Source: Bacteroidota bacterium
GTDB lineage: Bacteria; Bacteroidota; Bacteroidia; UKL13-3
Direction of reading: 5' to 3'
Assembly: GCA_004293295.1 (NCBI GenBank)
Contig: RDYC01000186.1
Location: forward strand, 1-38,552
Length of the DNA stretch: 38,552 nt
The translations under genes were made by a program, and so were the position numbers. Numbering within the stretch: the stretch's first letter is position 1; each line of letters opens with the position of its first letter. A model generated the notes under the pieces. It saw only the letters and a program-made list of their open reading frames with translations, had not been told where the DNA came from and did not search any database. Shown piece by piece: positions 1 through 38,552 of the stretch.

Positions 1-299
1 GTATGTACTTCAAAAAAACGCTCAGTTGGTGTTCCAAGTAAAGTAGAGCTGTTCCATTGTGGAATAATAGAAGTGGCATTAAACGAGCTATTGTAAGGGT
101 AATTTCCTATAGAGATACCACTTAAAGCAGGTGATTCAATAAAATAAGAACGACCCAACACGGCTAACTTTTCAGTTTGACCTGATGGAGGCGTGCTATA
201 TCCAAGGGATATGTTGTTGCCGGAAACGACTTTTAATTGTGCTTTGGTGAATTGAGCGATTGAAATTACCAACAGGAGAGATAAGGTTAATTTTTTCAT
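1..299 (-). CDS. secreted hypothetical protein, N-terminal part only (gene runs off the left edge)
   Basis: Manual reverse-complement translation from ATG (299-297) gives MKKLTLSLLLVISIAQFTKAQLKVVSGNNISLGYSTPPSGQTEKLAVLGRSYF..., open to position 1. Signal-peptide-like N-terminus. Absent from the ORF track because it is truncated. Confidence 0.6.
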   Translation of the reverse strand, partial: MKKLTLSLLLVISIAQFTKAQLKVVSGNNISLGYSTPPSGQTEKLAVLGRSYFIESPALSGISIGNYPYNSSFNATSIIPQWNSSTLLGTPTERFFEVH

Positions 300-615
300 G
301 TGTTTAAATCGTTTATAATAAATGGTACAATAATTTAGCTATTTATTTTGGTTTAAACCGATATTTTGTCATATTTTAGTCATAAGTCTTGTTTTGGAGA
401 GGTGACTCCATAATAACTATTTAGCAGTTAACAGATGAATGGTTTAGCGTTATTCAGTCGATTTTAACCCTTAAATGTGTTATCATGACCTATAGAAGTA
501 AACAAAGGCTTTTTATTAACCATCAAAGTTCATACACAGGGCTATCTTTTTAGAAGATGTATGCATCCAATATCTCTTATTCATCCTGTTTCATACTTTA
601 TCTTATCTTCGCTTT

Positions 616-1701
616 ATGAGTTGGTTATTACCTGATATTATCATCCTTGAAAATAGATTGGAAGACATCTTAATCTTTGTTGCAATATTGCTGGTTGGGG
701 TGTTTTTTAAGCCTTTTTGTGCTAAACTTTTAAGCAGGCAGTCATTTAGAATCTTTAAGGCATTCTCCCGGAATAAATTTGGTGAAGTATTTGTTGATTT
801 GCTAAGAAAGCCCATCGAGCGAATTATTTTTTTGTTGGTGATTTATTACGCTTTTGAAAGATTAAGTTTTCCTACCTCATGGAACCTGGCTCCGGTTGAT
901 AAGATTGGGCTGCGCTGGCTGGTATTAACGGTATGGCAAATTATACTTACTATTTATGTGTGTAGAATGTTACTGTGCACAACCGACTTTTTTACCCATG
1001 TGCTTATTAATCGGGAGGAGTCACCAATTTCTCCGGAACTGGGCATGTTCTTAAAAGAGTTAATCAAGGTGGTAATTGTAATATTATGTGTATTTGCAGG
1101 CTTGAGGTTTGTTTTCCATATCAATATCACCGCATTAATAGCCTCACTCGGAATTGGAGGTTTAGCGGTTGCATTAGCCGCACAGGATACGCTTGCAAAC
1201 CTATTAGGTTCTTTTGTAATCTATCTGGATAAACCCTTTAAAGCAGGCGACTATATTGAATCAGGTGAAATTAAGGGAGTGATTGAGCATGTGGGATTCA
1301 GGACTACCCGTATACGAACTTTAGAAAAGAGTTTGTTAACGGTTCCCAACAAGAAGTTAATTGATACCGCGCTAAACAATATCACTATGAGTGAGGCGAG
1401 AAGGGTTAAATTTAATATTGCGCTCACTTATTCGAGTAAGTCTAATCAAATACTTTCGATAATTACAGATATCAAACAACTGCTTGATGAGCATGAACTC
1501 GTGAGTAAAGATATCACGGTAAGGTTTGCTGATTTTGACACCAGTTCATTGAATATTCTGGTAATTTATTTCGTAATGAGCAATGACTATGATATGATGA
1601 TTCGCGTGAAGGAGGAATTAAATATTAGGATATTAGAAATTGTTGAAAAGAACGATTGCAGGTTTGCATACCCAACACAAACCCTTTACCTCCATCAATA
1701 A
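616..1701 (+). CDS. small-conductance mechanosensitive channel (MscS family)
   Basis: 361-aa ORF. Hydrophobic N-terminal helices are followed by the MscS pore/beta-domain signature LGIGGLAVALAAQDTLANLLGSFVIYLDKPFKAGDYI...GVIEHVGFRTTRIRT. Confidence 0.9.
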   Translation: MSWLLPDIIILENRLEDILIFVAILLVGVFFKPFCAKLLSRQSFRIFKAFSRNKFGEVFVDLLRKPIERIIFLLVIYYAFERLSFPTSWNLAPVDKIGLRWLVLTVWQIILTIYVCRMLLCTTDFFTHVLINREESPISPELGMFLKELIKVVIVILCVFAGLRFVFHINITALIASLGIGGLAVALAAQDTLANLLGSFVIYLDKPFKAGDYIESGEIKGVIEHVGFRTTRIRTLEKSLLTVPNKKLIDTALNNITMSEARRVKFNIALTYSSKSNQILSIITDIKQLLDEHELVSKDITVRFADFDTSSLNILVIYFVMSNDYDMMIRVKEELNIRILEIVEKNDCRFAYPTQTLYLHQ

Positions 1702-2564
1702 TCAAGCGTGTTAAAGCAATACATTAAATCATTTAATGAGGTAATTTCTTTGGCATTTATTATACCAATCCATGCTGCAAATCCCTGGTACAATTCAGTG
1801 ATGGTATAGTGTTGTTTGAAATCGGCTAAACTAAAACTACCGGCTGATTTGGAGAGCTTGTTCCCTTGTTCATTCACCAACAAAGGGTGATGATAAAACT
1901 TAGTATGGATAAAACTTTTAAGTTGAAGTTGATGAGATAAAAAAAGCTGGAAACAAGTACTGGCTAATAAATCTTCACCGCGCACTATGCAATTTATCCC
2001 ATAATCAACATCATCAATTAAACTAATGAGTTGATAGGCCGGTAACCCATCTTTTCGTTTAATTACAGGATGTGTAAGGGTATTACCCAGCGTTAAGCTT
2101 ACCTGTTTTTGGGTAAAGTGGTCAAAGAAAAACTGAGTTGTTGTTGAAGGAAGCAAGCGCCAATTGCAACCATCTTTTAAAGGCAATTGCTTACCAATAC
2201 AAACTCCCGGATAATTAGGGTAATCACCAATGGATTTTCTGGAGCATGTACAAGCAAAAAGACGCCCATCATTCTTGAGTAATTCAATATAATGCTGATA
2301 AATTTCCAGCCGCTGTCCTTGGCTATAAGTAAAAGCCTCACCGGCATTTTGTGGCCCCAATTGCCAATAAATACCTAACCAATCTAATGCATAAAATAAG
2401 TCATCAATAAAGGACTGCTTAGTCCGCAAACCATCATGGTCGTCAATACGCAAGCGCAGTTCACCTTTGTGCTTACTTATTAGTAAAAAAGTAAACAAAA
2501 AACTATAAGCATTACCCAAGTGTAAAAAGCCACTTGGTGTTGGTGCTATTCTACCCTTAATCAT
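1695..2564 (-). CDS. gluQ: glutamyl-Q tRNA(Asp) synthetase (GluRS catalytic-domain paralogue)
   Basis: 289 aa. HIGH-type motif (PSGFLHLGN), KMSKS-type motif (KLSKS) and a CxC...Y...C zinc-site-like pattern (ACTCSRK...YPGVC). The length fits a catalytic domain without an anticodon-binding domain. Confidence 0.85.
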   Translation of the reverse strand: MIKGRIAPTPSGFLHLGNAYSFLFTFLLISKHKGELRLRIDDHDGLRTKQSFIDDLFYALDWLGIYWQLGPQNAGEAFTYSQGQRLEIYQHYIELLKNDGRLFACTCSRKSIGDYPNYPGVCIGKQLPLKDGCNWRLLPSTTTQFFFDHFTQKQVSLTLGNTLTHPVIKRKDGLPAYQLISLIDDVDYGINCIVRGEDLLASTCFQLFLSHQLQLKSFIHTKFYHHPLLVNEQGNKLSKSAGSFSLADFKQHYTITELYQGFAAWIGIINAKEITSLNDLMYCFNTLDY

Positions 2565-2663
2565 AATTTTATGTTCTAATAATGAATTAGTTACAAATAA
2601 AGCGCAAATATTGCTTAAAAATTAATTTCAGTTTAATAATAAAATTATCATCTTTGAATCGCG

Positions 2664-2710
2664 TTATTGATAACAATAAGATAACAATTGTTCTTTACAT
2701 CTATCAATAA
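2664..2710. promoter_or_regulatory. repeat-dense operator-like segment in the divergent intergenic region
   Basis: TTATTGATA (2664-2672) and its exact reverse complement TATCAATAA (2702-2710) bracket two direct GATAACAAT copies (2669-2677 and 2680-2688, 11-nt register) and the palindrome ACAATTGT (2684-2691). Confidence 0.3.
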
Positions 2711-2815
2711 CCGACTGCGGGCATAAGCGCAGTCCACTGGTTCGCCCTCGTGGGGTTTAATGGTTATACAGGCTAATTAAGGAACTCCTCCCGGAGTTCC
2801 TGATTAGCTGTTTTT
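2711..2815 (+). ncRNA. unclassified structured RNA element, copy 1 (5' hairpin + conserved module + terminator-like hairpin)
   Basis: 7-bp hairpin GACUGCG/CGCAGUC (2713-2719 / 2728-2734). Conserved 72-nt module at 2744-2815 ends in a long imperfect hairpin (core GGAACUCC-UCCC-GGAGUUCC, extended by CUAAU/AUUAG and CAG/CUG) followed by TTTTT (2811-2815). Confidence 0.45.
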
Positions 2816-2837
2816 AGGTCCAAACAGCGAACAACCT

Positions 2838-2941
2838 CCGACTACAGGTTTCAGTAGTCCACTTAGTTTGCCCTCGTGGGGTTTAATGGTTATACAGGCT
2901 AATTAAGGAACTCCTCCCGGAGTTCCTGATTAGCTGTTTTT
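2838..2941 (+). ncRNA. unclassified structured RNA element, copy 2
   Basis: 6-bp hairpin GACUAC/GUAGUC (2840-2845 / 2854-2859). The 72-nt module at 2870-2941 is identical to 2744-2815, including the long hairpin and T-run (2937-2941). Confidence 0.45.
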
Positions 2942-3026
2942 GGTAAAATTCTTTCAAAATACGTTTTATTGTTTGTTATTGTGCCAATTCATGTTGAAAT
3001 TTGTTTTCTAGCGCAATAAAATTCAG

Positions 3027-6000
3027 GTGATTAAAAAACCATATTTTCTTCTCAAATTACTGTCTCTTTCAGGGCTTTTAGTGCTGCCAATGCTAAGCGT
3101 AGGCCAAGGTATGTACACGCAATTTGGCCAAAACAGGGTGCAATACAGCAAATTTGTTTGGAGTTTTGTGCGGTCAGAGAATTTTGATGCTTATTTCTAT
3201 TCAGGGGGAAAAGAGTTGGCTACTTTTGCTGCTCGCACTGCGGAAGAGCAACTTGGGCAAATCGAAAAATTAATAGACCACAGGCTCAGCGAAAAGGTTG
3301 AAATAGTGATCTATAATACCCAACAAGAATACAAGCAGGCAAACTTTGGTTTATCTGATCAGCCGGCAAATTTGGGAGGCATTACCCAAGCAACAGATAA
3401 CAGGTTTTTCGTTTATTTTAATGGCAATAGGGGGGATTTTGAAAAAAGAATTAAAGAGGGTTTGGCCTTGGTGTTAATTAACGAATTGCTTTTTGGCGGC
3501 AATATCCAAGAGCGAATTTCAAACGCAGCACTGCTCAATTTGCCGGACTGGTTTTTAAGGGGCCTCACAGCCTATTTAAGTGACCCATGGAATACAACAT
3601 TAGATAATAAGTTAAAAGACATTATTGTAAGTGGTAAACTTAAAAAGTTTAACCGGTTACTTTATAAGGAACCGCTGTTTGCCGGGCAATCATTTTGGCG
3701 CTTTTTAGTGGAGAAGTATGGCAATGATGTTATTGCTAATATGCTATACATAACTAGGCTTAGCAGAAATTATGAAACTGCATTGATTTATGTTACCGGT
3801 ATTGATTTAAAAGTGGCCAGTAAAGATTGGCTTGCATTTTATAAAGAACAATACGCAAAGGAGGACAACATGAGGACCCTTCCACTGCAGCAAATTAAGG
3901 TTAAAAAACGCCTTACGCCTTACATAGAACCAAAATTTAAGGTAGCTCCCAAGGGCGACTTTGTGGCGTTTACCACCAACAAGAGAGGTAAATTTAAGGT
4001 TTGGCTGGTTAATACCACCACACAAAAACATAAGCGCATTCATAAGGGGGGGCTAAAGTATAATCAGCGCGAGTTGGATCATTCTTTCCCAATGTTAGCC
4101 TGGCATCCGGGAGGAGAAAAAATTTCATATGTGCATGAAAGAAGAGGTAAAATATACATTACCACCGTAGATTTAATCAAAAAGAAGAAAACCAAAATCC
4201 TCTTTTTAAAGTTCGATAAAATAACCGGATTTGCTTATTCTGATAATGGAAATACATTAATCATATCAGCAATAAGAAAAGGACAAAGCGATTTGTACTT
4301 GTATGACATGCAAACCAGAAGAGAACGGCAAATAACCAACGATCCTTTTGATGATTTGTATCCAACATATGCAGATGGGGGAGGTAAGATACTGTTTGCT
4401 TCTAACCGAAATAGTGATTCATTGGGAAGTGCCGCTCCTATGACACTCGATGTAAACAATAACTTGGATATCTATGTGTACGATTTAGAAAAAACAGGCC
4501 AACCCGATGCTATTAAAAGATTAAGTAATACACCCGGTATTAATGAGATACATCCGGTTGAATACAATAATAATTACTACAGCTACCTAACAGAATACAA
4601 TGGTATTGTAAACAGGTATGCCGTTCGTGTTGAAGAACAATATGATTTTACAGAATTACGTGTTGTTAGAAAAGATTCATTAAAAACCATTGATACCCTG
4701 TATTACGAACGTTTAGAAGACAGGGGTAGCGTGTTCGATTATAATGGTAAAACGATAAGGTTAGGTGAAGATGTGGAAAGAATAGATACCGTGATTCATA
4801 ATAAGGATGTGGTATTTACTTACCCATTAACAAATTATAACAGAAGTATTTTAGCACATGACGTTTGCAAACAAAAGCAACTTACCTACGATTTTGTATT
4901 GAGCAAAAAGCGGTACAATATTTTTTATTCAGCAGTAGAGAAACAAATTGAAGAAACCGGACAAAAAATAGAAACCTATCCCAATTTATTCCGCCTTAAA
5001 ACAGGTTATGCTACCAAACCATTCATGATTGGTCCGGTTGTGTTTAAACCACGAAGTATTCCGGGGCTTGTAGTGGTTGCGCCCAATCAAGAACAACCCG
5101 CAGAGGTGGTTGATTCTGTTAAAAAAGATGATTTCTTTTTTGTGACTGAATTTACACCAAACTCATTCAAGGCGGAAGATGTAAAAACAACATTTAAAGC
5201 AGAAGCAAAACCCATTGACAAATTTTTGAAAGTAAGTGGGGCAAAATTCTATAACATTACTTTTTTTCAAGATAAGCTCGTAACGCAGGTTGATAACTCC
5301 GTGTTAAACACGTATTACCAGCCCATTACACCTGGCGGAGCCAACTTATTTAATACAGGGCTTAATGGCATGTTTAAATATGGGCTTATTGATTTGTTTG
5401 AAGATTATAAGCTGGTTGGAGGTTTTCGCCTTCCTTTTCTGTTAAATGGTGCAGATGTGTTTGTTACCTACGAAAGTTTAAAGCGAAGGCTAGACCACCG
5501 CATTACCTATTTTCGCCAAATGAGAGAGGGTACTTTTGAGGGTACTCCTGTAAAGAGCACGGTAAATGAATTGCGTTATGAAACAAATTACCCGATAAAT
5601 CAAGTATTGAGTTTAAGGGCTAACATATTCGGCAGGATAGACAGGGACGTATTTAAAGGAGTGAATTACCCAACTTTGGCAAAGGCAGATAAATTTACAA
5701 TCTGGACGGGCTATAAGGGAGAATTGGTTTTTGATAACACCATACCGAGAGGGCTGAATTTACTGGATGGCACGAGGTTTAAGGTGTTTTTTGAACAATA
5801 CATTAACTTTCAAGATGAGGAGGTAAGGCTTAATGTAGCCGGATTTGATTTTAGGCACTATGAGCCTATTCATCGCAATATTATTTTCTGTGGCCGCTTG
5901 TCTGCCAACACCAGCTGGGGTAAGAGAAAAGTGCGTTATGTTATGGGAGGAGTTGATAACTGGTTATTTCCACAATATGAAACAGCAAACAATAGCCCTT

Positions 6001-6437
6001 TCGGTACGGAACAATATGCTTTTGAAGCACTTGCTACCAACATGAGGGGATTTAAACAAAACATTCGCAATGGAAGCACTTTTGCTGTGGCAAGCGCTGA
6101 AATACGCATCCCAATTGTTTCTTACATTGCAAACAGACCTATTCGATCGGATTTTTTAAATAATTTTTTAATTGTACCGTTTTTTGATATTGGTACTGCT
6201 TGGACCGGTTCAGGGCCTTACAGCGATGAGAATACCTTTAACCAAAAAGTTATTCAAACAGGTAATGTAAGGGCAACAGTAATTAATGTGAGGGAGCCAA
6301 TAGTAGCAGGCTTTGGTCCAGGCGTTCGCAGTAAACTTTTTGGGTATTATGTGAGGCTTGATATGGCTTATGGAATTCAAGACCGGGAGATAGCTGAAAA
6401 ACCGATTTATCACTTATCCATAAGTATGGACTTTTAG
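3027..6437 (+). CDS. large outer-membrane protein: signal peptide, PD40/TolB-like beta-propeller repeats, C-terminal Omp85-like beta-barrel
   Basis: 1136 aa with GTG start and signal peptide MIKKPYFLLKLLSLSGLLVLPMLSVGQG. PD40-like repeats (DLYLYDMQTRRERQITNDPFDDLYPTYADGGGKILFASNR). C-terminal Omp85-like strings (NMRGFKQN...AVASAEIRIPI...FFDIGTAW) and a terminal Phe (SISMDF). Confidence 0.7.
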   Translation: MIKKPYFLLKLLSLSGLLVLPMLSVGQGMYTQFGQNRVQYSKFVWSFVRSENFDAYFYSGGKELATFAARTAEEQLGQIEKLIDHRLSEKVEIVIYNTQQEYKQANFGLSDQPANLGGITQATDNRFFVYFNGNRGDFEKRIKEGLALVLINELLFGGNIQERISNAALLNLPDWFLRGLTAYLSDPWNTTLDNKLKDIIVSGKLKKFNRLLYKEPLFAGQSFWRFLVEKYGNDVIANMLYITRLSRNYETALIYVTGIDLKVASKDWLAFYKEQYAKEDNMRTLPLQQIKVKKRLTPYIEPKFKVAPKGDFVAFTTNKRGKFKVWLVNTTTQKHKRIHKGGLKYNQRELDHSFPMLAWHPGGEKISYVHERRGKIYITTVDLIKKKKTKILFLKFDKITGFAYSDNGNTLIISAIRKGQSDLYLYDMQTRRERQITNDPFDDLYPTYADGGGKILFASNRNSDSLGSAAPMTLDVNNNLDIYVYDLEKTGQPDAIKRLSNTPGINEIHPVEYNNNYYSYLTEYNGIVNRYAVRVEEQYDFTELRVVRKDSLKTIDTLYYERLEDRGSVFDYNGKTIRLGEDVERIDTVIHNKDVVFTYPLTNYNRSILAHDVCKQKQLTYDFVLSKKRYNIFYSAVEKQIEETGQKIETYPNLFRLKTGYATKPFMIGPVVFKPRSIPGLVVVAPNQEQPAEVVDSVKKDDFFFVTEFTPNSFKAEDVKTTFKAEAKPIDKFLKVSGAKFYNITFFQDKLVTQVDNSVLNTYYQPITPGGANLFNTGLNGMFKYGLIDLFEDYKLVGGFRLPFLLNGADVFVTYESLKRRLDHRITYFRQMREGTFEGTPVKSTVNELRYETNYPINQVLSLRANIFGRIDRDVFKGVNYPTLAKADKFTIWTGYKGELVFDNTIPRGLNLLDGTRFKVFFEQYINFQDEEVRLNVAGFDFRHYEPIHRNIIFCGRLSANTSWGKRKVRYVMGGVDNWLFPQYETANNSPFGTEQYAFEALATNMRGFKQNIRNGSTFAVASAEIRIPIVSYIANRPIRSDFLNNFLIVPFFDIGTAWTGSGPYSDENTFNQKVIQTGNVRATVINVREPIVAGFGPGVRSKLFGYYVRLDMAYGIQDREIAEKPIYHLSISMDF

Positions 6438-6442
6438 CATCG

Positions 6443-7027
6443 CTATTGGTGCTTTCGACCTTCATTAAAACAATGCCGGCATCGGGCTTCATAAGTGTCC
6501 TTTTCCCCAAGCATTACTTGTTGGCTGTTAGCCGTTTTTCTAAATGAGTGTGTAGCCAAATCGCCACAAACCATGCAAATCGCATTTACTTTTGTAACGT
6601 ATTCGGCAATAGCCATTAAGGCTGGCATAGGGCCAAATGGTTTACCCAAATAATCCATGTCAAGGCCGGCAATAATAACCCGCACTCCTTTTTGTGCAAG
6701 GGTTTCGCATACGTAAATCAACTCACCATCAAAAAACTGTGCTTCATCTATGCCAATTACATCAGCATCTTTGCTAATTAGGAGAATATTTAATGAAGAT
6801 TCGACTGGTATTGCATGAACAGAATTGCTATTATGAGACACTACCTCGGTATCATGGTACCTGATATCAATTGCAGGTTTATAAATCTCAACCTTTAAGT
6901 TGGCAATACGGGCACGGTTAATGCGCCTGATGAGTTCCTCTGTTTTACCTGAAAACATGGAGCCGCATACCACTTCTATCCAGCCCTTTTTGTGCGATGT
7001 ATTTTTAAGTCGAGGTTCTAGAAACAT
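6443..7027 (-). CDS. tdk: thymidine kinase
   Basis: 194 aa. P-loop GSMFSGKTEELIRR, IGIDEAQFF, and a C-terminal Cys-rich zinc motif (CMVCG...CRHC). Confidence 0.93.
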   Translation of the reverse strand: MFLEPRLKNTSHKKGWIEVVCGSMFSGKTEELIRRINRARIANLKVEIYKPAIDIRYHDTEVVSHNSNSVHAIPVESSLNILLISKDADVIGIDEAQFFDGELIYVCETLAQKGVRVIIAGLDMDYLGKPFGPMPALMAIAEYVTKVNAICMVCGDLATHSFRKTANSQQVMLGEKDTYEARCRHCFNEGRKHQ

Positions 7028-7108
7028 TTACTTCTGCAAAGTCGTAAAAATAGATTAATTTTTCAGATTGATTTCTTTTTTACAACTTTGTATTGGTAAA
7101 AATCGCAC

Positions 7109-8005
7109 ATGAATCTGAATGACGCCCAACAAAAAATGAGTGTTGATATTGCTCAACTCTATGAAACATATCAACTCATCAGCAAAAATAAGCACCAGTT
7201 TAACGAATTGGATGTAGCACTGTTGCAGCAACAACTTTTATACGTTTATCGTTCACTATTGCAAGTGCAGCAAGCATTAGCGGATCTTCCTAAAGCAGCT
7301 ATAATTGAAGAGGCCGTGTTGCCAATAGCTGATGCGATTGCTCCAACGTTGCAAACTGAACAACCTGTAGTTGTAGAAACTCCTGCGGCAATTGAACCAG
7401 TTATTCTAGAAGAAGAGGTGGTTAAAAAAGAGGAATCCATAGCGGTTAAAAAGGAACCAACTGTTGTTCCTGCATCTTCGGGCTCCCTATTTGATGTGGA
7501 TACTCCTGTCTCTAAATTGAATAATGTGACTGAAAATGAGCCAACCTTGGACGATTTGGAGAAATTGCTGGAGAGTTCGGAGTCCAATGTTGCTGAAATT
7601 TCTGAGCCGGAAGAAGCGGCTCCTAAGGCAGATTTATCAGCTTACTCGTTTTTAACCGTTACTGAAACAAAAGCACCCGAGCCAGAAAAAATAGTTCATG
7701 AAACCTCATTACTGGATAAACTGGCAGCTGTGGCGCGCACTACCGAGGTTATTGATAAAATAACCCGTGAACAACAACAAAGCCTTAAACAAGCCATAAA
7801 CCTCAACAAAAAAATTGCCTTTGTGAATAACCTGTTCAACGAAAACACCGTGGAATACGCCAAAGCAATTGAAAAGTTAAACTCTTCCGGTACAGTACAC
7901 GAAGCATTACGTTATTTTAATGAACTGAAACACCAATATAATTGGAGTAACGAAAATGCTTTAGTAAAAGAATTGGAACAGTTAGTGGAGAAAAGGTTTT
8001 CTTAG
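7109..8005 (+). CDS. hypothetical protein with acidic low-complexity centre and conserved-looking C-terminal helical domain
   Basis: 298-aa ORF. E/A/V/P-rich middle. C-terminus KKIAFVNNLFNENTVEYAKAIEKLNSSGTVHEALRYFNELKHQYNW. No recognised catalytic motif. Confidence 0.6.
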   Translation: MNLNDAQQKMSVDIAQLYETYQLISKNKHQFNELDVALLQQQLLYVYRSLLQVQQALADLPKAAIIEEAVLPIADAIAPTLQTEQPVVVETPAAIEPVILEEEVVKKEESIAVKKEPTVVPASSGSLFDVDTPVSKLNNVTENEPTLDDLEKLLESSESNVAEISEPEEAAPKADLSAYSFLTVTETKAPEPEKIVHETSLLDKLAAVARTTEVIDKITREQQQSLKQAINLNKKIAFVNNLFNENTVEYAKAIEKLNSSGTVHEALRYFNELKHQYNWSNENALVKELEQLVEKRFS

Positions 8006-8580
8006 TTGTTAATGGCTTTTGCCAACTCATCACTCTCTGGTTTAACAGAAGAGGGATAATAAGCAACTAATTTTCCGGATTCGTTGATTAAAAATTTATT
8101 GAAGTTCCATTTTACTTCGTAGTCAGCAACACCGTTATTGCTTTTTTGGCAAAGCCACTGATAAATGGGGTGTTGGTTGCTGCCTTTCACATCAATTTTT
8201 TCGGTAAGCAAAAAAGTAACGCCATAGTTTTTCTTACAAAACGTGCTGATTTCCTCTTTGCTGCCCGGCTCTTGGCCTCCAAATTGGTTGCAAGGAAAAC
8301 CAATGATTACCAACTTATTTTTATACTGTTCGCTTAGTTTTTGCAATCCTTCGTATTGTTTGGTATACCCACATTCAGAAGCGGTATTTACACAGAGGAT
8401 TTTTTTGCCCTTAAAGTCTGATAAGTTAATACTTTTCTTGCCATCAAGGGTTTTTATGCTTAGTTCGTAGAAGCTTTTGTTTAACGCTGGGTGCATCACA
8501 TTTTTTGTTCCAAAAATAAAGCTATAAGCAATCATTCCAATTGCGGTTAGCGCACCAAATCCTAAAATTGTTTTTTTCAT
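8002..8580 (-). CDS. glutathione peroxidase family protein (Cys type) with N-terminal hydrophobic anchor or signal
   Basis: Motifs NTASECGYT and GFPCNQFGGQEPG. I place the start at the MKKTILGFGALTAIGMIAYSF Met (ATG 8580-8578) rather than the track's 8646, because the upstream extension overlaps ispH. Confidence 0.88.
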   Translation of the reverse strand: MKKTILGFGALTAIGMIAYSFIFGTKNVMHPALNKSFYELSIKTLDGKKSINLSDFKGKKILCVNTASECGYTKQYEGLQKLSEQYKNKLVIIGFPCNQFGGQEPGSKEEISTFCKKNYGVTFLLTEKIDVKGSNQHPIYQWLCQKSNNGVADYEVKWNFNKFLINESGKLVAYYPSSVKPESDELAKAINN

Positions 8581-9422
8581 TATAAATTTATTATAGCCTG
8601 TTTTACATCTTCCATTTGCCATTGCGGGGTTGAAGTTGCACCGCAAATGCCTATGGAGTCTCCCTCATTAAACCAAGATTTATCCAATTCTGTTTTATTG
8701 CTCACAAAAAAAGTGTGTTCATTAACCTCCTTGCACACATCATGCAGCACTTTACCATTTGAAGATTTTTTGCCAGCAACAAAAACAATCTTGTCATATT
8801 TGGCTGCAAATTTACGGAGTTCCCCATCTCTGTTACTCACCTGCCTGCATAAGGTGTCGTTAAAATCAACCTCCACACCTTTTGACTCTAATAATCCTTT
8901 TAAAGCGTATAAGTTTTTGGTGCTTTTGGTAGTTTGGCTAAATAGTTGAACTTTTTCAGGAAGTTGATATTGGTCCAATTCATCAAATTTTTCAATAACA
9001 ATGGCCTCTCCATTTGTTTGTCCCTTTAATCCATCAACTTCTGCATGCCCATGTTTACCGTAAATAATGATAGGTTCCTGATCATTATAAGCCTCGCGTA
9101 CCCTGTTTTGCAATTTTAGCACCACGGGACAACTGGCATCAACAAGCTCAATATTATTATCTAGGGCCAATTTATAAGTCTCAGGGGGTTCACCGTGTGC
9201 CCTTATTAAAACGCGCTCATTGGTTAGCGTTTTTAACCTATCGTGGTCAATAATCTCTAATCCCTTTTTGCGCAAGCGTTCCACTTCTTCATCATTGTGT
9301 ACAATATCGCCTAAGCAGAACAAATGCCCTGTTTCGTCCAATATTTCCTCAGCCATATGGATGGCGTAAACCACACCAAAACAAAATCCGGAGTTATTAT
9401 CTATTTCAACTTGAACATTCAT
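8580..9422 (-). CDS. ispH: 4-hydroxy-3-methylbut-2-enyl diphosphate reductase
   Basis: IspH/LytB motifs GFCFGVVYAI, IVHNDEEVERL, DASCPVVLK, SSNG. ATG at 9422-9420 is preferred, because the track's TTG start at 9434 sits inside a TAATTTTG -7 box. The stop overlaps the gpx ATG (TAATG). Confidence 0.9.
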   Translation of the reverse strand: MNVQVEIDNNSGFCFGVVYAIHMAEEILDETGHLFCLGDIVHNDEEVERLRKKGLEIIDHDRLKTLTNERVLIRAHGEPPETYKLALDNNIELVDASCPVVLKLQNRVREAYNDQEPIIIYGKHGHAEVDGLKGQTNGEAIVIEKFDELDQYQLPEKVQLFSQTTKSTKNLYALKGLLESKGVEVDFNDTLCRQVSNRDGELRKFAAKYDKIVFVAGKKSSNGKVLHDVCKEVNEHTFFVSNKTELDKSWFNEGDSIGICGATSTPQWQMEDVKQAIINL

Positions 9423-9431
9423 ATTATCGCA

Positions 9432-9439
9432 CAAAATTA
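9432..9439 (-). promoter_or_regulatory. Bacteroidota -7 promoter box (TAATTTTG) for ispH
   Basis: Exact match to TAnnTTTG on the minus strand, with 9 nt between the final G and the ispH ATG. Confidence 0.45.
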
Positions 9440-9452
9440 ACCAATTAAACCA

Positions 9453-9460
9453 TAATTTTG
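9453..9460 (+). promoter_or_regulatory. Bacteroidota -7 promoter box (TAATTTTG) for the 9510 gene
   Basis: Exact match to TAnnTTTG on the plus strand, ending 49 nt before the ATG at 9510. Divergent from the ispH box. Confidence 0.4.
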
Positions 9461-9509
9461 TTTTGAAGTAAAACGAATTAGGTAAATTGGTGTTACTACT
9501 CTATACTAT

Positions 9510-9953
9510 ATGAGTGAAGAAATCAAAGAGTTTGAGAGTTATTCAGGTCCTGCGTCACTTTCGCCCATTCCATTAACTGTTGGTTCTGTGCCTATTAAGG
9601 CTGAGGATAAGGGTAAAATTAAAGCAAATGCGGTTCAAGCCATGCACCACTACGCTCAACAAGAGATGGACATGCTTAAGAAGCAGGCCGATTTAATAAT
9701 GCAACAGGTGCGAGAAATAGAAGACCGGTTAAAAATATCAGAGCAAATATATCAGTCAGATATTCGGTTTACCCCGGTGGTTAATCAAGTTTACCACCTG
9801 TATAAAAAAGAAGATTATTTTACCTTGTCGTTAATTGGCCCAGGTGAATGGGGCAGGAAAGCAAAACCTTTGGAGTATGTAGCCAGTGTGCGGCTTTTGG
9901 GCGACCATAGTTGGCAGGTACTGCAAAAAAACAACCAAGGCACTACTACCTGA
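9510..9953 (+). CDS. conserved-looking hypothetical protein (coiled-coil centre)
   Basis: 147-aa ORF with a clean ATG downstream of a -7 box. Heptad-like segment QQEMDMLKKQADLIMQQVREIEDRLKISEQIY. No motif I can name. Confidence 0.6.
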   Translation: MSEEIKEFESYSGPASLSPIPLTVGSVPIKAEDKGKIKANAVQAMHHYAQQEMDMLKKQADLIMQQVREIEDRLKISEQIYQSDIRFTPVVNQVYHLYKKEDYFTLSLIGPGEWGRKAKPLEYVASVRLLGDHSWQVLQKNNQGTTT

Positions 9954-12900
9954 TAACAGTAACCGTTCCATGGTCGTTTATGGAAGGTCCATTTTTTTTC
10001 TTAATATTCATGATGTAATAATAAACCCCATCAGGAATATCTATACCTGCTTGACTTTTTCCATTCCAACAATGGGTGCCATCTGTATTTTCATAAACCA
10101 CATTTCCCCAACGGTTAAATATTTTGATATAATACTCATCGCATTTGGGATTAACACCCGTTACTTGAAAACAATCATTTAACCCATCATCATTTGGGGT
10201 AAACACATTGGGTATTTTAATTTCTTGTGCACTGTCTCCATCAATAAAATATAGTTGTTCCAATGTATCGGCACAATAGGAGCCTGGATTGTATAAGAGC
10301 GTTACTTTGTAATACCCACTCTTGTCGTAGGTGTGCATTGGGCTTTGTTGTTTGCTACTATCACCATCGCCAAAAAACCAAACAAATGGCACCCCATTAC
10401 TTGCACTTTTATTCTCAAACACCACATTAAGTGAACAACTGTCGCGTTTCATCACGAAATCAGCATTTGCAAAAAGGTCAACATTAAAAAATTGTCTAGC
10501 GGTATCAATTATAGCACAGGTGTTGCTATCAACGGTTATTAACATTAACTCATAATCACCGGCAAGTGTTATGGTATCTTTGTAATCTTTGGTTTGTTTT
10601 TTTTGTACATTGTTTAAATACCAATAAAACTGTTTACCGTTTTGGCTGGTGTTTGTTGCCTGCACATAAGCAGGGGTGCACAATTGGCTATCTTGCAAAT
10701 TAAATGAAGCATTCAATAAATGCTCATCTTTAATGAACCTAATGGTGGTTCTGGCAGTATCTGCACAAGGTGTATTTGAATTTGTAATTAAGGTAATTTG
10801 GTAGTTGCCGGAATCTGTATACGCATGAACAGGATTTTCAAGCAAGCTGCTATCTCCATCTCCAAAGTACCAAACATAAGTTGGGGGAATTTGACTATTG
10901 CTGGAGCTAAGGTTTTTAATCAAAACATTATTAGAGCAAGAGTCTTTTTTGGTAATGAATTCAGCATTGGCGGATGAGTAACTTGGTATGGTTACAGCAT
11001 AAGTATCAGCCTTTAGGCAGGTGATGTTACTTTTAGCAATTAGGCTTATTTTAACAACACCTGCTTCAACAATGGTATCGGTAAAATTAAGGCTGCTATC
11101 TTTTATTACATCATCAATGAGCCAATAATATGTTTGTCCTTGCTGACTTTGGTTTTTTGCCGTGAAAATAACCGGTTCGCAGAAATAGGTGTCGCTAACA
11201 TCAAAAAAGGCATTTAAAATCCGATCACCGGGTTTTAGGGTAACCGGCTTTTCAAAAAATTGGCTGCAAGGAAACCCTAAATTTGCGGTAAGCTTTACAA
11301 CATATGTGCCTGTGTCATCATATTGATGTGTCGGGTTAACTGCAGTTGAAGAACTACCATCACCGAAATCCCATAAATAGTTGGCCGTGTCTCCGGGAAG
11401 AATGATGGAATTATTGGTAAAGGACATGTTTAAACTACAGGTGTCCTGAATAAATGTAAAATCAGTATAAGTTTCCGGAAAAACATAAAAAGTGCGTTCT
11501 ACAGAGTCTCTTTTTATACAGGTATTGGTATCGGTTACTACCAATTTAACATGATAAGTTCCTTTTTGTGCGATGCTATCAAAGCCGGAAGCTTCTGTAT
11601 TAACCAACACGTTATTAAAGTACCAAAAAAAATGTTGGCCATTGGTTCCATTATTTCTAAGCTGTAAAAGATAGGGTTCGCACTGTAATGAATCTGATGG
11701 AGTAAAACTTGCACGTAGTTTAAAACCACTTGTGTCATAAATTATGGTAGTTTCAGCGGTATCAGCACATTGGCTTAACTCACCGGTAATGAGCTGAACT
11801 TTATAAGAGCCGTTAAGTTGATATGAATAAGTAGGGTTGGTATCCTTACTGGTATTGCCGTCACCAAAATACCAGGTAAACGGCACAGGTTGGTTATTAA
11901 TGGAAGTGCTTTTATTGGTAAACTTAAGGATTGAGCTGCACGTATCTCTGGTTACAGTAAATTGGGCATTTGAACTTGGGAAAATAGAAAAAGTTTTAAC
12001 GATAGAGTCAATGGGATTACATTTTCCGTTATCTAAAACAACCAATTTCACTTTGTTTTTCCCTACCAGTTTAAATGTATCGGTTAAGTGATAGCTGCTA
12101 TCACGCAATACATCATTGATGTACCAATAAAATTTTTGCCCGTTGTAAGAAGTATTTTCAAAAAAAATCACCGAGTCGGTGCAGCCATTGCGCGGCTTAA
12201 TATTAAAGTTGGCTGTTAAAATATCGCCCTGCCTAAAATCAATTTTTGCACCGGCATTGCTGCAACGTGGGCTTTTATTTTTTGGCGAAAAACTTCCTGC
12301 TGTGGTAGGAAAAGTTCCTGCCGGCCCCTTATCACAACTTGCACAAACAGATTGGTAAATGATCCCTCTTTTATCAAATCTACTGGTTCCCCCATCAACA
12401 TGGTCATTTCCTCCATTTTCGCCAAAATAAGAGGCATATTGCAATTGTGTAGCCGATTGGTTTAATGAGAATATCCAAAAATCACTGCCATCACTGCCTG
12501 CTATTAATTGTGTGCCAACAGTTGGAAGAGACAATGTGCTTGACGAAAATGTTCGGTATACCCCCGTTAGCCTATTCCTGTCCAATTCCGCATACCTGGA
12601 TTGAAAATTGACATTTCCGCCCCAAAGAGACCCATAAATACTACCGCATACATCAACCATAAAGGCACTTGGTGATAAGGCATTTACTTTTGTTCCATTA
12701 CCCAAGTGTGTTGAAAAAATAATATTGCTTAGGGTTGGTGTAAACTTGGTTACAAAAATGGATCCGTCATTATTAGCATAAACCCCGTTTGTAACACCTA
12801 CACTATCAAATCCTTGTCCCATTACTACCACATTTTGTTGCGGGTCGAGTTTTACAAAATAAACTTGGTCGTAAGCCGGACTTCCCCAATACCTTATTCC

Positions 12901-14511
12901 AAGCATGTTTGTTAAAGTTGGATTAAATCTAGCAATCAGGCCTTCGGCAAAACCTCCCTTGTAATTGGCCCATTCAAAGCCCACTGTTGGCGAAAAAGTA
13001 GTGCTTTGAGTGCCACCAACCACAACGAAGTTTCCGCTATTGTCAATATCTAACGAATAAAGGGCATCATGCTTATTTTGTCCCAAATAAGTGTAGCCTT
13101 TTACTCTTTTCAAAGCACTGTCCAACAACACAATCAAGCCATCTTGCATGTCGTTTTTATTTGGTTGGAAGGAAGGTATACCTGAGAATAAACCATTAGA
13201 AGATGTTGATGATACCACCACAATGTCACCTGAGGGAGTTATTTGCACCTCTCCACGGAACTCATCAGCATAATTCATTCTTAAGCTATCAGCTGCATTT
13301 ATTCCATCAATTCCGCTGCCGCCAATATAAGTTGAACCAACAAGCGCACTTCCATCTGCATTAAAACGAGTAATAACAAGGTCAAAAGTATCAGATCGGG
13401 TTCTGTCATAAGCGCTATCAGTTGTGGGGTAATTTAAAGAGAGCGCAGCTCCTAAAACAATTAATTGTTCCTTATCATCAACAACCACACTTATCGGGTA
13501 ATCATTGGCCGCACCGCCCAAGTATGTTGCATATAACAGCGCACTTCCATCATTATTATATTTGCTAATGGCTATGTCGCACGGAAAAGAAGAGGTGCCT
13601 CCTGCCCATGTGGTTTGAAAAGCACCTTGTGTAACCGGGTAGCCATTAAATCCGGGGTTTCTGACAATACCGGCAGTGTATAAATTACCACTATTGTCAT
13701 AAGTGGCTGAGTGTCCAAAATTATCTGTGCCACTTCCACTGTAAGTGCTAAACACCAACAAGGGGTCAATAATGAGCTCTTTGCTTGTATCATATTTCCC
13801 TAGTTTAAAAGAGACAACATCGCCAGTAATAACAAAACTGCAAACTACCTGTTTAATTTTACCACCAACAAGTTGATAAGCGTAGGGTTTACTTTCGATC
13901 CAGTTATTAATTGAGGTATTAAAAACAAGTTGCCCTTTGTTTAATTTTAGAGCATTTAGTCCCGAGTATTTCATTTTAATGCTCAAAGGATCAGCTCCCG
14001 GAGCCACATAAAACTCATATTTTAAGTTATGATTGGCGGTGTTTCCCGGTAATTTCATGTCAATTCCAGGATACAATTGCTTGTAAATGAGCTCCTCATA
14101 AACAGGAACATGACTTTTCCAGTGTTTTGGGTTATTGCCTACAAAATAGTTTAAGTAATGTTTAAAGGCAAAATTTCCCGATATTTTAGCTGCTTTATTG
14201 GCAGTTAAAAAGTCCATTCTCACTGCATGCCTATTAATTGTAGCAGATTTTAACAAATGCGGGTTCAACGTATGGTTAAAAAAGTCATCAACTTGCTTGG
14301 CATCCTCAAAAAAGTACTGAATAGCATTGGTTTCAAAAAATATTTGTGCATTTTTGAGAGGGAACAGATATTGTGAAGGGTTGTCCCATTGCCCAATATT
14401 TTGTATAAATCCTGATTTTGGCTCACGAGCATCGTTTTCATGGGCGTAGAGTGCAATTCCTTTAAGAGATACTGAACAGATGCAAAAAAATAAAGCTAGC
14501 CTAGTAATCAA
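9946..14511 (-). CDS. giant T9SS type-B cargo: signal peptide, beta-propeller-like repeat region, eight PKD-like domains, gliding-motility C-terminal domain
   Basis: 1521 aa with a TTG start (no in-frame ATG in the signal peptide ITRLALFFCICSVSLKGIALYA). Repeated G-rich propeller-like blades (YLGG/YIGGSG). PKD signatures (WYFGDGNTS..NPTYSY, WDFGDGSSS..NPTHQY, WYFGDGDSS..NPVHAY, WFFGDGDSS..SPMHTY). C-terminus IPNVFTPNDDGLNDCF...FNRWGNVVYE...WNGK...GVYYY. Confidence 0.9.
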   Translation of the reverse strand: MITRLALFFCICSVSLKGIALYAHENDAREPKSGFIQNIGQWDNPSQYLFPLKNAQIFFETNAIQYFFEDAKQVDDFFNHTLNPHLLKSATINRHAVRMDFLTANKAAKISGNFAFKHYLNYFVGNNPKHWKSHVPVYEELIYKQLYPGIDMKLPGNTANHNLKYEFYVAPGADPLSIKMKYSGLNALKLNKGQLVFNTSINNWIESKPYAYQLVGGKIKQVVCSFVITGDVVSFKLGKYDTSKELIIDPLLVFSTYSGSGTDNFGHSATYDNSGNLYTAGIVRNPGFNGYPVTQGAFQTTWAGGTSSFPCDIAISKYNNDGSALLYATYLGGAANDYPISVVVDDKEQLIVLGAALSLNYPTTDSAYDRTRSDTFDLVITRFNADGSALVGSTYIGGSGIDGINAADSLRMNYADEFRGEVQITPSGDIVVVSSTSSNGLFSGIPSFQPNKNDMQDGLIVLLDSALKRVKGYTYLGQNKHDALYSLDIDNSGNFVVVGGTQSTTFSPTVGFEWANYKGGFAEGLIARFNPTLTNMLGIRYWGSPAYDQVYFVKLDPQQNVVVMGQGFDSVGVTNGVYANNDGSIFVTKFTPTLSNIIFSTHLGNGTKVNALSPSAFMVDVCGSIYGSLWGGNVNFQSRYAELDRNRLTGVYRTFSSSTLSLPTVGTQLIAGSDGSDFWIFSLNQSATQLQYASYFGENGGNDHVDGGTSRFDKRGIIYQSVCASCDKGPAGTFPTTAGSFSPKNKSPRCSNAGAKIDFRQGDILTANFNIKPRNGCTDSVIFFENTSYNGQKFYWYINDVLRDSSYHLTDTFKLVGKNKVKLVVLDNGKCNPIDSIVKTFSIFPSSNAQFTVTRDTCSSILKFTNKSTSINNQPVPFTWYFGDGNTSKDTNPTYSYQLNGSYKVQLITGELSQCADTAETTIIYDTSGFKLRASFTPSDSLQCEPYLLQLRNNGTNGQHFFWYFNNVLVNTEASGFDSIAQKGTYHVKLVVTDTNTCIKRDSVERTFYVFPETYTDFTFIQDTCSLNMSFTNNSIILPGDTANYLWDFGDGSSSTAVNPTHQYDDTGTYVVKLTANLGFPCSQFFEKPVTLKPGDRILNAFFDVSDTYFCEPVIFTAKNQSQQGQTYYWLIDDVIKDSSLNFTDTIVEAGVVKISLIAKSNITCLKADTYAVTIPSYSSANAEFITKKDSCSNNVLIKNLSSSNSQIPPTYVWYFGDGDSSLLENPVHAYTDSGNYQITLITNSNTPCADTARTTIRFIKDEHLLNASFNLQDSQLCTPAYVQATNTSQNGKQFYWYLNNVQKKQTKDYKDTITLAGDYELMLITVDSNTCAIIDTARQFFNVDLFANADFVMKRDSCSLNVVFENKSASNGVPFVWFFGDGDSSKQQSPMHTYDKSGYYKVTLLYNPGSYCADTLEQLYFIDGDSAQEIKIPNVFTPNDDGLNDCFQVTGVNPKCDEYYIKIFNRWGNVVYENTDGTHCWNGKSQAGIDIPDGVYYYIMNIKKKNGPSINDHGTVTVIR
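9949..10221 (-). other. coding segment for the T9SS type-B (CHU_C / gliding-motility-associated) C-terminal domain
   Basis: Residues about 1431-1521: IKIPNVFTPNDDGLNDCFQV...IFNRWGNVVYENTDGTHCWNGK...DGVYYYIMNI...GTVTVIR. Confidence 0.8.
10240..12216 (-). repeat. four tandem copies of an approximately 167-aa two-domain (PKD-like + PKD) module, conserved at protein level
   Basis: Module starts near residues 766, 933, 1100 and 1267 (TANFNIKP / RASFTPSD / NAFFDVSD / NASFNLQD). Each has a F/YYW(Y/L)(I/F/L)N(D/N)V half followed by a (W)(Y/D/F)FGDG half. DNA identity between copies is low. Confidence 0.75.
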
Positions 14512-14655
14512 ATTCTAGATTTTTAAGTTTAAATCAGTGCTAAATTAAGCAGTAAATTCAAGAAAATTACCTATTAAAGAAAACTTTAACAAAAAGACGA
14601 CTGGTTTGCAACCTTGCACCACTAGTTTTCATCTAAACAACAACCGATATTAAAA

Positions 14656-15210
14656 GTGAACAAAAGAAACGAGCATGAATTAATAAAGAGATGTGCACAG
14701 GGAGATCGGGCAGCGCAAAAAACACTTTATGAACAGTATGCCAGAATGATGTTTGGGGTTTGCTTAAGGTATTGTATTGACAATGAGGAGGCTAAAGATA
14801 TTTTGCAGGATGGTTTTGTAAAGGTATTTAGCAAAATAGGTCAATTTGCATTTGCAGGTTCTTTTGAGGGTTGGATGAAAAGAATTTTTGTTAACACGGC
14901 ATTGGAATATTACCGTATCAACAAAGTGCACATGTATCACAGTGATGTAGAGTCAGCCATGCATATTGATTATGAGGATTATACTGTTGAAAAAATTGGT
15001 CAAAAGGAGATATTGAAGATTATGAATACGCTGGCACCGGGTTATAGGATGGTACTAAACCTGTTTATTGTTGAAGGTTACGGACATGCTGAGATCGCAG
15101 AAATGCTTGGAATCACTGAAGGCACATCAAAATCACAACTTAGCAGGGCTAGGGTATTGTTGCAGGAGGAGTTAAAAAAAGTAATGAAGTACAAACAAGT
15201 AAATGAATAA
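14656..15210 (+). CDS. ECF-type RNA polymerase sigma-70 family factor
   Basis: 184 aa with GTG start. Region-2-like DILQDGFVKVFSKIGQF...WMKRIFVNTALEYYR. Region-4 HTH PGYRMVLNLFIVEGYGHAEIAEMLGITEGTSKSQLSRARVLLQEEL. Confidence 0.9.
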   Translation: MNKRNEHELIKRCAQGDRAAQKTLYEQYARMMFGVCLRYCIDNEEAKDILQDGFVKVFSKIGQFAFAGSFEGWMKRIFVNTALEYYRINKVHMYHSDVESAMHIDYEDYTVEKIGQKEILKIMNTLAPGYRMVLNLFIVEGYGHAEIAEMLGITEGTSKSQLSRARVLLQEELKKVMKYKQVNE

Positions 15211-16147
15211 CAAGATAAATATAGACGAATTGCTAAAGCAAGAATTGTCCAATATGGAGGCAGATGTACCTGCTGATGTTTGGGAACATATTCATGAAAC
15301 TTTAGATAACTCAGCAACTTTGCAGAGCAACTCTTCAGAGTTCTTGGCAAATGCAACCGGAGCAAAAGCATTTGTTGGTGTTAAAACGCTGTTGGCTACT
15401 ATATCAGTGGTTGCAGTTTCTGCGCTTGCGGTTTACCAATTTGCTTTTAAACAAGACAAAATGGAGCCTGTTAAAGCGGAATACAATACCTCCCAGGGAG
15501 CTACATATGCTGCTGATAATAAGGAAGAAAGTGAAATTCAGGCTCTTGCTAATCCGACTAAAATACCAAGTAACAGCAGCGAAAATAAGCCAACTCAAGA
15601 TTTCAGCCATTCAAAACAACAGAAACACAACCGGCATAATCAGGAAGAAACAATAAACAAACCAGCTTTTGTTGGCAGTGAAATGGGTGAAAGTGGTTTA
15701 GTAAAAAGCGAAGTTCCACCCCCAATAAAAGCAAGTGCACCTGTTAAAAGTAATGCAAATGATGCTAAACAAACTTCACATGAGCCTACACAAGGAGAAC
15801 CTAGAAGGGATAATAATGACATAAATCCCAAATACTTGCAGGATAATTTGGATCATGAAAATTACAACCACCCTATCATTCCTAATGTTTTTACCCCCAA
15901 TGGCGATGGGGTGAATGATGAGTTTGTAATAACTATTGAACATGAATCTATTTATGATTTGAAAATAACCAACCTAAAGGGGGAGGTTTTGTTTGAGAGT
16001 GTAGATAAAAATAAACATTGGGACGGCAAGCATCAATATTCAGGTAATTTATGTGAGCCCGGTGTTTATGTTTTGGCTTTCAGGTATCAAGTAGAAGGAA
16101 TGAAAGAAGCGAAAGTTGTGAATTCCAAAATAATCATTAAGCACTAA
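15203..16147 (+). CDS. single-pass membrane protein, putative anti-sigma factor, ending in a T9SS type-B C-terminal domain
   Basis: Overlaps the sigma stop by 8 nt (ATGAATAA). About 55-aa N-terminal soluble part with no signal peptide, then one hydrophobic span TLLATISVVAVSALAVYQFAF (nt 15386-15448). An S/N/K/P/Q/E-rich linker follows. C-terminus IIPNVFTPNGDGVNDEFVI...HWDGK...GVYVLAFRY. Confidence 0.8.
   Translation: MNNKINIDELLKQELSNMEADVPADVWEHIHETLDNSATLQSNSSEFLANATGAKAFVGVKTLLATISVVAVSALAVYQFAFKQDKMEPVKAEYNTSQGATYAADNKEESEIQALANPTKIPSNSSENKPTQDFSHSKQQKHNRHNQEETINKPAFVGSEMGESGLVKSEVPPPIKASAPVKSNANDAKQTSHEPTQGEPRRDNNDINPKYLQDNLDHENYNHPIIPNVFTPNGDGVNDEFVITIEHESIYDLKITNLKGEVLFESVDKNKHWDGKHQYSGNLCEPGVYVLAFRYQVEGMKEAKVVNSKIIIKH
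15875..16144 (+). other. coding segment for a T9SS type-B-like C-terminal domain inside the anti-sigma-like gene
   Basis: 90 residues share NVFTPN.DG.ND.F, YDL.I.N, FES.D..K.W.GK.Q and C..G.Y with the CTDs at 9949-10221 and 21321-21608. Confidence 0.8.
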
Positions 16148-16230
16148 TTTGTAAAATTTAAATTAAAAGCATATGTTAGCCAATTATTATCAAGATGTAA
16201 GTAGCAAATATTCGGTAAGAATATATACGA

Positions 16231-16241
16231 AAAATTTGCAA
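16231..16241 (+). promoter_or_regulatory. possible -7-like promoter element (AAAATTTGCAA) for the giant plus-strand gene
   Basis: TTTGCAA motif with 27 nt between its G and the ATG at 16266. The same TTTGCAA string precedes the sigma gene (14605-14611), ndh (28492-28498) and the SulP gene (35793-35799, minus strand). Not an exact TAnnTTTG. Confidence 0.3.
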
Positions 16242-16265
16242 CAAGGACTTAAACAAACAGGAACA

Positions 16266-19200
16266 ATGAAAAAATCGTTACCTTTATTATTGCTTATGTT
16301 AGCGGCATTTTTAGGGTCAAATTCCCTAAAGGCGCAAATGACATTGTCTACATTTCCGAAAAACATTTGTTTTAAGGATTTCACTAGTACGACAGTAACA
16401 TTTAATAACCTTCCTAGTGGGGTTAATGTTGATACCCTTTATTTGGATTACGATTCTGACGGTACTACAGATGTAACCATGAATGGTCCTTCAACCTATT
16501 TTAATAACCAATATCAATATCCGGTTTCGGGTCCTTACACCATTACTGCAAGAGCAAAGTATTCAAATGGCACGTATGGAACAGAAACATTCTCCGGCAT
16601 TGTTTACCGATTACCCATCGCTGATTTTGGGATAACCAATTCTCGTATACAATGTTTTAGAGGGAACAAGGTGGAGTTTGAAGACCGCTCTATAAGAACA
16701 GACAATAGCATCATTAGATTACGAATTGTGTGGGGCGATGCTACCTCAGATGATATTGATAACCCATTTTTTGGCCAGAAAATAACTAAGAGTTATACTT
16801 TCAGCAATAAATTTTTGGTGACTTGGAGGGTTATTGATAGTGTGGGTTGCCAGTCTGAGCTTATAAGCCCTCCCGGAAGTGACAAAGAGGTGATTATAAA
16901 AAACAACTTGGCGCCACAGTTTGATGTTTTAGGTCAACGTGGATGCTTCAAGTCTTATTGGACGTTGGATAACACTACAGCAGGGGTAGATTTTAACGGT
17001 TTAAGAAGTTATACTTGGGATTTTGGCGATGGTACAAGAACCACACGTACAGCTCCTTGGGTACTACCCATTGATTCCTTGAATTTTGACACCATCACAA
17101 GAGAGTATACCGAATCAGGTTCCTTTTACCCAGCGTTGATTATTGAAGATACTACGGGTTGTATTGATAGCTTAAGATTAACCCCTTCATCACCTAAGGT
17201 ACCTGAGAATATTAATTTTAAATTTGATATTACGCCAACCTTAAATAAGTCAGATACTTTCCCAAGGCGCGACTCTGTTTGTTTTGGTAATCAATCAGCA
17301 ACGGTTTTCTTTAGGCAAACTCCAGTTGATTTTGCCGGACCTGGCGACTTGTTATGGGATTTTGGAGATCCTCCAACAATGCAGTTAAACTTTAACAACC
17401 AAGATTGGTGGCCTCCACATACTTTCTCAACAGCTAAACAATTTATTGTAAGTTTAAGGATAACAGTGGCTCCTTGTGATACCACCATGACCGATACAGT
17501 AGATATTTTGGGCCCAAGATCTCGAATAGAGAATCCTCCAGCGCAGATTACTATTGATCCTAACCAGAAAAGCCAGTGTGTTATTAATCAAGTGGTTGAG
17601 TTTGCTAACACTTCAATTTATTATAAATCCGACCACGTTTTTAGGTTGTGGGATTTTGGAGATGCTGTTGCCCCAAGATGTACATCATATTTGGTGCCTA
17701 ATAGTGGTTGGCCTCAACCGGGTGGTTGGGTTTACCAAGCAATTCCTCCTTTCCAACAATTAAATAATAGTACAGGTTATTGGACGATGAACGGGATTAA
17801 ATATCCTGGAAAACGAATTGATTGTAATTTCTCTATGGATACGTTGCCTGCTCACAGGTATACTGATTGGGATGTTATTTATCAATGGTATAGGTATGGT
17901 CATGATTTTATGCCTTGGGATACTACCAGATATACAAAAAATCCTGCCGATACTTTGCCAACTGCCGTTCCAAGAAAGTTCTGGGTAATGCCATTTGACA
18001 GCTTACTTTGGGGTAAACCAGTTTATTTGAATCCGGCAACAGGGGCATTCTCATTAACCCAAGGTACTTGGACTGATCCTTTTACTGGACAGCCTCAACC
18101 TTGGCCAAGAATAGATACCATTGATTCTCAAAACCAACCTCGGGATCTTGAGCCTTATAACCGCATCACAATGAATAGAGGAACCCCTGATCCATTTTCT
18201 CTCGAAACAGGTGATTATGCCATATTTCCTATAGGTGGTGTGGTTGATCCAAAAAATCAACCGGGAGGCTTAACTTATCGTAGCACCAGAACCGGTAAAT
18301 TGTATACTTATTCTTATGATAAATTATTGCCTGGGCAAGATGCCAGTAAAACCCTATACCGATATATTTTTGATAGAGAGATACAAAGGTGTTTAACAGT
18401 AAGGCTTAATAACAAAGATTCGCAAAACCACATGGCTGGCGATGAACAATTAGCCACTGATTTTTTAGTGCTTGACTCCTTAGATTGTAATCATGAGGCA
18501 ACTGTTCAGCTTGCATTAACCAGACCAGATGCAAGAGGTCTTGGAAAAGCGGGTAGAGAGTGTCCGGGTAAGTTTAATCAAGGAGGAAACGGTATTCGTT
18601 TCCACCTTAATCAAACCACAGGTGAATTAGGGCGATTCCCTGGAATAAACCCTGATTGCGGCCAAACTTTTATCCTATTAAACCATGACTCCTTAGCTGA
18701 TAGGTTAGATAACACGCCTTGTGTGCTTGACGGGTTTGTTGATTGGCAAGGAGGTACTACTGCGGGTGGATTGTTCCGTCCAATTTTTTCAAATGTTTCT
18801 GATTGGAGTAATCCAATGCAGTTTTGGACATCACCAACTGGAACCAGCACTTGGTATCATTATGGCCCTAACACCGTATTGGGTGGAAATGCATTAGCAC
18901 CTGCCGATCCAACAGGAAATGTTACAGTAGGATTGGTAGTAGGTTCGGGTAATTTCCCCAACACTTGTATAAGCGATACGGTATGGTATCATAATTTCTT
19001 CTTCTTTAAAGAAATGAATGGCAAGTTTTTTATTGACCCTGTAACTGATCCTAATACTGGTGTTGTTAGCAGCGGGCCTTGTAAATTGTACTGCCAAAAT
19101 GATGAAATCACTTTTGTTTATCAAGACAGCTCTCAAGATAGCGTGAAATTTAGTGCCATCTATTGGGGTGATAACCGCATAACTGTTGATAGCTTCGAAT

Positions 19201-21611
19201 ATGCACCAGGTGTTGACGATGGTTATTTTGTTAAGGGAGCCAGAAGGGTGCGTTATAATTTATATTACGGCCCTTGTGGTCAAAGTCCTGAAGTGATTGA
19301 AAGCGTTATTCCTTTCCCTAACGGATTACCGGGTGTAGATGTAGATACCCTATGGTGGGATAATTATACATTTAGGCTCTACAACCCTGCTACCAACCCC
19401 AACGGTTCTCTGCGAATACTGGGTCCTAATTTAGCCGATGACTCCCTTCTGATTAGTGAATGTAGCAGGCAGTACTGGATAGCCCGTAAGGATACTTTAA
19501 AATACTGGTACAGACCTGAGGTTCGGGATAAGGCGCTAATGTTTTTGCCAGTAAAACATAGATTTAGCTCAACCTCTTGGGAAGATGATTGTAAGCAAAC
19601 AAACTCAGTTCCTGATCCGGTTTATCATATTATTGAAAGTATGAAACAGTGCCGACAAACTGAAGTGGATAATAAATTGTTGGTACGCGGTGTAATAGAC
19701 ACTGCTATGGTGAGAAATCAGAAGTTACAATTTGATACCATTTTCTGTGCAAATGAACCGGTTCACTTCTACGATTCAGTAAGGTATTGGAGACCAGATT
19801 GTCTACCAAGTGACCCGGACTTAAACCCTAATCAAGGATGGGAACTTCGTGGGAATCCTTTTGGAGCTTTAGGTGAACCATGGAGTGCTTTGCACATAGA
19901 CACTGCCGATTATTGGAGAAGACATCAAGATAATATTGACTTGCAATGGTCAGATGGTGTTTATGTAGAAAAGTTGAAATGGTACTTTGGTGATGGTGAT
20001 TCAGCAACCGGATCTCGACCAGTTCATAAGTATAAAAGCCCGGGTAAATATGTAGTAACATTAATTAGCTCTGACAGGATTCGTTGTTTTGACACCACTT
20101 ACTGTTATGTGTATATTTCGGAACCGGTATCTAAACCGATTACCAAGCCTGGATTCTATAATTGCGGAGATATTGTTACTTTCTTTGATACATCATACAT
20201 GGAGACATCTCCTGGTATTGAGTTGGCAGATAGTATCCGCAAAACCTACTGGTGGTTTGGGGAACGTACGGTTGATACCACCATGTTTGATGGAGAGAAT
20301 ATTGATACGGCCAAATGGAATTATAGAAGAAACGGGTATTTTAGGATAAAATTGGTTGCTGAAACTTATCAAGGATGTTATGATACCGGTTACACAGATG
20401 TTTACATTGCAGGTCCTAGACCTAAAGTGGCAATACTTGGTGATACAATTGGTTGTGCTCCATTTAAGGTTAGAATGGTTAACCTAGCTGATACTGAAGG
20501 GCCGCAAACGCCTGGTAATCAATTAACCAAAGCTACATTGCTCCAGTGGGGTGACAAAAACAATACGCAATCAAAATCAATACAGCAATTTGATACGTTG
20601 GAGTTTACCTATACCGACACAGGAACATACTATATTTTTGCTGATGGTGATGATCAAGATCCTCCGCAAAACACTGGTTGTGCTATCGTGAGGTATCCTG
20701 ACACGGCAAATGGTAATCAGGCTCCAATTCGCATAGTTGTAAAGCAATCATATCCTGCAAACGTAACCACCAATCTTGCAAAGGTTTGTGTAGACCAACC
20801 TTTTGAAATCATCAATGGCTCGGATACAAGTAGCTATGAGCAATATAAGTTTTCTATTTACACTGGCGATACAACAACTGAAGTAAAATCGTTTATCAGG
20901 GGCAATGACGAATTGAAGTTTACATCAACCATTGACACTCCTGGCACTTACTTGTTGCTGTTAGAGCCTACAAGAATAAAACCTGGGTTGCCAAACTGTA
21001 AGTTGTACGATACTGTGAAGATAGAAGTGGTTGAACCTACAGCTGGATGGACAACCCCTGATTCTAGCGGATCGCAATCTTTCTTTAAATTGGTAAATAC
21101 TTCATTTAGTGCAGGCGACTATACTTGGACGGCCTATGATGCAAAAGACAGAAGTATAATCAAAGCCGGCCCGGTTGATAAGGTAGAGGCTGATAGAGAT
21201 TGGAGTTATGATTTTGGTAAGGATACAGGTGACGTTATTGTTTGTGTAAAAGCTTTCACTTTGGATCCTGCCAGACCAATATGCGATGATGAATATTGTG
21301 ATACCATTTCTTATCGCTTTGTGGTAAGGTTGAAACTATTCAATGTGTTTACGCCAAATGAAGATGGAAGCAATGATGTATTTGATATTGACATTGAAGG
21401 TGAAACTGAATACGATTTGATTATTTACAATCGTTGGGGTACCAAAGTGTTTGAGAGCACCGATTCTAAGAAAGACTGGAATGGAAAGAACCAGAATGAT
21501 GGAGGTGATTGCGCTGAGGGAACCTATTACTTTATATTCAAATATGCATTGCGAAATGGAGAGAAGGGTGATGTGAACGGGACTGTAACGCTGTTGCGCA
21601 AGCAAGAATAA
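16266..21611 (+). CDS. giant T9SS type-B cargo: signal peptide, degenerate PKD-like domains, large uncharacterised W/P/D/C-rich core, gliding-motility C-terminal domain
   Basis: I prefer the start at MKKSLPLLLLMLAAFLGSNSLKAQ (ATG 16266) over the track's 16173, giving 1781 aa. PKD-like strings YTWDFGDGTRT, LWDFGDPP, RLWDFGDA, KWYFGDGDSATGSRPVHKYKSPGKYVV. C-terminus FNVFTPNEDGSNDVF...IYNRWGTKVFES...WNGK...GTYYFIFKY. Confidence 0.9.
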   Translation: MKKSLPLLLLMLAAFLGSNSLKAQMTLSTFPKNICFKDFTSTTVTFNNLPSGVNVDTLYLDYDSDGTTDVTMNGPSTYFNNQYQYPVSGPYTITARAKYSNGTYGTETFSGIVYRLPIADFGITNSRIQCFRGNKVEFEDRSIRTDNSIIRLRIVWGDATSDDIDNPFFGQKITKSYTFSNKFLVTWRVIDSVGCQSELISPPGSDKEVIIKNNLAPQFDVLGQRGCFKSYWTLDNTTAGVDFNGLRSYTWDFGDGTRTTRTAPWVLPIDSLNFDTITREYTESGSFYPALIIEDTTGCIDSLRLTPSSPKVPENINFKFDITPTLNKSDTFPRRDSVCFGNQSATVFFRQTPVDFAGPGDLLWDFGDPPTMQLNFNNQDWWPPHTFSTAKQFIVSLRITVAPCDTTMTDTVDILGPRSRIENPPAQITIDPNQKSQCVINQVVEFANTSIYYKSDHVFRLWDFGDAVAPRCTSYLVPNSGWPQPGGWVYQAIPPFQQLNNSTGYWTMNGIKYPGKRIDCNFSMDTLPAHRYTDWDVIYQWYRYGHDFMPWDTTRYTKNPADTLPTAVPRKFWVMPFDSLLWGKPVYLNPATGAFSLTQGTWTDPFTGQPQPWPRIDTIDSQNQPRDLEPYNRITMNRGTPDPFSLETGDYAIFPIGGVVDPKNQPGGLTYRSTRTGKLYTYSYDKLLPGQDASKTLYRYIFDREIQRCLTVRLNNKDSQNHMAGDEQLATDFLVLDSLDCNHEATVQLALTRPDARGLGKAGRECPGKFNQGGNGIRFHLNQTTGELGRFPGINPDCGQTFILLNHDSLADRLDNTPCVLDGFVDWQGGTTAGGLFRPIFSNVSDWSNPMQFWTSPTGTSTWYHYGPNTVLGGNALAPADPTGNVTVGLVVGSGNFPNTCISDTVWYHNFFFFKEMNGKFFIDPVTDPNTGVVSSGPCKLYCQNDEITFVYQDSSQDSVKFSAIYWGDNRITVDSFEYAPGVDDGYFVKGARRVRYNLYYGPCGQSPEVIESVIPFPNGLPGVDVDTLWWDNYTFRLYNPATNPNGSLRILGPNLADDSLLISECSRQYWIARKDTLKYWYRPEVRDKALMFLPVKHRFSSTSWEDDCKQTNSVPDPVYHIIESMKQCRQTEVDNKLLVRGVIDTAMVRNQKLQFDTIFCANEPVHFYDSVRYWRPDCLPSDPDLNPNQGWELRGNPFGALGEPWSALHIDTADYWRRHQDNIDLQWSDGVYVEKLKWYFGDGDSATGSRPVHKYKSPGKYVVTLISSDRIRCFDTTYCYVYISEPVSKPITKPGFYNCGDIVTFFDTSYMETSPGIELADSIRKTYWWFGERTVDTTMFDGENIDTAKWNYRRNGYFRIKLVAETYQGCYDTGYTDVYIAGPRPKVAILGDTIGCAPFKVRMVNLADTEGPQTPGNQLTKATLLQWGDKNNTQSKSIQQFDTLEFTYTDTGTYYIFADGDDQDPPQNTGCAIVRYPDTANGNQAPIRIVVKQSYPANVTTNLAKVCVDQPFEIINGSDTSSYEQYKFSIYTGDTTTEVKSFIRGNDELKFTSTIDTPGTYLLLLEPTRIKPGLPNCKLYDTVKIEVVEPTAGWTTPDSSGSQSFFKLVNTSFSAGDYTWTAYDAKDRSIIKAGPVDKVEADRDWSYDFGKDTGDVIVCVKAFTLDPARPICDDEYCDTISYRFVVRLKLFNVFTPNEDGSNDVFDIDIEGETEYDLIIYNRWGTKVFESTDSKKDWNGKNQNDGGDCAEGTYYFIFKYALRNGEKGDVNGTVTLLRKQE
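21321..21608 (+). other. coding segment for the T9SS type-B C-terminal domain
   Basis: Last 96 residues: VVRLKLFNVFTPNEDGSNDVFDIDIEGETEYDLIIYNRWGTKVFESTDSKKDWNGKNQ...GTYYFIFKY...GTVTLLRKQE. Confidence 0.8.
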
Positions 21612-21631
21612 TAGTTAATTCATCTAAAAAG

Positions 21632-21662
21632 GGCAGCACAAATCTGGTGCTGCCTTTTTTTT
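21632..21662 (+). terminator. Rho-independent terminator after the giant cargo gene
   Basis: 8-bp GC-rich stem GGCAGCAC (21632-21639) / GTGCTGCC (21647-21654) with a 7-nt loop and T8 (21655-21662), starting 21 nt after the stop codon. Confidence 0.8.
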
Positions 21663-21703
21663 GCAATCAAGTGAAGTATTGGCATATAATTAAAGTTATT
21701 TTT

Positions 21704-21711
21704 TACTTTTG
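21704..21711 (+). promoter_or_regulatory. Bacteroidota -7 promoter box (TACTTTTG) for asd
   Basis: Exact TAnnTTTG, with 20 nt between the G and the asd ATG. A TTG sits at 21679-21681 as a possible -33 element. Confidence 0.45.
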
Positions 21712-21731
21712 AAGAGTAATAATTAAAGTTA

Positions 21732-22727
21732 ATGAGAATAGCCGTTGTTGGAGCCACCGGACTGGTCGGGAACGTAATGCTTAAGGTGTTGGAGGAAAGA
21801 AAATTCCCTGTTACAGAGCTTATTCCTGTGGCTTCCGAAAAATCTGTTGGAAAGGAAATATATTTTAACAGCACGAAATATTTGGTGCATAGCATGCAAC
21901 AGGCGATTGACAAAAAGCCGCACATTGCACTATTTTCAGCAGGTGGAGCTACTTCACTAGCCTATGCAGAGGCTTTTGCCCAAGTGGGCACATTCGTTAT
22001 TGACAACTCTTCGGCATGGCGCATGCATCCGGAAAAAAAGTTAGTTGTGCCAGAAATTAATGCTGACGTACTAACTATTGCTGATAAAATTATTGCAAAT
22101 CCAAACTGCTCCACTATTCAAATGGTGTTAGTGTTGAATGCGCTTCATAAAAAGTACAAAATCAATAGGGTGGTGGTGTCAACCTATCAAAGTGTTACCG
22201 GAACCGGGGTAAAGGCGGTTCAGCAAATGGAGAATGAGCGCAATGGCATAAAAGGAGAAATGGCATACCAATACACTATTGATAAAAATTGTATCCCACA
22301 AATTGATTCATTTCTTGAAAATGGATATACCAAGGAAGAAATGAAGATGATAAATGAGACCAAGAAAATTATGCGTGATGAGGGCATATTGGTTACAGCC
22401 ACTTGTGTGCGTATTCCGGTTATGGGTGGGCACAGCGAAAGTGTAAACGTAGAGTTTGCCCATGATTTTGATTTGGATGATGTAAGGACTTTGCTAGGTA
22501 GCACACCCGGTGTTGTGTTGAAAGATGACACCAGTAATAACCTTTATCCAATGCCTTTGATTGATGCGCAAGGTAGCGATGAGGTATTTGTTGGAAGAAT
22601 AAGACGGGATGAAAGCAGATCAAATGCACTAAACATGTGGATAGTTTCAGATAACCTACGCAAGGGGGCTGCAACTAATGCAATACAAATAGCGGAGTAT
22701 TTATTAAAAGCAAAGCTTATTGGATAA
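21732..22727 (+). CDS. asd: aspartate-semialdehyde dehydrogenase
   Basis: 331 aa. MRIAVVGATGLVGNVMLKVLEERKFP Rossmann start, active-site NPNCSTIQMV, and C-terminal SDNLRKGAATNAIQIAE. Confidence 0.93.
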   Translation: MRIAVVGATGLVGNVMLKVLEERKFPVTELIPVASEKSVGKEIYFNSTKYLVHSMQQAIDKKPHIALFSAGGATSLAYAEAFAQVGTFVIDNSSAWRMHPEKKLVVPEINADVLTIADKIIANPNCSTIQMVLVLNALHKKYKINRVVVSTYQSVTGTGVKAVQQMENERNGIKGEMAYQYTIDKNCIPQIDSFLENGYTKEEMKMINETKKIMRDEGILVTATCVRIPVMGGHSESVNVEFAHDFDLDDVRTLLGSTPGVVLKDDTSNNLYPMPLIDAQGSDEVFVGRIRRDESRSNALNMWIVSDNLRKGAATNAIQIAEYLLKAKLIG

Positions 22728-22728
22728 C

Positions 22729-22968
22729 ATGGATAATGATAAGCCATTCTATAGTAGAAGTCAATTGGCATTAAGGAATGGTCAGGATAAAGAAGAGGTT
22801 TGGGTGGCTTATAAGGGTGTTATTTATAATGTAACAAAAAGCAGGTTGTGGAGAGGTGGTAAGCATTATGAGCATTGGGCTGGTCAAGATTTGACAGAGG
22901 AACTAAAAGATGCACCACATAGTGCAACGGTATTTGATAAATTTGACGTAATTGGATATTTGAGGTAG
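22729..22968 (+). CDS. small cytochrome b5-like heme/steroid-binding domain protein
   Basis: 79 aa from the ATG at 22729 (the track's TTG at 22720 overlaps asd). LALRNGQDKEEVWVAYKGVIYNVTKSRLWRGGKHYEHWAGQDLTEEL fits the cyt-b5-like fold pattern. Confidence 0.65.
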   Translation: MDNDKPFYSRSQLALRNGQDKEEVWVAYKGVIYNVTKSRLWRGGKHYEHWAGQDLTEELKDAPHSATVFDKFDVIGYLR

Positions 22969-22976
22969 TAAAAAAT

Positions 22977-23573
22977 ATGGCAACAAAAGTTATGGACTTG
23001 GAACAGTATGTTTTAAAAGGAATGGCCTACGAGGTGTACCTTTCTTTAATCACGGATTTGTTAAGTGAAGGTAAAACAACCGGCCCTAATCAGGATATTG
23101 ATTTTGTAGAATATACAAAGTTGAACCTGCAGCGAATGGAGCGTTTGAACAAAACTATCGTAATAAACGAAGATTTACAGGAACGTGTTAAGGGAATAAG
23201 TACTCCACAAACGTGGTTATGTATCACTGAAGCTTGGTGTGGGGATGCCGCACAAAATTTGCCACTCTTTGCAGTAATGGCTGATTTAAACCCGTTAATT
23301 AAAATTCGGTTTGTACTTAGAGATGAAAACACAGCCTTAATAGATCAATATTTGACCAATGGCGGTAGGGCTATTCCTATTGTAATTGGTATTGAAGCGG
23401 GTAAGGAGAAATGGAAATGGGGGCCAAGACCGTTGGCTGCTCAGGAAATAGTTAACGAGTTTAAGCGTCATCCAAATGGAACATATGATCAAATGAAAAC
23501 AAACCTGCATGCATGGTATGCAAAGAACAAGACCCAAGACCAGCAACACGAACTTTTAGCTACTATACACTAG
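22977..23573 (+). CDS. thioredoxin-fold family protein (monothiol WCGDA motif)
   Basis: 198 aa. ITEAWCGDAAQNLP sits where WCxxC is found in thioredoxins, and only one Cys is present in the motif. Confidence 0.7.
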   Translation: MATKVMDLEQYVLKGMAYEVYLSLITDLLSEGKTTGPNQDIDFVEYTKLNLQRMERLNKTIVINEDLQERVKGISTPQTWLCITEAWCGDAAQNLPLFAVMADLNPLIKIRFVLRDENTALIDQYLTNGGRAIPIVIGIEAGKEKWKWGPRPLAAQEIVNEFKRHPNGTYDQMKTNLHAWYAKNKTQDQQHELLATIH

Positions 23574-23577
23574 AATT

Positions 23578-23598
23578 AAGCCACTGAAAACGTGGCTT
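23578..23598 (+). terminator. candidate terminator hairpin after the asd operon
   Basis: AAGCCAC (23578-23584) / GTGGCTT (23592-23598), 7-nt loop, followed by an AT-rich ATAAAATATTTATTT rather than a clean U-tract. Confidence 0.45.
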
Positions 23599-23634
23599 AT
23601 AAAATATTTATTTGGTTTATATTGTAAACTAGTT

Positions 23635-23642
23635 TATGTTTG
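23635..23642 (+). promoter_or_regulatory. Bacteroidota -7 promoter box (TATGTTTG)
   Basis: Exact TAnnTTTG, with 20 nt between the G and the ATG at 23663. Confidence 0.45.
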
Positions 23643-23662
23643 TGTTACAAATATAAATACTT

Positions 23663-24559
23663 ATGAAAAAAATATTTATTTACTCGAGTTTGTTATTCAT
23701 CCTGTGTAATACAGCACAGGCACAAACGCTATTTAATAATGGAGGCTTCGAAACTTGGACTAATGCAAAGGGCTACAATGAAGCAGAACATTGGTTTAGC
23801 TTGAATGTATTGAGCACTTCAGGAGGTGGTTTCGAAGAGTCAACTACTGCCACTTTTGATGCATATGCTGGAACACAAGCAGCCCTGCTCATTTCTCAAG
23901 AGAATTTTTTTCAGAACATACCCGGGCTTTTATGTTCAGGTAGCCTAATAAATGACGAAGGAGAACCTGACTTATCTAATCTAGGTATACCATACACTAA
24001 TCGTCCCTCGGCTTTTGAGTTTTATTACAAATATTATCCGGCCCCTGGTGATAGTGCTATTGGGTACGTGATGCTCACCAAATGGAATACAACCACTCAA
24101 AAAAGAGATACCATTGGACTAGGTGAATTTAGTGTGGGCGATTCAGTGAAAACATATACAAAAAAGCAGGTTGACTTAACTTATATTAGCAATGCACAAC
24201 CTGATAGTATTGTGGTGTTTTTCAGCACAAGTTATGATGGGTTTGATCCAAAAATCGGTAGTCAGTTTTTTATTGATGAATTTAAAATGAACTTTCCCGT
24301 TGGCTTGAATCAAAACACCATCATATTAGAGGAATCATTAATCATTTATCCCAATCCATCAGCAGGAGTCATCAATATAGTTTCAAACCATACAACCTCC
24401 GGCATGGTTATATACGATGTTACCGGGAAATGTGTGTTTAGCCTTAACAATCAAGAAGTCAATACCCAACTTTCAACTGTAGGGTGGAAGCCAGGGATAT
24501 ATATTGTTGAAGCGAGTCAAGGCGAAAAAATATTGCGCAAAAAAATAATTGTTCAATAA
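23663..24559 (+). CDS. secreted protein with T9SS type-A (Por_Secre_tail-like) C-terminal sorting domain
   Basis: Signal peptide MKKIFIYSSLLFILCNTAQAQ. C-terminal approximately 73 aa (nt 24338-24556): LIIYPNPSAGVINIVSN...VIYDVTGKCVF...GIYIVEASQGEKILRKKIIVQ. N-terminal domain unassigned. Confidence 0.8.
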   Translation: MKKIFIYSSLLFILCNTAQAQTLFNNGGFETWTNAKGYNEAEHWFSLNVLSTSGGGFEESTTATFDAYAGTQAALLISQENFFQNIPGLLCSGSLINDEGEPDLSNLGIPYTNRPSAFEFYYKYYPAPGDSAIGYVMLTKWNTTTQKRDTIGLGEFSVGDSVKTYTKKQVDLTYISNAQPDSIVVFFSTSYDGFDPKIGSQFFIDEFKMNFPVGLNQNTIILEESLIIYPNPSAGVINIVSNHTTSGMVIYDVTGKCVFSLNNQEVNTQLSTVGWKPGIYIVEASQGEKILRKKIIVQ

Positions 24560-24576
24560 CCAATACCACAATTAAT

Positions 24577-25152
24577 ATGAACGAAAAAGAAGCATTGTTA
24601 TTAATCGAAGAAATGATTAATAGCACCAAACAAGAGGTAAAAGACAATGGATTTTATTACATACTGTGGGGTTGGTTGGTATTTATCGCAGCTATCACGG
24701 ATTATGTGTTACTTATGGTGCTGCACAATAACAACCACGCCATTGTTTGGGGTATTTTGATGCCTTTAGGAGGTTTGGTATCTATTATAGCAGGAAGAAA
24801 ACAGTCTAAAGAACAGCGGGCAAAAACATATGTTGATGAGGCTATTAAATTTTTAACCATAGCCTTTTCTATTAGCCTTTTTATTATTTGTTTCGTGATG
24901 CCAATGACCAATAATAATTGGCGGGCGTTTTATCCAACATTAATGGTGGTTTATGCGTTTGCTATTTTTATTTTCGGAGGATTATTAAGATATAATCCGT
25001 TAATATATGGAGCATGCGTTAATTGGGCTTTGGCAATAATTGGTTATTTTGTAGCCTACGATTGGCAACTGTTGCTCCTTGCGTTAGCTGTATTATGTGG
25101 TTTTATTATTCCCGGGCATCTATTAAATAAGAAATTTCGCAAACGTGTATAA
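24577..25152 (+). CDS. multi-pass membrane protein of unknown function
   Basis: 191 aa. Short soluble N-terminus, then about five hydrophobic spans (YYILWGWLVFIAAITDYVLLMVL, IVWGILMPLGGLVSIIAG and others). Its 3' end overlaps the next gene by 8 nt. Confidence 0.65.
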   Translation: MNEKEALLLIEEMINSTKQEVKDNGFYYILWGWLVFIAAITDYVLLMVLHNNNHAIVWGILMPLGGLVSIIAGRKQSKEQRAKTYVDEAIKFLTIAFSISLFIICFVMPMTNNNWRAFYPTLMVVYAFAIFIFGGLLRYNPLIYGACVNWALAIIGYFVAYDWQLLLLALAVLCGFIIPGHLLNKKFRKRV

Positions 25153-25429
25153 AGATTTAGATCCACTTCTCCATTCTCAGCTGCGGCTTGCCGTAATGAG
25201 TCTGCTTATGAGTTTGGTGGAAGCAGAGTTTACATACATCAGGGAAAAGACTGGAGCAACGGCAGGAAACCTGAGTGTACAAATTGAAAAACTAAAAAAG
25301 GCGGGGTATGTAGAGGTGAATAAATCATTTAAAGATAACTATCCCTTAACAGTATGCAAAATAACCGCACAAGGCAGGGAAGCATTTGAAAAATATGTAA
25401 AGGACTTGAAATCATATTTAAAGGTTTGA
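25145..25429 (+). CDS. small winged-helix DNA-binding transcriptional regulator
   Basis: 94 aa with GTG start. LDPLLHSQLRLAVMSLLMSLVEAEFTYIREKTGATAGNLSVQIEKLKKAGYV fits a wHTH (ArsR/MarR-like) pattern. Confidence 0.7.
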   Translation: MYKDLDPLLHSQLRLAVMSLLMSLVEAEFTYIREKTGATAGNLSVQIEKLKKAGYVEVNKSFKDNYPLTVCKITAQGREAFEKYVKDLKSYLKV

Positions 25430-25489
25430 TGTATAAAAAAGAGGGAATTTTGGGGATAAGAGTTTCTGATTTATTTGTTATTTGCACTC

Positions 25490-26599
25490 ATGAAAATTTT
25501 TGCTCTAGGATTTTTATGTGCCTCTTTTTTTACTGGCTTAGCGCAGGAGGCTACTATTGTTGGTTTGCCTGCACATCCGGAAGAAGGTGGAGAAAAAACA
25601 GAACAGGCAATTGCCTCAGACAAAGAGGTTCACTTTGCTAACCTTAGGCAATTAACTTTTGGTGGAGATAACGCAGAGGCTTATTTCAGTTTTGATAGCA
25701 AAAAGTTATGTTTTCAAAGCAATAATCCGGTTTGGGGCCTGCAATGCGACCAAATTTTTTGGATGGATATTGAAGAGGCCGCTGACAATAAAATATACCA
25801 ACCGCTTATGGTAAGCAATGGCAAAGGAAGAACCACTTGTAGTTTTTATTTGCCTGATAATAAACGGGTGCTGTTTGCTTCAACCATGAAAGGTGGAGAT
25901 AATTGCCCGCCTGAACCTGAAAAAGGGGGTAAATATTTATGGGCCATTCACCCTTCGTACGATATATTTATTGGAGATGAAAAAGGCAAGTCAATAAAAC
26001 AACTCACAGAGTCGCCCGGATATGATGCAGAAGCAGTTGTTTCACCTAAAGGAGATAAGATACTTTTTACTAGCATGCGCGATGGAGACTTGGATTTATA
26101 CATCATGGACATGAACGGTAAAAATTTGAAACGCCTTACCAATACATTGGGTTATGATGGTGGTGCATTTTTTTCACCTGATGGCAGTAAAATTGTGTTT
26201 AGGGCAAGTAGGCCGCAGGGGGCAGATACAATTGAGTATAAGGCGCTTTTAGCAAAAGGTTTAGTTGCCCCAACCGCAATGGAAATTTACACCATGAACG
26301 TTGATGGCAGTAACCTCAAACAAGTAACAAAGCTAGGTAAAGCCAATTGGGCACCATTTTATCACCCAAGTGGTAAAAAAATTATTTTCTCGTCAAATCA
26401 TCATAGTGAAAAAGGATATGATTTTCAGTTGTTCATGATTAATGAAGATGGTTCAGGTCTTGAACAAATTACTTATGAAAGTAAGTTTAATGCTTTCCCC
26501 ATGTTTTCACCTGATGGAAAAAAGTTGGTATTCTCATCAAACCGCAACAATGGCGATACCCGTGATACCAATGTTTTTGTTGTTGATTGGGTTGAATAG
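25490..26599 (+). CDS. periplasmic PD40/TolB-like beta-propeller repeat protein
   Basis: ATG at 25490 gives the signal peptide MKIFALGFLCASFFTGLAQ. Repeated PD40 strings (FSPDGSKIVFRASR, FSPDGKKLVFSSNR, SPKGDKILFTSMRDGDLDLYIMD). Confidence 0.8.
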   Translation: MKIFALGFLCASFFTGLAQEATIVGLPAHPEEGGEKTEQAIASDKEVHFANLRQLTFGGDNAEAYFSFDSKKLCFQSNNPVWGLQCDQIFWMDIEEAADNKIYQPLMVSNGKGRTTCSFYLPDNKRVLFASTMKGGDNCPPEPEKGGKYLWAIHPSYDIFIGDEKGKSIKQLTESPGYDAEAVVSPKGDKILFTSMRDGDLDLYIMDMNGKNLKRLTNTLGYDGGAFFSPDGSKIVFRASRPQGADTIEYKALLAKGLVAPTAMEIYTMNVDGSNLKQVTKLGKANWAPFYHPSGKKIIFSSNHHSEKGYDFQLFMINEDGSGLEQITYESKFNAFPMFSPDGKKLVFSSNRNNGDTRDTNVFVVDWVE

Positions 26600-26601
26600 C
26601 G

Positions 26602-27840
26602 TTATTTATTTACAATAACCCGTTCAATTACATCTTCCCCAAAATGGTATGGGATAAAAGCCAACGAAGAAATTGGTTTGGTAATGATGATATTGGCTAG
26701 TTTTCCTTTGGTGATGCTGCCATGGGTTTCGCTCAATTCTAATGCATAAGCGCCATTAATGGTAGCTGCATTTATCGCTTCCTCCGGGGTTAATTTCATT
26801 TGTGTGCAAGCTAAAGCCACTACAAAGCTCATCCTGCCGTTTGGCGAAGAGCCAGGATTATAATCACTCGCTAGGCAAAAAGGCAATCCGGCATCAATCA
26901 TCTTTCTTGCAGGTGAATAAGGTATGCCTAAAAAGAAAGAGCAATTAGGTAACCCAACAGGCATGGTATTACTCTTTAGTAAACAGTTAATTTCTTCTTC
27001 ACCAGTATACTCTAAATGGTCAACACTAAGTGCGTTGTGTTTAACAGCCACCTGAACCCCTCCGGTATAGCCCAGTTCATTGCCGTGTATTTTGGCCTTT
27101 AGCCCATAGCCCAATGCGGCAGTAAGTATTTCAGAAGTTTCTTCTACGGTAAAAAATCCTTGGTCACAAAACACATCACAATAATCGGCCAATTGGTCTG
27201 CTGCAACTTGTGGCAGCATTTCATCAATAATTAAACGAATGTAGCCATTGCGGTTACTTTTGTATTCGGTAGGTATGGCGTGTGCACCCAAAAAGGTGGC
27301 TTTAATGGTAATGGGTGATATGGCTTTAAGGCGTTTAATTACCCGTAACATTTTAAGCTCATCTTGCACCGTTAACCCATATCCGCTTTTTATTTCAATA
27401 GCACCCGTACCGCTAGCAATAACCTCAAAAAGACGTTCTTTAGCAGCCTCAAACAACTCATCTTCGCTCATTGATTGCAATTTTCGAGCAGAGTTTAAAA
27501 TGCCTCCTCCCGCTGCTGCAATTTCCTCGTAACTTTTACCCTTAATGCGCATCACAAATTCTTCTTCGCGGCTCTTGGCAAAAACAATATGCGTATGCGA
27601 GTCAATAAAAGAGGGCAATACCATTTTACCGGTTGCATCAATAATTTCGTCAGCAGTTGGTGCCAAGTGTTCAATGGTTGATGAATGCCCAAAATCAGCG
27701 ATACGGCCATTTTTTAGTAGCAAAAAAGCATCATTAATGTGTGTGAGTTCAGCCATTTCTGTGCCGCTTTTTTTCACCACAGTCGCATCATCAATAATGC
27801 CATACAGGGTTTTAATATGTTTAATCAGGATTGTTTTCAT
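26602..27840 (-). CDS. hutI: imidazolonepropionase
   Basis: 412 aa amidohydrolase fold. FIDSHTHIVFAKSREEEFVMRIKGKSYEEIAAAGGGILNSARK is typical of HutI. Later HGNELG, DHLE and ASDYNPGSS metal/substrate motifs. Confidence 0.88.
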   Translation of the reverse strand: MKTILIKHIKTLYGIIDDATVVKKSGTEMAELTHINDAFLLLKNGRIADFGHSSTIEHLAPTADEIIDATGKMVLPSFIDSHTHIVFAKSREEEFVMRIKGKSYEEIAAAGGGILNSARKLQSMSEDELFEAAKERLFEVIASGTGAIEIKSGYGLTVQDELKMLRVIKRLKAISPITIKATFLGAHAIPTEYKSNRNGYIRLIIDEMLPQVAADQLADYCDVFCDQGFFTVEETSEILTAALGYGLKAKIHGNELGYTGGVQVAVKHNALSVDHLEYTGEEEINCLLKSNTMPVGLPNCSFFLGIPYSPARKMIDAGLPFCLASDYNPGSSPNGRMSFVVALACTQMKLTPEEAINAATINGAYALELSETHGSITKGKLANIIITKPISSLAFIPYHFGEDVIERVIVNK

Positions 27841-27929
27841 GATTGAATGCTACCGCAAATCTGCACAATATCCTTTATTTACCAAACGCTTCTTTGTGTC
27901 TATCGTTAACAATAACTATTTTGCATGGT

Positions 27930-28448
27930 ATGAAAGATTTACAAAAGATTCTGCAAACACCAATTACAAAGGGCAATGAGGTTTGGATAGCTGATACTGC
28001 GAGGGTTTTTGGACAAGTAACTTTGGGCGATGAATGTTCTGTTTGGTTTGGCGCAGTACTGCGAGGAGATGGTGATACCATTGTTGTGAGCAACCGCACC
28101 AATATCCAGGAAAATGCGGTAGTGCATGTTGATCCGGGTTTTCCAACTAACATAGGCCATGATTGTATTATAGGCCATGGAGCAATAGTACATGGAGCAA
28201 CTTTGGGTAACCACGTATTGGTTGGGATGCAGGCTACCGTATTAAATGGCGCAAAAGTGGGTGATTATTGCATTATTGGGGCGCATGCGTTGGTTACTGA
28301 AGGGATGCAAATTCCAGATTATAGCATTGTAATGGGTGCTCCAGGAAAAGTGGTTAAGCAACTTTCAGCAGAACAAATTGAAAAAGTGAAACGCAACGCA
28401 GCCGTTTATGTAGAACTGGGCAAACAATATTTGAAGTATTGGGTATAA
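27930..28448 (+). CDS. gamma-carbonic-anhydrase-like / hexapeptide-repeat (LbH) family protein
   Basis: ATG at 27930 (the track's extension is hydrophobic junk overlapping the hutI promoter). VWIADTARVFGQVTLGDECSVWFGAVLRGDGDTIVVSNRTNIQENAVVHVD and further hexapeptide repeats. Confidence 0.85.
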   Translation: MKDLQKILQTPITKGNEVWIADTARVFGQVTLGDECSVWFGAVLRGDGDTIVVSNRTNIQENAVVHVDPGFPTNIGHDCIIGHGAIVHGATLGNHVLVGMQATVLNGAKVGDYCIIGAHALVTEGMQIPDYSIVMGAPGKVVKQLSAEQIEKVKRNAAVYVELGKQYLKYWV

Positions 28449-28521
28449 ATCATGATTTATTTCTTGCATTGACGAAAAAAAATCACCAAACTTTGCAACG
28501 CAAATCTAACATTGCAACCTT

Positions 28522-29811
28522 ATGAAAGCTGATTATCACAGCATGAAAGCTCCTCACCTTATCATTATTGGTGGTGGGTTTGCCGGACTTGAACTAATAA
28601 AGCAACTTCGGAACAAGTTTATCAAAGTAACCGTCTTAGACAAAAACAACTTTTTCAATTTTCAACCACTCATGTATCAAGTTGCTTCAGGAGGTTTAGG
28701 GCCTGATGCCATTGCTTATCCGTTGCGTAAAATTATAGCACCCATGCCCAATATTGCATTTAGGATGGCAGAGGTGTTGCGTATTGAAACAGAAACACAA
28801 ACGGTTGAAACAAACATTGGGAATTTTGCCTACGACTATCTATGTATAGCTACGGGAGCTCAAACCAACTTTTTTGGCAATGCTGCTTTGGAAAAATACA
28901 GCATGCAATTGAAGTCAATACCTGATGCATTAGACTTACGCAGTGATATATTACAGGAGTTTGAAAAGGCCTTAAACGAGAGCCAAGGCAGCCAAATAGA
29001 AAGGGCCTTGAACTTTGTAGTGGTTGGAGGTGGTCCAACAGGGGTTGAAACAGCAGGGGCACTGGCCGAGATGAAAAAGAATGTACTGCCTGCCGATTAC
29101 AAAGAGATAGATGCCCAAAAAATGCAAGTACACTTAATTGAGGCAGCCCCTCGCGTATTGGCAGCCATGAGCGAAATATCATCAGCTAAAGCCAAACAGT
29201 TTTTAGAAAAATTGGGGGTACATGTTCAGGTTAATACAGCGGTTCAACAATACAATCCTGAAACAGGAGACCTTTCATTAAGCAATGGTCAGGTTATTAA
29301 AACAGATACCATTATTTGGAGTGCCGGTGTTAAAGGTAAAACCATTGCAGGAATTCCCGATACTTCTGTAACCAAAGGTAATCGTTATCAAGTAAACGAG
29401 TACAACCAAATTGAAGGAATAAATAACGTATTTGCTATCGGAGATATTGCCTACATGACCACTGACAAGGCTTATCCTAATGGGCATCCGATGGTGGCGA
29501 CCGTTGCCCAACAACAAGGTGTATTGCTTGGTAAAAACCTCTTGAAGCTAATTAATAATCAACCCATGAAACCCTTCACTTACCTAAACTTGGGCAGCAT
29601 GGCAACTGTTGGAAGACACAAAGCGGTATTTGAAATATTTGGCGTAAAGATGCAAGGATACATTGCTTGGCTTGGTTGGATGTTTCTGCATTTAATGTTG
29701 TTGGTGGGCTTTAGAAACAGGATTGTGGTGCTGTTAAATTGGGTTTGGAATTACATCAGTTACCAACGTGCTATTCGTATTATTACCCGACCTTTTATTC
29801 CTAAGCAATAG
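28522..29811 (+). CDS. ndh: type II NADH:quinone oxidoreductase (NDH-2)
   Basis: 429 aa with two dinucleotide-binding motifs (IIIGGGFAGLE and VVVGGGPTGVETAGAL) and a C-terminal hydrophobic tail. Confidence 0.88.
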   Translation: MKADYHSMKAPHLIIIGGGFAGLELIKQLRNKFIKVTVLDKNNFFNFQPLMYQVASGGLGPDAIAYPLRKIIAPMPNIAFRMAEVLRIETETQTVETNIGNFAYDYLCIATGAQTNFFGNAALEKYSMQLKSIPDALDLRSDILQEFEKALNESQGSQIERALNFVVVGGGPTGVETAGALAEMKKNVLPADYKEIDAQKMQVHLIEAAPRVLAAMSEISSAKAKQFLEKLGVHVQVNTAVQQYNPETGDLSLSNGQVIKTDTIIWSAGVKGKTIAGIPDTSVTKGNRYQVNEYNQIEGINNVFAIGDIAYMTTDKAYPNGHPMVATVAQQQGVLLGKNLLKLINNQPMKPFTYLNLGSMATVGRHKAVFEIFGVKMQGYIAWLGWMFLHLMLLVGFRNRIVVLLNWVWNYISYQRAIRIITRPFIPKQ

Positions 29812-29816
29812 TTTAC

Positions 29817-30407
29817 ATGCAAACTTTTAACCATGACGTATTTAATGCATTTCCAGTGCTAAAAACCCATAGGCTAACCTTACGGGAAATCAGACCAGAA
29901 GATGCAAAACGCATTTACGATATGCGTTCAAATGGCAGGGTAAATCAATTTATAGCCAGGCCACAAATGCAAAAGGAAGAAGACGCTTTAAACTTGGCCG
30001 AGCGAACCATTGCCGCTTACAATAATAAACAGGCTATTGGCTGGGCTGGCATTTTAAGAGATAGCAATGAGATTATTGGAACCTGTGGTTTTAACATGAT
30101 TGATGCATACAATTTACGTGCAGAAATTGGGGGTGAAATGGCTACCGAATATTGGGGTAAGCATATTGCCATTGAAGCCGTAATGGCCATTATTAAATTT
30201 GGTTTAGCAGAGATGAATTTGCATAGCATTGAAGCTAAGGTTTCTCCCGATAATCGAGGTGCTATTTATTTAATGGAGCAAATAGGTTTTGTAAAAGAAG
30301 CCCATTATAAGGATAGGATTTATTTTAACGGTAAATTCATGGATATGGCAGTTTATACCTTGATTAAAGGCAATGAGCGTTTAACCTTATTACAGCATGA
30401 TTTCTAA
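29817..30407 (+). CDS. GNAT family N-acetyltransferase (RimJ/RimL-like)
   Basis: 196 aa. LTLREIRPEDAKRIYDM start and acetyl-CoA-site-like WGKHIAIEAVMAIIKFGL...LHSIEAKVSPDNRGAIYLMEQIGF. Confidence 0.8.
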   Translation: MQTFNHDVFNAFPVLKTHRLTLREIRPEDAKRIYDMRSNGRVNQFIARPQMQKEEDALNLAERTIAAYNNKQAIGWAGILRDSNEIIGTCGFNMIDAYNLRAEIGGEMATEYWGKHIAIEAVMAIIKFGLAEMNLHSIEAKVSPDNRGAIYLMEQIGFVKEAHYKDRIYFNGKFMDMAVYTLIKGNERLTLLQHDF

Positions 30408-30756
30408 TACGTCATTTAAAAAATATGCATTGGCGTTTCCTGAAACAGAAGAGGCACCACACTTTGAGCATAAGGCTTATAAGGTTAAAAAGAAAATATT
30501 TGTAACCCATAACGAAAAAGAAAGTCGCTGCTGCGTGAAACTTACCCCAGAAGAACAATCGTTGTTTTGTTTAATGGATAAGGACTTAATTTATCCTGTT
30601 CCGAACAAGTGGGGAAAACAAGGTTGGACCTTGGTTAACTTAAAGCATGTTAATAAAAAAATACTAACTGAAGTATTAACGGCAGCTTACTGCACCGTTG
30701 CACCGCCAAAACTCGCTGCGCCATTTATCCAATCTGGTTTAGATGGCACTTTATAG
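30397..30756 (+). CDS. MmcQ/YjbR family protein
   Basis: 119 aa. Typical N-terminus KYALAFPETEEAPHFEHKAYKVKKKIFV. Overlaps the GNAT gene by 11 nt. Confidence 0.7.
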   Translation: MISNTSFKKYALAFPETEEAPHFEHKAYKVKKKIFVTHNEKESRCCVKLTPEEQSLFCLMDKDLIYPVPNKWGKQGWTLVNLKHVNKKILTEVLTAAYCTVAPPKLAAPFIQSGLDGTL

Positions 30757-30770
30757 TTTCACCTATTTTT

Positions 30771-30788
30771 ATGGGTGTTTTAACCCAT
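30771..30788 (+). terminator. weak candidate terminator hairpin
   Basis: ATGGGT (30771-30776) / ACCCAT (30783-30788) with a 6-nt loop, followed only by TTCAATC. 15 nt after the YjbR stop. Confidence 0.3.
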
Positions 30789-30843
30789 TTCAATCAGGTA
30801 TTACCTAAATAAATGCTAACATTGCACCCTTATTTATTAATAA

Positions 30844-32598
30844 ATGAAAATATTACTCGCGTACCTAAAGCGATATAAAAAGCTGGTTTTTTTGTCAATG
30901 GTATTGGCTGCCATTAACCAGGTTTTTTCTTTAATGGATCCCATGATTTATGGCAGAATAATAGATAAATATGCCCAACGCCCTAGCGATTATACACAAA
31001 AGGAGTTTATCACCGGGGTAGGTTTGCTTATAGGTGCAGCCATTGGCGTGGCTATGGTAAGCCGCATTGCCAAAGCTTTTCAGGATTATTTTATTAACCT
31101 GATTATACAGAAGCTTGGTGCCGATATTTATACGGATGGATTAAGACATACCCTACAAGTGCCATTTAATGAGTTTGAAGACCAACGCAGTGGCGAAACC
31201 TTAAACGTGTTGCAGAAGGTAAGAACCGATACAGAAAGGTTTATTTCTAATTTTATCAATATCCTGTTTGCGTCTTTAGTGGGTATTGTGTTTGTAATGG
31301 TATATGCCATTAATGTGCATGGCATATTAATTGCTGTTTATATTATTGCGGCAATTGTATTGGGTGTTATTACCAATTATTTGTCAAAAAGGGTAAAAAT
31401 CGTTCAAACCAAGATTGTTGGAGAAACCAGGGTTTTGGCAGGGAGTACCACAGAAAGTTTGCGCAATATCGAGTTGGTGAAAAGCCTCGGATTAACCAAT
31501 CAAGAAACGCATCGGCTAAACATTGCCACCAAAAAAATATTGCAACTTGAGCTCAAAAAAGTGCGAAGTATTAGGAGCATTTCTTTTGTGCAGGGTACTT
31601 TGGTAAACTTATTAAGGCAAAGTATTTTGTTTATTCTCATGTATTTAATTTTTAATGGGCAGTTGAGTGTGGGGCAAATTATCACCTTACAATTTTATTC
31701 ATTTTTTATTTTTGGCCCTTTACAAGAGTTGGGTAATGTTATTATCAGTTATCGCGAAGCGGAAGCATCATTAAACAACTTTGAGCAGATGATGAATATT
31801 CCTTTGGAAGTAAAACCACAAAATCCTATTCGGTTAAATGCCATTGAAAGGTTAAACTTCAAGGAAGTGGTGTTTCGACATAAATCAGCCAATTACGATG
31901 CAGTGAGTGAGATTAATTTTGAGGTGAATAAAGGCGAAACCATTGCTTTTGTTGGACCTAGTGGAAGTGGGAAAAGCACCTTGGTGAAATTGCTGGTTGG
32001 GTTATACTTGCCCAAAGCAGGAAATATTTTATACAATAATATTGATTCAGCATCTATTGATAAGGACGAATTGCAACAGCAACTGGGTTTTGTTACCCAG
32101 GATACCCAACTGTTTTCAGGAACCATTAAGGAGAACTTATTATTTGTAAAGCCTAAAGCTACGGATGCTGAAATCAACAATGCCTTGTCTCAGGCATCCT
32201 GCGACAGTTTAATTGCAAGAAGTGAAAATGGGATTGATACGGTTATTGGTGAAGGAGGAATGAAATTAAGTGGTGGAGAGAAGCAACGCTTGTCTATAGC
32301 GCGCGCCCTTATTCGCAACCCAAGGTTAATGGTGTTTGATGAAGCCACTTCTGCGTTAGATTCATTAACAGAAGAGGCCATTTCCAATACCATCAAATCC
32401 ATATCCAATAAGAAAGAAAACATTACCGTGTTGGTTGCACACCGTTTATCCACCATTATGCATGCAGATAGAATTTATGTACTGGAAAAAGGGGTGATTA
32501 TTGAAACAGGAAGGCATGAAGATTTGCTGGCTGAGAAGGGCTTATATTATGCCATGTGGAGGCAACAGATAGGGGAGAGAAGGAACGTAACAGTTTAG
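30844..32598 (+). CDS. ABC exporter, fused permease/ATPase (MsbA/MdlB-like)
   Basis: 584 aa. Six-helix TMD, then Walker A GPSGSGKST, signature LSGGEKQR, Walker B LMVFDEATSALD and H-loop VAHRL. Confidence 0.92.
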   Translation: MKILLAYLKRYKKLVFLSMVLAAINQVFSLMDPMIYGRIIDKYAQRPSDYTQKEFITGVGLLIGAAIGVAMVSRIAKAFQDYFINLIIQKLGADIYTDGLRHTLQVPFNEFEDQRSGETLNVLQKVRTDTERFISNFINILFASLVGIVFVMVYAINVHGILIAVYIIAAIVLGVITNYLSKRVKIVQTKIVGETRVLAGSTTESLRNIELVKSLGLTNQETHRLNIATKKILQLELKKVRSIRSISFVQGTLVNLLRQSILFILMYLIFNGQLSVGQIITLQFYSFFIFGPLQELGNVIISYREAEASLNNFEQMMNIPLEVKPQNPIRLNAIERLNFKEVVFRHKSANYDAVSEINFEVNKGETIAFVGPSGSGKSTLVKLLVGLYLPKAGNILYNNIDSASIDKDELQQQLGFVTQDTQLFSGTIKENLLFVKPKATDAEINNALSQASCDSLIARSENGIDTVIGEGGMKLSGGEKQRLSIARALIRNPRLMVFDEATSALDSLTEEAISNTIKSISNKKENITVLVAHRLSTIMHADRIYVLEKGVIIETGRHEDLLAEKGLYYAMWRQQIGERRNVTV

Positions 32599-33392
32599 TT
32601 TACTTTCGCAGTTTTGGTCATATCAATATTCCAAATGGTGTTTATAATAAACCCTTGGTTGTATTGAAACACATTTTGGTTGTTTACCCTTCTGCCCAAT
32701 TGCACAATCTGATTAAAATAGCCACCCTCTATTCTGAAAGTGTTATTAAACTTCCAGCCCAATAAAATACCCAGCCGGTTTTGGTCGAACACATTTTGGC
32801 CCACCTTTTCACCAAACCCAATAAATACCTCATCGTACAATGCCACATAAGGTGTTTTATCGCCAATCGTTTTTCCCTTTAAGGCAGTTTGTACACGTCC
32901 CATGTATCGTAATCGGTTCATGTATGCCCACTTGTCTGGTTCAGTTGATGAGGCAGCATTGTAGGTGGCAAGCCAACGCTGTTCCAACATGTAGCGGTTG
33001 CTTAAATCAAAGCGGCCAATTTTTTGGTTGGTGGTTATTACTTGGTAAATGCGGTGTTCTGTAAACTGTTTCCCAAAAGCATTAATAGGATGGTCTCCAT
33101 AAGGGTAAGTTTCAATCCAGCCATATCCAACTCGAGCCACCGCATTACCATTTAAGTGATAGTTAATTCCCGTGCGTAACAAACTTTGTTGCCAGGTTTT
33201 GCCAAACTCATTTCTACGCCATTGGTATTCTATATGCGCACTCCATTTTGGGGCAAATTTTATCGTGCCAAAAGTCGTGTACCAACCAATATTATTATGG
33301 TCGTTTAAGCGAGGTTGCTGTGCTGTTAAGTTTAAGTTGGTGAGTAGCAAAATGCCCAACAAACAACTATTAAATGAATAACGCATCATCAT
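32595..33392 (-). CDS. putative outer-membrane beta-barrel protein (DUF2490-like)
   Basis: Start preferred at MMMRYSFNSCLLGILLLTNLNLTAQQ (signal peptide). Alternating aromatic/polar beta-strand pattern (WSAHIEYQWRRNE, GINYHLNGNAVARVGYGW, FRIEGGYFNQI). The family name is from memory and not verified. Confidence 0.6.
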   Translation of the reverse strand: MMMRYSFNSCLLGILLLTNLNLTAQQPRLNDHNNIGWYTTFGTIKFAPKWSAHIEYQWRRNEFGKTWQQSLLRTGINYHLNGNAVARVGYGWIETYPYGDHPINAFGKQFTEHRIYQVITTNQKIGRFDLSNRYMLEQRWLATYNAASSTEPDKWAYMNRLRYMGRVQTALKGKTIGDKTPYVALYDEVFIGFGEKVGQNVFDQNRLGILLGWKFNNTFRIEGGYFNQIVQLGRRVNNQNVFQYNQGFIINTIWNIDMTKTAKVN

Positions 33393-33519
33393 GCAATATA
33401 CTGCATCTATGTTATTTTTTTCTTGTAGCATATTCATGATTTGATAGTGGTTTACCGTTGGTGTTAAAGTTACCAAATCAAGGTACTCGTTTTCCAGATA
33501 AATAATTTAAAGAGATAAA

Positions 33520-35772
33520 TTACTCATTGTCTATTTCATAAATATCTTTATAGTCGGGAAGCTCTTTGTTAATGTCCACATCTAAGTCAATTAATTTACC
33601 ATTGGATATATCGTAAACCCAACCATGTACTTGTGGAAATCCATAGGTGTTAATATTTTTTTGAATGAAGGAGGTTTTCATGAGGTTAATTACCTGCTCT
33701 TTCACATTAACCTCAACCAATCTTCGGTGACGTAAATCACTATCAGTTATGGCATCTAATTCATCTTTATGTAAACGGTAAACATCCTTAATGTTTCTAA
33801 GCCATTTATCTATTAAGCCATTTGATTTGTGTTCAACAGCGGCTTTAATACCACCGCATCCATAGTGTCCGCAAACAATAATGTGTTTTACATTAAGTAC
33901 TTCAACACCATATTGCACCACACTAAGCATATTCACATCTGTGTTCACCACCATATTGGCAATATTTCGATGTACAAACATTTCACCGGGGTCAGTTCCT
34001 GTAATTTCGTTTGCAGGAACCCGACTGTCGCTACAGCCTATAAAAAGATACTGCGGAGTTTGCCCTGCCGATAAACGGCTAAAGTATTCAGGGTCATTCA
34101 TGGTTTTATCGTCAACCCATTTTTGGTTATTAACAAACAGTCGCTCATACGATTTGCGCATGTTCTCTTTAAGTTCTTCTTTTTCTAAGCCGTCCATAAA
34201 ATTTATTTTACCAAATATAACTTCAATGTTTTTGAGATGAGCATGTTGTTTAAAATTGATAATTACCTCTTGCACATCCTTGTCAATATATTGAGTTCTG
34301 CTGCCATCTATCTCTATAACGCTATTCTCAGGTATTTTGTCCAACAGAGTGGCTATTCTTTTTTTATGTAAAAAGGTAATATTCTCACCCAAAACCAGTC
34401 GTTTCCTTGTTCCATAATCAATTATCCGTAACGTGGTTACTTTGTAATCTTCAAACACCACGATAACTATTGAGAGGAGAATACCTAAGGCAACCCCAAT
34501 AAGTAAGTCACTAAGCACTATTGCCGTTACAGTTAAAGCAAAAGGTAGAAACTGGTTATAGCCTTTTTTAAATTCTTCTACAAATATGGCGGGAGAAAAT
34601 AATTTAAATCCGGTATAGATAAGTATTGCAGCTAAACTGGCTAAGGGTATGAGATTAATAATACTGGCTAAAAACATCACCGCTACTATAATCAGCAAAC
34701 CATGTGTAACACTTGCTATTCTTGTTTTACCTCCTGCCGATACATTAACTGAGCCCCTAACGATTACTGCTGTAATGGGAATACCACCTAATAATCCAGC
34801 TAAAATATTACCTGAGCCCTGGGCCAGCAACTCTTGATTGTTGTTGGTTTTGCGTTTAAGTGGGTCTAGTTTATCAATAGCCTCGGTTGAAAGTAGGGTT
34901 TCAATGGATGCAACAATCGCTATTGTAAGGCCAATTCTCAACACGTCTAAATTAAATAGCATACTCCATTTGGGAAAACTGGTGCTATTTATAAAACCTG
35001 TAATGCTGTTTATTTTTGGAACATTTACGTAATGATCAGTTGCTAGCTGCCCAACAAAAACATAGTTGTTTATGAAATAACTTACCAACACACCAACAAT
35101 AACAACCAACATGGCACCCGGAATAATTTTAAATTTTTGTTGAAATTTTTTATCCCACAAAACCAACACCAATAAGGAAACCAATCCGGTGATTAGAACG
35201 CCTTTATTAATATGATTTACAGCATGCCAAAACACGGTAAAAGTATTTGCTTCGGCATCCTTATCACCAGTGTATTGCTCGTTAATATCAAATTTGTTTA
35301 TGGCAAACTCTTCTACCCCCATCTCTTCAATATCGTAACCAATAAGGTGAGGAAACTGTTTAATAATTAAGATGAGTCCTATAGCACTTAACATGCCTTT
35401 GATTACGGAGTTGGGAATATAGCTGGCCAATTCGCCTGTTCTAAATAACCCAAAAGCAATTTGAAATACTCCAGCTAAAACTGTAGCAAGCAAAAACGCT
35501 TCGTAGCTACCTAACGTTTGGATTCCACTAAGCACTATGGCTGTTAAGCCGGCTGCCGGGCCTGTTACACTTAACTCTGAGCCACTAAATAATCCAACAA
35601 TAACACCCCCAATAACACCACTAATTAAACCTCCCATCAACGGGGCTCCACTGGCGTGGGCAATGCCTAAACAAAGTGGAACGGCAACAAAAAAAACCGC
35701 AATGCCTGAAGGTAAGTCGTATTTTAAATTCTCTTTAACCTGAAAATTTGGAATAGAAAAGTCTATTTTCAT
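33520..35772 (-). CDS. SulP-family anion transporter fused to a C-terminal beta-carbonic anhydrase
   Basis: ATG at 35772 (MKIDFSIPNF...). SulP TM core (GIAHASGAPLMGGLISGVIGG), a STAS-like linker, and beta-CA motifs QTPQYLFIGCSDSRV and IIVCGHYGCGGIKAA. Confidence 0.9.
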   Translation of the reverse strand: MKIDFSIPNFQVKENLKYDLPSGIAVFFVAVPLCLGIAHASGAPLMGGLISGVIGGVIVGLFSGSELSVTGPAAGLTAIVLSGIQTLGSYEAFLLATVLAGVFQIAFGLFRTGELASYIPNSVIKGMLSAIGLILIIKQFPHLIGYDIEEMGVEEFAINKFDINEQYTGDKDAEANTFTVFWHAVNHINKGVLITGLVSLLVLVLWDKKFQQKFKIIPGAMLVVIVGVLVSYFINNYVFVGQLATDHYVNVPKINSITGFINSTSFPKWSMLFNLDVLRIGLTIAIVASIETLLSTEAIDKLDPLKRKTNNNQELLAQGSGNILAGLLGGIPITAVIVRGSVNVSAGGKTRIASVTHGLLIIVAVMFLASIINLIPLASLAAILIYTGFKLFSPAIFVEEFKKGYNQFLPFALTVTAIVLSDLLIGVALGILLSIVIVVFEDYKVTTLRIIDYGTRKRLVLGENITFLHKKRIATLLDKIPENSVIEIDGSRTQYIDKDVQEVIINFKQHAHLKNIEVIFGKINFMDGLEKEELKENMRKSYERLFVNNQKWVDDKTMNDPEYFSRLSAGQTPQYLFIGCSDSRVPANEITGTDPGEMFVHRNIANMVVNTDVNMLSVVQYGVEVLNVKHIIVCGHYGCGGIKAAVEHKSNGLIDKWLRNIKDVYRLHKDELDAITDSDLRHRRLVEVNVKEQVINLMKTSFIQKNINTYGFPQVHGWVYDISNGKLIDLDVDINKELPDYKDIYEIDNE

Positions 35773-35976
35773 GGTAGGTGTGTCATAATAACTTGCAAAA
35801 AATAACCTTTTTATTGCATAAAACAATTTTTAAGGCTTTGGTTAGTGCGGAAGATTGGTTTTGGGATGCAACATCCATAACAACTCGTGTCAGATAACTG
35901 AATTGCGGTGAAATAACGTTTTCGGCTTATGGAATTCAGCAAATGCGCTTATATTCGCGCCTCTTAATTTTAAAGC

Positions 35977-37362
35977 GTGTTTAATATTTATCGTACGTAT
36001 AAAAATCATTTCAGTAAAGTATTGCAGCTTAGTTATCCAATTATTATTGGGCAAATAGGCATTGTATTAATGGGAGTTGCTGATATTGTAATGATTGGTC
36101 GGGTAGATGCCACCAACTTGGCTGCTGCAGGATTGGCCAACTCAGTCTATTTTTTAATCACCATTTTAGGCATAGGTACATTAACTGCTATTTCGCCTTT
36201 GGTGGCAAAAGCTAAGGGTTCAGGTCATGTAAACGAGGTAGCCTTATTTTTTCGGCAAGGCATATGGGCCTCCATTGCATTAAGCGCATTTATCGGAATA
36301 ATTTTATTTGTGCTCACCATTAATTTAGAGTGGTTCGGACAAAGTGAAGATGTAACCAAACTCACCAAATCTTACTTACACATCCTAAATGCCGGAACTG
36401 TTTTTATGCTGTTGTTTATGGCCGCTAAACAGTTTAGCGATGGGTTATCCATTACCAAGCCATCAGCCATTATAACCATTGCAGGATTATTGTTTAATGT
36501 GTTTTGGAATTATGTGTTAATTTATGGGAAGTTTGGATTCCCCAAATTATTGCTTGATGGGGCAGGATACGCCACTTCCGTTACCCGTTTGGTAATGGCT
36601 ATAGCCATGATAGGTTATGTGTTGTGGCATCCTATGTATAAACAATGGTTACGTGTTAAAGATAAATCAGTAGGGGTGAAATTATTTAAGGAAGTATTTG
36701 TAGTTGGCGTACCTTCAGGAATGCAGTATTTTTTTGAAGTAGGGGCTTTTGCTACCGCAGCCATTATGATTGGCTGGTTTAGTAAAGAACAACTGGCGGC
36801 TCATCAAATTGCTATTAATCTAGCCTCTGTTACTTATATGATAGCCACCGGCATTGCAGCGGGAGGCAGCATAGCCGTTGGCGATGCATGGGGTAGAAAA
36901 AATAAAGAAGATTTAATGAAATCAGGCAGGGCTGCACTTATACTTAGTGTAGTTTTTATGGGAGTTACGGCATTGGTGTTTGCTGTATTTAACCAATTTT
37001 TTGTGGGATTGTATATAGATGATACCTATGTGGCCGGAATGGCTGCTAACCTATTGCTTATTGCAGCATTGTTTCAACTGAGTGATGGTATACAATGTGT
37101 AAGCTTAGGGGTACTCAGGGGTCTGGCTGATACAAAAATGCCCACGGCAATAACCATTGTGGCTTATTGGGTAATTGGTATTCCTATTGGTTGGCTATTG
37201 GCCAAATATGCAAATTGGGGATTATATGGTATTTGGTTTGGGCTAAGTTTGGGATTAACCTTTTCAGCCATTATGTTAACCATACGGTTTATAAAAGAGT
37301 CCAGGGCGTTTAATGTGGTGCAGCAACAAAAAGAACAATTTGCCGATTTAATAAATGAATAA
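35977..37362 (+). CDS. MATE family efflux transporter
   Basis: 461 aa with GTG start. 12-TM profile and a typical N-terminus (VLQLSYPIIIGQIGIVLMGVADIVMIGRV). Confidence 0.85.
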   Translation: MFNIYRTYKNHFSKVLQLSYPIIIGQIGIVLMGVADIVMIGRVDATNLAAAGLANSVYFLITILGIGTLTAISPLVAKAKGSGHVNEVALFFRQGIWASIALSAFIGIILFVLTINLEWFGQSEDVTKLTKSYLHILNAGTVFMLLFMAAKQFSDGLSITKPSAIITIAGLLFNVFWNYVLIYGKFGFPKLLLDGAGYATSVTRLVMAIAMIGYVLWHPMYKQWLRVKDKSVGVKLFKEVFVVGVPSGMQYFFEVGAFATAAIMIGWFSKEQLAAHQIAINLASVTYMIATGIAAGGSIAVGDAWGRKNKEDLMKSGRAALILSVVFMGVTALVFAVFNQFFVGLYIDDTYVAGMAANLLLIAALFQLSDGIQCVSLGVLRGLADTKMPTAITIVAYWVIGIPIGWLLAKYANWGLYGIWFGLSLGLTFSAIMLTIRFIKESRAFNVVQQQKEQFADLINE

Positions 37363-38267
37363 TGAAGGCATCGTTTAAAGTACACCTGGCTTTGTTTATT
37401 GTTTCACTTATCTATGGTGCAACATTTACCATTGCCAAGCAAGTGATGCCTTTATACGTTAAACCGTTTGCATTTATTTTAATGCGTGTTTCGGTGGCGG
37501 CTGTACTTATTTTTATTTTCCATAGCCTGTTTATTAAAAAAAGAATTACTGATTGGAAAGACATACGCACGCTTTGCATCAGTGCCTTGTTTGGGGTTGC
37601 TTTTAACATGTTGTTATTTTTTAAAGGGTTGTCCATAACCACTCCCATTAATGGTGCGGTATTAATGATGAACACCCCAATTTTTGTGGTGGTGTTTGCT
37701 GCACTCTATTTAAAAGAGCGTATTACCGCACAAAAAATTATCGGTATTGGCATCGCTGCTGTGGGTGCAGTATTATTAATGGGTGGTCGTAATTTTAATT
37801 TTAGTGCGCAAACCGTTTGGGGTGATGTGATGGTAACCGGCAATGCCATTATTTACGCCTTTTACCTGGTTTATGCCAAATCGCTCATGCAAAAATATCA
37901 TCCATTAACGGTTACCATGTGGAGCTTTGTTTTTGGATGGTTTGTGGTTTTGCCATTTGGTGCGGGGGAGTTTATGGAGATTCAATTCTCAACCTTCACC
38001 CCACAAGTTTGGCTCGGAGTTGCTTTTATTACAGTTGGTTCTACCTTTCTCACTTACGTATTAAATGCTTATGCATTGCGCAAGGCCAGTTCATCGTTGG
38101 TGGGAAGTTACATCTATTTACAGCCGGTATTGGCGGCACTCATTGCCATCATATCAGGTAAAGATTTATTAACCATCGAGAAGTTGGTATTTATTTTAAT
38201 CATATTCTGCGGGGTGTTTTTGGTGAGCTGGCAAAAAAACACGGTTAAAATGCCGTTGGAGAAATAG
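37362..38267 (+). CDS. EamA/DMT family transporter
   Basis: 301 aa. Ten hydrophobic spans as two EamA-like halves. The start overlaps the MATE stop (TAATG). Confidence 0.8.
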   Translation: MKASFKVHLALFIVSLIYGATFTIAKQVMPLYVKPFAFILMRVSVAAVLIFIFHSLFIKKRITDWKDIRTLCISALFGVAFNMLLFFKGLSITTPINGAVLMMNTPIFVVVFAALYLKERITAQKIIGIGIAAVGAVLLMGGRNFNFSAQTVWGDVMVTGNAIIYAFYLVYAKSLMQKYHPLTVTMWSFVFGWFVVLPFGAGEFMEIQFSTFTPQVWLGVAFITVGSTFLTYVLNAYALRKASSSLVGSYIYLQPVLAALIAIISGKDLLTIEKLVFILIIFCGVFLVSWQKNTVKMPLEK

Positions 38268-38345
38268 TCCTACAATAGGATTATTTATTTGCGCGGCACA
38301 AAAGAGGTATACTTGCATAAATACCAACACAATTGCTGATTAGTT

Positions 38346-38552
38346 ATGGATAACACAAAATTTAACATTGCTGTATTAATTGATGGAGACAATGCCCAGC
38401 CTAAATTGATTAAGGCCATTTTGGAAGAAGTATCTAAATATGGCAAAGCAACCATTAGAAGAATTTATGGCGATTGGACCACGCCTCAAATGAATGGATG
38501 GAAAGAAACCATTAATCAATACTCCATTAGCCCAGTTCAAAAATTCTCGTAC
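38346..38552 (+). CDS. NYN (LabA-like) domain protein, N-terminal part only (runs off the right edge)
   Basis: Manual translation from ATG 38346: MDNTKFNIAVLIDGDNAQPKLIKAILEEVSKYGKATIRRIYGDWTTPQMNGWKETINQYSISPVQKFSY. The IAVLIDGDN...RIYGDW pattern is typical of NYN/LabA-like proteins. Confidence 0.7.
   Translation, partial: MDNTKFNIAVLIDGDNAQPKLIKAILEEVSKYGKATIRRIYGDWTTPQMNGWKETINQYSISPVQKFSY

What the first reader, a model, noticed from the sequence alone, without database searches (positions are those of the whole stretch)
2711..2941. Tandem pair of approximately 105-nt structured RNA-like elements with a compensatory stem change and a perfectly conserved 72-nt terminator-bearing module
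Seen in sequence: two plus-strand units (2711-2815 and 2838-2941) sit in the 462-nt divergent spacer between gluQ and the large OMP gene. Their 3' 72 nt (2744-2815 versus 2870-2941) are identical. This module ends in an approximately 18-bp imperfect hairpin (core GGAACUCC UCCC GGAGUUCC) followed by a T-run, so it looks like an intrinsic terminator. Their 5' parts are strongly diverged yet both fold into a hairpin with an 8-nt loop. Copy 1 forms GACUGCG/CGCAGUC and copy 2 forms GACUAC/GUAGUC. The fifth pair changes G-C to A-U on both arms, and the loop sequences are unrelated (GGCAUAAG versus AGGUUUCA). Unequal divergence with stem preservation argues for a functional RNA rather than a neutral duplication. 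There is no obvious promoter between the copies. Copy 2 would therefore be reached by read-through of copy 1, as in tandem attenuators or riboswitches. The OMP gene also has a GAAATTTG -7-like string at 2996-3003, so the units could equally be stand-alone sRNAs. I cannot match the sequence to any riboswitch or sRNA family I know.
Basis: partly seen in the sequence, partly recalled or inferred. Interest (0 to 1): 0.7.

Follow-up and report, generated by a model that had tools for sequence, protein, structure and literature searches.

The report
New tandem small RNA gene family
The two repeated units are real copies of a previously undescribed, strongly conserved structured small RNA found at one chromosomal spot in a narrow group of uncultured Bacteroidota; its function is still unknown.

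Summary
Units at 2711-2815 and 2838-2941 share an identical 72-nt 3' module, and their 5' hairpins differ by a compensatory change.

About 30 homologous copies were found in some 20 Bacteroidota genomes and metagenome contigs. They show a genuine RNA family that has no Rfam match:
- a Bacteroidetes-type -7 promoter box at 2649-2656;
- hairpin P1;
- an invariant core, UUGCCC-NN-GUGGGGUUUAAUGGUUAUACA;
- a long terminator hairpin P3 followed by a U-run.

P0, P1 and P3 all show compensatory changes. The core never varies, even where the search left it unconstrained.

The element is not REP- or MITE-like. Each genome has one locus, the orientation is always the same, and there are 1 to at least 3 tandem units.

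In the metagenome-assembled genomes (MAGs) it always lies just upstream of a Tricorn_N/PD40 gene. That gene has its own conserved promoter, which relatives lacking the RNA also keep. In Pedobacter insulae the RNA sits inside a conjugative element and faces a convergent gene.

The best reading is a stand-alone trans-acting small RNA, with extra promoter-less units in some lineages. A riboswitch or attenuator is unlikely. Transcription, targets and the expression of unit 2 are untested.

The parts
2649..2656 (+). Predicted sigma-A -7 promoter box (CATCTTTG; Bacteroidetes consensus TAnnTTTG). The predicted transcription start is near 2661.
   Evidence: An NNNNTTTG box lies exactly 6 nt before the conserved GTT of P0 in all 14 distinct main-clade first copies. 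It appears as TAAGTTTG, CATATTTG or TATATTTG in others. The box occupies -12 to -5 relative to the start site in Flavobacterium (PMC9723704). Transcription was not tested.
2663..2711 (+). P0, a 5' hairpin of unit 1. The arms are GUUAUUGAUA (2663-2672) and UAUCAAUAAC (2702-2711). The apical region carries the semi-conserved motif GUUCUUUA (2690-2697).
   Evidence: Present in the minimum-energy fold and in the folds of homologues. An ungapped, anchor-based pairing count shows compensatory changes at arm positions 4-10 across 14 distinct sequences.
2713..2734 (+). P1 of unit 1: GACUGCG / GGCAUAAG / CGCAGUC.
   Evidence: All 6 modelled pairs have double compensatory changes among 28 homologous units, and 99.4% of cells are paired.
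2744..2777 (+). Invariant core of unit 1. It contains the small hairpin P2 (GCCCU-CGU-GGGGU, 2744-2756), a predicted single-stranded stretch UUAAUGGUUAUACA (2757-2770), and the start of P3.
   Evidence: Identical in every copy found except for one G-to-A change in L011 and the L033 variant. The middle 13 nt stayed invariant when the search left them unconstrained. L033 keeps UUGCCC-AA-GUGGGGUUUAAUGGUUAUACA. P2 itself has no covariation, so it is untested.
2768..2815 (+). P3, the intrinsic-terminator-like hairpin of unit 1 (about 19 pairs, loop UCCC), followed by the U-run at 2811-2815.
   Evidence: Folding energy -24.4 kcal/mol, z = -5.6. The upper stem covaries at 5 of 7 pairs. The lower stem GGCUAAU/AUUAGCU is fully replaced by CCCUGAC/GUUAGGG in L033. 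The simple terminator scan did not call it, because the U-run follows the imperfect outer stem.
2816..2839 (+). Spacer between the units. It contains no TAnnTTTG-like box.
   Evidence: Read directly from the sequence. The spacers of other arrays share AAACAAC-like sequence.
2840..2859 (+). P1 of unit 2: GACUAC / AGGUUUCA / GUAGUC.
   Evidence: The orthologous unit 2 in L026 has GGCUAC/GUAGCC, a double change that keeps the pair.
2870..2903 (+). Invariant core of unit 2.
   Evidence: Identical to 2744-2777.
2894..2941 (+). P3 terminator hairpin of unit 2, with the U-run at 2937-2941.
   Evidence: Identical to unit 1.
2972..3003 (+). The downstream Tricorn_N/PD40 gene's own predicted promoter: -33 TTTG at 2972-2975 and -7 GAAATTTG at 2996-3003. 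This is context, not part of the RNA.
   Evidence: (C/T)(G/C)AAATTTG lies in front of the gene in all orthologous loci, including the RNA-less loci L009, L034 and L035.

Best explanation
The region encodes a new family of structured small RNA, transcribed from the + strand as a stand-alone gene.

**Unit 1 (about 2661-2815, roughly 155 nt).** It starts at a Bacteroidetes sigma-A promoter and folds into four elements:
- two sequence-variable hairpins, P0 and P1;
- an invariant core made of the small hairpin P2 plus about 15 unpaired nucleotides (GGGGUUUAAUGGUUAUACA);
- a long hairpin P3 with a U-run, which acts as an intrinsic terminator.

**Unit 2 (about 2816-2941).** It is an older tandem duplicate of the P1-core-P3 module and has no promoter or P0 of its own. 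It would be made by read-through of terminator 1, or from a promoter I cannot recognise.

**Proposed mechanism.** The invariant core is the working surface and acts in trans. My preferred version is base-pairing of the unpaired stretch with mRNAs (about 0.4). The alternative is binding of a protein or complex (about 0.2). P0, P1 and P3 would give stability, folding and termination, and extra units would raise dosage.

**Shown:** the repeat, the structure with covariation, the strand, the single locus, the invariance and the absence from Rfam.

**Inferred:** the promoter, termination, trans action and read-through.
For: - **Repeat beyond chance:**
- **Homologues:** 17 genome loci plus 4 metagenome loci, and further copies at orthologous loci. 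All are on one strand at one locus per genome, with 1 to at least 3 tandem units.
- **Covariation:** 98.8% of cells are paired, against 30-57% in the slid controls. Eleven pairs carry double changes; P1 covaries at 6 of 6 pairs and upper P3 at 5 of 7 (RNAalifold). P0 covaries. Lower P3 covaries in L033.
- **Strand:** + scores 87-136 bits and the reverse strand 15-23 bits. G-U pairs and the U-run exist only on +.
- **Folding:** z = -5.7 for unit 1.
- **Conservation:** the RNA is more conserved than the neighbouring genes. It is 80-95% identical in nucleotides with a 100% identical core, against 67-74% for the flanking coding DNA.
- **Promoter:** the -7 box sits at a fixed 6-nt spacing (consensus from PMC9723704).
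- **Stand-alone status:** the downstream gene keeps its own promoter even where the RNA is absent. In P. insulae the RNA is followed by a convergent mobC gene.
- **Unit 2 is under selection:** its P1 stem is kept by a double change between the window and L026.
- **No coding potential:** there is no conserved ORF on either strand.
Against: - No transcript data exist for any member.
- No target was found. There are no complementary 11-mers or longer in the window. Pairing with the adjacent mRNA's 5' region is not consistent across loci (z near 0).
- Thirty-four contiguous invariant nucleotides is more than a typical seed needs. This fits a protein- or ligand-binding surface at least as well.
- In every MAG the RNA lies directly upstream of the same gene, even in L033 where both outer flanks differ. 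This could indicate a cis relationship.
- Units 2 and 3 have no recognisable promoter.
- The simple terminator scan did not call P3.
Confidence: 0.6

Rival explanations
1. A cis-acting leader (riboswitch or attenuator) of the Tricorn_N/PD40 gene. The invariant core senses a ligand or protein and decides whether P3 terminates. Tandem units would sharpen the response.
For: - The RNA lies directly upstream of the same gene, on the same strand, in all MAG loci. This includes L033, where both outer flanks differ.
- Each unit ends in a terminator.
- An invariant core flanked by variable stems resembles an aptamer.
- Tandem riboswitch units are known (general knowledge).
Against: - A conserved -33/-7 promoter lies between the RNA and the gene, and it persists in relatives that lack the RNA.
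- The P. insulae copy faces a convergent gene.
- When the 5' strand of P3 changes completely in L033, no upstream segment changes with it. The linker varies while P3 stays fixed. There is therefore no sign of an anti-terminator.
- Copy number varies from 1 to 3.
- No Rfam riboswitch scores even at E = 10 or below.
Confidence: 0.15
2. A protein-binding or RNP-scaffold RNA. The invariant P2 plus the unpaired stretch is a recognition site for a conserved protein or machine, and the RNA sequesters or guides it.
For: - The invariant stretch is unusually long (25-34 nt) and includes a small hairpin. It is identical in the MAG clade and in a Pedobacter conjugative element.
- No complementary targets were found.
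- Multiple units would multiply the binding sites.
Against: - No partner gene is linked to the RNA in any locus.
- There is only one site per unit, unlike CsrB-type sponges.
- Nothing here distinguishes this from a base-pairing seed.
Confidence: 0.2
3. A DNA-level repeat (REP, BIME or MITE-like element, or a neutral tandem duplication), or simply a double terminator that insulates the downstream promoter.
For: - Palindromic hairpins and a tandem duplication lie in an intergenic region.
- Strong terminators sit just upstream of a promoter.
Against: - There is one locus per genome, always in the same orientation. No other copy occurs in the window or in about 330 kb of related loci.
- There are no hits in viral contigs, plasmids or phages.
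- Compensatory changes and G-U pairs are strand-specific.
- An invariant non-palindromic core is not explained by a terminator or insulator role.
- Single-copy forms are the most common.
Confidence: 0.03

Closest known systems
Tandem paralogous small RNAs such as PrrF1/PrrF2 of Pseudomonas (with the read-through product PrrH), LhrC1-4 of Listeria and OmrA/OmrB of enterobacteria (from my own knowledge, not tested here)
   Same: Near-identical small RNA units lie head to tail in one intergenic region, and each ends in an intrinsic terminator. A conserved region is shared by the copies while other parts diverge. In PrrF, read-through of the first terminator gives a longer RNA.
   Different: - There is no sequence or structural similarity.
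- In those systems each copy has its own regulated promoter. Here only the first unit has a recognisable one, together with an extra hairpin P0.
- Those RNAs depend on Hfq, which Bacteroidota generally lack.
- Here copy number varies from 1 to at least 3 between close relatives.
Multi-copy small RNAs with a long invariant seed, such as Qrr1-5 of Vibrio and GcvB R1 (own knowledge)
   Same: A contiguous invariant stretch of tens of nucleotides is flanked by variable hairpins and a terminator.
   Different: The Qrr genes are dispersed and sigma-54 dependent. No targets, regulators or chaperone are known here, and the phylogenetic range is much narrower.
Described Bacteroidota small RNAs, such as GibS and MasB of Bacteroides and the Rfp RNAs of Flavobacterium psychrophilum (PMC9723704)
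   Same: The same phylum and the same gene design: a TAnnTTTG -7 promoter, structured hairpins and a terminator, in an intergenic position.
   Different: There is no match to any Rfam 15 family, which includes the curated Bacteroidota motifs. The core sequence was not found in the literature library.
Tandem riboswitches or attenuators, such as tandem glycine or TPP units
   Same: Repeated structured units, each with a terminator hairpin, lie upstream of and on the same strand as a gene.
   Different: - An independent promoter lies between the RNA and the gene.
- There is an orphan copy in P. insulae.
- There is no multi-stem junction and no anti-terminator.
- Unit number varies between close relatives.
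REP/BIME and MITE elements
   Same: Intergenic, hairpin-forming and repeated.
   Different: It is not dispersed. It has one locus and one orientation, a promoter and a terminator, a non-palindromic invariant core, and strand-specific covariation.

Membership tests
Any Rfam 15 family (4227 models, including riboswitches, ribozymes, SRP, 6S, tmRNA and the Bacteroidota motifs) | Score at or above the family's gathering threshold, or at least a suggestive E-value | tested here: not met
   There were 0 hits at gathering thresholds in the window and in 7 related loci, except for one tRNA elsewhere. At E = 10 or below on short stretches there were only noise hits (snoRNA/miRNA) or none.
REP/BIME/MITE-type dispersed repeat | Many copies scattered over the genome, in both orientations | tested here: not met
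   - There are exactly 2 copies in the 38.5-kb window.
- The scan of GTDB species genomes gave 17 loci, 1-2 matches each, always in the same orientation. The only MAG with two contigs has contig ends that overlap by 62 nt, so they form one array.
- The covariance model finds nothing else in about 330 kb of loci.
- Limits: the MAGs are incomplete, and the scan needed an exact 21-mer.
Intrinsic (Rho-independent) terminator | A stable G+C-rich hairpin immediately followed by a U-run on the transcribed strand | tested here: met
   P3 folds at -24.4 kcal/mol with z = -5.6 and is followed by UUUUU. The same design occurs in all homologues, with covarying stems. The simple scan missed it because the outer stem is imperfect.
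Intrinsic (Rho-independent) terminator | Transcripts actually end there | not testable with these tools
   No transcript data are available. Term-seq or 3' RACE is needed.
Stand-alone trans-acting small RNA gene | Its own promoter and its own terminator, not part of a neighbouring mRNA | tested here: met
   - A conserved -7 box lies at fixed spacing, with -33-like TTG/TTTG elements in several loci.
- A terminator is present.
- The downstream gene has a separate conserved promoter.
- The P. insulae copy lies between a small HTH-like ORF and a convergent mobC gene.

All of this is sequence-based only.
Stand-alone trans-acting small RNA gene | Identified targets or partner | tested here: inconclusive
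   There was no complementarity of 11 nt or more in the window and no consistent duplex with the adjacent mRNA. Whole genomes of the clade could not be scanned.
Riboswitch / transcription attenuator | Lies in the 5' untranslated region of the regulated gene, with no promoter in between | tested here: not met
   A -33/-7 promoter-like pair lies at 2972-3003, between the RNA and the start codon. It is conserved in all orthologous loci, including those without the RNA. It is a predicted promoter, not a mapped one.
Riboswitch / transcription attenuator | A conserved alternative (anti-terminator) pairing that competes with the terminator | tested here: inconclusive
   - No segment covaries with the 5' strand of P3 when that strand is replaced in L033.
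- A candidate CCAC:GUGG pairing has one compensatory case (L011). It is broken in L021, L036 and L033, and is absent in L014.
Riboswitch / transcription attenuator | Constant association with one gene family | tested here: inconclusive
   The RNA is upstream of the Tricorn_N/PD40 gene in all MAG loci but not in P. insulae. Much of the association may be inherited synteny.
Type III toxin-antitoxin RNA repeats (ToxI-like) | Short tandem repeats (about 30-50 nt) followed by a terminator and an endoribonuclease toxin gene | tested here: not met
   The units are 105-155 nt, each has its own terminator, and the single-unit form is the most common. The downstream gene is a widely conserved 1136-aa Tricorn_N/PD40 protein.

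The most novel reading that the evidence does not exclude
The invariant 25-34-nt core could be a new, compact aptamer or catalytic or RNP-forming module rather than a seed. It would sit in a self-contained RNA gene cassette (promoter, variable hairpins, core, terminator) that can multiply in tandem and move between bacterial classes on conjugative elements. This is suggested by the identical core in the freshwater MAG clade and in a Pedobacter insulae ICE.
Probability: 0.12. Interest if true: 0.75.

Novelty: new member of a known kind. Interest (0 to 1): 0.45.

Why it matters
Very few small RNAs are known in Bacteroidota outside gut Bacteroides, and none in the abundant uncultured freshwater lineages.

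This family has unusually clear comparative support:
- three covarying helices;
- a core that never changes while neighbouring proteins drift to 65-75% identity;
- variable tandem copy number.

It also has one cultivable carrier, Pedobacter insulae DSM 18684, so it can be tested directly. If the core proves to be a seed, it defines a conserved regulon in these bacteria. If it binds a protein or ligand, it is a new RNA motif.

The work also adds a practical point: tandem RNA arrays break MAG assemblies, so their copy number is underestimated.

Tried and rejected
**Searches that found no known family or mobile-element link**
- Rfam at gathering thresholds and at permissive thresholds on the window, the L033 variant and 7 loci: nothing.
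- tRNA/tmRNA scan: nothing.
- Exact-core scan of viral contigs, and BLASTN against plasmids and phages: nothing. There is therefore no general link to mobile elements.
- Literature search for the core sequence and for Bacteroidota small-RNA surveys: no description found.

**Target searches**
- Complementarity of the core to the window: only chance-level 9-10-mers.
- Duplex prediction against the 5' region of the adjacent mRNA in 20 loci: z-scores around 0 and no common site.

**Alternative structures and identities**
- CCAC:GUGG pairing. There is one compensatory case (L011), but it is broken in L021, L036 and L033 and absent in L014. It was not adopted.
- A pseudoknot between the P1 loop GGGC and the core GCCC. 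It is absent in many units and was rejected.
- A small peptide. The ORF MVIQAN* is not conserved and there are no ORFs on the minus strand.
- A dif-like or protein-binding DNA site. The core is not palindromic, and promoter, terminator and covariation all point to RNA.
- tRNA-Asp mimicry for the neighbouring GluQRS. gluQ is absent from most loci that carry the RNA.

**Other**
- The related Pedobacter ICE (L032) has no copy, so the RNA is not a general feature of that ICE family.
- The simple terminator scan did not call P3.

Full report
**1. The observation**

- One search finds a 76-nt direct repeat, 2740-2815 and 2866-2941, with one mismatch. The stretches 2744-2815 and 2870-2941 are identical over 72 nt. 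Both are on the + strand, 126 nt apart.
- The 65-nt core and the 20-nt hairpin core each occur exactly twice in the window and never in 100 shuffles.
- The two 5' hairpins are GACUGCG/CGCAGUC (2713-2734) and GACUAC/GUAGUC (2840-2859), each with an unrelated 8-nt loop. They are present.
- The 3' hairpin has about 19 pairs, folds at -24.4 kcal/mol (z = -5.6) and is followed by UUUUU.
- The whole 246-nt region folds far better than shuffled sequence on both strands. This is expected for palindromic hairpins, so folding energy alone does not identify the strand.

**2. Context**

The window comes from an uncultured Bacteroidota bacterium with about 38% G+C.
- The spacer 2565-3026 lies between a GluQRS gene (1695-2564, minus strand) and a 1136-aa gene (3027-6437, plus strand).
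- The product of the 1136-aa gene has Tricorn_N, Tricorn_2nd and PD40 domains and weak peptidase-MA matches.
- MscS lies upstream and thymidine kinase downstream.

**3. Homologues**

Orthologous loci were found through the 1136-aa protein. They contain the same element, in one copy (L004, L005, L006) or two (L001). A scan of 185,579 species genomes for a 21-nt core word gave 17 loci, all Bacteroidota:
- sixteen are MAGs;
- one is the isolate Pedobacter insulae DSM 18684;
- each locus has one or two matches, always in the same orientation.

The two contigs from one MAG (L022 and L010) overlap by 62 nt at their ends. They therefore form one array of at least three units.

A metagenome scan left the middle 13 nt of the core free. 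It found only 4 loci, and the middle was unchanged in all of them. Viral contigs, plasmids and phages gave nothing.

A covariance model built from 21 units (R1) finds only these copies in all the loci held. It scores 87-136 bits on the + strand and 15-23 bits on the reverse strand.

**4. Anatomy**

All first units share the same plan:
- a TAnnTTTG-like -7 box, which in the window is CATCTTTG at 2649-2656;
- exactly 6 nt later, a hairpin P0 of 46-50 nt (window arms 2663-2672 and 2702-2711);
- hairpin P1;
- a short linker, usually beginning CCACU;
- the core GCCCUC(G/A)UGGGGUUUAAUGGUUAUACAGGCUAAU;
- the long hairpin P3 and a U-run.

In Flavobacterium the -7 box occupies -12 to -5 (PMC9723704). 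This places the window's start site near 2661 and makes unit 1 about 155 nt long (fold -54.1 kcal/mol, z = -5.7).

Downstream units in arrays consist of P1, core and P3 only, and no -7-like box lies in the spacers.

**5. Covariation**

On the model-fitted alignment of 28 units:
- 98.8% of cells pair, against 30-57% when partners are slid by 1-3 columns;
- eleven pairs carry double changes;
- P1 covaries at 6 of 6 pairs and upper P3 at 5 of 7.

RNAalifold on the plain MAFFT alignment gives the same helices. P0 was tested without gaps, using the conserved anchors. Its arms pair in all 14 distinct main-clade sequences, with different sequences at positions 4-10.

A diverged member (L033, 52.5 bits, E = 7e-10) replaces the lower P3 stem GGCUAAU/AUUAGCU with CCCUGAC/GUUAGGG. 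That helix is therefore supported as well. The truly invariant part narrows to UUGCCC-NN-GUGGGGUUUAAUGGUUAUACA.

P2 (GCCCU/GGGGU) never varies, so it is neither supported nor contradicted. An alternative CCAC:GUGG pairing has one compensatory case (L011) but is broken in L021, L036 and L033.

The RNA is 80-95% identical between genomes whose flanking coding DNA is 67-74% identical.

**6. The two copies in the window**

Unit 2 is not a recent or decaying duplicate. Its orthologue in L026 shares the loop start ACAGGU but has GGCUAC/GUAGCC instead of GACUAC/GUAGUC. Unit 1 likewise differs between the two genomes by a C-G to U-A change. Both hairpins are therefore kept by selection independently. 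How unit 2 is transcribed remains open.

**7. Stand-alone or leader?**

In every MAG the RNA lies directly upstream of the Tricorn-like gene. This holds even in L033, where both outer flanks differ. That is the best argument for a cis role.

Four points argue against it:
- A -33/-7 pair (2972-2975 and 2996-3003) lies between the RNA and the start codon. It is conserved in all orthologous loci, including L009, L034 and L035, which lack the RNA.
- In P. insulae the RNA lies between a 71-aa HTH-like ORF and a convergent mobC gene, inside an ICE-like region.
- No anti-terminator partner covaries with P3.
- Copy number varies from 1 to 3.

I therefore favour a stand-alone RNA.

**8. Function**

Nothing found here identifies a target or partner.
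- The window contains only chance-level complementarity to the core.
- Predicted duplexes with the adjacent mRNA's 5' region are no better than with shuffled sequence, and they are not at a common site.
- No conserved ORF exists on either strand.

I commit to a trans-acting small RNA whose invariant, largely unpaired core is the interaction surface (0.6 overall). Within that, base-pairing is somewhat more likely than protein binding. Cis attenuation is at 0.15, and a DNA-level repeat or mere insulator at about 0.03.

**9. Comparison and novelty**

No Rfam 15 family matches, even at E = 10 or below. The core sequence does not occur in the literature library.

In design it resembles tandem paralogous small RNAs (PrrF1/2, LhrC, OmrA/B) and small RNAs with long invariant seeds (Qrr). 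There is no homology to these, and only one promoter serves the whole array.

It is a new family of a known kind of gene. Interest is moderate: comparative support is unusually strong and a cultivable host exists, but the distribution is narrow and the function is unknown.

Noticed in passing
window 2560-2572 and 2639-2651: A 13-nt inverted repeat (92% complementary). One arm covers the gluQ start codon and the other lies just 5' of the small RNA's -7 box. The right arm is changed in L001, so it is probably chance in AT-rich DNA.
   Followed up: partly
window 2972-3003; L004 about 9945-10000; L009 2935-2950; L034 2422-2432; L035 2494-2504: The Tricorn_N/PD40 gene has a conserved -33 TTTG and -7 (C/T)(G/C)AAATTTG promoter-like pair in all relatives, with or without the RNA. 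In the L004-type clade the short leader carries the palindrome ACGTTATTAACGT just before the GTG start codon.
   Followed up: partly
L002/L003 position 1; L010 and L022 contig ends; L029 end: Assemblies repeatedly break inside the RNA array. Contigs start or end within P3 or P1, so the copy number seen in MAGs is a lower bound. L022 and L010 overlap by 62 nt and together give at least 3 units.
   Followed up: yes
L031 (Pedobacter insulae FOPP01000010.1) 1-21986; RNA at 12045-12150 (minus strand): The only copy in a cultured isolate lies in an ICE-like region. That region carries SSB, DUF932, a PRTRC ThiF/E2/ubiquitin-like set, RadC, MobA/relaxase/MobC and a 3850-aa DUF6443 protein. The RNA comes right after a 71-aa HTH-like ORF. 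A related ICE in Candidatus Pedobacter colombiensis (L032) lacks the RNA.
   Followed up: partly
window 2690-2697 (P0 apical region): The motif GUUCUUUA recurs in the P0 apical loop of many, but not all, lineages (window, L004, L005, L017, L020-L023, L036). It could be a second functional single-stranded site.
   Followed up: no
window 1695-1701: The convergent MscS (616-1701, +) and GluQRS (1695-2564, -) reading frames overlap by 7 nt at their 3' ends. GluQRS is absent from most related loci, where MscS directly precedes the RNA.
   Followed up: no
L023 4648-4790 (minus strand) and L029 2380-2470: In one lineage the P1 of the first unit is expanded to a hairpin of about 50 nt (CUGUUG...CAACAG). 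This shows that P1 tolerates large insertions.
   Followed up: no
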